Shown here one piece after another: positions 1-64,000 of a DNA stretch of 64,000 nt. The notes beneath the pieces were generated by a model. It did not search any database and was not told the DNA's origin. It saw only the letters and a list, made by a program, of their open reading frames with translations. Position numbers and translations under genes: made by a program. The stretch comes from Promethearchaeota archaeon (lineage in GTDB: Archaea; Asgardarchaeota; Heimdallarchaeia; Hodarchaeales; Hodarchaeaceae): contig JBHLMN010000017.1 in NCBI GenBank assembly GCA_048938105.1, forward strand, positions 32,001 through 96,000, written 5' to 3'. Position 1 is the first letter of the stretch. Each line of letters begins with the position of its first letter.

Positions 1-1125
1 AAATCCAGAGCCAATCCCCAAACCTAACGCGAGAGAGATAAATCCTACCGCAAAATAACGGCCAAGACCATCACGTGGAGATAGATCTGCCCATAAGGAA
101 GAATCTAAAGTTGGATGGAGCAAAGCGAAAGAAAATCCAATTATTAAAGCAGCCACAAGAAAACTATTGGGGTTTTTTTCTAATCCAAAAATTAAGGATG
201 CAAACACTATTCCATAAATTGTAGCTATAATCAAATATTTACGACCAAAGCGATCTGCTATTTGCCCAGCAGGTAATATCATCAATAGATCTCCCAGTAA
301 AACGAAAAACCAGAATGTTTTATCGACTGGAAGATCGAAATTACCAACACCAGGAATACTAATGGGGGGCCAAGAAAAATCCATTAATCCCCCTATTTGT
401 GAAAAACTCGCAATAGATATTCCGAGCATTGTGTATAATAAAATATGTGAAAGCATGTAAGCTCGGACTGACCTTCTTCCTATTATTTTTTCGAATTTTG
501 TTGGCCATTTATCATTTTGCCAAGGAACACCCATATCAAAGGTTAAGAGAAAGAAAACCAATGACAAAATGAGGCCTAACACACCGATAACTAGTAGAAC
601 ACTAATGAAACTATGGCTTAATAATCCACTTTGATATTGATGAGAAAATGCACCTCCCCCTAAGATGCTAACAAGAGTAATAAGAATAAAGAAAAAGATA
701 CCATAAGAGTATATTCTTCCTCGGTACCACATGTCAGTTAAGCCTGCAAACAGGGTCCCACTACTTGTCAGTAATATTCCAAAGAAGAAAGCTAAACTTG
801 TCAAACTAATCATTAATAAGAGACTAACTTCAAAAAAAATAATAAAAACAATAACGGAGATTGAGCTCCCTACCATCCCAATTAATATAGATTTCCTGAG
901 GTAGTCAGGATATTTATCAAGTAATACACCAGTGAAATAAAGCATGAAGATGACCAAGCATAAAATAAATCCTAAAATGATAATTCCAAATCCTGCAAAT
1001 GGATTTGTTTCAGAGGCTTCTACTCTTTCTAAAATATCAAAAGAGTAAATTAAAAGCAGAAGAGAAGCTAACAACCAAGAGAAAATACTCGGTATTACTA
1101 TTGTAAGGATTGTTTTGACTTTCAT
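1..1125 (-). CDS. MFS transporter, paralog of 1231..2859; 3' end runs off the window
   Basis: Not in the ORF track. Hand translation from ATG at 1125: MKVKTILTIVIPSIFSWLLASLLLLIYSFDILERVE...GVLLDKYP...DRFGRK...RYFAVGFISLALGLGIGSGF, collinear with the neighbouring MFS (MKITKIFFIILPT..., DRFGRK, RYNALGF). Confidence 0.85.
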   Translation of the reverse strand, partial: MKVKTILTIVIPSIFSWLLASLLLLIYSFDILERVEASETNPFAGFGIIILGFILCLVIFMLYFTGVLLDKYPDYLRKSILIGMVGSSISVIVFIIFFEVSLLLMISLTSLAFFFGILLTSSGTLFAGLTDMWYRGRIYSYGIFFFILITLVSILGGGAFSHQYQSGLLSHSFISVLLVIGVLGLILSLVFFLLTFDMGVPWQNDKWPTKFEKIIGRRSVRAYMLSHILLYTMLGISIASFSQIGGLMDFSWPPISIPGVGNFDLPVDKTFWFFVLLGDLLMILPAGQIADRFGRKYLIIATIYGIVFASLIFGLEKNPNSFLVAALIIGFSFALLHPTLDSSLWADLSPRDGLGRYFAVGFISLALGLGIGSGF

Positions 1126-1230
1126 TTGACATTCACCTTACTGCATTTATACAATCTATTAATGTTTATTAATTTACTTGAACATGTATTCCTATTTCAG
1201 ATAACAGCAAATTGATCATGGTTTTGACTC

Positions 1231-2859
1231 TCATGGGCTTCCAGAAATTGTTTTAGATGGCAGAAGAGGCCCAAAAACATCTTCAGCTATACTGACCGCA
1301 GGTTCAAAAATACTTGTTTGGCCTATCCATTCATTAATTTCATCGTGATAAGATAAACAAAATCTAGCTAAGAAGGAATTGAGACTATTTTGCAATTCAG
1401 GATCCATTTTATTAGCAAAAATTGTTGCAATAATCTCTTTTTCCTCTGTTCCAGCTTTAGCTTGAACAGTAACTACTTTTCCATGGCGGACAAGATCTAA
1501 GACAGCTGGTTGTTTACTCAATCCTTCAAAAAATGTACTAATAGCTGATAACGCTCCCGCAACTAGTGTTAAATCTTTCTGTGTAATTTTACTTTGTTCT
1601 GGTCGATCAAAATCGTAATTAAACATACATATCCCACTTGAAGCAACAAGTAAAAGGTAAATATCTAGAGGTTCAAAGGAATCTGCTACAAAAAATAGTG
1701 GGAATAATCCAAGAATAGCAGATCCGAAAAGAACATAACTGATTGTACTGGGATGCAATGGAAGTATGAAAAGGCCAACGATTAATCCAAAACCAACTCC
1801 TTGCAGCAAAAATATGAAACCTAATGCATTATAACGCCCTACCGAGTCAAGAGGGCTTAAGTCACACCAAACTGCACTATCAAGAGAAGGGTGAATAGTT
1901 GAAAAACATACCCCTAACAAATATGCAGCGAAATAAAACATCAACGGATCTTCACTAATTCCTACAATTAATGCTGCAATAACAACTACATAGAAACCCA
2001 TTACGATTAGATTCTTTCGTCCAAAACGGTCAGAAAACCATCCCATTGGAATAACACAGATTAAATCACCAAAGAACACAATAATCCAAAATAATGTTGT
2101 TTGATCCAGTTGGAACTCTCCAAAGGATGGAAGTTTAATAATAAAATCAGGATAACGTAAATGACCTATTTGGGAGATTGCAGCGAAAGCAACACCAAGC
2201 ATGAAGTAAATAAAGAAGTGAGCAAGCAAATAAGCTTTGATGGATCTACGATTTATTATATGTCTGATTGGCGTGGGAAATACATCATTCACCCAAGGGG
2301 ACACTGAGCGAGAAATATAATAGAAGATTGGTACTGCAAGAATCGCTATCAAACCGATGATAATTAATGGAATTCGAGTATCCAGTTGAAAAAGCTCAAC
2401 ATAAATAATAATGATTAAAGATAACATTGCACTGATAAATAAGGCTACAGCATAAATTCGACCTCGATGGTGAACATCTGTATAGGCCGTATAAAGTGCA
2501 CCAGCCCCTGTTGCCAATATCCCAAGGCATATACCAAGACCTGGTAGCCCTATTAGAAGAAAGATAACAAAATTAACACCTAGAATTGTTAAAAAGAGAC
2601 AAATGCCACTCATTAACAGAGATCCAGTAATTAAAGGTCTCAGTATTTGTGGATTCTTGTCTATTACATGTCCCGAACTATATAGAGAAATAGTAGCAAA
2701 GCATGTCGTTATAAATAGAATAACCACCCCTGGACTAGATATGCTCTGTTCTACATTTATTTCTAGCAAATCAAAAGCATAAACTAAGAGAAATGGAGCT
2801 GTAACTAGCCATACGATGGTAGTGGGTAATATAATAAAGAAAATCTTAGTGATTTTCAT
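1231..2859 (-). CDS. MFS transporter with C-terminal longin-like soluble domain
   Basis: About 12 hydrophobic segments and MFS motif A (GWFSDRFGRK). The last ~140 aa are soluble: LLLVASSGICMFNYDF...DLTLVAGALSAISTFFE...FLARFCLSY...F, the pattern of Asgard longin-like domains. Confidence 0.8.
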   Translation of the reverse strand: MKITKIFFIILPTTIVWLVTAPFLLVYAFDLLEINVEQSISSPGVVILFITTCFATISLYSSGHVIDKNPQILRPLITGSLLMSGICLFLTILGVNFVIFLLIGLPGLGICLGILATGAGALYTAYTDVHHRGRIYAVALFISAMLSLIIIIYVELFQLDTRIPLIIIGLIAILAVPIFYYISRSVSPWVNDVFPTPIRHIINRRSIKAYLLAHFFIYFMLGVAFAAISQIGHLRYPDFIIKLPSFGEFQLDQTTLFWIIVFFGDLICVIPMGWFSDRFGRKNLIVMGFYVVVIAALIVGISEDPLMFYFAAYLLGVCFSTIHPSLDSAVWCDLSPLDSVGRYNALGFIFLLQGVGFGLIVGLFILPLHPSTISYVLFGSAILGLFPLFFVADSFEPLDIYLLLVASSGICMFNYDFDRPEQSKITQKDLTLVAGALSAISTFFEGLSKQPAVLDLVRHGKVVTVQAKAGTEEKEIIATIFANKMDPELQNSLNSFLARFCLSYHDEINEWIGQTSIFEPAVSIAEDVFGPLLPSKTISGSP

Positions 2860-3105
2860 TGATATTCTACCATGAATTTTTTCAGTACAACTAAATTCTA
2901 ATTAAAAAATGCTTCTCATACTAATACATAATGCTTTAGAGAAACTTTGATTTGAAGGAAATGAGGATTCTTAACTCTTAGAAAATAACATGCATAGATA
3001 TTTGAATTGACATCTCAAGAAAAACTGGTTTGAAAGAGAGCTTCAAGAAAGAAACAATCAAAGAATTATTTTTAAAATTCATGAAATCATCAAGCTAAAA
3101 ACATT

Positions 3106-4323
3106 TTGGATAAGATCATCTTGACAAGTATTGAGAAAACTATTGAAATGGTTGATACTGACAGATTATATAAGCACTTACTCTCTCTTGAAGGTGTTAG
3201 ACACGCGCTTGACTCTTACGATACTTTAATTCAAGCTAGCAATTATATTGAGAAAACACTACAGCAAAGTAACATAAAAATAAATAGACACTTTTTCCCT
3301 GTTAAAGGATTAAAGAAAGAGTTTTTCAACATTGAAGGACTGTTAGGAGAACGAATGGATTTAACTCAACCTACACTATTGATAACTAGTCATTACGACA
3401 CGGTTTATTCTACTCCTGGTGCTGATGATAACGCAAGTGGAGTAGCAGTCATGCTTGAAGTAGCTCGTGTTCTTCACGAAATAGATTATAAAAAGAATGT
3501 TATTTTCGTAAGCTTTAACTTAGAAGAATTCTCCCCTAGTTTACAAAAGCCAATAAGAGCGCTTGGTACCCAATATGGGGTTTTTGACGAAGAATTCCGT
3601 TATATTTCTTGGCCCCTAAAGAAATACGCGGATCAATTTAAGAAGTTGATAATTTCATCAGGTCCAGCAAAACCTTACCTTGATGAGGAGAACTGGCGAA
3701 AGTTTGAAGAAAAGGCAAAACAAGAATTAAACGGAACGGAACTTATATTCTTTAAGAAACAGAATGAAATATTTCGCGAGTCAGCTCAAGATGATCCCTT
3801 CGGTAAAAGCTTTTGTTTGGGTAGTGATGCGTATTCAAAATATGTATTCAAAAGTAAAATGACTGCAAAAGGAGTTATTAATCTGGAGTCAGTAGGTTTT
3901 GTGTCTATTGAACCTCATTCTCAACGTTTACCCCAAGGTATAAGTCTAGACATGTTCAAAACCCATAGCACTGATCATGATAGAATGATCGGGAATTATA
4001 TTACTGTTATAGGAGATGAAAACTCTCAAAATCTTTCAGATGCTTTTTTCGAATCATCGCAACATAAATCGATTAATCTTCCTTGTGCTAGTCTGAATGT
4101 TCCTTTAGATTATGAAGGAATTAAACAAACTATGCCAGACCTATTAAGAAGCGATCATGCTCCTTTCTGGAGATATAGTATTCCTGCAATAATGGTAACT
4201 GATACAGCTAATTTTCGAAATCCATACTATCATACGGGTGGAGATACAATAAATACTATAAATTTTCCTTTTATGAAGAAAATTTGTCAAACAACCCTCG
4301 CTACAATAATCAAATTACTTTAA
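3106..4323 (+). CDS. M28 family metallopeptidase
   Basis: SHYDT, PGADDNASG, FNLEE, SDHAPF and YYHT motifs. Confidence 0.9.
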   Translation: MDKIILTSIEKTIEMVDTDRLYKHLLSLEGVRHALDSYDTLIQASNYIEKTLQQSNIKINRHFFPVKGLKKEFFNIEGLLGERMDLTQPTLLITSHYDTVYSTPGADDNASGVAVMLEVARVLHEIDYKKNVIFVSFNLEEFSPSLQKPIRALGTQYGVFDEEFRYISWPLKKYADQFKKLIISSGPAKPYLDEENWRKFEEKAKQELNGTELIFFKKQNEIFRESAQDDPFGKSFCLGSDAYSKYVFKSKMTAKGVINLESVGFVSIEPHSQRLPQGISLDMFKTHSTDHDRMIGNYITVIGDENSQNLSDAFFESSQHKSINLPCASLNVPLDYEGIKQTMPDLLRSDHAPFWRYSIPAIMVTDTANFRNPYYHTGGDTINTINFPFMKKICQTTLATIIKLL

Positions 4324-4401
4324 ACCTTTAATGAAAAGAATTGAACTGATAATGTCCATTTTAGAATATTAGAAGGGGTAATAGCATTTAAAGATGAAGA
4401 G

Positions 4402-6096
4402 ATGATAGAAATGAAAAAGACTCCGATCACTTTAATTAAGCTTGGTGGAAGTATAATAACTTATAAAAAAGATAGGCTTCGTATTGAACAATATTTAGGT
4501 AAAATAGATAGTGTCTTATCAGGTAAAGGCTCACTAGAAGAATTAACAAAAACGATTTCAGATTTAGTAAACTTTCAAAACCTAAATAAAATTCTAAATA
4601 TTCTCTCTTCCTTTATAGCCCAAAATCCCCCAAAAAAAATCGCATTGATTCATGGAGCGGGCTCAATTGGTCATTCATTAGTTTTACACTTATTAAAGAA
4701 ACATACAGATTTAGAATCTGATTATCCAATCATTAAACTTGCTGTGGCGATTCAAAATCAAATAATTGTTTCTGAGGCTATGAAATACGGCATTAATGCT
4801 ATTTCCTTTCCTTCTCATTCTATTTTTACAGGTGTACATACCCAAGATATTTCTACAAACAAAGCTGATGCTTCAGATTTAAAAGTATTTGAACAGATAA
4901 TTACTAAGACTACTGCTATTCCGATTTTTTTCGGAGATGTAGGTTACACTCCTAACGGATGGAAAGTCTTCTCTGGAGATATTATTCCTGCCGCTCTAAC
5001 GAGACGCCTTAAAAATACTTTTCTCGATTCAGTCATTTTTTTAACCAATGTTGAAGAAAAGCGTACTGGAATATATACTAAAGATCCTAGCCTTAATGAT
5101 GCGGAATTTATTGCATATATCGAAGTTGATGCTGACAAGGTAAAGTGTTATAATCCTAAAAATGAGATTCTATCATTCCAAGGAGGAGAAACCAAAGGAG
5201 ATTTTGATGTCACTGATGCGATGGGAGGCAAGCTTCGCAACCTTACTGAATTAGCGAATACTCAGGTAAAATGCTGGGTTGTTGGTATCAATGAATTCGT
5301 CCAAGCGTTGGACGAAAAAAATGTTGGTACAAGAGTTTTCCCAAAGAGAAAACCCCAAATAAATGTTGTATTTTTGGGGACAGGTGATGCCTTTGGATCA
5401 GGTGGAGGTAAAAGTGCCTCTGTTTTTGTTAAGATCGGAACAAAAGGGATTTTATTAGATTGTGGACCCCATTCTTTACAGGCTTTAAAAGAATCAGGTA
5501 GATCTACCAATGATGTTGATATAATCATTATTTCCCATTTTCATGGAGATCACCTAGGAGGAGTCCCTTTCTTTCTATTAGAAGCTAGTGTCCTACAAAA
5601 AAGAGATAAAGTCTTAACTATAATTGGCCCTCCAAACATAAACAGAAAAGTTACCAATCTTTACTCTGCTCTATATGAAGCTATTGCAGAAAAAGAGCTA
5701 CCTTTTCCATGTGAATTCCGAAGTATAAAGCCATCTAATTCCTCATTAGAGCTGAATGGTATAACAATCCAACCTTTTAAAATGCTTCATACACCAGAAG
5801 CTCAAGGATATAGAGTTGAAACAAGAGAAAGATCTATAGCGTATTCAGGTGATACTGGTTGGACAGATGAATTGGTACCTCTTGTCAAAAATACACAGCT
5901 AGCGATTATGGAATGTAATTTTTTAGACAGTGAACATGAAATTCATCTAAACTATCATCAATTGAAAAAACTTCAATCACTAACCGATAGAATGGCTCTC
6001 ATTCACTTAGGAGTAGAAGTAATAGACAGAGCTTTTATATTAAAAAGAGATAAAAATATATTTATTCCTTTAGAAGGCCAGGAAATATGGATATAA
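4402..6096 (+). CDS. Isopentenyl phosphate kinase-like (amino acid kinase fold) fused to RNase Z/PhnP-like metallo-beta-lactamase hydrolase
   Basis: N-terminal IKLGGSIIT, HGAGSIGH, PIFFGDV, FSGD, DVTDAMGGK; C-terminal FLGTG, LLDCG, SHFHGDH, YSGDT, ECN, H and LIH motifs. Confidence 0.75.
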   Translation: MIEMKKTPITLIKLGGSIITYKKDRLRIEQYLGKIDSVLSGKGSLEELTKTISDLVNFQNLNKILNILSSFIAQNPPKKIALIHGAGSIGHSLVLHLLKKHTDLESDYPIIKLAVAIQNQIIVSEAMKYGINAISFPSHSIFTGVHTQDISTNKADASDLKVFEQIITKTTAIPIFFGDVGYTPNGWKVFSGDIIPAALTRRLKNTFLDSVIFLTNVEEKRTGIYTKDPSLNDAEFIAYIEVDADKVKCYNPKNEILSFQGGETKGDFDVTDAMGGKLRNLTELANTQVKCWVVGINEFVQALDEKNVGTRVFPKRKPQINVVFLGTGDAFGSGGGKSASVFVKIGTKGILLDCGPHSLQALKESGRSTNDVDIIIISHFHGDHLGGVPFFLLEASVLQKRDKVLTIIGPPNINRKVTNLYSALYEAIAEKELPFPCEFRSIKPSNSSLELNGITIQPFKMLHTPEAQGYRVETRERSIAYSGDTGWTDELVPLVKNTQLAIMECNFLDSEHEIHLNYHQLKKLQSLTDRMALIHLGVEVIDRAFILKRDKNIFIPLEGQEIWI

Positions 6097-6124
6097 TTTC
6101 GCGCTGATGGAGTGGCAAAAAAAT

Positions 6125-6397
6125 TTATCTGTCCTTACCTATCGGTTGAGTTTCAATCAATCGCCATAAAATGTTCCGTCTTTCTCCACCTTTAGCTGGA
6201 ACAACTTCATATGAGATTTTACCGTCTATTCGCATTTGAGTCAGAACCATAGGAATACGGTCTGCACAATCTTGATTAAAGATACTTACTCGTTCGATAA
6301 TTTCAATTGTAGTTGCCTCTCCTAGGTCTTTCAATACTATCTCAATCCACTTTTCTGTACCAGACAGATCTTTTTCTGATTCCAAACCTCGTTTCAC
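6125..6397 (-). CDS. Small hypothetical protein, possibly winged-helix
   Basis: 90 aa ORF; helix-helix-helix then beta hairpin pattern (LGEATTIEI...LTQMRIDGKI...ILWRL). Confidence 0.55.
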   Translation of the reverse strand: MKRGLESEKDLSGTEKWIEIVLKDLGEATTIEIIERVSIFNQDCADRIPMVLTQMRIDGKISYEVVPAKGGERRNILWRLIETQPIGKDR

Positions 6398-6643
6398 CAG
6401 AGTAAGTATTCCAACAATTTCTTTTGATCAATATAAAAAGAATTTTTTTGACTTGGAAATATTCCTTTTTTTCTTTAGATGGGAGAGAAAAAGAGTAGTA
6501 AGGCTAATACCTAAATGGAATTTAAAAAATACATGTCATCTGTTCATATTCAAGTTTTTTTTTTGATTCTATTAAAATCTTCTCAAGATTGTAAAGAAAA
6601 ACTTTTGAAATAGTGTTGTAATGCTGTAATATATATTTTTAAT

Positions 6644-7258
6644 ATGTATTATTTGATCAATCATTACGGGACATCTTTAAAAATTGGAGATAGCAGTTTG
6701 GCAAAAGGTAAGGAAATTAAACACATTTTGAAACTTTTACTCCTTGGAGACGGAGCAGTAGGAAAAACTTCATTGATTCTAAGGTTTATTGAGAATCGAT
6801 TTTCCGAAGATTATCAAATGAGTCTAGGTGTTAATTTCCTAACGAAAACTGTCACGTTTATTGATACAAAGAACGTAAAACGAATCGCTTCATTACAAGT
6901 TTGGGACATAGCTGGACAAGCAAGACATGTTTCATATTCTCATCTCTACTTAAAAGGAGCTTTAGGTGCTTTCTATGTGTTTGACTTGACACGTCGTGAA
7001 ACACTTCTTCAAATGCAGGAAAGGTGGCAAGCACAAGTATTGAGAGTCTCACCACAGTGCCTGTCCATTCTCATTGGAAATAAGGCTGATTTAGAGAAGG
7101 ATCGGGCTTTATCAACATCTCAATCAAGGAAGATTCACGAAGCTATGCATGCCATCGATTACATCGAAACCTCTGCAAAAACTGGGGAAAACGTTAATCA
7201 AGCTTTTCAGACCATGACAACAAGGATACTGAATGTTACTGCAAAGAAATTTTTATGA
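6644..7258 (+). CDS. Rab-like small GTPase (start may be TTG at 6698)
   Basis: G1 GDGAVGKT, G3 WDIAGQ, G4 NKAD, G5 ETSAK; GGAGA precedes TTG 6698. Confidence 0.92.
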   Translation: MYYLINHYGTSLKIGDSSLAKGKEIKHILKLLLLGDGAVGKTSLILRFIENRFSEDYQMSLGVNFLTKTVTFIDTKNVKRIASLQVWDIAGQARHVSYSHLYLKGALGAFYVFDLTRRETLLQMQERWQAQVLRVSPQCLSILIGNKADLEKDRALSTSQSRKIHEAMHAIDYIETSAKTGENVNQAFQTMTTRILNVTAKKFL

Positions 7259-7268
7259 GGAGTTGATA

Positions 7269-8039
7269 ATGACACTAGAGAAGTTTAAAACAATTAAGGC
7301 TTTCTTTATCTTCGAAAAAGAGACGGGGAATACACTATTTACCCGCTCATATGAAAAAAAAGATACAACAACTCCTGATGCCCATCTTGTAGTGGCTTTT
7401 TTAACAGCGATGTTCTCCTTCGCAAAATCGTCGTCATTAAGTGAGCTTCGAGTTGTAGATATGACTGATCTCCGTTTCTCGTTCATCGAAAGAGGGGATT
7501 TAGTGTTCGCTATCTTAGCTTCACCACTTGTGAGTCCTTTGGACTTACAGTTCAAATTAACTACTATTGCGAGTTTATTTTTGGCAGAATATGGGTCTCA
7601 ATTAGAAGAAATACAACTTGTTGATACAGAGCTATTTGAAGCATTCAAAAATCATGTAGATGAAGTTTTCTTAGGTGAAACTCGCGAGATGTTAACCAGT
7701 TCAAAGAATGCTGCATTATTTTATCTTAAAAAATTAGTACAACAAAAAAGCATTGGCGCCCGAGGAGCAATGATTGTTTCTTTCACTGGTGACATTTTAC
7801 TTGAATATAAAATGGATCAAACACGAATGGAAGGAGCGATTCGCATGTTGAATGTTTCAACATATATGAGGAATTTACGTTACTTAGTCGTTTCTTCAGA
7901 AGCAACTAATCTGGTTGCATACAAAATTAGCGAAGGATTATTGCTGTATGTTGATGGAGATCCTACCTCTGGATTAGAAAACCTCGTTGTTAAAGTCTCT
8001 GAAACAGTCAGAAAAGTGAAAGAGATCATTCCTCATTAG
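7269..8039 (+). CDS. Longin-like domain plus roadblock-like domain protein
   Basis: ATG 7269 follows GAGGAG, 10 nt after the GTPase stop. N-half FIFEKETGNTLFTRSY...DAHLVVAFLTAMFSF is longin-like; C-half GARGAMIVSFTGDILL is roadblock-like. Confidence 0.7.
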   Translation: MTLEKFKTIKAFFIFEKETGNTLFTRSYEKKDTTTPDAHLVVAFLTAMFSFAKSSSLSELRVVDMTDLRFSFIERGDLVFAILASPLVSPLDLQFKLTTIASLFLAEYGSQLEEIQLVDTELFEAFKNHVDEVFLGETREMLTSSKNAALFYLKKLVQQKSIGARGAMIVSFTGDILLEYKMDQTRMEGAIRMLNVSTYMRNLRYLVVSSEATNLVAYKISEGLLLYVDGDPTSGLENLVVKVSETVRKVKEIIPH

Positions 8040-8086
8040 ACTCTTAGATTATCAAATCAAATCTACCAAAAAGAGGGTCAAAAACA

Positions 8087-8551
8087 TTGATTATGTTTTT
8101 GCATGCACGAAAAGAAGATCTCCTCTACATTGAATCAATTATAAATGAAGCTTACAAGCCTATAGCTGAAACCTTATCCCGCCCACCTGGAGTATTAGAT
8201 AATACAGCTCAAAAGCTAAATTACACTCTCGAAAATGATAGATTATATGCAATATATGAAAAACAAGACCTAATTGGAACTTTTTCTTTAGCTCTAACAG
8301 ACAAGAAAACAGTAAAGTTGTTTCACTTTGCTATTAAACCTCAATTTCAAAACAAAGGCTTCGGAAGTTGGGTTGTTAAAGAGGTTATAAAATTGATTCA
8401 ACAAGACATACCTACAGCAATAGGAATCGAACTAGAAATCTATTCAAAAACCCCAAGTCTTCTTCGATTCTATAAAAGATTCGGACTCACACGAATTGGA
8501 GAAAAACATATTAGAGGAGAAAAAATCATAATCCTTGGGAAAAATTTCTAG
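8087..8551 (+). CDS. GNAT family N-acetyltransferase
   Basis: FAIKPQFQNKGFGS acetyl-CoA motif; RFYKRFG. Confidence 0.85.
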   Translation: MIMFLHARKEDLLYIESIINEAYKPIAETLSRPPGVLDNTAQKLNYTLENDRLYAIYEKQDLIGTFSLALTDKKTVKLFHFAIKPQFQNKGFGSWVVKEVIKLIQQDIPTAIGIELEIYSKTPSLLRFYKRFGLTRIGEKHIRGEKIIILGKNF

Positions 8552-8692
8552 TTTATACATGATAATTTCTCGTACAGGAAGAGTAGAATTCTAAAATGAA
8601 CATCTTATCTTTTTTGTCATCAAATGTACTCTATTTAATGATGATAATTATTATCTATTAGATGCAATAAAAATGACCATAAGTGAAATAAA

Positions 8693-9775
8693 ATGAACAG
8701 AACTAAATTAGAAAGCATCAAGTTCCTTCAAAAAGAACTCTCTGAACTCATCGGAGTTAGTGGTCATGAAAAACCAGTTATAGAATTTATCCAAAGCCAA
8801 ATCGAAGGATTAGCGGATAAAATATGGATTGATCCTCTTGGATCCCTCTTAGCAATTAAAGAGGGAAATGAAGGTAAAGAAAGAATCATGATTGACGCTC
8901 ATGCTGACGAAATTGGTTTCATGGTCAGCTATATTGAACCTAGAGGAGGTTTTTTGCGTTTTGTACCCATAGGAGGTTGGGATACGCGGATTCTTTTAGG
9001 ACAAGCAGTCAAAATTCTTACAAATGATGGAAACATATATCATGGTATTATTGGTTCAAAACCAATTCACTTAACAACAGAAAGTGAACGGAAAAGCGCA
9101 GTTAAGACAAATGACATGTATATTGATACAGGTATGTCTACTAAGGAGGAAGTAAAGTCCTGTGGAATTCATATAGGCACTATTGGTACCCTTTACGATC
9201 CTTTTGTTGAATTTCCAAATAATATGGTAAGAGGTAAAGCTTTTGATGACAGAACTGGAGTTAATGTTTTAATTCACATTATACGGGAATTCGCAGAAAC
9301 AACACCTTCAGATACCGTACTATTCAGTTTTTCTATGGGTGAGGAGATAGGAGGAAGAGGAGCAGGACCAGCAGCTTTCTCCTTGGATCCCACTATGGCT
9401 TTAGCCATCGAAAACACCACGGCAGCAGATGTTCCTGGAATTAAAAAATCGGAATGCCCTGCGTATATTGGAAAAGGACCAGCAATTTCAGTTGCTGATA
9501 GGAGCTTGATTGCACATCCCTTCGTTAATCAGAGACTGATAGAAAATGCTAAGCATGAGAACATTCCATACCATATAAAAAAGCCACTTTTTGGTGGTAC
9601 AAACGCTGGAAGGATCCATCAGATAAGGAGTGGAATACCCTCTTCAGTGGTGTCGGTTCCATGTCGATATATACACTCACCAACATCTCTATTATCTTTA
9701 GAAGATATTTTTCATACTATTCGGCTTATATCAGCATTTATTCGCAATCCCGCAAATGTTCTCAGCAGCCCTTGA
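8693..9775 (+). CDS. M42 family (TET-like) aminopeptidase
   Basis: GVSGHE, AHADEIG, IGGWD, KAFDDRTG, GEEIG, RYIHSP. Confidence 0.92.
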   Translation: MNRTKLESIKFLQKELSELIGVSGHEKPVIEFIQSQIEGLADKIWIDPLGSLLAIKEGNEGKERIMIDAHADEIGFMVSYIEPRGGFLRFVPIGGWDTRILLGQAVKILTNDGNIYHGIIGSKPIHLTTESERKSAVKTNDMYIDTGMSTKEEVKSCGIHIGTIGTLYDPFVEFPNNMVRGKAFDDRTGVNVLIHIIREFAETTPSDTVLFSFSMGEEIGGRGAGPAAFSLDPTMALAIENTTAADVPGIKKSECPAYIGKGPAISVADRSLIAHPFVNQRLIENAKHENIPYHIKKPLFGGTNAGRIHQIRSGIPSSVVSVPCRYIHSPTSLLSLEDIFHTIRLISAFIRNPANVLSSP

Positions 9776-9881
9776 ACATTTATTTGTATTGACTAAATAA
9801 AGAAATGAAGCAATTGGCTTAGGGTAAAGATATATATGTTGGACTGTAGTATGGAGACTAGATTCACATATTCGTGATATC

Positions 9882-12275
9882 GTGAGCAGTATGTCTGAAG
9901 ATGCTGTGTTGAATGATCTTAAAGGCCTTAAATCAAAGGACAACGACATTAAATGGACTTCGATTAATAATCTGAAAAAATACTTACAGGCAAACCCAAA
10001 TCCCACGGATTTTCGTTTCCGAATGATTGTTAAATCATTGTTACCTTTCATTAAAGCTCCCCAAGATAATATCCGAGAGAATGCATTTGGGGCATTATTA
10101 GAAGCTATTAAAGATACTAAAAACGTCGGACCCTTGGTTAATTCGGCTCTTTCGGATTCTAGTCCTGGAATTCGCTCATTGGCTCTCGAATGGCTTAGTG
10201 ACAAGAATCATCCTCAACTTAAAGCTCATGTAATCAAAGCTTTGAGTGATCCAGCAGAAGTAGTTCGAAAAACTGCAATGGATATTGTGGTAACACATCA
10301 AATAGAGGGGGTGGAGACACAGCTGTTAAGATTATTGGAATCGGAATCAGGTGGCCTTCGGAGAGCAATAATATATGCCCTTGGAAAGTTAAAAACACCT
10401 AGAGCAATTGGTACTCTCATTGAGATTATGCGGAATCCTGATTATGATGATTGGACTAGAAATCAGGCAGGATCTGCATTAGAACACATGGGAGGACGAG
10501 AACTGATTGGTCCCTTTATTGAAAATCTTATTGACACTAATGACTATGTTAGAGAGTCTGCAGCTGCTTTTTTAAGTAAAAATGAACAAGAAATCGTACC
10601 AGTGGTTATGTCAACTGGTAGAGTTGACTTGATAGCTTTTCTACAACATGCCACAGATACTACAAAACAGAATTTTGATTCTGCAATTTCCACTCTTACA
10701 ACACAAATGGCTTTTGCAATTCAGGACCTTAAAACTCGACTATTGGCGAAAGATAAATTAGATTTATCAGAATTAGCAGTTGAATTACAATCAAACATAA
10801 TCGCCATTAAGGTTTTAGCCGAAAAAATATTAGCTTTAAGACTTATTCCTCTCTCGAACAATACATTTCTTACTGAAACAGGTTTAAAGAGATTATTAAC
10901 GGCAGAATTAGAAGAGAAAAGATCTATCTATATTCCAACACTTAGACATGAGGATCCATTCAATCAATTAGCTCCTGAAATATTAGAAGAAGTAATTTCT
11001 ACAATCTCGAATAGCTATAAAATTAACCCAGAATTTTTCTTAACAAATGAGGTTTTTACTAAGTTTTCCTCTGAATTTCAGAATACTGGTATTCTCAATC
11101 TTGTTAATATTACTAATGAGATAAATCAACTAAACGAACTAGTCAAAAAAGAATTGATACCTGCTCTGAATCCCTCAAATGTAGGGTGGTATAACTCTCA
11201 CAATGAGTACATATCGAAAAAATTCCTACAATCTCAAATAGAGCAACAAATAAATCGTGATTCCATTATTTCGCTTGATAACTTTTTGACTCAAATTGGA
11301 TCTCCAAAAATTGAGTTTACGATTTTAAAAGCAATTATTGATGATCAGTTTCAAGGAAGATGGCTAGAAGATATCAAGGTCTTTTTGGAAAAGATGGAAT
11401 TCCAAAAACTTAAGGATGATTCAGCAGGTATTGATGAATCACGGGTTGGCCATCTTCTCCAACGGATTTCCATGGATTTTCCAAGGTTTCTCCAGTCTTT
11501 ACAAAAGATTCTAGATATAAAGACTTATAAAACAAGAGATGGACAACTCATTACTCTTGAGAATCTTCATCCTCAACTCCAACAAAAAATCATTGGAAAA
11601 GGTTATCTTTCCATTCCTGAGTTTATAAAAGAAGTAAAATTAGATAAAATGGTAAATTTAATCAAACCAGTCATCTTAAATTATATTACTCAAGAATTTA
11701 GTGGGAGTACTACCCCTGATAGTAATTATTTTTTCACCGAAGACCTGATTGCTGATGTTAGTAATGAAATTAAGGCTAAAACACGAATTAATTTTGGTGT
11801 TCTAGCATTCAAAATGGATTTGGCAAAAGATCTTCTTATGCTATTAGTAACACAAATCTTATTTGTTAGGGGATTCACAAATACGATAGGAGAATTTGTA
11901 ACTGAAAGGGGCATTAATCAAGAAATTCAAGGAATCCTAGAATATCGAGAAGAATTTACACTTCAAGAACTCTTGGAAATTCTTGAAATTGTTAAAGACA
12001 AGAAAAATGAACTGATAGTTCGAGATTTAATATCTGATGATAATAATCTATTAATTTCAAATGATAGTAAAGTTGTGATGACCCAGAAGAGGGCTCTTAA
12101 TAAAGTTATTGACTATATAAAACAACCAATTCAGCAAACAAAAGAAATAATTACTTGGGAAGAGATCAGTCGTGAAACAAATATTTCTAACATCGACCTG
12201 AGAGCCATACTAGACTCTTTAATTCAGAATAATTTATTGCCAGGAACTTTAACTGAAAAAGGTTATCACCTTTAG
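9882..12275 (+). CDS. HEAT-repeat protein with tandem winged-helix (PCI/UFL1-like) C-terminal repeats
   Basis: N-terminal HEAT repeats (LSDSSPGIRSLA, LSDPAEVVRKTA, LIDTNDYVRESAA); repeated FLT/YIS...L...GI/L-x-L units ending in LDSLIQNNLLPGTL. Confidence 0.65.
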   Translation: MSSMSEDAVLNDLKGLKSKDNDIKWTSINNLKKYLQANPNPTDFRFRMIVKSLLPFIKAPQDNIRENAFGALLEAIKDTKNVGPLVNSALSDSSPGIRSLALEWLSDKNHPQLKAHVIKALSDPAEVVRKTAMDIVVTHQIEGVETQLLRLLESESGGLRRAIIYALGKLKTPRAIGTLIEIMRNPDYDDWTRNQAGSALEHMGGRELIGPFIENLIDTNDYVRESAAAFLSKNEQEIVPVVMSTGRVDLIAFLQHATDTTKQNFDSAISTLTTQMAFAIQDLKTRLLAKDKLDLSELAVELQSNIIAIKVLAEKILALRLIPLSNNTFLTETGLKRLLTAELEEKRSIYIPTLRHEDPFNQLAPEILEEVISTISNSYKINPEFFLTNEVFTKFSSEFQNTGILNLVNITNEINQLNELVKKELIPALNPSNVGWYNSHNEYISKKFLQSQIEQQINRDSIISLDNFLTQIGSPKIEFTILKAIIDDQFQGRWLEDIKVFLEKMEFQKLKDDSAGIDESRVGHLLQRISMDFPRFLQSLQKILDIKTYKTRDGQLITLENLHPQLQQKIIGKGYLSIPEFIKEVKLDKMVNLIKPVILNYITQEFSGSTTPDSNYFFTEDLIADVSNEIKAKTRINFGVLAFKMDLAKDLLMLLVTQILFVRGFTNTIGEFVTERGINQEIQGILEYREEFTLQELLEILEIVKDKKNELIVRDLISDDNNLLISNDSKVVMTQKRALNKVIDYIKQPIQQTKEIITWEEISRETNISNIDLRAILDSLIQNNLLPGTLTEKGYHL

Positions 12276-12283
12276 ATTCTGAA

Positions 12284-13015
12284 TTGACTCAGGATACGAG
12301 AAATATGACACAGCCTTTACAAATTATAGTGGATCATCGAGAGCCAGAAGAACTCAAAAAGAGACTTATTAAACTTGGTATGGAGGTTGAGGAGCAGCAA
12401 TTAGACATTGCGGATTATGTAGTATCAGACCAAGTGGCTTGTGAACGAAAGACTGGGATAGACTTGATCACATCTTTAATGGATAATCGTCTTTTTGAGC
12501 AAATAGATCGCTTAATAGAAACCTATGATCAACCATTGTTGCTTTTAGAAGATTTACCCTCTGCTTTTGAAAGAATTGAATGGAAAAAAAGAAAAAAACA
12601 CGTTTATGGGGCTTTAACATACATATTCTTACGTAGACAATTACCAGTGATACCAACATCACAAATGAGTGAGACTGCTATTGCTCTAAACAGGATTGCA
12701 TCATGGGTTCAAGAAGAGCATGATGATCCGATAATAGCACGAAAATCTCCAAAAGCACGAGCTTTGCATGACAATCAACTATTTTTTCTACAAGGACTCC
12801 ATAATACAGGCCAAAAAAAAGCAAAAATCTTACTTGATGCGTTTGAATCACCAATAGAAGTCTTAAATGCACTTCTCGATTCAAAAGTAATTTATACAAA
12901 AACAGGGAATCCTAAAGGAGTTGAAGGGGCATTTAGAAATCTTGAGGGATTCGGACCAAAATATCTTTTGAAGAATCAAAAGCTTTTACGATTATCTGAA
13001 AAAAATTCTTCGTAG
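12284..13015 (+). CDS. xpf: Short ERCC4/XPF-type structure-specific nuclease without helicase domain
   Basis: IIVDHRE, ADYVV, ERKTGID, RLFEQ, C-terminal HhH-like motifs (GLHNTGQKKA, EGFGPK). Confidence 0.85.
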   Translation: MTQDTRNMTQPLQIIVDHREPEELKKRLIKLGMEVEEQQLDIADYVVSDQVACERKTGIDLITSLMDNRLFEQIDRLIETYDQPLLLLEDLPSAFERIEWKKRKKHVYGALTYIFLRRQLPVIPTSQMSETAIALNRIASWVQEEHDDPIIARKSPKARALHDNQLFFLQGLHNTGQKKAKILLDAFESPIEVLNALLDSKVIYTKTGNPKGVEGAFRNLEGFGPKYLLKNQKLLRLSEKNSS

Positions 13016-13088
13016 AAGAAATTCTCTCATTTTCAGTCATTTTTACTTCAGAGATGGATGCTAATCTCGAGAAAAAATACCCCCTAAT

Positions 13089-13307
13089 CTATTGCCATAG
13101 ACTTGGATCAATTAAATCGTTTAAAATGCAACCAGGCGAAGATATACTTCTGCAAAATGATAACCAAGGACAATTTATTTCACAATACGGATGAGGGGTA
13201 GAATTTAACTTTTCTTTAACTCTCTGTAGTTCCTCAAGTAATAAACTTCTCGTAGAGAGCCTACTTGATATGTTTCTTTGATAAAGGGAAAAAGTTTCGG
13301 AACCCAT
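13089..13307 (-). CDS. Small hypothetical protein with four Cys
   Basis: 72 aa ORF with CEINCPWLSFC...GC; a TTTTATAA TATA-like box lies upstream near 13341-13349. Confidence 0.5.
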   Translation of the reverse strand: MGSETFSLYQRNISSRLSTRSLLLEELQRVKEKLNSTPHPYCEINCPWLSFCRSISSPGCILNDLIDPSLWQ

Positions 13308-13417
13308 ACACTTTCATTTCATTAACAGACCGTTAACTCCTTATAAAAGCTTCTATTATCTTTATAAGTAAAACAGGAGAGGGAGGTCACCGAAAATGAC
13401 GAAAATGAAGGAATTTG

Positions 13418-14215
13418 TTAATCATAGCTATAGCTAAGGTCTGGGAATTTTCCTTCTCGTACTTCTTGATTGTATTCTTTAACTGCTCTTAAAATCTGTT
13501 CTTTCAGGTTTAAATATCTTTTAACGAATTTTGCTTTGAAATCGAAATAGCCAAGCATGTCATAGGTTACTAACACTTGTCCATCACAATAAGGCCCTGC
13601 TCCGATTCCAATAGTGGGGATAGAAATGGATTCAGTTATTTTTTTTGCGACTTTCCAGGGAATAGCTTCTAATACAAGAGAAAAAATCCCTGCTTCTTCG
13701 AGTTTCTTTGATTCTTCGATAAGTAACTTTGCTGCCTCTTCAGTACGGCCTTGTACTTTAAAACCTCCAAATTTATGAATAGATTGTGGAGTAAGTCCTA
13801 AATGACCCATAACAGGGATTCCTGCGTCCAATATTCCCCGTATTGCATCACACCGTTCACTTCCCCCTTCTAGCTTTATAGCTTCTGCTTTACCTATTTT
13901 AATCAATTTGACTGAATTCCGAACAGCTTCCTCTGCAGAAACTTGAAAAGTTCCGAAAGGTAGGTCACCAATTACCATGGCTTGCTTTGTACCTCTTGCA
14001 ACAGCTTGAGTATGACGAATTGAATCTTCTAGAGTAACAGTCAACGTAGTCGGATTACCATGAACCACCATACCCATAGTATCCCCAACAAGTAATAAAT
14101 CGGTTCCAGCTTCATCCATAATCGAAGCCATTACGAAATCATATGCTGTAAGCATCGTTATTTTTTCTCCCGTTTTTTTCATCTCTAATATATCCAAAAT
14201 TGTTTTCTTCTTCAT
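13418..14215 (-). CDS. panB: 3-methyl-2-oxobutanoate hydroxymethyltransferase
   Basis: MLTAYD, LLVGD, DLPFG, KLEGG, GHLGLTPQS, GIGAG, DGQVLV. Confidence 0.97.
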   Translation of the reverse strand: MKKKTILDILEMKKTGEKITMLTAYDFVMASIMDEAGTDLLLVGDTMGMVVHGNPTTLTVTLEDSIRHTQAVARGTKQAMVIGDLPFGTFQVSAEEAVRNSVKLIKIGKAEAIKLEGGSERCDAIRGILDAGIPVMGHLGLTPQSIHKFGGFKVQGRTEEAAKLLIEESKKLEEAGIFSLVLEAIPWKVAKKITESISIPTIGIGAGPYCDGQVLVTYDMLGYFDFKAKFVKRYLNLKEQILRAVKEYNQEVREGKFPDLSYSYD

Positions 14216-14217
14216 AG

Positions 14218-15003
14218 TTATACCTCATATAATTTTTGATCACTAGCGAGTTCCTCGAGTCGGGAAGACATAAATTTCAGGGCTTCCTGTAATAGTGTTA
14301 CATTATTAACCTGCTTTTTTTCCTTCTTTAATTCTTGAATATTCATTTTACTAAATTTTTTGGCAAAATTAACCATTTCTATTATTGCTCTTGTAATGTT
14401 ATTAGTTATAGAAACTGAAGCTGCCAAAGAGGTTCGTGATAGTGGATTTAGATCAACAGCAACAACGTCTTTCCCCAGGTTTCTAAGTGCCATTGCACGA
14501 TCACCATCCTCTAATGGCACAAAAACACAATCAGAACATGCAATACCACGTGAATCGACAATCCTTCGTTGATGAGAAATCTCTGGTATAGAATCTAGGT
14601 ATTCTGGATCAACCCCATATACCTGTTGAGCCCCAGCTCTTGTTAAAATGTCTTTGATAGCAATTTCACGCTCTGGGCTTCTATAAAAGAGATTGATCTC
14701 TAATGGAGCGTTTAATATTTGGCTTAATTGAACGATTTCCTTTGAGCATAAGACTGCCACATTCCCATTAACAGATATAACAGGATGCTTCGCCATTAAT
14801 AACATGATAACAGCCAATTTTTCTTGTTTCAAAGCAAAAGATGGGGTGGCTTCCCCCAATATATAATCAAATGCCTCTCCACGCCCATGTGCAATCAATC
14901 CTGCTTCAGCGACAATTTTTTGATGCATTCCTTCAATCACCTTCTCACGGGTGATTAAAGATTCATATCGGGGATGATCTGGGGGAACTTCTGGTACCAA
15001 CAT
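14218..15003 (-). CDS. pps: Phosphopantothenate synthetase (4-phosphopantoate-beta-alanine ligase)
   Basis: HPRYESL, GLIAHGRGEAFDY, VISVNGN, VPLEDGDR, DLNPLSRT. Confidence 0.93.
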   Translation of the reverse strand: MLVPEVPPDHPRYESLITREKVIEGMHQKIVAEAGLIAHGRGEAFDYILGEATPSFALKQEKLAVIMLLMAKHPVISVNGNVAVLCSKEIVQLSQILNAPLEINLFYRSPEREIAIKDILTRAGAQQVYGVDPEYLDSIPEISHQRRIVDSRGIACSDCVFVPLEDGDRAMALRNLGKDVVAVDLNPLSRTSLAASVSITNNITRAIIEMVNFAKKFSKMNIQELKKEKKQVNNVTLLQEALKFMSSRLEELASDQKLYEV

Positions 15004-15893
15004 TATTCACGTTTTTTCACAGTATTTGTGCAAATTGTTTCCTCAATTATTTGGGCGTTTGGAATGTCAATGTCCGCTAAAGCGGATCTATCACGATAAA
15101 AAATAAAAATTGACTCACCAAGCATTATTTGAGACCCAATCACCCCTTGTGGTAAATTTTTAATGTGTTCCCTTAATTGAGGTGTCAATAAATTAGCTTT
15201 CTCTGTAAAAGCTGTTGATAATTCAATGAAATTATGAAAATAAGGATGAGAAATCAATTCTGAAATTAACTCTCTTCCAGCATCATTCACTGCTTTCCTC
15301 TTTTGTGGATTAGAAAGAACTTCAGATGTGGAAAGAGTACCCAAATGAGCTGTTGCCACTTTCCATTCACCAGTACTTTTTAATGACATTGTTTGGCCAA
15401 TTCCAGGAGCTCCCTCTTTCAAACGAATTTCTAGCCCACCTTGGTAAAGCCCGATAACGTCTCCAAGACCTGTCTTTGTTAATACTTCAGCTTTATGTGC
15501 TACTTGAAACAATTCCAATTCTGGTAAATTTAACTCTAATAAATCATTTAAAGCGAAAGCTGTTCCCACCGCGCTTGCAGCAGAGGCACCATAACCAGAA
15601 GAAAGAGGTACCTCGAAATTATGAAAGATACTCAGATTGGATTGCCGTTTGTCTGGAAGTAGGATTTCAAGTACTCTAGAGGTCACCGCTGCTTCTAATT
15701 CAGTTTTTTTCATCCCATCGAAGAAGATTTCAACATTAGAACTCTTAGCTCGTCTAACAGTGGTTGTTACTCCTCTATTGATAGATAATCCTGCTCCCCG
15801 TGAACCTTGATATAAAAGATTGCTTGATTCATCGCTAATTTCAAAGATTCCAGTTAAGTGAGACGCAACCCAATAAGAGACATCATCGATCAC
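15003..15893 (-). CDS. pok: Pantoate kinase (GHMP family)
   Basis: HLTGIF, GSRGAG, PLSSGYGASAA, AHKAEV..TGLGDV, MLGE; operon context. Confidence 0.9.
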   Translation of the reverse strand: MIDDVSYWVASHLTGIFEISDESSNLLYQGSRGAGLSINRGVTTTVRRAKSSNVEIFFDGMKKTELEAAVTSRVLEILLPDKRQSNLSIFHNFEVPLSSGYGASAASAVGTAFALNDLLELNLPELELFQVAHKAEVLTKTGLGDVIGLYQGGLEIRLKEGAPGIGQTMSLKSTGEWKVATAHLGTLSTSEVLSNPQKRKAVNDAGRELISELISHPYFHNFIELSTAFTEKANLLTPQLREHIKNLPQGVIGSQIMLGESIFIFYRDRSALADIDIPNAQIIEETICTNTVKKRE

Positions 15894-15906
15894 AAGAATT
15901 CCTTCA

Positions 15907-16827
15907 TTATTGTGGATATCTTTCTAGGTGGCGAATCAAATCAGCGATTGCAGCATTAACTGGAGCTTCCAAACCTAAGCGTTTACTTTCTTGGACAATA
16001 AAGCCATTAATATAATCAATCTCTGTTTTACGTCCTCTTACAATATCCTGAAGCATACTGCATCGGTTATCCTTAGTTTTTTCCATAACTTTGAGAATAA
16101 ACTCACGAGTCCGAGAAAAGTCTTCATTAGGCAAGTTATGAGCTGCTACCGCTAATCCTTCTTTTAAAATTGCATTAAAAATTCGATTAATTGAAGGTTT
16201 TTCCAGAATTTTGCCATTTGGTACTTGGAGGAGTGCCCCTAGGGGACAAATAGTTGCATTCGTCAATAATTTTTGCCACAGTTTTAGCTGAATTTGTTTA
16301 GTCTTTTTCGCATTGAATCCTGAACCTTGCATAATATTTTGAATTTTTGGTCCAAAACCATTTTCCTCGCCTGAAATAATACCAAATGATGTTTTACCAA
16401 ATGCAACATGCTTAATTATACCAGGATGGATCAGCTCAGCGGCTTCTGTTGTTATTGCTCGAAAAATGGGATTGCGGGGAAAATATTGGCGAAATACTTC
16501 CTCATTTCCCATTCCATTCTGTAGAACGAAAATTGAGGTCGTTTTAGGGATTTTTCCTACCATACTATTTGCTACAACCCCATTATCATATGCTTTTGTT
16601 GTTATGAAAACTGTATCAGGCGTTACTACTTCTGGTAGAAAATTTGTCCCAGCTGGAAAATGAGATAATAATTCTTCCTGGTTCTCTATAATACGGAGCC
16701 CCTTTTTGTTAATTTCAGCCACATGCGGATCTCGACCGATAACAGACACATCATATCCAAAATAGGCTATTCTGCCTGCAAAGAGAGAGCCAATGCTGCC
16801 AGCACCGAAAACAGTTATATTCATCAA
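15907..16827 (-). CDS. panE: 2-dehydropantoate 2-reductase
   Basis: GAGSIG, TTKAYD, LQNGMG, WQKLLTN, SMLQD...TEIDYING. Confidence 0.95.
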   Translation of the reverse strand: MMNITVFGAGSIGSLFAGRIAYFGYDVSVIGRDPHVAEINKKGLRIIENQEELLSHFPAGTNFLPEVVTPDTVFITTKAYDNGVVANSMVGKIPKTTSIFVLQNGMGNEEVFRQYFPRNPIFRAITTEAAELIHPGIIKHVAFGKTSFGIISGEENGFGPKIQNIMQGSGFNAKKTKQIQLKLWQKLLTNATICPLGALLQVPNGKILEKPSINRIFNAILKEGLAVAAHNLPNEDFSRTREFILKVMEKTKDNRCSMLQDIVRGRKTEIDYINGFIVQESKRLGLEAPVNAAIADLIRHLERYPQ

Positions 16828-18089
16828 TCAGCACTCCTAATATCGAATTCTTCGGTAATAATTTCAGCAATACGTTCTCCAATCATCATTTTTGAACCCG
16901 TGAAATGAATAGGAGGGATTCCAGACCGGATAACAAAAATATCATTAGTTTCTGACACGAATCCTTTTGTTGGCTCCCCCACCCAATTAGCACAAACCAT
17001 GTTTAATTTATGCTTCTCTAGTAACGTTCTTCCTCTTTTCAGTAATTCTTCCTCAGTGATACCTACCTCGGCTTTATAAGCGACTAAATAAATATTTGGA
17101 TAGCTTTCCCTAATCTTTTCAATAATTTTAACGGTAGGTACCAACTTGAGTGTTAAGTTTGTCTGTTTTGAAGGGATCTTACCAGTTTGATACTGCGGTT
17201 TGTAATCTGAAACAGCTGCCACTGCGATTAAGCCATGATAATCCAGATTGGAAAGCTCTCTCTGAACTTCATCATACATATCTTGTGTTGAACGGACGAT
17301 TTTCACTGGAAATGATACTCTTTCCAAATTTAGATTATGACCCTCTCCTAGAATTAGTACAATCTCCGCTCCATGATCTTTCAAAGCATTAGCCACTTGA
17401 TATGCTGACAATCCCGTGGATGGATTCGAAAGAAAGCGTACATCATCCAAATATTCGCGAGTTGCTCCACCTGTAATTAGAAAGCGTTTATCCTTTAATT
17501 TCTTGGTTCGATTGATTAACATGAATATATTTTGCATTAATTGGTTTAAAGGGGGAAATTTATATTTATTTTCAACCTCAGCTAAGTCTGAAAAGGTCAC
17601 ATTTTGTTTTTTCAAATAGGAAATATTTTTTTCAAGAATAGGATTATCCAACAAAACAGTATGTGCAGCAGGAACAATAAATAATGGGATTTTAGCTCCA
17701 AATGCTGCCAATGCAACTAAGGTAACTGGCCCGTCTGCAATTCCATTAGCAAGTTTAGAAATAGTATTAGCAGTAGCAGGACAAATCATGCATAGATCTA
17801 CCTTATGATCTGGATGAGAAACCCATTTTACGTGTTCAGACCTTCCCGAGATTTGAGTTATTGGTTCTTTGTCCATACACCACGTTAATGCATCTGTAGC
17901 TATTAAACGGGTGGCCTCCTCCGAAAGTACAACGATGGGATCACCTTCGTAACGTAAAATTTCTCTTACAAGATGGGGAACTTCAATAACCGCTATGGAT
18001 CCTGTAATAGCTAGTAAAATGCGTTTATTCCTTAGCTGATTTCCTTTGGACCCAAATATTTCAGCAATCCCCATTGTATGTATCTCCAA
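16824..18089 (-). CDS. coaBC: Bifunctional phosphopantothenoylcysteine decarboxylase/synthetase
   Basis: ITGSIA, PATANTISK..GIAD, TGGATREYLDDVRFLSNPSTG, AAVSDY, YKAE. Confidence 0.93.
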   Translation of the reverse strand: MEIHTMGIAEIFGSKGNQLRNKRILLAITGSIAVIEVPHLVREILRYEGDPIVVLSEEATRLIATDALTWCMDKEPITQISGRSEHVKWVSHPDHKVDLCMICPATANTISKLANGIADGPVTLVALAAFGAKIPLFIVPAAHTVLLDNPILEKNISYLKKQNVTFSDLAEVENKYKFPPLNQLMQNIFMLINRTKKLKDKRFLITGGATREYLDDVRFLSNPSTGLSAYQVANALKDHGAEIVLILGEGHNLNLERVSFPVKIVRSTQDMYDEVQRELSNLDYHGLIAVAAVSDYKPQYQTGKIPSKQTNLTLKLVPTVKIIEKIRESYPNIYLVAYKAEVGITEEELLKRGRTLLEKHKLNMVCANWVGEPTKGFVSETNDIFVIRSGIPPIHFTGSKMMIGERIAEIITEEFDIRSAD

Positions 18090-18332
18090 TTTATACTCAA
18101 TTTCTGTTTCGTTTGTAATTATAACCTCAATTGATTCTTTTTAAGAATCAGGGTTATACCGTTCTTTTTTGTATAATCGAATGAGAGACGTATATACTGT
18201 ATTGTTTGAAAAATACAAAAGAATAAAATCAAGCCTAAAGCACATAAAGGAGAAGAATAATGAGGTTTATGAGAGTAAAACAAACTTGATGTAAGAAATA
18301 TTTCTTATGACTCCCATGAGAAAAGAAGATTA

Positions 18333-19214
18333 GTGATTTGGATAATGTTTTATTATCAAATAATTGGTGACCAATACCTAACGAACTTTGCTGATGGTAT
18401 CTTATTCTCTATATTTGCTTTTATAATTGGAATTATTTCCTCTGCCCTAGGAGTTGGAGGAGGTTTTATCACAACACCTGCATTGATTCTGTTAGGAATT
18501 GAGGAAAGCTTTGCAATTGGCACAGTCTTATTTATGATAATTTTCACTGCACTTTCAGCAACGATCGCTTATGCACGACAACCAAACACAATTGAATATC
18601 GTACAGGTCTTTTAATTGCAATCACAACAGTCGTGGGGGCACTTTTAGGTAGCTTGACCAGCTCATATTTAGCCACTGAAGCCCCTCAAGTATTTCGAAT
18701 TGTTTTTGCATTATGTTTATTTCCAATTTCAGTAAAAATGATAGTTTTTCCTAAACAGAAAAAAAAAGTATTAGAGACTGGTGAGGAGGTTGATCATGAT
18801 GAAATCGTATTATTCGGGTTTGAACGCCGAGAACTTTGGAGTACTTTCTTTGGATTGATTGCAGGGTTTGCCTCTGGTCTGCTAGGGATTGGAGGTGGTG
18901 TTGTGATGGTTCCAATCCTAGTTCACATAGGTAAGTTAAGTATGCATAAAGCAGTTGCCACTTCAATGTTTATCATGATCGCTACTAGTATAGCGGGGGC
19001 TACCGTGAAAATTTCAATGGGCCAGATTTATCCTGATTTAGCCCTTTTTCTCATACTAGGAATCATACTAGGAGCTCAAGTTGGACCGAGAATAATGAAA
19101 AAGATTGAAACTAAACGTCTTCAACAGATTTTTGGATTTGTGATGATGATCGCTCTAATTTCAATCGCAATCGGGCGGGATTATATTGTCGCTCTGATCC
19201 AAGGTCTTTTCTGA
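18333..19214 (+). CDS. TauE/SafE (TSUP) family membrane transporter
   Basis: Duplicated LGVGGG / LGIGGG motifs, AVATS, about 8 TM segments. Confidence 0.88.
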   Translation: MIWIMFYYQIIGDQYLTNFADGILFSIFAFIIGIISSALGVGGGFITTPALILLGIEESFAIGTVLFMIIFTALSATIAYARQPNTIEYRTGLLIAITTVVGALLGSLTSSYLATEAPQVFRIVFALCLFPISVKMIVFPKQKKKVLETGEEVDHDEIVLFGFERRELWSTFFGLIAGFASGLLGIGGGVVMVPILVHIGKLSMHKAVATSMFIMIATSIAGATVKISMGQIYPDLALFLILGIILGAQVGPRIMKKIETKRLQQIFGFVMMIALISIAIGRDYIVALIQGLF

Positions 19215-19356
19215 AGATCTTATTTTTTTGCTAAAAAGCACAAGAATATAAACTACTAGGTAAAATAATTTGATAGAGAAGTTATATAATAATATTCAAA
19301 CCATAATATATATGAATATACTGTGATATCAGTAACACAATCACTCTGGTGCTAAA

Positions 19357-19752
19357 ATGATGGAAGGCAACGCAATTCTTGTAGTTGATGACGAAGAAGA
19401 TACTGTTGAACTTGCCAGGATGGTTCTAGAATACGAAGGTTACCGTGTTTTTTCTGCAAGTAACGGAGAGGAAGCAATCCAATTTCTCAACTCGAATTCT
19501 GAAAAACCAGATCTAGTCCTTTTAGATGTTCTTATGCCTAAGGTTAATGGCTTAGAAGTATGTAAATGGATTAAGGATAATCCCAAACTAAAGAATATTC
19601 CCGTTCTACTTTTTACAGCGAAGGTGGGAAAAAAAGATAGAATTGCAGGGGAAGAAGCAGGTGCAGATGCCTATATTAATAAACCCTTCAGTGCCGATGA
19701 TTTACTTAACTTAATAAAAATACATCTCGAGAGTACTAAGAACCTATCGTAA
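19357..19752 (+). CDS. Single-domain response regulator (REC)
   Basis: ILVVDDE, DLVLLDVLMP, FTA, YINKPF. Confidence 0.93.
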   Translation: MMEGNAILVVDDEEDTVELARMVLEYEGYRVFSASNGEEAIQFLNSNSEKPDLVLLDVLMPKVNGLEVCKWIKDNPKLKNIPVLLFTAKVGKKDRIAGEEAGADAYINKPFSADDLLNLIKIHLESTKNLS

Positions 19753-20109
19753 TTATTTATTTTCATTGTTATCTTCAGGAAGTCCTTCGATCTCCTGAAT
19801 GAACGCAGTAGCGTGAGGGAAAAAACTTGATAAGCCGTGAACTAAGCTTAACGAGTAATCAACTATTCGGAAAGTTACCTGAAAATGAATTTCCTGAATG
19901 GAAAGATTAAGAGAAAGATGAACGTCGAGACTGGTTTCTCTTCTTTCCATAAATCGGAAAGTGATATCATTTTTGTCCAAAACCTGTAAACAATCCCAAA
20001 AATCCTTTGAAGTCACTACTAATAGAATATTTTGTGGTGTATTTTGAATTGCAGCCATAGGAGTACATTTAGATTTTAAGACAGACATTAATGTGTCAAG
20101 ACTTGTCAC
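19753..20109 (-). CDS. Hypothetical protein, weak NuoC/hydrogenase subunit-like pattern
   Basis: Abuts the FAH gene stop; C-terminal VHGLSSFFPHATAFIQEI. Confidence 0.5.
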   Translation of the reverse strand: MTSLDTLMSVLKSKCTPMAAIQNTPQNILLVVTSKDFWDCLQVLDKNDITFRFMERRETSLDVHLSLNLSIQEIHFQVTFRIVDYSLSLVHGLSSFFPHATAFIQEIEGLPEDNNENK

Positions 20110-20904
20110 TTAAATTACTCCTACCTCAAGTGTTCCAATTGACTCAACTGTGGCACTAATTCTATCGCCCTTATTTACCGGACCTACTCCTGCGGGTGTA
20201 CCAGTAGCTATTAAATCCCCTAGTTCCAAAGTAGTGATTGAACTGCAATAGCTAATGACTTGTCTAATATCGAATATCATATCTCCTGTGTTTCCTTTTT
20301 GTTTAACTTTACCATTTAATTTTAACTCCAAATCAAGATTTTGAGGATCTTTGATTTCATCAGATGTTACGATGACTGGTCCTATCGGTGAGAATGTATC
20401 AAAACCCTTTGATGGAAACCATGGTCTGCCTCTTTTCTTTGCCACAGCTTGGATATCGCGAGCTGTCATATCGAGTAAAATTGTATAACCAAAAATAAAA
20501 TCAAAAGTTTCCTTTAAAGGGATATTTTTTCCTTTTTTACCAATAACAATTGCCAATTCTACTTCGTGATCAACTTGTTTGACTTGAGGAGGGAAGATAA
20601 TATCATCTCCTGGCCCAATTAACGCAGATTTGGGTTTTAAAAAGAGGTCAGGATGTGGAGGTAGATTTTCAGGTTCAACTCCCATTTCTTTCGCATGAGC
20701 AGGATAGTTTTTTGCTAAACAAATTATCTTAGACGATTGGATCGGTAATTCGAGAGATGATACACTTAAAAGCTCTTCATACCCCAATTGGTTAATACAC
20801 TCACGATCTCGAATAATTGGGTCAATGTTTTTCAAACTGGGGTATCTTTTAATGAGGTTATTTTCCCAAATTACAATTGCACCTTGATTCATTCCAATTT
20901 TCAC
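20110..20904 (-). CDS. Fumarylacetoacetate hydrolase family protein
   Basis: KIICLAKNYPAHAKE, FLKP, DHEVELA, DMTARD, SKGFDTF, GDLIATGTPAGVG. Confidence 0.93.
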   Translation of the reverse strand: MKIGMNQGAIVIWENNLIKRYPSLKNIDPIIRDRECINQLGYEELLSVSSLELPIQSSKIICLAKNYPAHAKEMGVEPENLPPHPDLFLKPKSALIGPGDDIIFPPQVKQVDHEVELAIVIGKKGKNIPLKETFDFIFGYTILLDMTARDIQAVAKKRGRPWFPSKGFDTFSPIGPVIVTSDEIKDPQNLDLELKLNGKVKQKGNTGDMIFDIRQVISYCSSITTLELGDLIATGTPAGVGPVNKGDRISATVESIGTLEVGVI

Positions 20905-21117
20905 TATAAATTTCTCCGTCTAGCTTTTTATGCTACTAGATAACTTTGAGAATTCCAATTAAATTCTATATTTATAAAATAGTTTAAAGAAGAGATTTTT
21001 TTCCTTTAATGGATATTGGGGTTCCAAATCATAGTTAGAATTAAACCTTATGACATGTTGCATAAAAATCACAAAAACAAAAATGATATGAATATCATGG
21101 CATTTTGAGGATTATCA

Positions 21118-22044
21118 ATGGAATGCTTAGTCACAGGTGGCGCAGGATTCGTTGGCAGCCATTTAATAGAAAGATTATTACAAAACAATCATTCAGTGGT
21201 ATGTCTAGACGATTTTAGCACTGGAACGAACAAGAATCTTAGTAGAATCAAAAATAAAATTAAGATTATAAAGGGAGATATAAGAGACCCAGAGACAATT
21301 AGAAAAACGGTCAAAGATATCGATTGTGTTTTTCATTTAGCTGCCCAAATCTCTGTCAATCGTTCTGTGCGAGAACCACGGTTTGATGCATCTGTAAACA
21401 TTGAGGGGACAATAAACCTGTTGGAAGCTATATGTAGTAGCTCTATTAAACGCTTCATATATATTTCTACGGGTGGGGCCATTTATGGTGAACCTTCTGT
21501 TATTCCAGCGACAGAAGAAACCAGAGAGGCGCCGATTTCACCATATGGGATTAGTAAACTTGTTAGTGAAAAATACATAGAATGGTTTCACAATGTTTAT
21601 GGCCTTTCATATACAATCATTCGACCAGCAAATATTTATGGTCCACGACAAGATCCTCTTGGCGAAGCTGGTGTGATTTCAATCTTTTTGGGGAGGCTTA
21701 AGAACAGTAAACCCCTGGAAATTTTTGGGGATGGTAAAGATACTAGAGATTATGTTTATGTTAAAGATATTGCAGAGATCTGCATCAAGGCAATGAATTC
21801 CTCCCACATGAATACATTTAATGCAGGAACAGGAAAACAAACTAATTTAGTAGAATTAGTTAAAATCATCGAAAATGTGACAAAAATCGAAGCACATATG
21901 AAATTTTGTGACCCACGGCCTGGAGATGTCAAGCATATAGCCCTAGACTCTAAGAAAGCGTATCAAAAGTTGGGTTGGAAACCAACTACTAGCTTAACTA
22001 CTGGAATAAGTAAGACTTGGGAATGGTTCTCATCTGTTCAGTGA
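21118..22044 (+). CDS. galE: NAD-dependent epimerase/dehydratase (UDP-glucose 4-epimerase-like)
   Basis: VTGGAGFVGSH, HLAAQ, PYGISK (YxxxK), NIYGPRQ, RDYVYV; the TGA stop lies inside the IS right end. Confidence 0.88.
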   Translation: MECLVTGGAGFVGSHLIERLLQNNHSVVCLDDFSTGTNKNLSRIKNKIKIIKGDIRDPETIRKTVKDIDCVFHLAAQISVNRSVREPRFDASVNIEGTINLLEAICSSSIKRFIYISTGGAIYGEPSVIPATEETREAPISPYGISKLVSEKYIEWFHNVYGLSYTIIRPANIYGPRQDPLGEAGVISIFLGRLKNSKPLEIFGDGKDTRDYVYVKDIAEICIKAMNSSHMNTFNAGTGKQTNLVELVKIIENVTKIEAHMKFCDPRPGDVKHIALDSKKAYQKLGWKPTTSLTTGISKTWEWFSSVQ

Positions 22045-22200
22045 ACTACCACCAACTAAAGCGAGTGGCTTCCTACGAGTTCGCCAAACCCCTGATGAGG
22101 GGAGACTTTCGTTTTACCATTGACTGTGTATCGTAGATTATCAATCCGACTTAAGAAGGATTGATAGCCCGTCCACAGGGCATTATGTGAGAGAAAGCGC
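22041..22200 (-). ncRNA. Predicted omega/reRNA scaffold of TnpB (5' boundary approximate)
   Basis: TnpB reRNAs overlap the tnpB 3' end and element right end; hairpin CCCCT-CATC-AGGGG at 22089-22102 plus a terminal hairpin before TTCAC. Confidence 0.5.
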
Positions 22201-23339
22201 TTCATAATGTTGATCGCTGAGTTGTGGTCGCGATCGAGGACGATTTCACACACTTCACAGTGATAAATGCGTTCAGAAAGAGACATCCGCTCTTTTATAT
22301 AACCACAGACGGAACAGGTTTTAGTAGTATCCCGCTCATCAATTACTGTTACTCTTTTACCTAGCTTTTTTGCCTTATAGGTCAGTAATTCGATAAAACG
22401 CCCTAGATGACCTGTGTTGTGGACACCACGGTTAACACTCTTCTGATACTTTTTCCTCTTTCCATTCTTCTTCCTAGTCATTTGTTTAGGGGAAAGATTA
22501 CCCACGATAATAGTTCGGGCTTTGGTATTCCGTAAGAGGTTGAGGCTTTGCTTATGTTGCCAGTCCATCGTCTGATTTCGACATTTCCGTTGGATGGTTG
22601 CCAACCTTTGAGTGAACAATCGATGTCTATGACTCCCCTGTTTGCAGTGATCTCGTCTCTGCTGCAAGGAGCGAATCTTCGGTTCCCAATACTTGTCAGG
22701 ACGCTTGACCGTTGATTCGAGAAACTTACCCTGCAGATTAATGGCTGTATGTTTGGTCGTACCTAGATCAAACGCTTGGTACAGCCCATTATCAATGAAA
22801 GGAGGATCCTAATGTTCAAATGTTACGGCTAAATAAAACCTCTTGTCATAGTGATCTTGAAAGATCTCAATCTGTTTAATGATGTGAGTAGAAAAGTCAA
22901 ACGGGACGGGAAAGATCAATTCTGTCTTACTTGGATGTTTGTGAGAGAATCGAATCGTCTCTTTGGTGACAATGAAACCCGATTGGTTGTAACATAACGT
23001 GAAGAAATAATCCTTGCCTCGGAAGGTGGGTGGCCGAGTAGTATGATCTCCGCTCTTGAGTAACCCAAAAAATGATTTATACGCAGCATCCAGCTTTTTA
23101 AGTGTCATTTGGAGGACTTTGGAGTAGACCTGGGTGTACCTAGGGAACAGCTGCTTTAATTGGGGTAAGGCGTTCTGCTGCTCCCTATAAGTAACACATT
23201 GGTTGTAGGTATCATAAAGATACTTTCTTTCTGCTAGCGCATGGTTGTACAGTAGTCGACACGTCTCTGATAATTCCCGTAGGACCTCCTCCTGCTGGGG
23301 TGTAGGAATGACTGTGAACTTCCATGTGAGAGGTACCAT
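22056..23339 (-). pseudogene. tnpB: TnpB RNA-guided endonuclease interrupted by one in-frame TAG at 22809-22811
   Basis: HTH-OrfB N-terminus (CRLLYNHAL), read-through TFEH*DPPF..QAFDLG (RuvC-I), zinc finger CSVCG..CEVC, DRDHNSAINI (RuvC-III); the two track ORFs are in the same frame. Confidence 0.88.
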
Positions 23340-23370
23340 GTAACCACCCTGAGCTATTTTGCGTCTATTA

Positions 23371-23381
23371 CTTTATATAAG
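23371..23381 (-). promoter_or_regulatory. Archaeal TATA box upstream of tnpB
   Basis: CTTATATAAAG on minus strand about 30-40 nt before the ATG; GGGTGG SD-like motif next to the ATG. Confidence 0.5.
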
Positions 23382-23556
23382 CCCTCTGAACCACTTTTTC
23401 CAACTTAACCAGCAATTATTTTCCCTTTCAACCTTTCTAATCTGATGATTCTTTTCCCTCCCCTCTTTTCTGTCTTTGAGATCATTTTTACCTCACCATT
23501 CATCCCCCATTTAAAGGAAAGGGGACTTCTGGTGAAGTTAAATCTTTTATATGCAG

Positions 23557-24579
23557 TTACCGAGGAAGGAGTTCTTTAATTTTCCTTTCCTGTTCGAATA
23601 ACCATTTTTCATCTAATTCAGAAAAACCAAAATGATTCCAAAATGATGCAACTACCCAGGGATCCAATTTCATTTCTTTTTTCGGATTTTGAGCAACCAA
23701 CCAAAATCCTTGCCATAACTCACCAACTGCTGTTTCAAAAAGACGTGAGGAAAATTCAGCTTCAGCTTTTTGACTCTGAATCAAACGGCGTTCTGATTCG
23801 TTAATGGAAACAAATGCTGCTAATATCCACATTTCACGATCAGTTTTGACATTTAACTGGTATAGACGATCTGCTAATGTTTCTAACTCCTTTCGAGCAT
23901 TATCGAGCTTTTCAGGTGTGAAAGTCGGAATACGTAATAGATTCACAAAGAAAGTGTAAAGATCCATATCAAAATCTCTTAATACATCCAGTAAAAGTGT
24001 TGCAGTTCCGATTTTAAAGGCATTCGCTTCCATCAAAGGAACACAGATGGCTTCCTCTGCTGCCTTAATTATCCACATGAAAGCGTCTGCTAACATATCC
24101 TCTCTAAGACGATTCTTCATTCGATCCAATAACAATAGAGTTGTTTGACGTTTTAGCTCAATTAACGCAGGATCCCATTCAATATGGGGCGCTTGATCAA
24201 CCCATTGCTGTAATTTTCCCTTCGGATCAAAAACAATATCACTAGATCTTAAAATACGTGTTACTGTAGCGACTTGCCAATAAGGAACATCTTTTTTCCC
24301 CCCTAAGACATCCAAGAAGAATGAGGGCGGAGCAAAGGTCACTTTAATTTCCAATTCATCAGGAATGTCAACCAAATCAGTAACCGTGGTTTCCTTGAGA
24401 TCATGGACACTCTCACGAATAGCCCAAAGATTAATTCTAGAATCAAATTGCTCAAAATCGTCATGAACTAGAAATCGTCCTAGTTCTTGATCCTTAGCCT
24501 CAATTTTCGCCAATAAAGTCTCAGTAACTCGGTTAATAACTTGGTTATCATTCTTAGATCTCATCAAAAGGCTCCTCAA
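23557..24579 (-). CDS. Hypothetical protein, possibly degenerate nucleotidyltransferase plus helical domain
   Basis: 340 aa ORF; RILRSSDIVFDPKGKL resembles the end of minimal NTase domains, followed by a helical bundle. Confidence 0.55.
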   Translation of the reverse strand: MRSLLMRSKNDNQVINRVTETLLAKIEAKDQELGRFLVHDDFEQFDSRINLWAIRESVHDLKETTVTDLVDIPDELEIKVTFAPPSFFLDVLGGKKDVPYWQVATVTRILRSSDIVFDPKGKLQQWVDQAPHIEWDPALIELKRQTTLLLLDRMKNRLREDMLADAFMWIIKAAEEAICVPLMEANAFKIGTATLLLDVLRDFDMDLYTFFVNLLRIPTFTPEKLDNARKELETLADRLYQLNVKTDREMWILAAFVSINESERRLIQSQKAEAEFSSRLFETAVGELWQGFWLVAQNPKKEMKLDPWVVASFWNHFGFSELDEKWLFEQERKIKELLPR

Positions 24580-24646
24580 TTATGATACATGAGAATAGGA
24601 ATTTATTAAATTCACATTAATATTCTTATTATTAGTAATTCCAACG

Positions 24647-26995
24647 GTGAATTGTGTGAAAAAACTTCAGCTTACTTTTCTCTTATTTCTTATTATTTCA
24701 AATGTGGTTTTTTCTTGTTCTGTACGTTCCAACAGCAATGATAGGGCTGAAATTTCACTCAGATCACGTCAAATAATATATAATGTGGCACATACAACTC
24801 TTAAATTACTTGTTATCCTTATGGAATTACCTGATGATCCTCATCATCCTACTCACACAATACACTATTATGAGAATCTTTTCTTTTCAACTGAAGCAGA
24901 TAGTGTGAGCCAATATTTTCGGAATACTTCTTATGGGGAGGTTATCTTAGAAGGAGAAATACTAGGTTGGTATCAAGCGAACCACAACTTAAGCTATTAT
25001 GGAGCTGGTGAGAGATTGGGTGGTATACCATCCGTAGATTCTGTTTATTATGGTCTTGCAGAGGAAGCAAGAACCCATGCGATTAATGCTAAAAAAGATC
25101 CACAGGACTATGATCTTTTCATCGTAATTCATTCGGGTGATGGACAAGAGTATTCAGGAAACTCAAACGATATCTGGTCTCACAAAGGAAGTTATCCCAT
25201 TGAATATTCTATGAATCATGAGTATGTAGATTATGTAACCCCTTCACACGAATTAGGGCATGAACTTTACTTCCCAGATCTTTATGACTACAAGAGCTAT
25301 CAAAACATCTTTGCTGGACCTTATGATATTATGGCTTATGGAGAAGGCCATTTCTCGATTTGGAATAAATATTATAGTCGAATTTCACAAGCAAATTCTC
25401 CTCGGTTTCTTTCAAATAGCCATCGCTTACAAATTACTAATTTTACGAATGATACCATAACCAATGCTAATCCTTTAGCTCTAACTGAACCCAGTGGTAT
25501 CATGTGGCTTGAACTGGAGTGGAATTCAACAGGATTCAGCAATCCTGAATATGGTCGAGGATGGACAGTTACAGTTCGGGAAGACCTCGATTACGATAGA
25601 TATCTACCAAAACATGGAATTGTCATTGCTGAAATTCAGGTTGGCCCTCGTGCATCTAATCAAATCCAAGTAGGATCAGATGTATGGCCTCCTTGGAATG
25701 TAATTGATGCACATCCTGAAACAAGTGAGAATAAAGAAGATGCTGCATTTTCCTTAGTTGATGGGGACATTGGAACCTATTGCTCAAAAGAAGGGTGGGC
25801 CATTCAGGTAATAGAAAAATATGAGAATTTATCTTATTGTTTAAGGGTGACAAATGAGAGTAAGATCCCTCAAGTGGAGATAGTACCACCAATTCATTCT
25901 ATAAAAGGATGTTATGATATTTTGGTCACAACTACTAGCCCGTTAAGGTCAAACATATCTCGAACAGAGATTTCTATTGACAACGGACCCTGGAAAACTT
26001 GTAATCCTGCTGCAATTGAAGGAACTTATTATTTTGAGTGGAATACAACAGGAGTAAGAGAAGGAACTCATTTGGTTCGAGCTCGAGCTTTAGACAATAC
26101 AAATATTCCTTACATTGGCTATTCCTCTTTCATAAACGTAGAAGTTGATAATACAGATGGCATAATACTAGTAGTAGATGATGATCTGGGCCGTTCGTCG
26201 GAAACTTCTATCCTTTCGGCGTTAGATAAATTAGGCTATTCTGGACAATATGAAATTCTACAGACAAGTTCTTTGACTGATGCAGAGATCAGCGCAGAAG
26301 AGATGAGAGATTATGAATATGTAATTTGGGTAGGAAATCCTGCAATTACTCCAATATCTAACTCACATATTAATTACAATGAATTTCAAGAAATTAAGCA
26401 ATACTTAGAATCCTCGACTATGGATAATCCTTCCCGAATCATTTTCATGTCTAATTACAATATTTTCGACTTTAGTAATCAAGGTAGTAATGTTCATGAT
26501 GAAATTGCTGAGATTTTTCGTGCACGAAGTCCTACTAACTTTCGAGCACCTGTTACGCTATTGAGAGGCCTAGACTTTTTGGAAAGCCTTCCATCGTTTA
26601 CATTAGGTTTTACTAACACATTACGGGCAAATAGAAGTAGTGATGGAGAAGTAGTTACGTTATTAGCTGGAGCGGTATCTATTCTCGAGGATGTGAGCCC
26701 TGAATTCATAGATTACAGCACTAAAGGTTATTATATCGACACTGGGGAATACAAACTGATTAATTATCTTTTTCAGCCTGAATTAGTCCCTGACACGATT
26801 TTACCGAATCTTCTCGATTTATCCATCAACTATCTGAATCAACCAAATAACTCTACATTCACCACCCACACCGCAACACTCTCTGATTCTAATGCTTCTA
26901 CTAGTGGAATTGAACCATTGTTCTTCATTGGTATGTTAACAATTGGAGTAATCAGTATTTTCCTATATATAAGAAAAATAGGACGAAAAATATAA
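24647..26995 (+). CDS. Secreted M6 (immune inhibitor A-like) metalloprotease with Ig-like domain and C-terminal membrane anchor
   Basis: Signal peptide, SVSQYF..SYG, IHSG.GQE, IWSH, HELGH..FPDLYD, DIMAYG; WNTT..EGTHLVRARA Ig repeat; C-terminal TM plus basic tail. Confidence 0.85.
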   Translation: MNCVKKLQLTFLLFLIISNVVFSCSVRSNSNDRAEISLRSRQIIYNVAHTTLKLLVILMELPDDPHHPTHTIHYYENLFFSTEADSVSQYFRNTSYGEVILEGEILGWYQANHNLSYYGAGERLGGIPSVDSVYYGLAEEARTHAINAKKDPQDYDLFIVIHSGDGQEYSGNSNDIWSHKGSYPIEYSMNHEYVDYVTPSHELGHELYFPDLYDYKSYQNIFAGPYDIMAYGEGHFSIWNKYYSRISQANSPRFLSNSHRLQITNFTNDTITNANPLALTEPSGIMWLELEWNSTGFSNPEYGRGWTVTVREDLDYDRYLPKHGIVIAEIQVGPRASNQIQVGSDVWPPWNVIDAHPETSENKEDAAFSLVDGDIGTYCSKEGWAIQVIEKYENLSYCLRVTNESKIPQVEIVPPIHSIKGCYDILVTTTSPLRSNISRTEISIDNGPWKTCNPAAIEGTYYFEWNTTGVREGTHLVRARALDNTNIPYIGYSSFINVEVDNTDGIILVVDDDLGRSSETSILSALDKLGYSGQYEILQTSSLTDAEISAEEMRDYEYVIWVGNPAITPISNSHINYNEFQEIKQYLESSTMDNPSRIIFMSNYNIFDFSNQGSNVHDEIAEIFRARSPTNFRAPVTLLRGLDFLESLPSFTLGFTNTLRANRSSDGEVVTLLAGAVSILEDVSPEFIDYSTKGYYIDTGEYKLINYLFQPELVPDTILPNLLDLSINYLNQPNNSTFTTHTATLSDSNASTSGIEPLFFIGMLTIGVISIFLYIRKIGRKI

Positions 26996-27016
26996 CTTAC
27001 CAGTTAAACCACAATT

Positions 27017-28006
27017 TCACTCATTAGAAATCTTATCAAATTTGTTTTTCTTCATATCAGAAGGAATATCAAACTTAACATCTAAGTATATTCCAAATAA
27101 GACGAGAAACCCTCCAACCAGAGTGATTGGGGGTAAAACTTGGGAAAAAATAAGCCAAGCTAACAATGATGCTCCAACAGTTTCTCCAATTACTGCTAAA
27201 GAAACCGTTTGAGCTGAGAAATGCTTCATTGCATAGATATATAGTGCATGCCCTAATAAGCTTGGGCCAATGGCTAATGCAATGAACCATATAAGATCAG
27301 CTTGAGTGAAACGAAGAACATTATCACCCAATAAAAATGCAAAAAGTAAAAGAAATATGGAGCAAAATAAATTTACAAAGAACACATAAGGAATATTAGG
27401 TACTGTATGTTGAGTCCGCATATGCTTTCCTATCATAAAATAAAAAGCAACCATGAAGGCTCCGAATAATGCAAGAAAAATGCCTTCAGGGAGGATTGTG
27501 TTGTTCTGTTGGGAAGTAGGAGTTAAAGATATTAGAAATAAACCCATGAAACCAAGAAATAACCCAATAAGTTGATTTTGAGTTATTTTCTCACGTAATA
27601 ATAAGAAAGAAAATACAACTACCCAAATTGGGGAGGAATTGACCACCAAGACTGATACAGCGACAGATAATGATGTTAAACTTTGAATCCAGCTCAAGAA
27701 GTGAAGAGAAAGAAATAATCCCGAGAGCATAAAAAAGCCTTGATAGGTGAAATTAAAATATAGTTTAAACTGTTTTCTGATTTCCAGGCGCAAAATAAAC
27801 GGAATGAGGAAAATAACTGACAGAAATAACCTCCAAAAAGCAATAACGACAGGAGGAACACCATTATCCAATAAAATAGTAATAAATATAGAAGCCCAAG
27901 ATACAGCAAAAGTAGCAATGATTAGGCTGATTTGACATTTTGTCTTGAGCTGTAACTGTTCCATATTATCACAAAAACCTAATAGAGTTCGAAATTGTCT
28001 TAACAT
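27017..28006 (-). CDS. DMT/EamA family transporter
   Basis: 10 TM, IAFWRL, SSPIWV...LLREK duplicated architecture. Confidence 0.88.
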   Translation of the reverse strand: MLRQFRTLLGFCDNMEQLQLKTKCQISLIIATFAVSWASIFITILLDNGVPPVVIAFWRLFLSVIFLIPFILRLEIRKQFKLYFNFTYQGFFMLSGLFLSLHFLSWIQSLTSLSVAVSVLVVNSSPIWVVVFSFLLLREKITQNQLIGLFLGFMGLFLISLTPTSQQNNTILPEGIFLALFGAFMVAFYFMIGKHMRTQHTVPNIPYVFFVNLFCSIFLLLFAFLLGDNVLRFTQADLIWFIALAIGPSLLGHALYIYAMKHFSAQTVSLAVIGETVGASLLAWLIFSQVLPPITLVGGFLVLFGIYLDVKFDIPSDMKKNKFDKISNE

Positions 28007-28086
28007 CTACCTAACTAAATATTTGTAGCACATAAAAAATATCAAATTTCCGAGCATTCTCTACTAAATGGTGTTGAATTTTATAT

Positions 28087-28956
28087 ATGCCTAAAGAAAA
28101 TATCATTGGCCCACGAATTGGCGCTCATAAATCAATTGCCAAGTCAATTGATCTCGCGATTGATCGTGGAATACAAAGTACTTGTGAGTGTCTACAAATC
28201 TTTACTCGGCCTCCAAGAAGATGGGTTGCATCAAAGCTAGAACCTGAACCTGTTCAAGAATTTATAAAGAAGTCTAAAGCTGCAAACTATTTCGATACAG
28301 CTATTCATATGCCCTATCTACCGAATCTCGCGAGTCCAGATGATACTCTATTTGAAAAATCTGTAAATGTGTTAATCGAAGAAGTAGAGAAGATAATAGT
28401 ATTGCAAGTCCCATATGTGATAACTCATCTAGGGAGTCCAAAAGATTGTGGTGAAGAATTCGCTGCTAAGCGAGTAGCAGAAGCTTTAAACAAAGTCAGA
28501 AGGCACATAAAGAATCCATCGATGATTTTACTAGAGAATTCAACAGCCAAAAAAAAGACCTGGGGGAATAAGATTGATCATTTCGAGAAAATTTTAGGCT
28601 ATGTACAGGAAGAACAATATATCGGTGTGTGTTTAGACACAGCCCATGCTTTCTCTTCTGGTTATGACATCTCTACTCCAGAAGGACTAAATGAAGTTAT
28701 AGATAAACTTGAAGAATTGGTAGGTAAAAATAAGCTTAAATTATTCCATATAAATGATTCTAAAGGTCCTCTCGGTTCGGGAATAGATCATCACGAACAT
28801 ATCGGGAAAGGTTATATCGGGTTAGACTGTTTTAAAGAATTAATGCGAAATCCCCGATATAAGAAATTACCAATGATTTTAGAAACCCCTAAAGACAATA
28901 AAATGAGTGATAAACAAAATTTAGATCTCTTAAGAAAATTACGATCACAGAATTAA
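28087..28956 (+). CDS. nfo: Endonuclease IV
   Basis: IGAHKSI, QIF, HMPYLPNL, HLGS, LLEN, CLDTAH, HINDS, DHHEHIG, ILETP. Confidence 0.95.
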   Translation: MPKENIIGPRIGAHKSIAKSIDLAIDRGIQSTCECLQIFTRPPRRWVASKLEPEPVQEFIKKSKAANYFDTAIHMPYLPNLASPDDTLFEKSVNVLIEEVEKIIVLQVPYVITHLGSPKDCGEEFAAKRVAEALNKVRRHIKNPSMILLENSTAKKKTWGNKIDHFEKILGYVQEEQYIGVCLDTAHAFSSGYDISTPEGLNEVIDKLEELVGKNKLKLFHINDSKGPLGSGIDHHEHIGKGYIGLDCFKELMRNPRYKKLPMILETPKDNKMSDKQNLDLLRKLRSQN

Positions 28957-28978
28957 CCAAATTTATGATTCTTAAGGA

Positions 28979-29542
28979 GTGAAACTCATGAAAAAACCAA
29001 TTTCGGATTTAACTGCTGCTTATCGTTATTTATACCCAAGACTCACAATCTTAGTCTCATCAGGGACATTGAAAGAACCAAATGCCTTAGCAATTGCCTG
29101 GTCTTGCCCTTTATCTGTTGAACCCCCACTAATAGGTGTCTCAATAACGAAGAAGCGTTTCTCTCATCAAATAATTAGCCAACACAAAGATTTCGTGGTA
29201 AATATTCCTAACATAACACAGGTTGAAGGAGTATATTATATTGGTAGTATTAGTGGAAGAAAGGAGCCTCAGAAACTCAAACGAGCTGGTTATACAGTTG
29301 AACCATCAAACAAAATTAATGCGCCACGAATAAAAGAATGCCTAATTAATCTTGAATGTGAATTACAGAGGATTATCATAACAGGAGATCACGATTTATT
29401 CATAGGGGAAGTGGTAGAGGTAGTAATTGATGATACAATAATTAATTATTGGGCTTTTGATCTAAAGAAATTTCAACCTCTATATTGGAGACAATCACGA
29501 TCAATGGAAGAAACTTATTCTCTTGATTTGAAATTTAAATGA
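28979..29542 (+). CDS. Flavin reductase family protein
   Basis: PPLIGVSI, FVVNIP, APRIKEC..NLEC, GDHDLFIGEV. Confidence 0.9.
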   Translation: MKLMKKPISDLTAAYRYLYPRLTILVSSGTLKEPNALAIAWSCPLSVEPPLIGVSITKKRFSHQIISQHKDFVVNIPNITQVEGVYYIGSISGRKEPQKLKRAGYTVEPSNKINAPRIKECLINLECELQRIIITGDHDLFIGEVVEVVIDDTIINYWAFDLKKFQPLYWRQSRSMEETYSLDLKFK

Positions 29543-29554
29543 AAGGAAACACAA

Positions 29555-30631
29555 ATGAAATCAACAGAATTACATAAAGTCGAAATTGAAGGTCAGACGG
29601 TTTTCTTTAAATCATCAGAGACTATGGAGGAGATTCCGTCTGAAACTATAACCTTAATTATAACTTCCCCACCCTATTGGAATGTTCGAGATTATGGGGG
29701 AGAACAGATAGGTTTTGGCCAAAGTTATCAGAGCTATATTAGATCGCTAAACAAAGTTTGGACCGAGTGCCTTCGGGTTTTACAACCCAATGGGAAAATC
29801 GCGATCAATATACAACCACTACCAATTGAAAGTACGCGCTCTGGATTTGATCGACGTATAATTCAGAACATAATGTGGGATATTGAGAAATTCATGAAAA
29901 AAAATGGTTTATATCTCTCTGGGATGCATTATTGGGATAAATCTGAATATGTTTCAAACGTATCATGGGGCAGCTATCCTAAGCCAACAAATATTGCTTC
30001 TAATACTGGTTTTGAGCAAATATTTGTTTGGGTTAAACCTGGTAAAACACGTACAATACCAAAGGAAGTCATGACTCAAAGTGTTCTTTCAAAAAGTGAA
30101 TGGCGTCATTGGGCCGTTCGCTGTATCTGGGATGATATTGCTCCTGTTTTTAAAATTGATTCTAAGGGACAGAACCGCTTTGGGCATTCAGCACCGTTTC
30201 CTGAAGACATTCCTTTTCGACTGATTCGAATGCACACCGCAGTAGGGGAAACCGTTCTAGATCCCTTTTTAGGTTCAGGAACTACTCTCAAAATGTGTCG
30301 AATAACATCAAGAAGAGGATTAGGATATGAAATCAATGCTGATTATGCTGAGTTAATTCGCAATAGAATTATGGAAGAATGGAACCCCCCTGCTATCGAA
30401 GCACAGTACAAAGTCTTTGGAACAACGCAATTCTTTAGAATTATGAAGTTCATTCATAAATGCTCAAAAGAAGATCCGACAATAACCTTTGATTCACTCG
30501 TAGAAGAATTATATCGTTCTTTTCCTGAAAAAATAACAAAATCATGGACTAATCATCTCAGAAACCTTAAAAAAACACAATCGGATGCAAAATTCCCCGA
30601 TAGGATAGTTCTTGATAAATACTTCGATTAA
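29555..30631 (+). CDS. Beta-class DNA amino-methyltransferase (likely m4C), orphan
   Basis: ITSPPY catalytic motif precedes HSAPFP and VLDPFLGSGTT SAM motif. Confidence 0.9.
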   Translation: MKSTELHKVEIEGQTVFFKSSETMEEIPSETITLIITSPPYWNVRDYGGEQIGFGQSYQSYIRSLNKVWTECLRVLQPNGKIAINIQPLPIESTRSGFDRRIIQNIMWDIEKFMKKNGLYLSGMHYWDKSEYVSNVSWGSYPKPTNIASNTGFEQIFVWVKPGKTRTIPKEVMTQSVLSKSEWRHWAVRCIWDDIAPVFKIDSKGQNRFGHSAPFPEDIPFRLIRMHTAVGETVLDPFLGSGTTLKMCRITSRRGLGYEINADYAELIRNRIMEEWNPPAIEAQYKVFGTTQFFRIMKFIHKCSKEDPTITFDSLVEELYRSFPEKITKSWTNHLRNLKKTQSDAKFPDRIVLDKYFD

Positions 30632-30635
30632 AATG

Positions 30636-31049
30636 TTATGTTTCTTCTTTCTGATTCTTTTGTTTCAGAACTTGTGTCTGAAGTTGTTGAATGCGATCTA
30701 TTTCCGATAATAAAGTACGAATGCTCGTTGGTTTTGTAAAAAAACCAATAGCTCCAGCTTCAAAAGCTTCTTTCTCAACCCTTTTTTCTGCACTAACAAA
30801 TAACACCTTAGCATCTGGTGTTTTTTTCAATATTTCCTTCATGGCTACTAAACCATCTAGCACTGGCATCCGATAATCCATGATAATGATATCTGGTTTT
30901 ATCGGGAGTTCGGAAAATTTTTGAATCGCTTCTTTGCCGTTACTTGCGCTGTCCACGACATCATGACCTTCCATCATCAAGAGCTTTGTATAAATCATTA
31001 GAAGGTCTTTTTCGTCATCGACAAGAAGGATTCTCGCCATACTCATCAT
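30636..31049 (-). CDS. Single-domain response regulator (REC)
   Basis: ILLVDDE, DIIIMDYRMP, VSA, FFTKP. Confidence 0.92.
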   Translation of the reverse strand: MMSMARILLVDDEKDLLMIYTKLLMMEGHDVVDSASNGKEAIQKFSELPIKPDIIIMDYRMPVLDGLVAMKEILKKTPDAKVLFVSAEKRVEKEAFEAGAIGFFTKPTSIRTLLSEIDRIQQLQTQVLKQKNQKEET

Positions 31050-31403
31050 ATCATTACTTTATATGAAAAATTGAGATTTCACTTAATTAAATCATATTTC
31101 TATTGTTTTTGAGTTTCAGACATAAGAAAGATTGATAAGTTACATTAGTACTTTTTTAATAGCTATTTCTTATAACTTAAAGAGTTTCTCTAATTAATAC
31201 AAAATTCGAATAATCAAAGTTTCACGAGCAGTCTTAAATGAGGAGTTCCATATATTGATTCATTTTTTTAGCGTTTTCTTTATATTTATAACCAAATTTC
31301 ATAAATAAAAATGTAGTTTTAGAATTTGTTAACGAGGCAATAGCTAATCATATCTTTAGAAAAACTCAACAACTAAGATATTTACAAGAATTAGGTTTGT
31401 TGA

Positions 31404-32012
31404 TTACAGTAGATCGAGTGCATCTTTTAGCTGTTCTTTTTCTTCTTCAGTTAATCCAGCCTCACTGGGAATTAACAAGTCAACTTCAGCTAATTTCATT
31501 GAAATTGCGAGAGAACGTTCTAGATAATATTGCGCCTTATCTTCCATCTTTTTATGTTTGTAGGCTGTACTAATTATGTACATTGATGTCGCAATACCCT
31601 TCTCATATCCGAGATCTTCTGTAACAATAAGAGCTTCTTCAGTAAGATCAAAGGATCTAATAAAATCCTTTTTCTCCATTGCTAACACCCAAGCTAAATT
31701 CAAAAGAGCCTCGGCAACTCCTTTCTTATAATTATGGGCGCGGGCTAATGCTAATGACTCTGCTGTTGTCTCTAAAAATTCATTAAAGGAATTATTCTTC
31801 CATTGCAGAATTCCAAGTGAATTCCGGATATTAACCTCAGGCTGTACAAAATCAAGCTTTGTTGCTTCATCTAATTTACTTTGAAGGAGATTGATTGCTT
31901 TCCCATAGTTACCATCTTCAGCCAAAGCAGAAGCTTTCTTAATTGCGTCTTGAAATTTCGATAAAATTTTGGGATCAATTGTCGAAGCTTCTTCTTTAGC
32001 CATTTTCCTCAC
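31404..32012 (-). CDS. TPR protein
   Basis: Repeated helical pairs (NSLG..., KKGVAEALLNLA, EKGIATSMY..., YLERSLAI). Confidence 0.8.
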   Translation of the reverse strand: MRKMAKEEASTIDPKILSKFQDAIKKASALAEDGNYGKAINLLQSKLDEATKLDFVQPEVNIRNSLGILQWKNNSFNEFLETTAESLALARAHNYKKGVAEALLNLAWVLAMEKKDFIRSFDLTEEALIVTEDLGYEKGIATSMYIISTAYKHKKMEDKAQYYLERSLAISMKLAEVDLLIPSEAGLTEEEKEQLKDALDLL

Positions 32013-32284
32013 TATATTCGTTTTATAGCGTTTTTAGGGGAAATAACCTTTGAGACAAAAGCTATGATAATATTATTACTATTTACTTCATAGTAAATAA
32101 GCGCATAGTAATTATTACCTTTTATTAGCCCTTTGTTTTTATTTCTTTCTTGAGAAGGAAAAACACTTCACATAAAATTTCAATATTAGTTATGACTAAT
32201 TAACCTTACCATAATGCATACTTAACTCAATGCCATAAAAGAGAATAAGATGTTGAGAATCTCAAGACATGTTTTGGGAATATA

Positions 32285-33007
32285 ATGAAGTGTGAAGGAA
32301 CCTATTGTAAAGCCAGATTTAAGGAACGTACAAACCGATTTCTAGCACGGGTCGAAATTCAATCTTCAACGCAACCAGATAAACTTATAGATGCACATGT
32401 ACCAGATCCAGGCAGACTGAAGGAATTACTTCTACCAGGTGTTCAGGTAATCCTACGAAAATGTTTCAATAGTACACGAAAGACTAAGTATTCGTTAATT
32501 GGCATCAAAAAAGGTAGAATCTGGATTAATATTGACTCTTTCATTACAAATCGGTTGTTTCATGAGGAATATACTGTCATTTCAAGCCTCCAAAAATATC
32601 GAGTTCTTCAGGCTGAATATACGTTTAGAAATAGTAGATTTGATTTTTTAATGGTTAATGTTGATACTCATCAAAAAGCGTTGATTGAAGTTAAGAGTGT
32701 TACACTTGTCAAAAACGGTGTAGGACTTTTTCCTGATGCACCAACAACCAGGGGAGTGAAACACGTCAATGATTTAGTTAGAGCTGTTGAGACCGAAGAA
32801 TATCAATCATTCATGATTTTTATCATTAAAAGGAATGATGTTCTCGCTTTTAAACCAAATAAGGTTATAGATCCCAATTTTAATCAAGCACTAAATACCG
32901 CCATTCAAAGAGGAGTCCATGTATGTGCCGTAAAATGTTTTTATGACCCAATTTCAGCTCAAGAAGTGAAAATTCTTGATGAAGTTCCAGTAACTTGGGA
33001 TAATTGA
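32285..33007 (+). CDS. sfsA: SfsA family DNA/RNA nuclease
   Basis: RTNRF, HVPDPGRLKELL, SRFDF, IEVKSVTL, FPDAPTTRG.KH. Confidence 0.93.
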   Translation: MKCEGTYCKARFKERTNRFLARVEIQSSTQPDKLIDAHVPDPGRLKELLLPGVQVILRKCFNSTRKTKYSLIGIKKGRIWINIDSFITNRLFHEEYTVISSLQKYRVLQAEYTFRNSRFDFLMVNVDTHQKALIEVKSVTLVKNGVGLFPDAPTTRGVKHVNDLVRAVETEEYQSFMIFIIKRNDVLAFKPNKVIDPNFNQALNTAIQRGVHVCAVKCFYDPISAQEVKILDEVPVTWDN

Positions 33008-33107
33008 ATATAAATTCAATCTCATTTAGCCATCTCTCTTTTTCACATAAAAATAAGGCTTAGCAAGGCTAAAAAAATTCAAAACTAACCTTTAATGTTT
33101 TATTAAA

Positions 33108-34271
33108 GTGATTCAAATATTTATAACACCCCAAAACCCCAAGGAGGTTGGTGGTTCTTGGTTGGAATGGAACCATGTAATATTACATTGTGACCTTGAC
33201 AGTTTTTTTGCAAGTGTTCACGTTAAGAACCATCCTTTTTTACAAGGATATCCAGTTATTATTGGTGCTAATCCACAGAATGGCAACGGACGAGGTGTGG
33301 TTTCTACTTGTTCGTATGAGGCACGAAGATTTGGTCTTCATTCTGCAATGCCGATCTCACAAGCATATAAATTATGTCCCCATGGTGTATACATTTGTTC
33401 TGGAACTCCAATATCTTTTCCTCAGTATCATGAGGAATCTGAGGCGGTCATGTCATGTCTGCGAAAATATGGTGACAAATTTCAACAGGCAGGGTTGGAT
33501 GAAGCTTATATTGATGCAACAAACTCATGGCAAGCTTATGGGTCCTCTCCACAATCGATTGCTAAAGCTATTCAGGCAGAAATTCAAGAAAAATTATCAT
33601 TACCAGTATCAATAGGAGTAGCAGAGACTAAATCTATTGCAAAGATAGCTTCTGATCTAAATAAACCTAATGGCATTACTCTTGTTCACAATTGTGAATT
33701 AGAAGAGAAAATTTATCCTTTACCTGTTCGAAAAATCGTAGGTGTGGGAAAAAAAACTGAAAAACGATTACATAAAAAAGGGATAAGAACTATTAGAGAC
33801 ATTGCTACCATGTCTCGAGAAAAAGCTTTTGTCCTTCTTGGAGAACATGGACTATATTTAAGGAAAGTTGCTCAAGGAACCAATTATAAAGAAGTGGGAT
33901 ACACTAGGGGGACGCGAAAATCGATTAGTTCTGAAAGAACCTTTGGAACAGATCAAAGCGATTGGAATCTTATTGATTCAAAAGTGAAAAACATTATTTC
34001 TAGACTAACAGAAAGACTCCACAAGAACAACCTTATGACCCGAACTATATCAGTCAAAATACGGTTTCAAGGGTATGAGACTTATACTAGGAGTTCAAGT
34101 TTCAATAATTTTTTGGCTGATGAAAAAGTCATTTACAATACTGCGATCAAACTCCTTGATGAATTTCGATCCTCAATAAAAAAAGTGCGATTAATAGGCG
34201 TTCGAGTGGCAACATTGAAAAGTAAGCAAAGACAACTCACATTAATGCCATTTTTAAGTCACAGAGCTTAG
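33108..34271 (+). CDS. dinB: Y-family DNA polymerase IV (start may be TTG at 33162)
   Basis: HCDLDSFFASV, GVVSTCSYEAR.FG.HSAMP, LDEAY, AKIASDLNKPNG, VRLIGV. Confidence 0.95.
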   Translation: MIQIFITPQNPKEVGGSWLEWNHVILHCDLDSFFASVHVKNHPFLQGYPVIIGANPQNGNGRGVVSTCSYEARRFGLHSAMPISQAYKLCPHGVYICSGTPISFPQYHEESEAVMSCLRKYGDKFQQAGLDEAYIDATNSWQAYGSSPQSIAKAIQAEIQEKLSLPVSIGVAETKSIAKIASDLNKPNGITLVHNCELEEKIYPLPVRKIVGVGKKTEKRLHKKGIRTIRDIATMSREKAFVLLGEHGLYLRKVAQGTNYKEVGYTRGTRKSISSERTFGTDQSDWNLIDSKVKNIISRLTERLHKNNLMTRTISVKIRFQGYETYTRSSSFNNFLADEKVIYNTAIKLLDEFRSSIKKVRLIGVRVATLKSKQRQLTLMPFLSHRA

Positions 34272-34424
34272 ATTGAGAAGTTATTAAGTGAGGATTGATT
34301 ATTCTACAAAGTTAATTCTTAATTATATGAAAAAAGAATAAGCGAAGATTAAAAAAAGAATAAGAGAAAAATAATGCAAGTATCTGAGAATAAATAATAT
34401 CACATGATGTAGGAATGATTCCTA

Positions 34425-35978
34425 ATGGGTGTATACAAGCTTACTTCTATGACAAGAAAAACGAAGATTATCTTTTTCTGCCTTATTTGGTTTTTTTCTG
34501 CGATATGTGCCATTGTTGGCACAATATTCATAGCAACCGCAGTCATTCTCCCGCAGACACCTTATGATATTGAACCAAGTGATATTGTGGGCCAAATAAG
34601 ACAACAAATGGGGCCTTTTCAGTCTCTTGCTTATTTTAATCCCGATACAGAAGAGTTCTTTTGGGGTGTTACAATTGAGGAAGGAGTAGAGGAATACCAA
34701 TTATACAATGAATTTCAGAAACCTATTGGACCTCTTAAACCATGGTTCTTAGTGGAAGTGCATCTGAATGGAACTGTCTTTTACATTCATGACCCAGGCA
34801 TCCTCGTTTTTGAATTATTTAATGGTACATTCTATGAAGTAAACGCCGAGCGAGGACAACTGAAGGTAGATATCTCAAGGAAACAACTTACCTTAAGTTA
34901 TCAACCAGGGGATCAATTCAAAATTAACCGTAGATCTATTGATAATACAGAAACCATTGGAGAAGATAAAGAAAAAGTTGAAATTATTGGGACTTATTTT
35001 ATTGTAAGAAATCGTGGTTTGGTCTCTTGGTTTCAGCAAATTCTCAGAGCATTATGGGAGTATTCTTGGGAGGCATTTTTATTATATGGGCGAATTATAC
35101 TCGTTACTGTGGCGATTGGGGGAGGTGCAGGAATAATATTTGCCTTTTTTCTCATTATAACACGTTTATCTAAACTCTTTGGAGGCAAGTACTTAACATT
35201 TGTAATATTAAGAGCGTTAAATGGAAAACTAGGAAAGATCATGAGTTATATCCCAATATTCGATTTTATCGGAGATTTCTTTGTCGATGAACGTTTAATC
35301 GATGTGATCAATTTTTCTGGTATCCGACCTACCCTTTCAGAGTTGTATAAACAAAGATGGTATGATATCTTGGTTTTTCCTACAGCTTTGGCTTCAATTC
35401 TCACAATCTTTTTTGTACAATATTATCCTGGCGAAAATAAAACGGATGCTCTCATTTTAAGCCCTCTATTGACTCCTATAGTGTTGATCCTCATTTTGTT
35501 TTATTACCCATTGATTTTTGCTTTTAATGAAGGAGGCTTTAAACGTATGCAAATAAGCTCCCAAGGTGACATCATTGCGGTGAAACCTCTAGGAAACATT
35601 TTGAGAGATGGTCTTGGCATTGTGATTGGATTTTCAGGGATTTTATCCTTAGGAGCGTTGGCTTATGAGATCAATGCAAGCGCTGCACTCCAAGCAACGA
35701 CCACTGGCCAAATACAGGTTGCTGGTTTCAGTTTTGATATCTTTAGTATACTTTTACTTGTATTATGGACATTAGGTTTATTTTTCATCCTCTTAGGATC
35801 GTCTTTTGTTGGAGCATCAATACTAGCCGTCAACTACTTACAATCCTCCCACTTAGACACGATTCAATATCTTAGAACGAAATCAGAGGAAAAAGGCGTA
35901 GTTACTAATTGGGGATCAGTTAATTATCAATTTAGTCCAGTACCTACAAAAGCTATATTTGAAAAAACAGAGAGCTGA
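34425..35978 (+). CDS. Multi-pass membrane protein with ~180 aa extracytoplasmic domain, unknown function
   Basis: N-terminal TM, beta-rich soluble region, then 5-6 TM segments. Confidence 0.7.
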   Translation: MGVYKLTSMTRKTKIIFFCLIWFFSAICAIVGTIFIATAVILPQTPYDIEPSDIVGQIRQQMGPFQSLAYFNPDTEEFFWGVTIEEGVEEYQLYNEFQKPIGPLKPWFLVEVHLNGTVFYIHDPGILVFELFNGTFYEVNAERGQLKVDISRKQLTLSYQPGDQFKINRRSIDNTETIGEDKEKVEIIGTYFIVRNRGLVSWFQQILRALWEYSWEAFLLYGRIILVTVAIGGGAGIIFAFFLIITRLSKLFGGKYLTFVILRALNGKLGKIMSYIPIFDFIGDFFVDERLIDVINFSGIRPTLSELYKQRWYDILVFPTALASILTIFFVQYYPGENKTDALILSPLLTPIVLILILFYYPLIFAFNEGGFKRMQISSQGDIIAVKPLGNILRDGLGIVIGFSGILSLGALAYEINASAALQATTTGQIQVAGFSFDIFSILLLVLWTLGLFFILLGSSFVGASILAVNYLQSSHLDTIQYLRTKSEEKGVVTNWGSVNYQFSPVPTKAIFEKTES

Positions 35979-36066
35979 ATTTTATTAGAGTACAAGATGA
36001 CTTAATATCAACTTATAACCTAGTCATCATATATCTTTGGAGATATATGTGCATAGGGAATAAATC

Positions 36067-36600
36067 GTGATCTCTAAAGATGAAATTCGTGAGTTTCAAG
36101 AAGAATATAACTCTATTGATATAGAAGACTATTCGGGGTTATTTAAACTCATTATTAGAATAGTTCGACGATTCTTAGACAAATCCCGACCTGGAATCAT
36201 GCTAGGATTAGTAGAATTGGGATATGATCAAGGTAATTTTGTTGGGGGCTTTCATCGTTTAGGAACGAACGAGGTGTATCTGAATAAGTCAGCTCTCCGT
36301 GTCATGCGTAAGGAAACTTCAGAGGATCTCTATAAAGCCTACCTCTTTCACTTGTTACTTCATGAGTATATTCACTCAAATAATTTCGTTGATGAAACTG
36401 AAACTCGTCAATTAACTAAAAATATCTCCCTAGCCATCTTTGAGAAACACCATCCCGTTGGAAGGTTAACTATCTTCGGTTTAGGGGCTTTTTTTCCATA
36501 TACATTTCGCCAAGAACGTTATATGCCTACCAGACAAGAAATGGTTAATCCAGAGTATATCTTGCTGCGACACCCAGATAGTGAGTTTACTTATATCTAG
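36067..36600 (+). CDS. Small zincin-like protein
   Basis: LLLHEYIH (HExxH) followed by DE.ETR; VGGFH strand. Confidence 0.7.
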   Translation: MISKDEIREFQEEYNSIDIEDYSGLFKLIIRIVRRFLDKSRPGIMLGLVELGYDQGNFVGGFHRLGTNEVYLNKSALRVMRKETSEDLYKAYLFHLLLHEYIHSNNFVDETETRQLTKNISLAIFEKHHPVGRLTIFGLGAFFPYTFRQERYMPTRQEMVNPEYILLRHPDSEFTYI

Positions 36601-36669
36601 AGAGTAAAAATTTAAATCCTTATAAGAATTAGTCACTTAACAACAGTCACAAGAAGGAGCTGATTATCC

Positions 36670-36897
36670 ATGAAAAAAATAGGTGGCTTAGCAAAAGGGG
36701 TTGGAAAGGAAGCGATGTCTACAGCAATGAACACAGCAGTAAAAGAGATTCTAGAAGAAACTGGAGCTAAGGAAATCGCCAAAGATAAGGCCCTTGAAGT
36801 TGGAAAGAAGATTCTAGGGGATAAAAATATCCCGACAAAGCAAAAAGTGCAAAAAGAGATTCTTAAAACCTTGATTAAGAAGGAATTAGGTCTTTAA
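36670..36897 (+). CDS. Small basic helical hypothetical protein
   Basis: 75 aa, GGAG SD upstream, Lys-rich amphipathic. Confidence 0.65.
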   Translation: MKKIGGLAKGVGKEAMSTAMNTAVKEILEETGAKEIAKDKALEVGKKILGDKNIPTKQKVQKEILKTLIKKELGL

Positions 36898-37044
36898 TTA
36901 ATACAGATTCTACATTCCTTATTTATTTTTTAATCTCTTTTAACAAAATGACAACATGACCAAAATAGACTGGAATTATTTGTTCTAAGGATATATTCTA
37001 AAAAAAGAAAGGGGGAGAGAAACAGCTTCAAAGAAAGCTAGATT

Positions 37045-38298
37045 TTATGAAGTTATCATGGTTGCTGGAGTAACTCGCTGATATTGCTTTAGCAGAAAAC
37101 CCAGTAAAATGAATGTAATAGCAATCATTCCAATCAAGCTTATAATTAAAGTCTGATTCCGTGAGAAATCAAGAACATCAAAGATTAGCGAAAGTATAAA
37201 GTATAATGAAGAGCCAACAAAAGAGATTAGAGAAGCAAATGTTGCTCGTTCATCAGATTTAAGGCGATGCTGCAATATTGTCTGTATTATCGGTGTGCGC
37301 ATCCCGCGAGTTATTTGTGCCATTAAAGACATCATAAGAATACCAAAAAGATCTGGTATCTGGACTAAGATAATCAAATATGTTCCTTCAATTAATATTA
37401 TGACAAGAAAAGTCCATAGATTTGATAGTTTGTTGACCCTCGATTGGATAAGCAGAGAAGTAGTTGCAGCACATAGATTAAATCCCGCAAGGACAAAGCC
37501 CATGACGAGAGATGTAACTAGAAATTCTTCAATTAATATATGCTGGACTGCCCAAAATGCTATTCGACTGAAGACAAGCCCTGTGAAGCTGAAGACCAGA
37601 ATAGCTTTAAGTTCAGTGTGATTTTTTAATGATTCCAGAGCATTCATGATAGCAGCTGTCGGAGTTTTCGCTTTTAATCTGGGAGGTTCAGCGTAACCCC
37701 AAAGGACTAAGCTAGCGAATATCAAATGGCCGATAGTCGCAATTATGATAGGCATTTGAATCATGGATATCGCACCGATAAAACCACCAGTAAGCGCGCC
37801 GAATGCTCCTCCAAGAAACATGATGGTCATTCGCTTGGAAACTATTTCACCAAAACGACCATTGACATCATTATCGAATGAAAGTAAGGAGTCATAAACT
37901 AAAGCGGTCTCACTTCCAGTTTGGAACGCGACTGCAATACCTGCTGTCATTTCTGCGAGAGCAAACACAAAGAAATTGTCCCCAATCGCATACAAAAACA
38001 TTGCAATACTGAATAGCACATGAAATACACTAGCACAACCTTTTCGACTCCAATAGTCTGCAAATGAACCCGATGGAACTTCTAAAATTAATATGGGGAG
38101 AACAAACAGACCTTGAAGTAATAACATCTCATGAAAACTCAGTCCAGCTCTTAACCAGACCAAGACGATCACAGGAACGATCAAGACCGTAATATCAAAT
38201 CCTGTGATTTGAAATACTCTAATATTGCGTTGACATTGAGCTCGAGTGAACTGTATATGGTAAGTTCTCTCATCTCTTTCTAGGGGCATGGAATTCAC
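37045..38298 (-). CDS. MFS transporter
   Basis: LEVPSGSFADYWSRK, GSETALVYDSL, ERAT..S. Confidence 0.88.
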   Translation of the reverse strand: MNSMPLERDERTYHIQFTRAQCQRNIRVFQITGFDITVLIVPVIVLVWLRAGLSFHEMLLLQGLFVLPILILEVPSGSFADYWSRKGCASVFHVLFSIAMFLYAIGDNFFVFALAEMTAGIAVAFQTGSETALVYDSLLSFDNDVNGRFGEIVSKRMTIMFLGGAFGALTGGFIGAISMIQMPIIIATIGHLIFASLVLWGYAEPPRLKAKTPTAAIMNALESLKNHTELKAILVFSFTGLVFSRIAFWAVQHILIEEFLVTSLVMGFVLAGFNLCAATTSLLIQSRVNKLSNLWTFLVIILIEGTYLIILVQIPDLFGILMMSLMAQITRGMRTPIIQTILQHRLKSDERATFASLISFVGSSLYFILSLIFDVLDFSRNQTLIISLIGMIAITFILLGFLLKQYQRVTPATMITS

Positions 38299-38660
38299 TT
38301 CTTATTTGTATAGTAGCTTTTAAATCACCTCTTAACTTATAAAAAAACTCTGATACTGAAATATGCTAGAAATTCCGCATATTAAATGGAATTATTCGAA
38401 GATTCAGCCAAACAATGACGAGAAAAAGCAGATGGTTGGATTTCAGTCAAATCTTCAGCAAAATTTATGCGAACACGGGGACGAGAGTGATGAGTGCCAT
38501 TGAATTAGCACAAGACATCCTATTTGAACTCGTCATTGAGATTTCCAACCATTATCTTTGATTCTGCATTTCGTTAAAAAAGCTTTCATTATTGGTAATT
38601 TTACCATTGAAGGAGGGCTAGATCATAAATAGAAGGGGAATTTGAAATATTGAAAAGTGA

Positions 38661-40808
38661 TCATGAAGCTTTAATTATTTCAGTTCTCTCTAAAGTTATT
38701 CCTTCATTCTCATGAATAGACAGCTTTTGTTTATTTGTGGAAGAAATAAACTTCCTTCTTTCCGAACGAACTTTCCAAGTTGTTAGCTCACTAAAGAATA
38801 CTAGTCCAAAGGCAATAAGCAGTTTCAAGGATGAATAGAGGTCACCATAAACGTAGTGTACCAATGTACCGATAATGACCACTACTAGAAGAATCCTAGT
38901 CAAGTTTCGACATACTTTCAGAATTATACCTTCAGGTTTCTTAGTCGCAAGACCATACCATTGTATAACTACGATTAAAAACAATTGAATGCCCAAGAAA
39001 AGCAGAGTGTGCCACATTGTAACTGTATACCCCACTGTAGAGGAGGAAGACGAATAAATAGGGAACAATGAGATATATCCTCCCCTAAATTCGAGAACGG
39101 GGGCCTCAAATGATCCATTATAACTAACACTAGTTGCTACTACTACGAAAGCAAGAACCATTTCAAAGAACGAGATAAAAAGCATGAAAACTGATAAAAT
39201 GAAGGCTTTTCCAATTTCTCCAATTCCTTTGAAAAATCTTGAGACTAATGAAGGCTTTTTGTCTATATCAACTGGTTTAGTGAAAAGAACGTGTTCCCTA
39301 GCTTCAGGTGACTCTACTATTCTGCTTTTTACGTCTGTTGATTGTTCTATCGTGCGATTAGTAAAGATATGTTGGGAGTTATTGAGTCTGGGCACTGAGC
39401 TTGGGCTAGCTAACGTAACTAAAGTTTTACCAAACCATAGTTTGAATCTTTTCCCGCTGGAGGTATTTAAAACAATTTCAGAGGCAATCAAAACAATAAT
39501 AATACCAAAAACACCAAAATAAACAATTATCATATCATTAGCGAAAGTAAGGATGAGAATCAACTTAAAAGCCAATAGTCTCATCAACCATGCAATAAGT
39601 TCAGGCGCCTTTGTAAACGTTTCTGGGTCTCGAGAAGAAGAAGTCTTTATCTTGTAATATCTCAAGGCTCCTACTGATACCACCATAACAACTAGACTGG
39701 AATATGCAAGTAGGAAAGCAAACATGGGTACAGAAGAAATATCATACATTCTATAATGATATTCATCCCTCCATGAATAGAAACCAATCCAAGGAAAGAC
39801 GAAAGTTGTTACAAGCATAGTAAATAAAATTACTACTAGCCACTTCTCTTCTCGTGTAAATTGTTCTTTAAATTGGGTCCAATATGAGGGTATATTCAAC
39901 TGCTTTTGATCATGTTTGGGATCTGTTAAAGCCGAACCTAACGAAATTAACCAAGGGCCAAGTTTCTCTTCCCAAAATTGAGACTTCATCTGACGTTCAA
40001 TAACACCTGCAAGTATTAACCAAATGGGAATGTACATTAGATAAGCGGAAAAAAACAGTAATGACGACTTAAAGAATAACAAGAGAAAACTAAAACGCGA
40101 AAACCAAACAATCAATGAATCATCAAAGCGTCGATCGAATCCTTTCTCTCGGGTGAGTTTTGTTTTCCATCTATGGATCACAAATCCCTCCCATAATACG
40201 AGAATTATTGCTGTAAATGTCGCTGTACTGCAACCTGTGTAACCATGTTCATAAATGATTTCTGGATTTATATGCACTATTGACCAAGACCATAGATGAA
40301 ATCCTCCCAGGATCGAATTATAATTGAATAGAGAAATATCGAGAAGAATGATAAAGAAGAGAAAACAAAGTCGATAGAGAGTGAAAAGAGAAAATCCATG
40401 ATAATAAGACCTGATCCCTCGAACCTCATCCTGAAGTTGCATAGGGGTGACTTGGACTTTTTGACCATTAGAAGGCTTAAACCCTGGTTTTGGGCTTTTT
40501 TTAACGGATGGTGAAGGGATAATTTTGGGGGTAAATGGTCCTGGTTCCTCTTCTCTGTCCAGGTCTAAATATTGTTCACAAATTTCACTCGGAGAACCAC
40601 ATTCTTCAATCGCCTTTAGAACATCATTATAGTGGACTCTGTCGTCAGTTGCTAACTCACCACTCCTGAGATACACAAAGTCATTTATTTCATTCAGAAG
40701 GGAATCAATTTCATTTGGGTGTAAACGAGTGTGTTCACGGAGATACTCCTCAATACCATCAACATACGTTCTAATCAAATGTTTAGCATCAACATCAATG
40801 GATTTCAT
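38661..40808 (-). CDS. HAAS-domain membrane protein (partner of PadR)
   Basis: N-terminal YVDGIEEYL...EIDSLLNEI...IEECGSPSEIC HAAS-like motif, then repeated TM blocks. Confidence 0.7.
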   Translation of the reverse strand: MKSIDVDAKHLIRTYVDGIEEYLREHTRLHPNEIDSLLNEINDFVYLRSGELATDDRVHYNDVLKAIEECGSPSEICEQYLDLDREEEPGPFTPKIIPSPSVKKSPKPGFKPSNGQKVQVTPMQLQDEVRGIRSYYHGFSLFTLYRLCFLFFIILLDISLFNYNSILGGFHLWSWSIVHINPEIIYEHGYTGCSTATFTAIILVLWEGFVIHRWKTKLTREKGFDRRFDDSLIVWFSRFSFLLLFFKSSLLFFSAYLMYIPIWLILAGVIERQMKSQFWEEKLGPWLISLGSALTDPKHDQKQLNIPSYWTQFKEQFTREEKWLVVILFTMLVTTFVFPWIGFYSWRDEYHYRMYDISSVPMFAFLLAYSSLVVMVVSVGALRYYKIKTSSSRDPETFTKAPELIAWLMRLLAFKLILILTFANDMIIVYFGVFGIIIVLIASEIVLNTSSGKRFKLWFGKTLVTLASPSSVPRLNNSQHIFTNRTIEQSTDVKSRIVESPEAREHVLFTKPVDIDKKPSLVSRFFKGIGEIGKAFILSVFMLFISFFEMVLAFVVVATSVSYNGSFEAPVLEFRGGYISLFPIYSSSSSTVGYTVTMWHTLLFLGIQLFLIVVIQWYGLATKKPEGIILKVCRNLTRILLVVVIIGTLVHYVYGDLYSSLKLLIAFGLVFFSELTTWKVRSERRKFISSTNKQKLSIHENEGITLERTEIIKAS

Positions 40809-40813
40809 TTTCT

Positions 40814-41233
40814 TTAAGACCTTCTCCTTTTTTGATCATCAATTTCTTGATACCATTTCTTTATAAAATCATGATAGGAAAAATAAGTGCCGATCATCTC
40901 TTCAATCATTTCCTCACCAATCCCAGTGATTGTATATATCTTTCTGGGTACACCAGGAGAGTCTATATCATCAGCTGTTATTGGTTCTATCATTCCATCA
41001 TCTTCCATTCGTTTTAACAAGGGATAAATTGTGCCTGCTTTCAATTCAATTCCAATACCAGTCTTTCTGATTAATTTTATGAGACCATATCCATGTGCGT
41101 CTTGAGTTCGTAGACGAATCAACATAAGGATCATCAATTGAAGTAAACCACGGCGAATATCACGTTCCCAATGTTTCACTATGATTGATTTCTTCCTCGG
41201 TTCTGTAGTATCCCTTCGTTTGTCCGTACTCAT
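40814..41233 (-). CDS. PadR family transcriptional regulator
   Basis: RRGLLQLMIL, HGYGLI, GTIYPLLKRME, PRKIYTIT..G. Confidence 0.92.
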   Translation of the reverse strand: MSTDKRRDTTEPRKKSIIVKHWERDIRRGLLQLMILMLIRLRTQDAHGYGLIKLIRKTGIGIELKAGTIYPLLKRMEDDGMIEPITADDIDSPGVPRKIYTITGIGEEMIEEMIGTYFSYHDFIKKWYQEIDDQKRRRS

Positions 41234-41310
41234 TAGTTTTTCAACCCTTAAGCTTTCAATCGCCTGATTTAGCCTGAAGAACTGCTTGATGTTGGAATAA
41301 ATCGATTATT

Positions 41311-41363
41311 GTACCTATATGCGCACCTATTTATATCGCGTGCCGACATATATAGCGCACCTA
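41311..41363. promoter_or_regulatory. Candidate PadR operator repeats
   Basis: GCGCACCTA at 41321-41329 and 41355-41363, each preceded by TATAT, a GC-containing patch in AT-rich DNA ~80-130 nt upstream of padR. Confidence 0.4.
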
Positions 41364-41811
41364 ACAAGGCTTTTATACCTAGCTATAAGTATACTAGAAA
41401 ACTTTTTACAGAGTAGAAAGCAGCGGAAAAAGAGAATTTGGTTATAACATTGATCTAATATTGCGATATTTATCCCCTTTTTAATGAAATAATAATTAAT
41501 TCTAATCATTGACTAATACTATCAAGATAAAATTTTTATTTACGCATAAAAAGCGATGAATAAACAATAATGAAGGAGAAAAAGCCATTATTTCTCACAA
41601 ACACCAGAAACTCTAATAAGGAATATTATTTCACCTGGTTGTCTTACTTTGCAACCTCACATTCATAAGTTGTTGCGGTCTTTAATCAACTTGTTCTAGG
41701 AATCCGATCACATAATTGCATCAGTTTGCAAGGAATAACAAAACTGTTGTTTCGTGAAGGAGTTATTACAAAAATAACTTAACAAGAATTAAAGAAATTA
41801 AGAGTAAAGGA

Positions 41812-43506
41812 TTGTGTGCTAAAATAATGTATGTCCCGACTCAAAAGAAGATGTTGTTACTTACAGGAATGATTTTTTTAGGTATATTTTCAACAACATA
41901 TTTAGCTAATTCATTTACTAGTAATTTAACACTTCCAGAAGCGGAAATTAAATTTGAGGAAGACGATTATGATAAAGCAGCAGCGGAAGAAGCGGATTCT
42001 AGAAATGGTTATCAAATCCCAGGCTTCTATGATGAAGAATATGAGTATAAAGAAGCAAAATTAACGGAAAAAGAAGTCCTTACCATAACAGAAGCACTGG
42101 AAGAAGTCCAAAGATTCAAAGCGGATCATGAAAATGTCTCTGTTTGGGCCTGGTATGATGGATTTGATTTTTGGTATGTTGACTACTCGGTTAATTACTG
42201 GAATGAGTACTATATTAAAGACAACGAGATTAGTACTGATGAAATTAGTTATGAAGCCGAACCAGTTACTGATTACTCCTATTACCCTGAATGGAATTAT
42301 CTTACTATTATAATTCAAGATTCAACTGGTAAGGTTTATAAAATCATTCAACCCATAAAACCAACCTTAACTGAAGAGGAAGTTTATGATATTGCTATAA
42401 ATTCTGAAGAAGGAATTGCTTTCCTTGAAGAATATCCAGAAGCCGATATTAATATCTGGTTTGATTCTTTCCAATTTTGGTATGTAGAATTCTACCCTTC
42501 TTATGAATATTGTGAATATAATGATGATTTTACTGATCCTGATGAACCTAATGTTAAAATAGGATCTGGGTATGTATGGGATTATCTTTCTCTTGTAATT
42601 GATGATCTTACAGGAGAGATTATTGAAGTAGTTCAACCTATTGATCCAACCTTAAGTGAGGACGAAGTACTTGAAATTGCCTTTGATATCCCTAAGATTC
42701 AAGAATTAGCGGATGAATATGAGGATCTTCAAGTTTGGGCTTATTATGATGGCTATGGTTATTGGTATATCGATATCCACTCTTCTGAGCACTATGAAGT
42801 CTGGGCATACGTTACCATTGACGATGCTACTTCTGAAGTGGTTGATTTTTATGTCCCACAACTACCTGACCTGTCAAAAGAAACAATCATCGACATTGCA
42901 ATGGAAGATCCAAATGTCAAAGAATTCCTAGATAAATATGATAATTCCTCAATCGACGCGTATTTCTATACCAGTTGGTACTTCTCTGATGAGACGGGTG
43001 AGAAAATGAACGAACCTAGTTACGAAGGAACCCCAGAAGCTTATTGGTATGTCTATGTCTATTCTGAAATCTATTTAGATGCTTGGGGGTATCTACTGAT
43101 CAGTGATGATACGGGGGAAATTATTGAGTCAGATTTTATTATGCCTGACCTACCAACAGTAACCTATACTGAAGCTATCAGTATTACTCAAGCCCATGAA
43201 TTAACTATTGAATTCATAGAAAATTATCCTGATTACGGAATATATGCATATCATTTCAGTACTTATTACTACGATGAAGTAGTCGAGGATAAGGATTATA
43301 CTGAAGTTAGTTATAATGAAGGTAGGGGGATATGGCACATCGTGTATTATACCCCTACAGAGTTTTATTGGCGGTCTTCAGAGGAACGAAAATATGATAA
43401 TGAATCACCTACTTACGCTGAACTCGGATTTATAATAGATAGTGAAACTGGAGATATCTTAGAAACCTGGTATTACAATTGGGACGATGAAATCGTCCCA
43501 TCATAA
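41812..43506 (+). CDS. Secreted, highly acidic Tyr/Trp-rich protein with five PepSY-like repeats
   Basis: Signal peptide; repeats begin L[TS]E.E[VA]..I[AT] and end [LV]I[DS]D.TG[EK][IV]. Confidence 0.75.
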   Translation: MCAKIMYVPTQKKMLLLTGMIFLGIFSTTYLANSFTSNLTLPEAEIKFEEDDYDKAAAEEADSRNGYQIPGFYDEEYEYKEAKLTEKEVLTITEALEEVQRFKADHENVSVWAWYDGFDFWYVDYSVNYWNEYYIKDNEISTDEISYEAEPVTDYSYYPEWNYLTIIIQDSTGKVYKIIQPIKPTLTEEEVYDIAINSEEGIAFLEEYPEADINIWFDSFQFWYVEFYPSYEYCEYNDDFTDPDEPNVKIGSGYVWDYLSLVIDDLTGEIIEVVQPIDPTLSEDEVLEIAFDIPKIQELADEYEDLQVWAYYDGYGYWYIDIHSSEHYEVWAYVTIDDATSEVVDFYVPQLPDLSKETIIDIAMEDPNVKEFLDKYDNSSIDAYFYTSWYFSDETGEKMNEPSYEGTPEAYWYVYVYSEIYLDAWGYLLISDDTGEIIESDFIMPDLPTVTYTEAISITQAHELTIEFIENYPDYGIYAYHFSTYYYDEVVEDKDYTEVSYNEGRGIWHIVYYTPTEFYWRSSEERKYDNESPTYAELGFIIDSETGDILETWYYNWDDEIVPS

Positions 43507-43693
43507 ACTTAACATTTATTTTTTCCCTTTTCATGGAATTTTTAAGTCTTATCATCCTTCCTTAGGTTTATTTAGCTTCTCAAGCTTGATATTTAGTTTT
43601 TTTGCTAAGGAAAAAAGAGTATTTCATCTTCGTGGGAGAGAAAACGAAAGCTTATTATATTAAATACTTAAAATATGTCGCTGGTGACCTATC

Positions 43694-45028
43694 CTGATTG
43701 GGAGATCTTCTATTCTCATATTATCTCTTTTCCTTTCTAGTCTTTTTCTTATCCCACAGGGTAGTGCGTCGAAAGCAGACACAGAATTCGACATTGGTAA
43801 TGTTACATTAACTTACACGATATTTGAAAACCAGTCTTACAAATGCACTTTCTTTGTCCAAGTTATTGGGAACACTGATACAATAGAAGGGAATGTTCAA
43901 GGGACACTTATCGCCACTGGAGAAGTAAATAATATTATAATCATATTTGAAGGCAGCGAAATTAACTCCCAAATTTCTTCAATTAGTGGAAACACCCAAA
44001 TCTCTTTTAGTATCCAATCATCCCTCCAACCAGGAATTGAATACGACTTATCTGGTTCCTATATGGGTCTTACGTCAGATGACGAAGTGACTTCTTTAGG
44101 GATGGATTGGGGTACACGAACAAGTCTCCTACAAACATATATTTATTTAGAAAGAGGATTAGTTCTACTAGAAGTCGATCCAACACCTCAACGAATATCA
44201 ATTATAGCAGGAGGGAAATTACAACTTTCTTGGACTGATGTAAATCAACAGAAATTTCTAGCAACAATTGACTTCAGTTCTGAATCCACTACCAAGCTAA
44301 TGACGGCTAATATTAATACTTGGACGATAACGAGCTCCAAACCTTTAGTTGTTACAATCCAATCTTTTGTTAATTATGAACTCCATTGTTATACGGTGAC
44401 TCCTTCATGGATTAGTACCAATTTAACCCAATTTGTAATCAATCCTAAAGGTACAAAAGTTATTTCTTTCGTGCTATCAGATACGCTTCCTCCACGAGGT
44501 ACAACAGGAATCATCCAGATTAATGCTCGTGAAATCCTTACGAAGATAGAAATACCAGTTGAAATTTCTACAGGTTCGAGCTCTGATCCTTTTATCACAA
44601 GTCTAATTGCTGCATTTATTGGTTCAGCTATTTTTCTTGCGATAGTAATTCTGTTTCAAAACAGACAATTGATCATTGAGAAAGTTTCAGGGTATAAAAA
44701 ATCAATAAGAACTACATCTCAAATCCCTCCCACTGACATTTCTCCAAATACAATCCATCAAGCGATTCGAATTGAAGAACCAGTACGATCAAAAACTACA
44801 TGGGAAGAAGTCAAAGAAAAATGGCAAAATTTCCTCAATGAAAATGAAATAAGTGTCTTAAGACTTCTTCATGAAGGTTCAAAGAATCAACAAACTATAG
44901 CTGATGAATTAGGTCTCTCAAAGTCTACAATGTCTAGAATGTTAGCTAGACTCGAACAGAAAAGATTAATAATCAGAGAAAAGGACGGTATGAGTAACAT
45001 CGTCACCCTAAATTGGGAAACCATTTGA
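43694..45028 (+). CDS. Membrane-anchored winged-helix regulator (COG2512-like) with extracellular domain; non-canonical start
   Basis: Frame of track ORF 44063 is open back to 43688 and encodes a signal peptide (IGRSSILILSLFLSSLFLIPQGSA); one TM; C-terminal LNENE..VL...QQTIADELGLSKSTMSRMLARLEQKRLI..EKDGMSN. Confidence 0.75.
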   Translation: MIGRSSILILSLFLSSLFLIPQGSASKADTEFDIGNVTLTYTIFENQSYKCTFFVQVIGNTDTIEGNVQGTLIATGEVNNIIIIFEGSEINSQISSISGNTQISFSIQSSLQPGIEYDLSGSYMGLTSDDEVTSLGMDWGTRTSLLQTYIYLERGLVLLEVDPTPQRISIIAGGKLQLSWTDVNQQKFLATIDFSSESTTKLMTANINTWTITSSKPLVVTIQSFVNYELHCYTVTPSWISTNLTQFVINPKGTKVISFVLSDTLPPRGTTGIIQINAREILTKIEIPVEISTGSSSDPFITSLIAAFIGSAIFLAIVILFQNRQLIIEKVSGYKKSIRTTSQIPPTDISPNTIHQAIRIEEPVRSKTTWEEVKEKWQNFLNENEISVLRLLHEGSKNQQTIADELGLSKSTMSRMLARLEQKRLIIREKDGMSNIVTLNWETI

Positions 45029-45089
45029 AAAGAATGGAAAGTATCAACTCTCCATCATAGTTATCATTATAAGCAGTCTCAATCAAATA

Positions 45090-45878
45090 TTGGTTTTCAA
45101 CATGAATATTCACTTATTGGTCAGTCGTGAGGATAGTGCAGGGATGAATATCTCACGGTTTATTCATTCTCATCTGCAACAAAATGTAACGTTTATTGAT
45201 ACAGTATCTATCTATTCTGATGATGAAATCGCAAACGCTATTCCTTCTACTTCTTCGATTATTTTCCTTTCTCGCCATTCCGCGCAAAGTTTACGACCAA
45301 GTTTTACTGTTCACCCCATTGGGAATTTTGGAACAGCGGAATTTGGTGGTAAAGATAGTACATTAGTTAAATGTCATTCTTTTCTTATGAAAAGGTTATT
45401 ACTCAATATTCAAGAACTAAAGGCCTCTGGAGAATATACAATAAATTTTGATTATGAAGTGAGCTTAGAAGTTACCCACCATGGACCGTTCTCCAGACCA
45501 GCTATTGTGTTTATAGAGGTGGGTTCCACTGATGCTCAATGGGAAGATTTGGAAGCATGTCGACTCATTGCAGATGCTGTGAATAATACAGATTTTAATA
45601 ACCTCAATCAAGACAGTGATTGGGTATCTGTCATTGGATTTGGGGGGAACCATTATGCTACTAAATTTACTCGCTATATGGTAGAAAGTGATTATGCCTT
45701 CGGCCACATCTGTGCAAAATATGCGATTCAATGGTTAACTGAAGATTTAATTCGTCAAATGATTACGAAAACTAATCCCCCCCCAGAGCTTGTCTTATTT
45801 GATAAAAAGAGCATGAAACGAAAACAACAGCTTAGAACATGGTTATCCGAATTTAATATCAAAGTTAAACAGATTTAA
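45090..45878 (+). CDS. dtdA: Archaeal D-aminoacyl-tRNA deacylase (DTD2/GEK1)
   Basis: DSAGMNI, FLSRHS, TVHPIGN, LEVTHHGP, FIEVGS, GFGGNHYA. Confidence 0.93.
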   Translation: MVFNMNIHLLVSREDSAGMNISRFIHSHLQQNVTFIDTVSIYSDDEIANAIPSTSSIIFLSRHSAQSLRPSFTVHPIGNFGTAEFGGKDSTLVKCHSFLMKRLLLNIQELKASGEYTINFDYEVSLEVTHHGPFSRPAIVFIEVGSTDAQWEDLEACRLIADAVNNTDFNNLNQDSDWVSVIGFGGNHYATKFTRYMVESDYAFGHICAKYAIQWLTEDLIRQMITKTNPPPELVLFDKKSMKRKQQLRTWLSEFNIKVKQI

Positions 45879-45920
45879 TTTTATCCGATTTAAAAAGAGG
45901 GAGAAAATGATCACTAATGA

Positions 45921-48900
45921 TCATTTATTATTCCGTTTGAGCTTTTTCAATATAATTGTTGGTACGATCGCTATTACAACCATCATTCCAGTCATTCCAG
46001 GCACTGGTATAGATGGTGCAGCGCTTGTGGTGGTAGAGGAGGAGGAGGATTTAGTCTCAGTTGTAGTTGTTGTTGTTGTAGTAGTTGTAGGCTTTATATT
46101 TTGAATAGTAAAAAGATCAGAGATAGTCTCTTTGATTTCTCCTAATGAGCATGTAGCAACCACTTTAATCCGATACGTAGTATCATCATCAACTGTGGTG
46201 GTATCCCATTCGTAATTAGTGGTAATCAGACCTGACACCATAAGAATCCAGCTGCTCCCACCATCTGGAGAGTAGTACAACGAATAAGTAATTGAATGGT
46301 CAAAAGAATCCACTGAGAACCATTGAATCGTGATGATGCCCGACATGACTTCCCCGCCAATCGGATAGTTTATAATTGGTGGTGTGAGCGCATGGGTGTC
46401 AGGTGATACTAATGGGTAGGGATCTTGGTTTTCACTCCCAATAGGATAAGGATTATCCACGATACCGTCTCCGTCCGCATCAGGACTGGTCCAACCACTC
46501 CAGTAATTCAGGATGAAAACATTGTTTGACCCATCATCATTCGCTTGCGGGCCACTTATGAAGTGATTTCTCAAAATGGTATTGTAATCCGAATTTTCGA
46601 GATAGATTCCCTCATTGGGATTATTCGTAATAGTGTTATTGTTAATAATATTATAATGAGAGTTTCCTAAATTGATTCCATTGATTTCATTATCATGAAC
46701 ATCATTACCTGAAATCTCATTGAAATCAGCAGAACCTAAATTTATTCCTGAATCCATGTGATTGTAGACGGTGTTTCCTGTTATTCTATTGTTATTTCCA
46801 GTAATAAAAATTCCATTATTATTATCATAGAGGAGGTTTTGAGTGACATTGTTGAATAATCCATCAAGACGGATACCAGCATCGGGGTTGCTAAAGATGA
46901 TATTATAGCTAATAGTATTGTATTTTATATTATCTAAATCACCTAGAACAATACCATCACGATTATTGTTATAGATGGTATTTCCTGTGATAACATTGAA
47001 ATTACACTGTCCATCTCCTGATTCAATTCTAATTCCATCTTCCAGAGAATTATATATCTCATTATCTCTAATGATCGAATAAGAAGTTCCCCTAATATTT
47101 AATCCACAATCAGGACCATTCCCATCAATGACATTCTTGGAAACAACAATATATTCAGAACTTTCAATGTAAATTCCCAATCCGTTGTTGTTGTGAACGC
47201 TATTATTCGAGAGGAAGATATTTTTAGAGGAATCAATTTGAATCCCCCCGCTGTTTTCGTAAATGATATTGCTGGAAATAGTTATGTAAGTAGAACTTTC
47301 AATCCATATTCCCAACCAGTCATTGTTATCGATTGAATTGAATGATATATGATGATCAGAGCCTGTAACTTGAATCCCAAGTTCATTGCTAAAAATATAA
47401 TTATTGGTTACCTCGTTATTTTTTCCTCCAATCATAAATCCATTGACGTTATTAAATACCTTATTATAAGTGGCAAGGTTGTTTTCTTCACTATGATAGG
47501 GATTAATTTGGATCGCGAACTCAGAGTTGTATACAATATTATGAGATATGTAATTACTCCGACATTCCCATAACGAAATTCCCCGTCGGTCATTGTTTCC
47601 TGCTACTGTGTAATTAATTATATTGTAGCTAATAATGCAGTTATCGGACTCACTAATGACAATCCCTGCAAAATTATTATCACACGCGGTATTATTGGAG
47701 ATTTCGTTCTCGTAAGACCATAAAATAAAGATTCCATCATATGTATTCCAGTAAGCATGATTGTTAGTAATTATATTTCGACTAATATAACTGGATACCA
47801 TCCCTTCGTTATTATATACCCAGATCCCATTTTCTTTGTTCCCAAATACTGTATTATTATCAATCTTATTGTAAGTAATGTCATCCTCAAGCCGGATACC
47901 ATTCAAAATGTTATTATAAGCTGTATTATGACAAATCATATTTTTAGAAGAAGAATAAAGACGAATACCATCTCCATTAGTATCATAAACAGTGTTCTTG
48001 GCAATTGTATTATTTTGGGAAAAGGATGATAATTGAATGCCAACCCATTCATTATTGTATACTAAGTTATAAGATATGGTAGTATTATGAGAAGAAGTGA
48101 GAGAAATTCCCTCATTATTTTTGTATATAGTATTATATTCTATGATATTAAGATCCGAAGAAGAAAGGGTTATTCCATTCGCAGGATTACGATGGATAAG
48201 GTTCTTGAAAATAAAATTTTGACTTGATTCATCAAGATTGATTCCTCCCCACTTGTTATTAGAAATCATATTACTAACAATGATGTTATCATTCGAGGAT
48301 CCTCCTTCACCAAGCCATATTCCATACTCAAAGTTACCGAAAACGGCATTATTGACAACACTATTATTGTTGGACGACCAACCAAGTTTTATTCCAGTCC
48401 AACTGTTCCTGTAGACCGTATTGTTGATAATTGAATTATAATCAGATGATTCTACCCAAATACCGTCATAACCATTGTGGTAAATGATATTTTCTTCAAT
48501 AATCCCATGAGTTACATTATGGAAATATATGCCAGGATTTGACCCGAATAAACCATTAAGGATATTATTTGCAATTCGAAAATATAGCGATGTATCACTG
48601 ATCGCGATTGGGGAGGCAGCCGACGTTGTAATATTATATCCTTCAATCCGAATGGGATCTGCAATGGTGCCCATTCCAGGGAATGAAGAGTTGAGTTGGG
48701 CATCAGATGTTATTGAAATAAAACCATGGGGAGTGTATATTTTGGTCACTATATTCATATTAGTCATCCATTGGGCTAAATTAGTCGAATTAGTGGGAAC
48801 AGTGATCTCTCCGCTGATGATCTTATTTCTAACGGTTACATTCACTTCTTGGATTTTGTCAAAACCAATTTCATCTTTCGTATAAGTTAAAGGAGATAAT

Positions 48901-50036
48901 CCAACCCCATTCTCAGCCATTCTTAATGATTGAACGTCAGCACTCCAATTCGAATTATATACATCCTGAATAGCATTATAAACTGCAATGTCAACTCTTT
49001 TCATCATAGAACAAAGAATTCGACCAGGGAAAAGAAAATCTTGGTCTGCATCAACACCAATGGCATAGAAACCTCCTCCCTGTTCATTTGTTGATTCTAA
49101 GGCGCCAAATCCGCTAGCTCCAGCAGCAACATAGATTATATCCACTCCCTTCGCCCACATGGCTTCCGCGATATTTTTACCCGTTACAGGATCACCCCAC
49201 GCGCCAACAAAATCTTCAATGACCTCGATATAGCTATCATTCTTTTCATAAAACACCCCAGCCTTATAACCAGCCCAAAATTCACGAATTAATGGAATAT
49301 CCATACCTCCAATAAATCCCACTTTTCCTGTCTGGGTCATCAGACCAGCCATTGCCCCTGCAAGGAATGAGCCTTCTTGCTCCTCGAATAAAACAGACCT
49401 AACATTTCCTTGAACAACGACTTGGTCAATTAACACAATTGGCTGTGCTGGATAATTTATAGCTGTTATATTCACAGCTGATATTTGATCATATCCAATT
49501 GTAACGATTAAATCATAAATACCAGAGGCTGCATAATTGTCCAACATACCTAAATATTCGCTGCTATCAACAGGTTCTTTATAAACGAAGGTACATAATC
49601 CATCTGTTTGTGCTTTTTGAAGCCCAGCATATACCATACTATTGAAACCTAGTTCATTAATACCTTGGGCTGATGCTGCAAAGACACATGCTACATTGAT
49701 GGGAGCATTAATTTCAGTCACTTTCTGATTTGACACGGGCCGACCAGCTAATGAAGTAACAGATTCCCAGGGATAAATTACTCCTGTTTGATCAAATTGC
49801 TTCGTTGAATACAGCTTTGCTATTTTAAGTTGAAGCTTTTCTCCATTACTACCCCTAGTATTGATCCCAACGGCAAATACTAACATAAGAAGCATTATTA
49901 AGATAAATTGTTTTTTTATATTAATGTAATTTTTCACATTTATCACCTTATATCTTTCATGATATGAATCATTATTTAGGTTATGAAAAAAGCATTTTCC
50001 TGCTGTTCTATTTATTATTATTAAGAAAATGATCAA
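45921..50036 (-). CDS. Surface protein: BMP-family solute-binding domain + long NosD/pectin-lyase beta-helix + Ig-like + Thr linker + C-terminal TM (true start probably ~35-50 codons downstream)
   Basis: GFNSMVYAGL, FEEQEGSFLAG..AG..TQTGKVGFIGG, IGVDADQ, SMMKRVD (BMP); many GI.L..S..N.I..N repeats; NYWS, DGIVDNPY, DPYPL. Confidence 0.85.
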   Translation of the reverse strand: MIIFLIIINRTAGKCFFHNLNNDSYHERYKVINVKNYINIKKQFILIMLLMLVFAVGINTRGSNGEKLQLKIAKLYSTKQFDQTGVIYPWESVTSLAGRPVSNQKVTEINAPINVACVFAASAQGINELGFNSMVYAGLQKAQTDGLCTFVYKEPVDSSEYLGMLDNYAASGIYDLIVTIGYDQISAVNITAINYPAQPIVLIDQVVVQGNVRSVLFEEQEGSFLAGAMAGLMTQTGKVGFIGGMDIPLIREFWAGYKAGVFYEKNDSYIEVIEDFVGAWGDPVTGKNIAEAMWAKGVDIIYVAAGASGFGALESTNEQGGGFYAIGVDADQDFLFPGRILCSMMKRVDIAVYNAIQDVYNSNWSADVQSLRMAENGVGLSPLTYTKDEIGFDKIQEVNVTVRNKIISGEITVPTNSTNLAQWMTNMNIVTKIYTPHGFISITSDAQLNSSFPGMGTIADPIRIEGYNITTSAASPIAISDTSLYFRIANNILNGLFGSNPGIYFHNVTHGIIEENIIYHNGYDGIWVESSDYNSIINNTVYRNSWTGIKLGWSSNNNSVVNNAVFGNFEYGIWLGEGGSSNDNIIVSNMISNNKWGGINLDESSQNFIFKNLIHRNPANGITLSSSDLNIIEYNTIYKNNEGISLTSSHNTTISYNLVYNNEWVGIQLSSFSQNNTIAKNTVYDTNGDGIRLYSSSKNMICHNTAYNNILNGIRLEDDITYNKIDNNTVFGNKENGIWVYNNEGMVSSYISRNIITNNHAYWNTYDGIFILWSYENEISNNTACDNNFAGIVISESDNCIISYNIINYTVAGNNDRRGISLWECRSNYISHNIVYNSEFAIQINPYHSEENNLATYNKVFNNVNGFMIGGKNNEVTNNYIFSNELGIQVTGSDHHISFNSIDNNDWLGIWIESSTYITISSNIIYENSGGIQIDSSKNIFLSNNSVHNNNGLGIYIESSEYIVVSKNVIDGNGPDCGLNIRGTSYSIIRDNEIYNSLEDGIRIESGDGQCNFNVITGNTIYNNNRDGIVLGDLDNIKYNTISYNIIFSNPDAGIRLDGLFNNVTQNLLYDNNNGIFITGNNNRITGNTVYNHMDSGINLGSADFNEISGNDVHDNEINGINLGNSHYNIINNNTITNNPNEGIYLENSDYNTILRNHFISGPQANDDGSNNVFILNYWSGWTSPDADGDGIVDNPYPIGSENQDPYPLVSPDTHALTPPIINYPIGGEVMSGIITIQWFSVDSFDHSITYSLYYSPDGGSSWILMVSGLITTNYEWDTTTVDDDTTYRIKVVATCSLGEIKETISDLFTIQNIKPTTTTTTTTTTETKSSSSSTTTSAAPSIPVPGMTGMMVVIAIVPTIILKKLKRNNK
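46027..46091 (-). repeat. Thr/Ser-codon microrepeat encoding TTTTTTTTTETKSSSSSTTTS linker
   Basis: GTT/GTA and GAG runs on the plus strand. Confidence 0.7.
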
Positions 50037-50136
50037 TTATAGCAACATGAAATAAAGATATTCATATTAATTAATACTAACAAAATGTTATAAAAAACTT
50101 TCGAAAAAAATTATAATGAAAAATCATGAAATGATA

Positions 50137-50421
50137 TCATTTCTTTCCCATTAATCTCTCAACTTGTTGAATGTATTCTTGAGTGGTCATATCGGTACGA
50201 TTTTGATCGTGAGTAAGGGCTTCTTTCGAAACCATACGCATTCTTCGGATTCGAAGTGTATATCCAATACTCATCAGTATTAACATCCCTGAAAGGATAA
50301 TTACACCTATTAAAGGATGTAAAAACGGAAGAATATACATTACGAAGAAAAATGTTGAAATTGCAACCACGGTAACGCCAATATAATAGATATTAATCCT
50401 TGAAACCATTTTACTACTCAA
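50137..50421 (-). CDS. Small two-TM membrane protein
   Basis: 94 aa ORF, two hydrophobic segments followed by basic residues. Confidence 0.6.
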   Translation of the reverse strand: MSSKMVSRINIYYIGVTVVAISTFFFVMYILPFLHPLIGVIILSGMLILMSIGYTLRIRRMRMVSKEALTHDQNRTDMTTQEYIQQVERLMGKK

Positions 50422-50861
50422 GTTATTTTCAATTAGAATATCATTAATGTATCTTCGTTAAGACATTTTTTCTTGAACGCTCTAAAAGAACCATCAGACG
50501 CCGCTATCTGAGGCAAAATAAGACATGAATCTTGGATACGTCAAATATACTAATAATGGTAATTTTTCTATCCTCAAATTGATCCTGATTTCTTGAGTAC
50601 TAATAAATTATTCTTATAGTTCAAGGAAAACACAATAACTCCATTTATATAAAAATTAAAGAAATACAAAATCCATCTGCTTTAATGTTTTTGTATTAGA
50701 TGAAATCACTTCTTCAATTATCCTTTTTTCACCATTCTTAATGAATGGAAGGGTCTAGTTTGAATAGGTATTTAAAGAGAAAGAATCTTTCCATTCCAAA
50801 AACTATGTAAATCAAGTTTGAACTTATTCATTTTTAAAATCAAGAATCACAGTGATGTCAA

Positions 50862-51932
50862 ATGACCGATGAAAGTCAACCAAGTGGTTTTATCGGACTC
50901 TGGATAATTGAAAAAATCTCTGGAATCCCCATTTGCTCTTTATGTCCTAAGGATACGACACAGGTTGACTCGGTGCTCTTTGGTGGGTTCATGGTCGCGA
51001 TTAGAGGCATGATGAATGATCTTAATATTGGAGAATTAAGTTCTTTTAGTACCAAACGATCAAGTCTGCTTATTGCCAGCTCGGATGACGTATTTTCAGT
51101 TCTAGCTCTAGAAAAAGATATTAACACTGAGTTTTGGTATCCTACTTTACTTAGAGTACAAAAAACCGTTGAAGAACAGTATAAGCAATACAGAAAAGAT
51201 GAGATTATTATTGATACATCCATTTTTGAAAAATTAAAGCCAAGATTGCGTCAATTAATACTTTCTAACGCCAATAATTTCAATGGTTTTCAACAAAAAC
51301 TAAAATCTTCTGAATTTGACCAAATCACATCAATCGATATAGGAGACCAATATAAAGAAGGGGACTTAGAATTTTTGTTTCAGTATTTTTCTGAAGATTT
51401 GGGTAAATTAGTTTATACTTTAGTCTTAGAGGAGCCAGTTCTTATAATAGGCGATATAAAGGAGCTTGTACAAAAAGCTGTAGCCTCCATAGAATTACTT
51501 GTTCCTCATCGATTACTATCAAAAGATTATGCTGCTGAATATATTGACCCAACTGGAAAAGACCTTATTATTTGTTCCTCGCGGGTAAATTTCTTAGATG
51601 ACTATAAGGATATCACAAAGGTTGATCTAGGTAATCGTAAGATCACCTCAACGATCAGGAAGGCCCCCTCTGCTGATAATCTTATATACTCATTAAAAAT
51701 CACCCCAATAACCCAACTAGATACAGTTATTCATAGATATATAGGTAAGCTTATCGCAAAAACTGGTGAACTCATGGAATATTGTCATAAAGAAAAGGTT
51801 ACCAAAGAAGAAATCCTAAAATTCAGGAGCAATCTAAAAGTAGATGAATTAAATATTATTATTTCTAAAGTGCGAAAAACGGTTCCACAATTCGAGGATA
51901 AATTGTTTCATTTTGCTAGATCGTTTGTATAA
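50862..51932 (+). CDS. Longin (uDENN)-like plus cDENN-like domain protein
   Basis: N-terminal LWIIEKISGIPI...DSVLFGGFMVAI (longin); LFQYF..DLGKLVYTLVLEEPVLIIG...LVQKAVASIELLVP (cDENN core pattern). Confidence 0.7.
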   Translation: MTDESQPSGFIGLWIIEKISGIPICSLCPKDTTQVDSVLFGGFMVAIRGMMNDLNIGELSSFSTKRSSLLIASSDDVFSVLALEKDINTEFWYPTLLRVQKTVEEQYKQYRKDEIIIDTSIFEKLKPRLRQLILSNANNFNGFQQKLKSSEFDQITSIDIGDQYKEGDLEFLFQYFSEDLGKLVYTLVLEEPVLIIGDIKELVQKAVASIELLVPHRLLSKDYAAEYIDPTGKDLIICSSRVNFLDDYKDITKVDLGNRKITSTIRKAPSADNLIYSLKITPITQLDTVIHRYIGKLIAKTGELMEYCHKEKVTKEEILKFRSNLKVDELNIIISKVRKTVPQFEDKLFHFARSFV

Positions 51933-51993
51933 TAAAAGGCGTCAGCTTAAGATATAAGCAAGATAACAATTCTTAATAGATTCTATTAATGGA

Positions 51994-53784
51994 TCATGTA
52001 TCCTGTGATTGTTCCACAATTTCTTGAGCAACCGTGATATATTCTTTTAATTCTTTCATTCTCCTGATTTCATTCATTTCAATAAATAATTCAGGATTTA
52101 GAATCAGAATCTTTGCTACTTCAACAAGTCTGTCTCTTGACTTAGCTTTATAGAAATGCTTAATGGCGTTTGTATAATCACTATTCTTTAGAGCTTCTTC
52201 ACCTCTCAGTAAAGCTTGATGACGGATAACACGACGATTGTACAAATATGCTGCAGCAATTAAACCAAATACTAAAGAGGAACCCAGTAAAAGCTCCACA
52301 ACAGGGAATGGAGCGGGAGCAGAACTTGTAATGAGTTTAAAAACCTCACTTGAAGCAGTGTTATTATTTTTATCATTAATCAAGACTTGTGCTGAATAAT
52401 TTGATTCTGCTTGTAGATTTTCAAGAATAAAGATGTGGATCGAGAGATATTTTTGATTAATCTTGCTATTTTCACCAAGAGATTCTAATCCATATTTGAT
52501 ATTAGCTCTGACTGGTTCATTAGCGACTATTGAAATATTATAACTATTATAGGACAGCTTGATAGGATAAAGCTCAGAAATAATAGGTGGAGTAAGATCT
52601 GATCCAAGGATTGATATAATCTTTCCATTAAGAGTCCCTATGATTAAATCAACTATTGTGTCATTATTCAGGTTAGTAGCTAGTACAAAAGATAGTTGCT
52701 CTTGAGCTACTTGTTTATAGTGGACTGTATTTCCAGTGGTTTGATTAAGGACAAAAACATGACCAGAAGCTGTACAAACAACAAGATCATTTTTCAGATC
52801 TCCTGTGAACTCAATCGAGAGCATATTAGTGATATAACCTGGGATATCAGTGTTATTCCATAAGATTGCTTTATCTGAAACTCGAACAGCAACCAGTTCT
52901 CCATTATTTTTCGATAAGAATACCGTATCATTATCTCGATCAATTATTTGTATTGATTTATAGGTAAGAAGACCATAATATCCCGAATAATCGATTGAAC
53001 TTGTCTGTAAATCCAAGAAGATTACTCCATTTTCATAGCTATATGCAATCACTAGATTTAAGTATAGATCTATTGCCAAAACTTGATTATCACCAATACT
53101 TTCGTTCCATAAATCGTCTGTTCCATTAAATACGTATATCTCTCCTGATCGAGTCCCTACTAACGAATAACTTTCTTTAGTCACGATTATTGTAATTTCA
53201 GACGAAGTTGTATGGTTTGCATCCTCAACCCCTTCTGGAGTTAACCACGAAATTACCTTGTTATCTCCACCCGTAACAATGTAGAAGGGGATATCTGGAT
53301 TGTATGGAGCTTCTACTAGTACTAAACTTGATATGGCTAATGACCCAAGAGATTTTGTCCATAAAACTTGGCCAATCATGGAAATTTCAAATATGGTACC
53401 ATTAGAAAGTGAAACGTAGACACCAGATACTTCCTGTTTCCGTAAGGAATTGGGTATTAATTTCCATATGAAAACCTCTTCATTCTTCTCCAATCCAAAA
53501 GATTTATTCCAAATAATTTCATTCTTATTATAATTAAATGCTATTATTCGTGAATGAAACCCTAAAATGAATATAAAGTCACCCTTGGAGATATTACTAC
53601 CTATTTGTACAATCCCAGACACAGGTTCATCCTCTTGGATATGTACGTTTACATTTTGGTCCTCAGTGAGAAATTTTGATATAAGAAATGAATTTGAAAG
53701 CTCGACAGGATGTAATGGAGAAATTAAAGACAATCCAAGCGTGAAGATAATACAATTAATTACAAGTGAATTTCTAATATTCAC
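51994..53784 (-). CDS. Single-pass surface protein: PQQ/FG-GAP-like beta-propeller, FN3-like domain, TM, cytoplasmic TPR-like tail
   Basis: Signal peptide; G.VLW/ILW repeats; EFTGDLKNDLVV and NLNNDTIVDLII; LENLQAESNYS; TM; GEEALKNSDYTNAIKHFYKA. Confidence 0.72.
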   Translation of the reverse strand: MNIRNSLVINCIIFTLGLSLISPLHPVELSNSFLISKFLTEDQNVNVHIQEDEPVSGIVQIGSNISKGDFIFILGFHSRIIAFNYNKNEIIWNKSFGLEKNEEVFIWKLIPNSLRKQEVSGVYVSLSNGTIFEISMIGQVLWTKSLGSLAISSLVLVEAPYNPDIPFYIVTGGDNKVISWLTPEGVEDANHTTSSEITIIVTKESYSLVGTRSGEIYVFNGTDDLWNESIGDNQVLAIDLYLNLVIAYSYENGVIFLDLQTSSIDYSGYYGLLTYKSIQIIDRDNDTVFLSKNNGELVAVRVSDKAILWNNTDIPGYITNMLSIEFTGDLKNDLVVCTASGHVFVLNQTTGNTVHYKQVAQEQLSFVLATNLNNDTIVDLIIGTLNGKIISILGSDLTPPIISELYPIKLSYNSYNISIVANEPVRANIKYGLESLGENSKINQKYLSIHIFILENLQAESNYSAQVLINDKNNNTASSEVFKLITSSAPAPFPVVELLLGSSLVFGLIAAAYLYNRRVIRHQALLRGEEALKNSDYTNAIKHFYKAKSRDRLVEVAKILILNPELFIEMNEIRRMKELKEYITVAQEIVEQSQDT

Positions 53785-55790
53785 TTCTGATTCCCTTTAT
53801 TTGATTTTTTTAGAGTATATATCCGTTTTAGGAACAATAATCCAAGAATAGGGTAGAAAATCTCGAATCCAGTATGGCTACTAGTTGGGGGAGGTTCACT
53901 AGTCATTGAAGTTGAGGTAGTACTCGAGCTTGGAGCAGTCATTGCAGCAATGGTATAATATGTAAAATTGTTGATGATTCCACAACCATACCACTTGGGA
54001 AAATCTGTGAAAGTAAAATAGAGTATAGTACCGATGTACAATGAGGCGGATTCTGGCATAGTGTTCAATTCAGAAGATATTTTATTAATAACGAATTTTG
54101 TAATATCATAAACCAGGTCAAATTCCACCTTAAAATATTCTTTAGCCACATTACTGATGGGCCAATCAAATGGAGTGAAAACAGTGATTAATGAAGGATT
54201 GACTCCTTTTTGGTTATGAAATTCACAAGTAAAATAAGTATAGCCACCCATATATAGATTTATTTCATCTGGTTGAGTATTGTATTCTGGATTCACGACA
54301 TCAATCCCAAAGGTTGTTGTTGTGGTTGTTACTGTCAAACCAAAGCCATTATCCATTTGTATTCGTTCTCTAGCATCATCCTCCATATAAAATGTGGATT
54401 CAGGTAGATAAATTGTGACATTATTTTGAATGGTTCCACCCCCTGGAGATGGTGTCCCTACGAGATCATTTGGAACTTCAAGAGTGTAACTGGGAACAGC
54501 AGCAAATGGTGTATGGTTCCAGGCCCCGCTAGGAATAGAATCCTCGGTTATTAGAAGGAAGCTAGTTTCACCAATATCATAATGAGCTGTCAATCTTCCT
54601 TTGATGTAACTGAATTTACCTGAAATTTCTATTGTCTCAAACACATAATTAAACGAGACGAAATCGAGAACAGTAGCAGCGTAGATATCCTGGCCAAAAA
54701 TTACACCCCTCGTATCATCCTTAATATGTTGATCGTTTCCAAAGACATCTACACCTTTGACGGGAAGATTAACTTCTTGCCACAAGACGAACATATTTGT
54801 ATAATTGATACCGAAATTGAAGCCATTAGTTGTTTCCTCAAAACTGGGTTTATAATTGAAGGGAGTAATCTGATAAGTTTGGTTATTTAATCTCAATAAT
54901 TCATTCACAGCATCAATCAATTCTTGCGTAGTAATGGTATAACCTAAATACAGGGAATCATTCTCATCCATTTCTCGATCTGTTAAATTTGAAGAATAAG
55001 CCATTAAAGACATAAAATTATTGGTGACAAAGACATCTTCATCCCAAGGTGTGATATAATGCTGAATTAACTGTTGAAAAGGAGTACTGGCATTAATGCG
55101 GAAAATACTTGTGTTCAGAGCCTCATGAAAAGCAGGGGTGGCATAAAAAACGTTGTAATCATTTTCATCTAATAAACTACCAAAAGTAAGATTGTTTTCT
55201 ACCTTCTCTAATGCGGTATAAAAGGTGTCAATTCCAGAGTCATTTATGAAAACAGTATAGAATTGGTCATCCTTAAGCTTATTCGAATCATTGGTCAATG
55301 CATTCTCATACAACAGATCACGAATTAAATTAGGTTCTGTATTTTCAGGTACAGCTAGATCTACCTCGACCGCGAAGCAATGCTCACTAAAACAATGTCC
55401 AACGAAATCAGTGTCTTGGGTAGGGGAAGGAGAACGAATAACCACAGTAATATCTTGAGACACTACATTATTAGAATAATCAGTTATTTCTAAAGTAAAA
55501 ATAATCACCTCTCCTGGTGGTTCAGGACTACGAGTAAAGTTCAAAACACTGGATCTTATTCTACCAGATTCCACTTCTTCCCCATCTCGTTTAAGAACGT
55601 AATAATTAGGATTATCGTCAATAAGAATATATGTTAATGTAAATGGTTTGTTGGCATCTACCTCGATCACTGATTTAGGAACATATATAATTGGAACTAA
55701 AGAATCAGGGCGCGATTCACTTCTTAATCCATTTAAGCTAAGTAGTAAAAATAGAAAACAGAAAAACAGAATCTTCTTTAATAACTTCAT
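53781..55790 (-). CDS. Secreted/surface protein with Ig-like N-terminus, Ser/Thr linker and C-terminal anchor
   Basis: Signal peptide; DDNPNYY...DG...TDYSNN Ig repeat; SSSTTSTS...TGFE-TM-KK; 4 nt overlap with next gene. Confidence 0.72.
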   Translation of the reverse strand: MKLLKKILFFCFLFLLLSLNGLRSESRPDSLVPIIYVPKSVIEVDANKPFTLTYILIDDNPNYYVLKRDGEEVESGRIRSSVLNFTRSPEPPGEVIIFTLEITDYSNNVVSQDITVVIRSPSPTQDTDFVGHCFSEHCFAVEVDLAVPENTEPNLIRDLLYENALTNDSNKLKDDQFYTVFINDSGIDTFYTALEKVENNLTFGSLLDENDYNVFYATPAFHEALNTSIFRINASTPFQQLIQHYITPWDEDVFVTNNFMSLMAYSSNLTDREMDENDSLYLGYTITTQELIDAVNELLRLNNQTYQITPFNYKPSFEETTNGFNFGINYTNMFVLWQEVNLPVKGVDVFGNDQHIKDDTRGVIFGQDIYAATVLDFVSFNYVFETIEISGKFSYIKGRLTAHYDIGETSFLLITEDSIPSGAWNHTPFAAVPSYTLEVPNDLVGTPSPGGGTIQNNVTIYLPESTFYMEDDARERIQMDNGFGLTVTTTTTTFGIDVVNPEYNTQPDEINLYMGGYTYFTCEFHNQKGVNPSLITVFTPFDWPISNVAKEYFKVEFDLVYDITKFVINKISSELNTMPESASLYIGTILYFTFTDFPKWYGCGIINNFTYYTIAAMTAPSSSTTSTSMTSEPPPTSSHTGFEIFYPILGLLFLKRIYTLKKSNKGNQK

Positions 55791-56062
55791 GGGTTCTAGC
55801 TCATTAGCTATTTCTAGCAGTACTTGACATTAATCGTTATTTATTAAGTATTCTATTTTTCTTGCTTAGTTAAGGAGATAGCTCAATTCCACTAAACTTC
55901 TTTTTTTCTTGATTCAGATATTGAAAATACCTTAAAATTAGTAGATTTTACACATTTTTTAACAAGAAGATAGTTCTATCAGCTATCTGATTCTCAGGTC
56001 ATTAAAAAGAATTCACCTCTAATAAAAGTAAATAGCTCTATTTTCTAAGAGATGAATTTCTA

Positions 56063-56461
56063 ATGTACCTCGAAACCAATCAGAATGGAGAAACGATGGA
56101 TCGCTTGCATGAAATCGCGAGAATACTTCATGAACTCCAATCACGGATTCCTGACTTAGAAGGAGTCGCAGTTGTCTCTCGAGAGGGATTATCAATAGCT
56201 AGTGCGTTATTTACTACTGTTGATGAAGATCGAATAGGTGCTATGACAGCTGCCAGTCTTTCTTTATCAGATCGAATTGTCCTAGAATTAGAACGAGGCA
56301 TTATGGATCAGGTAATTATTACAGGGACAGATGGTTTAGTGATTATTCGCGAGGCTGGTGAACATGCAGTATTAGTAGGTATAGCTAAGACAAATGCCAA
56401 ATTAGGTCTGGTTCTCCTTGATATTAAACGAGCTGCTAAAAGGCTCGCTGGTCTGATTTAA
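56063..56461 (+). CDS. Roadblock/LC7 (MglB-like) protein
   Basis: EGVAVVSREGLSIAS, DRIGAMTAA, ELERG, KLGLVL. Confidence 0.92.
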   Translation: MYLETNQNGETMDRLHEIARILHELQSRIPDLEGVAVVSREGLSIASALFTTVDEDRIGAMTAASLSLSDRIVLELERGIMDQVIITGTDGLVIIREAGEHAVLVGIAKTNAKLGLVLLDIKRAAKRLAGLI

Positions 56462-56474
56462 CCAGGTGTTCTGA

Positions 56475-57101
56475 ATGAGTTTTTTCAATTCAATTCGTTC
56501 TAATCCTAATAAACCATTAAAATTAGTAGTTCTAGGCGAGGGAGGAGTGGGTAAGACGACAATTGCAAAGACTTTTGTCAATAACAGGTTTTACTCTGAA
56601 GCAACACAGACCATTGCTGTAGAATTCCATTCAAAGATTTTTTCAATAGGGATAGGTACTAACACAAAAATCCAAATCTGGGATCTAGGTGGACAAGAGC
56701 AATTTAAAAACATGAGAACTGTTTTCAGAAAATTCTGTGAAGGTGCGGATGGAGCTCTTCTGTGTTTTGATTTAACTGATATTGGATCTTTGTTTGCAAT
56801 TCCAGAATGGTTAGAATTCTTAGAAAACGATGCACAACGGTTCTTAATCGGGACAAAATATGATATTGCAATCTTTGAAGAACGAAACATCAATCTTGAA
56901 ACCTTTCAACAGAAATTTAATTGTGAATATTCCTTTAAATGTACAGCAAAAGATGTTAACTCAATAGAAAACATATTTAAACAGATTATAATCTCAATTA
57001 GAAATTACAAGGAAAAGCAGCTTGAGGGGTTATCAGAGAAAGTCATAGAGCGTCCTAAATGGATGGATTATATCCCAACATACCATAAAGAATTCGGATA
57101 A
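56475..57101 (+). CDS. Rab-like small GTPase
   Basis: G1 GEGGVGKT, G2 T, G3 WDLGGQ, G4 TKYD, G5 CTAK. Confidence 0.9.
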   Translation: MSFFNSIRSNPNKPLKLVVLGEGGVGKTTIAKTFVNNRFYSEATQTIAVEFHSKIFSIGIGTNTKIQIWDLGGQEQFKNMRTVFRKFCEGADGALLCFDLTDIGSLFAIPEWLEFLENDAQRFLIGTKYDIAIFEERNINLETFQQKFNCEYSFKCTAKDVNSIENIFKQIIISIRNYKEKQLEGLSEKVIERPKWMDYIPTYHKEFG

Positions 57102-57203
57102 GAGGTAACCCTCAATTATGATATTGTATTTAGGAAGACTTGTTAGAAGGAAAGTGAAAAGCAATACCTTTTAATAAATCAATTTTCTTTTCCTTTCAAA
57201 CAC

Positions 57204-58451
57204 ATGAAGGCCGATATTTTTAATTTAACGAGAATAACGTATGTTATAGTCCTTGGTGCTAGCATCACTAACCTCGCTGCAGGATTACTTGAACCTACGG
57301 TCGCACCATATTTGGAAATCCTCGGTGCAAGCTCTCAAGAAATTGGTACGATTTTAAGTGCGCGTTATTTAGTTGTTGCGATTGCATCTCTGCCACTCGC
57401 CCTTTTTGCGTCGCAAATAGGGCTTAAACGATTTTTGTATCTTTCAGCAATTGGTATGGTTATTGGGGGAATAATTCTATTTTCGATTGAAGGAAAAACC
57501 GCTATATTTTGGTTCTATTTGTCTATTGGCTTCGCAAGTGCCATTTTTAGCGGACCAGGGGCGGCTTTGATCGCTGAAAATACTGGTACAAAACGAATAG
57601 CAGCATTTAGCCTGTTTTTTGCGACTTGGATGATCCCAACTGCTCTTGGGGCATTAATATCGACCATTTGGTTTTGGGATATCCTTGAATATACTCCTGA
57701 AAATTTGACGAGTATTTTTCCTCTAGCGGTTTTTGTGATAATAGGAGGAAGTGTGGTTTTTATTGGTTTAATGCTTTTCGTCAATCACAAAGGAAGTACA
57801 GAAGAACTATCGACTGTTTCTGTTATCGATCAAGTTCCTATTAAGAATCAATTTCAAATATTATTCAGTCCTGTTATTGCTTTACCTTTAACTTTATTAA
57901 TTTTCTCGGAATTCTTATCAGGTGCAGGAGCAGGGTCTAGTCTTCCATATTTAACCCCCTATTTAAAAAGTATTGGCGCAACTCCAGGAGAGCTGTCCAT
58001 ATTAGTTTTTGTAATGAATGTTTTTATGGGTATAGCTACTCAATTATCTCCCATTTTAGCTAAGCGTTTTGGAGATTTGCGTGTCTTTTCCGTAACAATG
58101 ATTTTATCAGTTTCTTGTTTATTAGGAATTGTTTTTTCAACTGATTTACTTATATCAGCTTTATTTTTCATCTTCCGGGGTACTTTCGCAAATATGAACG
58201 CGCCAATAACCTCATCTCGGATGTTAACCTTCATTGAAACACGAGTACGAGCAACTGGTGTTGCAACTACTTCTACAGTCCGATGGATTGGCTGGAGTCT
58301 ATTTTCACCAATTTCAGGTGGAATAATTGACCTTTACGGATACAACATCGCGTTTACTTTCACCTCTATCATTTATATCATTGTTTTAGTGATTTTTGTC
58401 CGTGTGATCCAACGATATAAGAGTTTAGAAGAAATGAAAAACAGTGAGTAA
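57204..58451 (+). CDS. MFS transporter
   Basis: 12 TM; ASQIGLKR and LAKRFG loops; RVRATG. Confidence 0.87.
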   Translation: MKADIFNLTRITYVIVLGASITNLAAGLLEPTVAPYLEILGASSQEIGTILSARYLVVAIASLPLALFASQIGLKRFLYLSAIGMVIGGIILFSIEGKTAIFWFYLSIGFASAIFSGPGAALIAENTGTKRIAAFSLFFATWMIPTALGALISTIWFWDILEYTPENLTSIFPLAVFVIIGGSVVFIGLMLFVNHKGSTEELSTVSVIDQVPIKNQFQILFSPVIALPLTLLIFSEFLSGAGAGSSLPYLTPYLKSIGATPGELSILVFVMNVFMGIATQLSPILAKRFGDLRVFSVTMILSVSCLLGIVFSTDLLISALFFIFRGTFANMNAPITSSRMLTFIETRVRATGVATTSTVRWIGWSLFSPISGGIIDLYGYNIAFTFTSIIYIIVLVIFVRVIQRYKSLEEMKNSE

Positions 58452-58769
58452 TGAAATATTTTAATATCGTGAAGATTTTTCTCTTCTTATCAGTTTAAAG
58501 ATTTTTAAACAATAATGAAATTGATTTCATGAGTGTTATTGAAAAAATATGTTTTGACTGATCTAATGTGTAAATAATCCTAGGTGGTTCTTCTCCACTT
58601 AATGTTCTTAATGCCTGTTCCAATTCGAGTGAAATTAAGCTGTCATCTGTAGGTACCCAAAAATAATACTTTTGATCGACTCTGAAATTCTTTGAGTTTT
58701 ACTTTATCCATTCATATTTTCTGGTAAGAAATCGAAAAAATCATATGTCTATCTCATCCACAGGAATAA

Positions 58770-60158
58770 TTGATGCGAATGTCTGATTCATCATTAATAG
58801 ATGTCATGAGAAGAGCTGAAACAGGCCCAATTTGTCTGGAAAAGGATTTTGATAGAAATAAATTAAGAATAAAACTCCAAGAGGTTATAAAAGAGTATAA
58901 TATCTCATATAATCCAGATTTTTTAATTCCGAATGATAATGACTTAGCGGACGCGCTGTTTAATGCTGCATTGGATCTTTATCTGGAAATAGGTACCTTA
59001 TGTGTGAGTACACACCGACAAATCAAGTTTGAAGAAACAGAAATCAAGGTAGCTTTACAGAATGCAGCTAAACATGTTATATTTGGTGAGGGGTCTGATA
59101 CAAGAGAAATGGCACCTCGAAAGATAGAAGATCAAACTCCTCCTCTTTGCTTAACTTCAGGTGGAGGTGAAATCTCTGAAGACATCTACGTTCAAGTAGT
59201 TCAGAGTTACGCACAAAATTCCCTAGCTGACACTATAAGTGGTGGATGTCCATTGCACACCATTTTTGGTATTGCTCCCAAAGCAGGTACTCCTGCAGAA
59301 GTATTAGCATCTATGTACAATGTTATCTATTCAAAAGAGGGAGCAAAAAGAGCAGGTCGTCCTTTGATAGGTTTTCATAATCTACTCGGAACTGCTCTCT
59401 CAGCAGCAGGGTATATCTCCGCAAGTCAACCCGAACTTGGTGTTAGACCTGTTGATGGAAACCTCATTGCTTCTCTTGCTGAACTTAAAACGGATTACAA
59501 TCAGCTTACTAAAGCCTTATATTACTCTCAGCGAAAAAATGTCCTGTCAGGAGCTGTATACGTACCATTGATGGGAGGATACGGTGGAGGGCCTGAAGGA
59601 ACTGCAATTGTCACTCTAGCACACCATCTGCAAGGACTTCTTGTCCACGATGTTTCTTATGCAGACTTTCCAGTTACCCATCTAAGGTATTCTTGTAGTA
59701 CAGCGCGAGAATCCTTATGGGTCGCTAGTATCGTTGGCCAGGCACTTAGTCGAAATACTCATCTCTTAACTGCTACTGAAGCCATCACTGCTGCTGGTCC
59801 CTGTACAGAAATGTGTTTACTAGAGGTTGCAGCAAGTTCGATTGTTGGTACCGTTTCAGGTATTCATATAAATAACGCATCTGCAACAAAAAGTCAATAT
59901 CTCGATCGTGAAACAGGTATGGAAGCTAGAATAGGCTGTGAAGTCGGCCATGCAACCACAGGTTTGAAAAGAACTGATGCAAACGAGTTAGTGACCCAAC
60001 TTGTTGCTAAATATGAGCAGAAGCTAGGAAATCCACCCCTTGGCCATAGGTTTCAAGAATGTTATGATATAAATACTGTAAAACCTTCTAAAGAGTATTT
60101 AAATGTTTATAAACGGGTAAGAAAAGTATTACAAGAGCTGGGACTCAATTTAGAGTGA
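58770..60158 (+). CDS. mtmB: MtmB-family monomethylamine:corrinoid methyltransferase homolog, pyrrolysine-free (His)
   Basis: RAETGP, THRQI, GRP, ELK, GGYGGGPEG, AGPCTEMCLLE, TGMEAR, FQECYD; no internal stop. Confidence 0.88.
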   Translation: MMRMSDSSLIDVMRRAETGPICLEKDFDRNKLRIKLQEVIKEYNISYNPDFLIPNDNDLADALFNAALDLYLEIGTLCVSTHRQIKFEETEIKVALQNAAKHVIFGEGSDTREMAPRKIEDQTPPLCLTSGGGEISEDIYVQVVQSYAQNSLADTISGGCPLHTIFGIAPKAGTPAEVLASMYNVIYSKEGAKRAGRPLIGFHNLLGTALSAAGYISASQPELGVRPVDGNLIASLAELKTDYNQLTKALYYSQRKNVLSGAVYVPLMGGYGGGPEGTAIVTLAHHLQGLLVHDVSYADFPVTHLRYSCSTARESLWVASIVGQALSRNTHLLTATEAITAAGPCTEMCLLEVAASSIVGTVSGIHINNASATKSQYLDRETGMEARIGCEVGHATTGLKRTDANELVTQLVAKYEQKLGNPPLGHRFQECYDINTVKPSKEYLNVYKRVRKVLQELGLNLE

Positions 60159-60167
60159 GTTCAGTAA

Positions 60168-60668
60168 TCAAATTTTTGAAAGAAGAGTTATAAACTCTTC
60201 CTTATCAAAGGATTCATTCAGATCTAAAGTCAGAGGAGGAGAAAAGACAGGATCTATTCGATAAAAATCTGGTATAGCTAAAATATTCTTATCATGGGTT
60301 GCTATTTTCACGACATTCCTGTCCTTCATCGTTGCTAAGATTGATGCATCTCGTCCTCCAATCCCATGGATTCGATAATCTCCTAAGAGAGTCATTGATT
60401 CTGCTAAAAGCCGCACATCAAAATCTGCAAGAATTACATTCTTAAGAGCAATGATTCCTAATGCTGCATTATAAGCTGTAGTAAAATCTACAGAAGGCTT
60501 CTTAGAAATAGAATGCAGTACTTCTAATGGGATTATAGTGTTTAATACTATCTGTTCCTGGGATTGAAGAACTCCGTCCTTACCCCTTAACCAGCTTTTT
60601 ACATTCTTTGATTCTGGTGCATAGGGATCATAATTATAAATCCAAATCATTGAATCAATAGTGATCAC
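60168..60668 (-). CDS. vapC: PIN-domain (VapC) toxin
   Basis: IDSMIWI, E, GGRDASILATM, IATHDK. Confidence 0.85.
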   Translation of the reverse strand: MITIDSMIWIYNYDPYAPESKNVKSWLRGKDGVLQSQEQIVLNTIIPLEVLHSISKKPSVDFTTAYNAALGIIALKNVILADFDVRLLAESMTLLGDYRIHGIGGRDASILATMKDRNVVKIATHDKNILAIPDFYRIDPVFSPPLTLDLNESFDKEEFITLLSKI

Positions 60669-60679
60669 CTTGAAATCCC

Positions 60680-60913
60680 TCAGAACAACTTTTCGAATTT
60701 GATTGGTGAATTTGTTTCTTGTTTCAGGGATTCGCTGATATTATCGGAGAGATTCTCAAACTCTTTAGCTGAAAGGACTTTTTTTATAAGCAGAAAATCT
60801 TTAATTATCGATAAGTTCAGTTCTACTCCAGCTGTTAATCCTAACTTTTTTCGCAATTCTCGCGGGATAGTAATTCTACCTTTTTCATCAATTGAAACTT
60901 TCATAAATACCAC
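60680..60913 (-). CDS. vapB: AbrB/MazE-type antitoxin (VapB)
   Basis: IDEKGRITIPRELRKKLGL..G; directly upstream of the PIN gene. Confidence 0.88.
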   Translation of the reverse strand: MVFMKVSIDEKGRITIPRELRKKLGLTAGVELNLSIIKDFLLIKKVLSAKEFENLSDNISESLKQETNSPIKFEKLF

Positions 60914-60962
60914 TAAGTGGGCCGAGGTGGGAATTCATTAAAATTTTTCTGTATGGTCTTAA

Positions 60963-61490
60963 CTAGAGAAACTCCGTTAAAGTCTTTTTTTGTGATTCTA
61001 AAGCCAAGAGCTTTTCTTTTCTCCACAGTCCTCCACCATATCCATGTAATTTTCCATTACTAGCAATCACACGATGACAAGGGACAACAATAGCAACGGG
61101 ATTATTCCCATTTGCTCGCCCAACTGCTCGGGAGGCAGATGATTTGCCTATTGTTTTTGCTATCTCTCCATAGGATCTAGTTTCTCCATAAGGAATCTTT
61201 TGTAATGCGTTCCAAACAGAGGTTTCAAAAGGAGTGCCTCGTAAATCTAGTGGAATAGAAAAATCACGTAATTTCCCGTTAAAATATTCTTTCAGCTCAA
61301 TTTCAAGCTTATCAAGAATCGGATGTGATCCTTCAATGCAATCAAGTCGGTACCATTTTTTGTATCGTGTTTTAATGTTGAATAAGTCATGCCTATCTTT
61401 GAATTCAAGAAGACAACAGCCTTTAGAGGTTGTACCAACGATTAAGTCACCTAAAGGGCTATCCAAATATCGATAGACTAGTTTAGACAT
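60963..61490 (-). CDS. ogt: Methylated-DNA-protein-cysteine methyltransferase
   Basis: SPLG, GTPFE..VW..L..IPYGETRSY, RAVGRANG.NP, VPCHRVI, YGGG; ATG 61490 overlaps the adaA stop. Confidence 0.93.
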   Translation of the reverse strand: MSKLVYRYLDSPLGDLIVGTTSKGCCLLEFKDRHDLFNIKTRYKKWYRLDCIEGSHPILDKLEIELKEYFNGKLRDFSIPLDLRGTPFETSVWNALQKIPYGETRSYGEIAKTIGKSSASRAVGRANGNNPVAIVVPCHRVIASNGKLHGYGGGLWRKEKLLALESQKKTLTEFL

Positions 61491-62025
61491 GGCGAGTCTC
61501 TCCAGGAGGGTGTCCAAATTCTTTAGAGAAAGCAGTTCTGAACCCACTATTGGACTTATATCCACAATGAGATGGGAGCTTTTTAACCCTCATTCCTTTT
61601 CTGAGTAATTCTTTTGCGTAAGCTAAGCGAAGTTTACGGTGAAATGCCATTGGAGTTAACTGATAATGATTTTTGAAATGCCGTCTAATAGTAGAGATCT
61701 CTACTCCTGAAATCCGAATCAAAGTTTTCTCATCAATTCTCTTTGAAACATTCCTTTTCATATAAGAAAGAACCTTTTCCAACCAATTAGGAACATTATT
61801 GGGAAATAAATCTGGTTTACATCGTTTACAGCTTCGATATCCTGCAACAATTGCTTCTTCTCTCGTTGAAAAGAATACCATGTTTTTCTCCAATGACAAT
61901 CTTGCTTTACATGAAGGAAGACAGAATATTTTCATCGTCCGCACCCCCACATAAAAATATCCATCGTATGAAGCATCACGTCTTATTCGTGCACTAACCA
62001 TTTCTTCATACGTAAGTTTTTTCAT
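61483..62025 (-). CDS. adaA: AdaA: Ada metal-binding methylphosphotriester methyltransferase plus AraC-type HTH
   Basis: RRDASYDG.F..GV.T..IFCLPSC...GYRSCKRC.P; AraC-like tail GYKS.SGF..AF.KEFG.PP; GGAG SD before ATG 62025. Confidence 0.9.
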   Translation of the reverse strand: MKKLTYEEMVSARIRRDASYDGYFYVGVRTMKIFCLPSCKARLSLEKNMVFFSTREEAIVAGYRSCKRCKPDLFPNNVPNWLEKVLSYMKRNVSKRIDEKTLIRISGVEISTIRRHFKNHYQLTPMAFHRKLRLAYAKELLRKGMRVKKLPSHCGYKSNSGFRTAFSKEFGHPPGETRHV

Positions 62026-62146
62026 GATGAGAACTCCTTTCACGATTATTTTAAACATTGTGCCTATTTTCGAGCAAGTAATTCGATATCACATGAATTC
62101 AGGATTTTCTTTTAATGAATAGAATGTGCAATGTAAAAAAAGATTA

Positions 62147-63532
62147 CTAGTAAATGAACGGAACACCGAGATCGTCAAGCTGCTTACGAATAACTTGATA
62201 AAGATCCAAATATTCTGTTGAAGGCTTGCACCGCTGTACGTCATAACATTCTCGAAAATCTTTACCTAATGGAGCTTTCTCTATCCTATCTTCGTAAGTC
62301 TTGAGAAGAGTAAGAACAAGCTCATTAACATCACTTCTTGACAGTTGCTCTTTTGTTATTCCCAACCCTACTTCAGCAGCCATCCGTGCTTCCAATGGAG
62401 TAGCATAGTTTTTGTGTCTATTTTTTGCAACAGCCATTATCCAGAGATTTGAACCAGAAACAACTGAAGCAAGAGCGTGAGTTGCTGCCTCTCTTAAAAC
62501 CATGGGTGTACATGGTCCAGCAGCAGCATAACTAGCCGATAAAGAGATTAAATTACTGTTACGCGCTAACGCTTGGTAAGTTGTTGTCAATACCCAGAGA
62601 AGCTCCCGTGTTGTATTGCAGGTGTGCTTTAAGTGAAAGGGAAAGTAAACCATGAAATGTGCCTGATTCACAAGTAGACCCATTAAGTGATACGCAAGTC
62701 CAACAATAGCGGTTCCTTCGGGCCCTCCTGCATAACCACCCATAATAGGCCCAGCCAATGCCCCTACGAAACAGCCATAGCTGTGGAAATGTACCATTTT
62801 GTTCAGTAGAGAGTTATTCACTTTTAACTCCGTAATACTTGCCACAAAACGCCCATCAGTCAGTCTCTCTCCCCATTCAGGATTACTTGCTGCAATTTGC
62901 GCAGCATCAGATTCCGCAGTTCCAACACTTTTAAGAAAGATTCCAGGCCGACCCACTCTTCGGGCAGCCTCCCGAAACATCATGGCATGAGAAACAGATC
63001 CCTTTACTTCTGAGGGATATCCTGAGCGAATGGGCATCCCTTCTATCTCATCAAGGATGGGAGCACAGACTCCATCTGCTAGAGGCTCCTGCAAGTAAGC
63101 CATACTCATTGGGACAAAAAGATCTTCATCACAAGTGATGTCAGGTGTGAACATACAGAAAGGCTTTCGAGAATCTGTTATTTGTCGATTTGAAATCTCT
63201 CTCGAATCACGTCCAAATCCTAATGTGAACCTGCCAGGGTAGTTTCCGAGAGCCTCTTTCACCTCTTCTTCTGTAAATAAAACCCTTCTATGAGTATCAG
63301 TCACCAAAGTTCCCACAGTCAGGTAAAGATCTTTTGCAGCGTCCCAAAGATTATCTACTAGAGTATTATCTTCTGGAACTGGTGTTTGGGGATCAAAATG
63401 AATATCATATTCCTTGATAATCCTCCGCAATTCAGGAACTAAGAATTTAAGGTCGAAATCCTTTTCTAAACAAACTGGCCCATTTTGTGCCCTGTCCAGT
63501 ACTTCATTGATACGCCATGGAGGAGTTCCCAT
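62147..63532 (-). CDS. mtmB: MtmB-family methyltransferase homolog, pyrrolysine-free (Lys)
   Basis: DRAQNGP, TDTHR, GRPG, ELK, PIMGGYAGGPEG, AGPCT, TPLEAR, FRECYD; ATG 63532 preceded by GGTGA; no internal stop. Confidence 0.88.
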   Translation of the reverse strand: MGTPPWRINEVLDRAQNGPVCLEKDFDLKFLVPELRRIIKEYDIHFDPQTPVPEDNTLVDNLWDAAKDLYLTVGTLVTDTHRRVLFTEEEVKEALGNYPGRFTLGFGRDSREISNRQITDSRKPFCMFTPDITCDEDLFVPMSMAYLQEPLADGVCAPILDEIEGMPIRSGYPSEVKGSVSHAMMFREAARRVGRPGIFLKSVGTAESDAAQIAASNPEWGERLTDGRFVASITELKVNNSLLNKMVHFHSYGCFVGALAGPIMGGYAGGPEGTAIVGLAYHLMGLLVNQAHFMVYFPFHLKHTCNTTRELLWVLTTTYQALARNSNLISLSASYAAAGPCTPMVLREAATHALASVVSGSNLWIMAVAKNRHKNYATPLEARMAAEVGLGITKEQLSRSDVNELVLTLLKTYEDRIEKAPLGKDFRECYDVQRCKPSTEYLDLYQVIRKQLDDLGVPFIY

Positions 63533-63584
63533 TTTTCTCACCAAATATTTTTTCTTATTCAAAATAAACAGTAGATCTTTTGAT

Positions 63585-64000
63585 TTAGAACCAGACCAAA
63601 ATTTCAGATAATTTCTTTCTTTTTATATCAGGAACGGTTACATCTTCTTTTGGAAATCCAATAGGCATTATAACAAACGCTTTCTCGTTTTTAGGCCGTT
63701 TTAAAAGATTTCGTAGAAAATTCATACTGATAGGTGTGTGTGTTAATGTTGCTAAACCTGCATTATGGATGGCCATGATGAGTATCCCAACAGCAATTCC
63801 AACACTCTTAGTTACGTAATAATTTTTTCGTTTGTTATTGAATTCATCCAAATGATATTTTTGTTGAAAAACAACTATTAGATAGGGAGCTATTTCTAGA
63901 AACGGTTTTCTCCAAGTTGTTCCTAAAGGAGCTAAGTCTTGACGCCACTCCTCTGATATTTTACGTTCGTAAAATTCTTTTTCTTCAAGTTCTGCAGCTT
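63585..64000 (-). CDS. Iodotyrosine deiodinase-like nitroreductase-family flavoprotein; 5' end outside window
   Basis: Hand-extended frame: AAELEEKEFYERKISEEWRQDLAPLGTTWRKPFLEIAPYLIVVF...YYVTKSVGIA...GLATLTHTP...RPKNEK. Confidence 0.8.
   Translation of the reverse strand, partial: AAELEEKEFYERKISEEWRQDLAPLGTTWRKPFLEIAPYLIVVFQQKYHLDEFNNKRKNYYVTKSVGIAVGILIMAIHNAGLATLTHTPISMNFLRNLLKRPKNEKAFVIMPIGFPKEDVTVPDIKRKKLSEILVWF

Follow-up and report, generated by a model that had tools for sequence, protein, structure and literature searches.

Two MtmB-family genes without internal TAG codons

Two genes for MtmB-family proteins (Pfam PF05369) were found in the window analyzed here, a 64,000-nucleotide stretch of a Hodarchaeales contig, each coding for 461 amino acids from its ATG. 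MtmB_A, an H-N-type non-Pyl methyltransferase, is encoded on the plus strand at 58773..60158, in a frame that is open from 58770 and has its ATG at 58773. MtmB_B, a K-type protein of the Q/K clade and likewise non-Pyl, is encoded on the minus strand at 62147..63532, and a TTG located upstream of it at 63562 is not used by database gene calls. The two genes are convergent with 1,988 bp between them and their products are 42% identical. Both proteins cover the PF05369 profile end to end (positions 3-450), with 389.5 bits (E 2.7e-116) for MtmB_A and 332.8 bits (E 4.3e-99) for MtmB_B against a cut-off of 25, and phmmer searches against 1tv2, the solved MtmB1 of Methanosarcina barkeri, matched residues ~10-458 with E-values of 2.7e-83 and 5.7e-68, respectively. 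No in-frame stop or TAG codon is present in either gene. The open frames and the matches to Pfam and 1tv2 thus confirm the original prediction of two full-length, convergent MtmB-like ORFs lacking an internal TAG.

Residues at the pyrrolysine position and in the active-site pocket

The column occupied by pyrrolysine (Pyl) was set by phmmer alignments to 1tv2 and by a family alignment that included 14 methanogen and bacterial mtmB genes with an internal TAG. The column of this TAG aligns with His202 of MtmB_A (codon CAT at 59376-59378, motif GRPLIGFHN, followed by Asn203) and with Lys201 of MtmB_B (codon AAA on the minus strand at 62930-62932), so that the His and Lys codons predicted at the Pyl site are borne out by the codons and by the alignments to Pyl-type sequences. 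MtmB_A possesses one additional residue in the Pyl-site loop, and in one MAFFT run made with the non-Pyl sequences alone the register was off by one, with Asn203 of MtmB_A opposite the Lys of MtmB_B; the His202 assignment therefore depends on the alignments with Pyl sequences.

The SHE motif is changed to GNL in MtmB_A and to GRF in MtmB_B, and the DEQ motif to AVY and ALA, respectively. Pocket residues H, E, E, and Q, kept in 14/14 Pyl sequences, are N, L, V, and Y in MtmB_A and R, F, L, and A in MtmB_B, and the suspected replacement of the acidic Glu residues of both motifs by hydrophobic ones is therefore real in both proteins. Hydrophobic residues at the two Glu positions of Pyl-MtmB belong to the signature of the A-type and Q/K-type proteins in general. 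At the Pyl column, all 73 A-type sequences have H, all 56 K-type sequences have K, and 67 of the 71 Q-type sequences have Q, and an Arg at the His position of SHE (Arg228 in MtmB_B, invariant like the following Phe229) occurs in all 127 Q/K-type sequences. The pocket of MtmB_A thus contains His-Asn and Tyr, and that of MtmB_B contains Lys (Gln in relatives), the invariant Arg, and Phe; the roles that Arg, Lys, and His would play there are assigned from the alignment to MtmB1. With the pocket rebuilt in this way in non-Pyl proteins, the substrate is very likely other than monomethylamine, and on these sequence grounds MtmB_A and MtmB_B are, with high confidence, Pyl-independent corrinoid methyltransferases (MT1) that would not use monomethylamine.

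Phylogenetic position of MtmB_A and MtmB_B

MtmB_A and MtmB_B are members of two sister Pyl-independent MtmB subfamilies, the H-N type and the Q/K type. In a phylogeny of Pyl and non-Pyl MtmB sequences they sit in a separate 20-leaf clade (support 0.886) that is remote from the Pyl clade, and all Methanosarcinaceae non-Pyl homologs, collected from 71 Methanosarcinaceae genomes and 21-33% identical to the window proteins, branch elsewhere. Also, the two kinds of Methanosarcinaceae non-Pyl homologs next to which a corrinoid gene lies, as in mtqBC, fall outside the A+B clade. MtqB, which is not in the tree by name, must belong to some Methanosarcinaceae non-Pyl group and, with every such group being elsewhere, the window proteins would lie outside its clade. 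The family is large, comprising at least 417 clusters (50% identity) at E<=1e-30 against a profile of the A/B subfamily.

When the H-type clade is taken as outgroup, the basal branches of the MtmB_B clade carry T, V, I, C, or A at the Pyl column and the core carries Gln, and Lys has at least three separate origins, each nested in Gln-bearing lineages. Lys is therefore a derived state. The attractive idea that Lys is left over from an ancestral or reverted state of the Pyl site is wrong, as neither this nesting nor the remoteness of the A+B subfamily from the Pyl clade supports it.

The tree also bears on an unlikely alternative, namely that MtmB_A and MtmB_B act on betaine, choline, or tetramethylammonium-like quaternary amines exactly as MtqB or non-Pyl MttB proteins do, with no substrate activation. 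MtqB, the sole characterized non-Pyl MtmB, uses QMA and choline (PMC13044021), and quaternary-amine use is also suggested by the four non-Pyl homologs of MttB that this genome encodes and by MttB-family genes that co-occur in 29/80 related loci. However, the low identity to the Methanosarcinaceae homologs and their position elsewhere in the tree speak against it, as do the H-N and K/Q+R sites, which differ from the Met, Val, or Phe at the Pyl column of those Methanosarcinaceae sequences that branch closest to the Pyl clade. As carboxylate betaines would also fit into the explanation preferred below, the alternative is distinct mainly for non-carboxylate quaternary amines.

Genes surrounding the MtmB pair

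A gene for an MFS transporter (57204..58451, plus strand; Pfam MFS_1, E 1.5e-25), a candidate substrate importer, is located upstream of MtmB_A in the same direction with a gap of 321 nt; an MFS gene lies 5' of MtmB_A in G007, G012, and metagenome locus L276 and is absent in G009. Between the MtmB genes, a PIN-domain protein is encoded on the minus strand (60168..60668; Pfam PIN, E 9e-7); no tblastn match to it was obtained in the relatives' loci L222-L229 and it is probably unrelated to the MtmB genes. The minus strand further carries genes for an AdaB/Ogt O6-alkylguanine-DNA methyltransferase (60963..61490; DNA_binding_1, E 3e-35; TIGR00589, E 4e-33; probable start ATG at 61490) and, 88 nt downstream of MtmB_B, for an AdaA-like regulator (61483..62058) with an Ada Zn-binding methyl-acceptor domain (Pfam Ada_Zn_binding, E 1e-25) and an AraC-type HTH (HTH_18, E 6e-18). 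An iodotyrosine-deiodinase (IYD)-like flavoprotein of the nitroreductase family (63585..64000, minus strand; PDB 5ko7, E 9.6e-79; mouse and human IYD, E ~1e-63) is encoded 52 nt upstream of MtmB_B by a gene extending past the window edge. IYD-like, MtmB_B, AdaA, and AdaB genes therefore form a co-oriented run with gaps of 52, 88, and ~2 nt.

This run might suggest that the substrates of MtmB_B, and perhaps of the K-type clade in this genus, are methyl halides, other small haloalkanes, or alkylating agents, and that MtmB_B is co-expressed with a reductive dehalogenase (the IYD-like protein) and with AdaA/AdaB, the alkylation-damage response, in a use-or-detoxify and repair unit. Besides the short gaps, AdaA/AdaB genes follow MtmB_B in four species (AdaA-like gene in G000, G007, G009, and G011) and one metagenome contig, an IYD-like gene also precedes a corrinoid gene and a K-type MtmB in G012, hydrophobic residues occupy both Glu positions, and in Ca. 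Formimonas warabiya a distant non-Pyl MtmB is the protein most strongly induced by dichloromethane (PMC9768040). However, the linkage is limited to one genus, which makes it a single evolutionary observation, and it is absent in G001 and G015 and in the Borrarchaeum-like K-type loci; AdaA might have its own promoter within the 88-nt gap. The invariant Arg and the Lys/Gln at the site favor a polar or anionic ligand, the Q-type relatives neighbor amino-acid genes and corrinoid proteins rather than dehalogenases, and the characterized haloalkane MT1s (CmuA, MecE/C, CdmB) are of the UroD superfamily (PMC13222342). A haloalkane substrate is thus considered very unlikely.

Partner proteins and pyrrolysine machinery in the genome

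Profile searches of the contig carrying MtmB_A and MtmB_B detected no corrinoid, URO-D/MtbA-like, RamA, or pyl genes, extending to the whole contig what had been stated for the window. In the 99%-complete genome, the best matches to PylS (PylS_Cterm, 23 bits; cut-off 178) and PylD (22 bits; cut-off 150) were sub-threshold. The lone 'tRNA-Pyl' called by aragorn has D and T loops of the ordinary kind and, with its intron placed at the canonical 37/38 position, would read as tRNA-Gln(CUG); it looks like an intron-bearing tRNA-Gln rather than a genuine tRNA-Pyl. From the PylS and PylD searches and the inspected tRNA call, the genome is without Pyl machinery.

Candidate partners are encoded on other contigs. 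A third paralog, a K-type MtmB on contig C27 that is 82% identical to MtmB_B and has the same Lys site, abuts a B12-binding/B12-binding_2 protein, that is, an MtmC-like corrinoid protein. A RamA/RACo-type activase of 633 amino acids with RACo_C_ter (E 2e-70), Raco_middle, and RACo_linker domains is encoded on C31, and C49 contains a cassette of MttB-like, homocysteine S-methyltransferase, and corrinoid genes. The genome also contains 4 or 5 divergent MtaA/CmuA-like URO-D proteins, which score below the cut-off of the MtaA/CmuA model. Neither MtrH nor a methyl-THF-type MT2 was detected in the genome, the sole Pterin_bind match being dihydropteroate synthase.

That neither window gene adjoins a corrinoid gene, unlike most relatives, and that MtmB_B was recently duplicated from the C27 copy might indicate redundant or decaying duplicates, one or both having lost methyltransferase function together with the corrinoid partner. 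This seems extremely improbable, as neither frame is broken or truncated, each gene has orthologs in many species that are conserved at 70-92% identity with every family-invariant residue present, and the A/B pair is syntenic throughout the genus.

Linkage to corrinoid genes in relatives and proposed function

Both subfamilies are genomically linked to corrinoid-protein genes. A corrinoid gene directly follows the MtmB_A orthologs of a second Asgard lineage (71% identity; G150, G165), adjoins 22 of 25 Q/K-type genes, and is present in 61/80 metagenome loci. Full clusters with the order UROD-MtrH-UROD-CoP-RamA-CoP-MtmB-CoP-MtmB(Q) occur in L308, L341, and L347. H-type and Q/K-type genes share one locus in at least five lineages, including L283, where the pair is convergent as in the window but has a corrinoid gene between its members. 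The relatives' neighbor genes, heterogeneous as hints on the substrate, include amino-acid permeases, aminotransferases, a racemase, an M20 peptidase, an MR/MLE enolase-superfamily gene, and hutH-U-I with ftcD, the hut association being seen in one lineage only (loci 90-95% identical); none of the neighbors in the genus of the window (MFS, IYD-like dehalogenase, AdaA/AdaB) belongs to amino-acid catabolism.

In the explanation that we favor and regard as reasonably probable, MtmB_A and MtmB_B would be the substrate-specific MT1 proteins of B12-dependent systems that take the methyl group from a carboxylate-bearing or otherwise anionic N-methyl compound and work with the corrinoid partner from C27. 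Each enzyme would bind a methylated small molecule at the center of its TIM barrel and transfer the methyl group to the Co(I) of a distinct corrinoid partner, most likely the MtmC-like protein encoded beside the C27 paralog and kept active by the RamA/RACo-type reductive activase from C31. As no corrinoid, MT2, or RamA gene lies near the window genes, their reliance on the corrinoid protein from C27 is an assumption, and its sharing by both enzymes is proposed in the same sense as the class of substrate and the acceptor of the methyl group; possible acceptors are the homocysteine S-methyltransferase from C49 and one of the divergent MtaA-like proteins. The invariant Arg in the Q/K pocket and the amino-acid-metabolism neighbors point to a carboxylate-bearing N-methyl substrate, for example an N-methyl amino acid or an amino-acid betaine, but this substrate class is proposed only tentatively. 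The two enzymes might act on two related substrates or in successive demethylation steps.

A bolder version, which we consider rather doubtful, would make the H-N and Q/K types a conserved two-enzyme, one-corrinoid module for successive demethylation of an N-methylated amino acid or betaine, a new anaerobic route in which a B12 protein of Hodarchaeales would receive the methyl groups and pass them further to methionine or an unknown thiol. Substrates of such a module could be, for example, methylated derivatives of histidine or tyrosine.

Significance and comparison with known systems

Of the original proposal of non-Pyl MtmB enzymes with new substrates, the enzymatic part is upheld by the rebuilt pocket, the missing PylS and PylD, and the position outside the Pyl clade, whereas the class itself is not novel, being already in the literature including Asgard members (PMC13044021, PMC9723677, PMC9768040); the two subfamilies of MtmB_A and MtmB_B are widespread. 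The locus offers a concrete handle on these two big sister subfamilies, with site signatures H-N and K/Q plus invariant Arg and with the two types repeatedly paired around one corrinoid gene, and the relatives' neighbor genes restrict the search for substrates to N-methyl compounds with a carboxylate. To our knowledge, only two activities are known in the MtmB family, monomethylamine use via Pyl and QMA/choline use by MtqB. Hodarchaeales are the closest archaeal relatives of eukaryotes. If confirmed, the proposal would extend the anaerobic methyl donors of sediments by a new class and would mean that Asgard archaea near the eukaryotic stem scavenge methyl groups in a B12-dependent but pyrrolysine-free manner; if the two-enzyme module holds, the methyl group would not be routed to methanogenesis or acetogenesis in Hodarchaeales.

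MtmB1 of Methanosarcina barkeri (PDB 1NTH/1L2Q/1TV2), the Pyl-dependent monomethylamine:corrinoid methyltransferase, is of the same Pfam family with full-length homology; the window proteins are 31-38% identical to Pyl-type MtmBs, share the GRPG loop and the GGYxGG and GPCT motifs with MtmB1, and like it have relatives linked to an MtmC-type corrinoid protein. Unlike MtmB1, they have His202 or Lys201 in place of Pyl (UAG), the His-Glu and Glu-Gln residues replaced, a remote clade, and a non-methanogen host without Pyl machinery. The C27 paralog sits beside its corrinoid partner, whereas the window copies do not. The best functional analogy is MtqB of Methanococcoides methylutens Q3c, in 2026 the first characterized non-Pyl MtmB, which acts on tetramethylammonium and choline (PMC13044021) and is likewise a Pyl-free MtmB-family MT1 with a separate corrinoid protein; judged from the Methanosarcinaceae non-Pyl homologs, it differs in lying outside the A+B clade and in its site residues, and unlike in its host no CoM pathway is evident in this genome. 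Ga0180325_111810, the Ca. Formimonas warabiya protein that dichloromethane induces most, is an uncharacterized non-Pyl member of the MtmB superfamily with only ~30% identity to other family members (PMC9768040). The non-Pyl MttB superfamily (MtgB, MtpB, MtcB, MtyB) belongs to PF06253 and not to the PF05369 of MtmB, but it displays the same evolutionary pattern, in which Pyl-free members, such as MtgB with glycine betaine, take charged N-methyl substrates.

MtmB homologs with His and Lys at the pyrrolysine position

The open frame of MtmB_A (H-N type, His202-Asn203) covers positions 58770-60158 of the plus strand (462 codons from the first TTG) and that of MtmB_B (K type, Lys201) positions 62147-63562 of the minus strand (471 codons from the first TTG), and database gene calls for identical proteins place ATG starts at 58773 and 63532, respectively, giving 461 amino acids each. 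Both proteins match the Pfam family MtmB (PF05369; E 2.7e-116 for MtmB_A, 4.3e-99 for MtmB_B) over profile positions 3 to 449/450, and in phmmer searches MtmB1 from Methanosarcina barkeri (1tv2/1l2q) aligns over nearly the entire chain (E 2.7e-83 and 5.7e-68), confirming the original prediction of two full-length MtmB-like ORFs. The genes are convergent with 1,988 bp between them and their products share 42% identity. These very proteins are annotated by NCBI as monomethylamine:corrinoid methyltransferase, near-identical proteins carry the names Hodarchaeales, Hodarchaeota, Heimdallarchaeota and Ca. Hodarchaeum mangrovi, and a search of NCBIfam gave no equivalog covering MtmB_A or MtmB_B. Together with a Roadblock and Ras-like GTPase pair encoded shortly before MtmB_A, these names point to an Asgard host, most likely a member of the Hodarchaeales.

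Pyl202 of MtmB1, which appears as K in the PDB sequences (AGRPGMGV-K-GPETS), was aligned by phmmer with the Lys of MtmB_B (GRPGIFL-K-SVGTAES) and the His of MtmB_A (GRPLIGF-H-NLLGTALS). TAG-bearing mtmB genes were located in the genome collection by the degenerate pattern GRPGMGxOGPE, and 14 mtmB genes from Methanosarcinaceae, Methanomassiliicoccales, Dehalococcoidales and one Tissierellaceae genome were translated through the TAG. In the joint family alignment with these 14 genes the TAG column corresponds to His202 in MtmB_A (codon CAT, 59376-59378) and Lys201 in MtmB_B (AAA, 62930-62932, minus strand), so that the predicted residues are borne out by the MtmB1 alignments, the TAG alignment and the codons. 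The sole softness of this observation is that the Pyl-site loop of MtmB_A is one residue longer and an alignment made without Pyl sequences moves the register by one. An in-frame TAG seen in a Borrarchaeum-like ortholog of MtmB_A was only apparent, as it lies upstream of the start and the gene carries His.

The motifs His-Glu (SHE) and Glu-Gln (DEQ) are present in all 14 Pyl sequences, and their counterparts are Asn230-Leu231 and Val262-Tyr263 in MtmB_A and Arg228-Phe229 and Leu259-Ala260 in MtmB_B; the predicted replacement of both acidic motifs thus holds against the whole set. The part that the replaced Glu residues would play in the structure is taken from the original prediction and from their conservation in the 14 Pyl sequences; a literature search for MtmB pocket residues by number returned no match. 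Throughout the Q/K clade, Arg occupies the position of the SHE His (127/127), Phe replaces the SHE Glu and the second Glu is exchanged for Leu. In the H-type clade the Pyl site reads His-Asn, the Gln of DEQ gives way to Tyr, and a Glu at another position is conserved. The pocket changes are clade-wide and not idiosyncratic.

Phylogenetic position and origin of the Lys

Searching 1.84 billion representatives with a profile yielded, at 50% identity, 417 clusters with E<=1e-30 and 1,557 with E<=1e-3, and in the best 150 of these clusters the residue at the Pyl column is nearly unconstrained. A family tree was built from the representatives no shorter than 430 residues together with the Pyl genes, 12 named relatives and all non-Pyl kinds from 71 Methanosarcinaceae genomes. 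Pyl enzymes form a single clade beside Pyl-free Methanosarcinaceae groups, and MtmB_A and MtmB_B are found elsewhere, in a 20-leaf clade (support 0.886) that divides into an H-N branch, containing MtmB_A and relatives named Borrarchaeum, Marinimicrobia, Desulfobacterales and Anaerolineae, and a Q/K/V branch, containing MtmB_B, the third MtmB paralog of the source genome (contig C27) and relatives named Bathyarchaeia, [Eubacterium] cellulosolvens and Anaerolineae. No Methanosarcinaceae kind joins this clade, including two kinds with adjacent corrinoid genes. Identities of MtmB_A and MtmB_B are 30-38% to Pyl-MtmBs and 21-33% to Pyl-free Methanosarcinaceae homologs. When MtmB_B was used as query against 400 genomes sampled from each of two phyla, those of Dehalococcoidales and Tissierellaceae, one strong match was obtained in each, which is of little informative value. 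Methanosarcinaceae genomes (G048, G064, G078 and others) possess several distinct Pyl-free MtmB kinds, one of which scores 600-657 bits on the Pfam model, near true Pyl-MtmBs, while others directly adjoin Pyl mtmB genes.

The Lys of MtmB_B had been proposed to mark an ancestral or reverted state of the Pyl site. In a dense tree of its branch (93 sequences after dereplication, rooted with 12 A-type sequences), the earliest-branching lineages have Thr, Val, Ile, Cys or Ala at the Pyl column and the core has Gln. Lys turns up in three places, two small groups and the large Asgard group containing MtmB_B, and every Lys group is nested among Gln-bearing sequences. Among sequences at least 75% identical to MtmB_B the column is Lys in 56/56, and at 58-75% identity it is Gln in 67/71. 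Because tree nesting and column counts agree, the Lys is a late Gln-to-Lys change within a clade remote from the Pyl enzymes, and the ancestral or reverted state is rejected.

Methyl-transfer machinery in the source genome

The original prediction had left pyl genes, an mtmC-like corrinoid protein and RamA to be sought outside the window. In the source assembly (5.85 Mb, 99% complete), PylS and PylD gave nothing above family cut-offs, and the other two are both present: the MtmB gene on C27, whose product is 82% identical to MtmB_B with the same Lys, abuts a B12-binding_2/B12-binding corrinoid protein, and a RamA/RACo-type reductive activase is encoded. The genome also encodes four Pyl-free MttB homologs and four or five divergent MtaA/CmuA-like URO-D proteins. 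Searches for MtrH and for a methyl-folate-type methyl-unloading enzyme (MT2) found none in this genome, and the sole Pterin_bind protein was discarded as MT2 candidate, being dihydropteroate synthase. On another contig (L269:5190-8208; C49), an MttB-like gene, one of the four, forms a tight run with a homocysteine S-methyltransferase (PF02574) and a second corrinoid protein; the run resembles a split B12 methionine synthase whose donor module is of the MttB type.

With introns allowed, aragorn called one tRNA-Pyl(CUA) with a 34-nt intron (G000:C11:135861-135970). This is likely a mis-parsed intron-bearing tRNA-Gln, as a canonical 37/38 intron gives the anticodon CUG, and both the D loop and the T loop are normal. 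Mis-parsed calls of this type may be the source of 'tRNA-Pyl only' reports in Asgard genomes.

Pairing of H-type and Q/K-type genes around a corrinoid gene

The MtmB family occurs in 14 of 20 genomes of the source genus, 19 genomes of the class that belong to other families gave no match, and the order (MFS)-A> <AdaB<AdaA<B is repeated in several species of the genus. In a second Asgard lineage, with proteins named Ca. Borrarchaeum, the gene immediately after an ortholog of MtmB_A (71% identity) encodes a corrinoid protein 72-74% identical to that of C27. Between the two Asgard classes, K-type proteins are 81-83% identical compared with 71% for the A-type, which hints at lateral transfer.

Among 80 metagenome loci fetched with the subfamily profile, 61 contain a corrinoid gene, which is adjacent to 22/25 Q/K-type genes and to 46/67 genes of other type; also present in these loci are RamA (11), URO-D (6), MtrH (5) and MttB homologs (29). 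Three loci of one lineage hold the full cluster UROD-MtrH-UROD-CoP-RamA-CoP-MtmB-CoP-MtmB(Q), where CoP denotes a corrinoid protein. Of the 25 loci having a Q/K-type gene, 14 contain an additional MtmB gene of the other type, and pairs of H-type and Q/K-type occur in at least five distinct lineages, either convergent as in the window with the corrinoid gene between the two (L283) or as a tandem H-type > CoP > Q-type (L287-L292). The two subfamilies therefore tend to travel together. By synteny, the window looks like an ancestral A> <CoP<Q/K unit that would have lost its corrinoid gene, with adaA/adaB in its place. MtmB_A and MtmB_B are very probably corrinoid-dependent substrate-specific methyltransferases (MT1) that do not use monomethylamine via Pyl.

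Beyond the methyltransferases, a Roadblock/LC7 protein followed by a Ras/Roc-like small GTPase (56063-57101, plus strand), a typical Asgard 'eukaryotic signature' pair, lies just upstream of the MFS-MtmB_A unit and is conserved in the genus. A 1,371-aa secreted protein (45921-50036, minus strand) combines a very large number of parallel-beta-helix-like NxxI/GI repeats with a linker rich in Thr and Ser and a membrane anchor at the C terminus; it is probably a surface or S-layer-type protein. Just past the right end of the window, an LRR + TerB-C protein, a 1,149-aa TerB-N/TerB-C protein and a BrxC/D-family ATPase (PF10923, E 5e-164) stand in a row (L040:10383-17067), a candidate defence island.

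Candidate substrates

MtmB_B belongs to a co-oriented run of IYD-like flavoprotein > MtmB_B > AdaA > AdaB/Ogt on the minus strand (60963-64000, continuing to L040:9586-10263), with gaps of 52, 88 and about 2 nt. The protein encoded 52 nt upstream, of the nitroreductase family, is a strong homolog of iodotyrosine deiodinase (IYD; 5ko7, E about 1e-79; mammalian IYD, E 1e-63), and 88 nt downstream follow an AdaA-like regulator (Ada Zn methyl-acceptor domain and AraC HTH) and a tightly coupled Ogt. These neighbours, recurrent in the genus, and a distant Pyl-free MtmB, the protein most strongly induced by dichloromethane in Ca. Formimonas warabiya (PMC9768040), make it worth naming an action of MtmB_B on methyl halides or alkylating agents, linked to dehalogenation and alkylation repair. 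However, although AdaA/AdaB follow the MtmB_B gene in four species and an IYD-like gene precedes a corrinoid and K-type pair in another, the dehalogenase/Ada linkage is limited to one genus, two species of which lack it, as does the other Asgard lineage, and the polar Arg/Lys site fits a methyl halide poorly, so that such an activity is improbable.

The change from an acidic cavity suited to CH3NH3+ to Arg with Lys/Gln, or to His-Asn, would, judged from the alignment, fit a ligand with an anionic group. Recurrent neighbours in the loci are amino-acid permeases (9), aminotransferases (7), Asp/Glu/hydantoin racemase (9), M20 peptidase (6) and branched-chain-type ABC transporters. The K-type MtmB of a Borrarchaeum-like Asgard archaeon, 81% identical to MtmB_B, lies in a run of aminotransferase V > cupin > MR/MLE enolase-superfamily > MtmB > TPP enzyme (L262:5256-11142; G150:C4). 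In one lineage, a complete histidine degradation set, hutH-hutU-hutI-ftcD, is divergent from the H-type > CoP > Q-type unit (L287:1785-11717, L288 and L290; metagenome contigs with names beginning Ga0315312_ and Ga0209725_, 90-95% identical), which suggests methylated histidine derivatives as substrates there. Such neighbours loosely support an anionic or amino-acid ligand, and an N-methyl amino acid or amino-acid betaine is tentatively put forward as the substrate class. MtmB_A and MtmB_B might act on related substrates or in successive demethylation steps.

Relation to known pyrrolysine-free MtmB proteins

Pyl-free MtmBs have been reported across Asgard archaea (PMC13044021), listed in Sifarchaeia without Pyl (PMC9723677) and discussed in a bacterium (PMC9768040). 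They are an acknowledged class, so the originally claimed novelty of the class was overstated, while the proposal of a new, Pyl-independent substrate is supported; since the 2026 MtqB paper the finding is unsurprising to specialists. New here are the division into two subfamilies with their site signatures, the recurrent pairing of H-type and Q/K-type around a single corrinoid gene, the direction of the change from Gln to Lys, the exclusion from the Pyl and Methanosarcinaceae clades and the neighbourhood-based substrate lead. An uncharacterised pair of MtmB subfamilies in a host of evolutionary interest is a good target for substrate discovery. The MtqB paper (PMC13044021) placed 1,061 MtmBs, with and without Pyl, in one tree; MtqB, which comes from Methanococcoides and is encoded beside a corrinoid gene, is the sole characterised Pyl-free MtmB, and the rest are termed 'of unknown function'. 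By way of the non-Pyl homologs of the 71 Methanosarcinaceae genomes, among which MtqB's own sequence does not figure by name, MtmB_A and MtmB_B are probably set apart from this enzyme.
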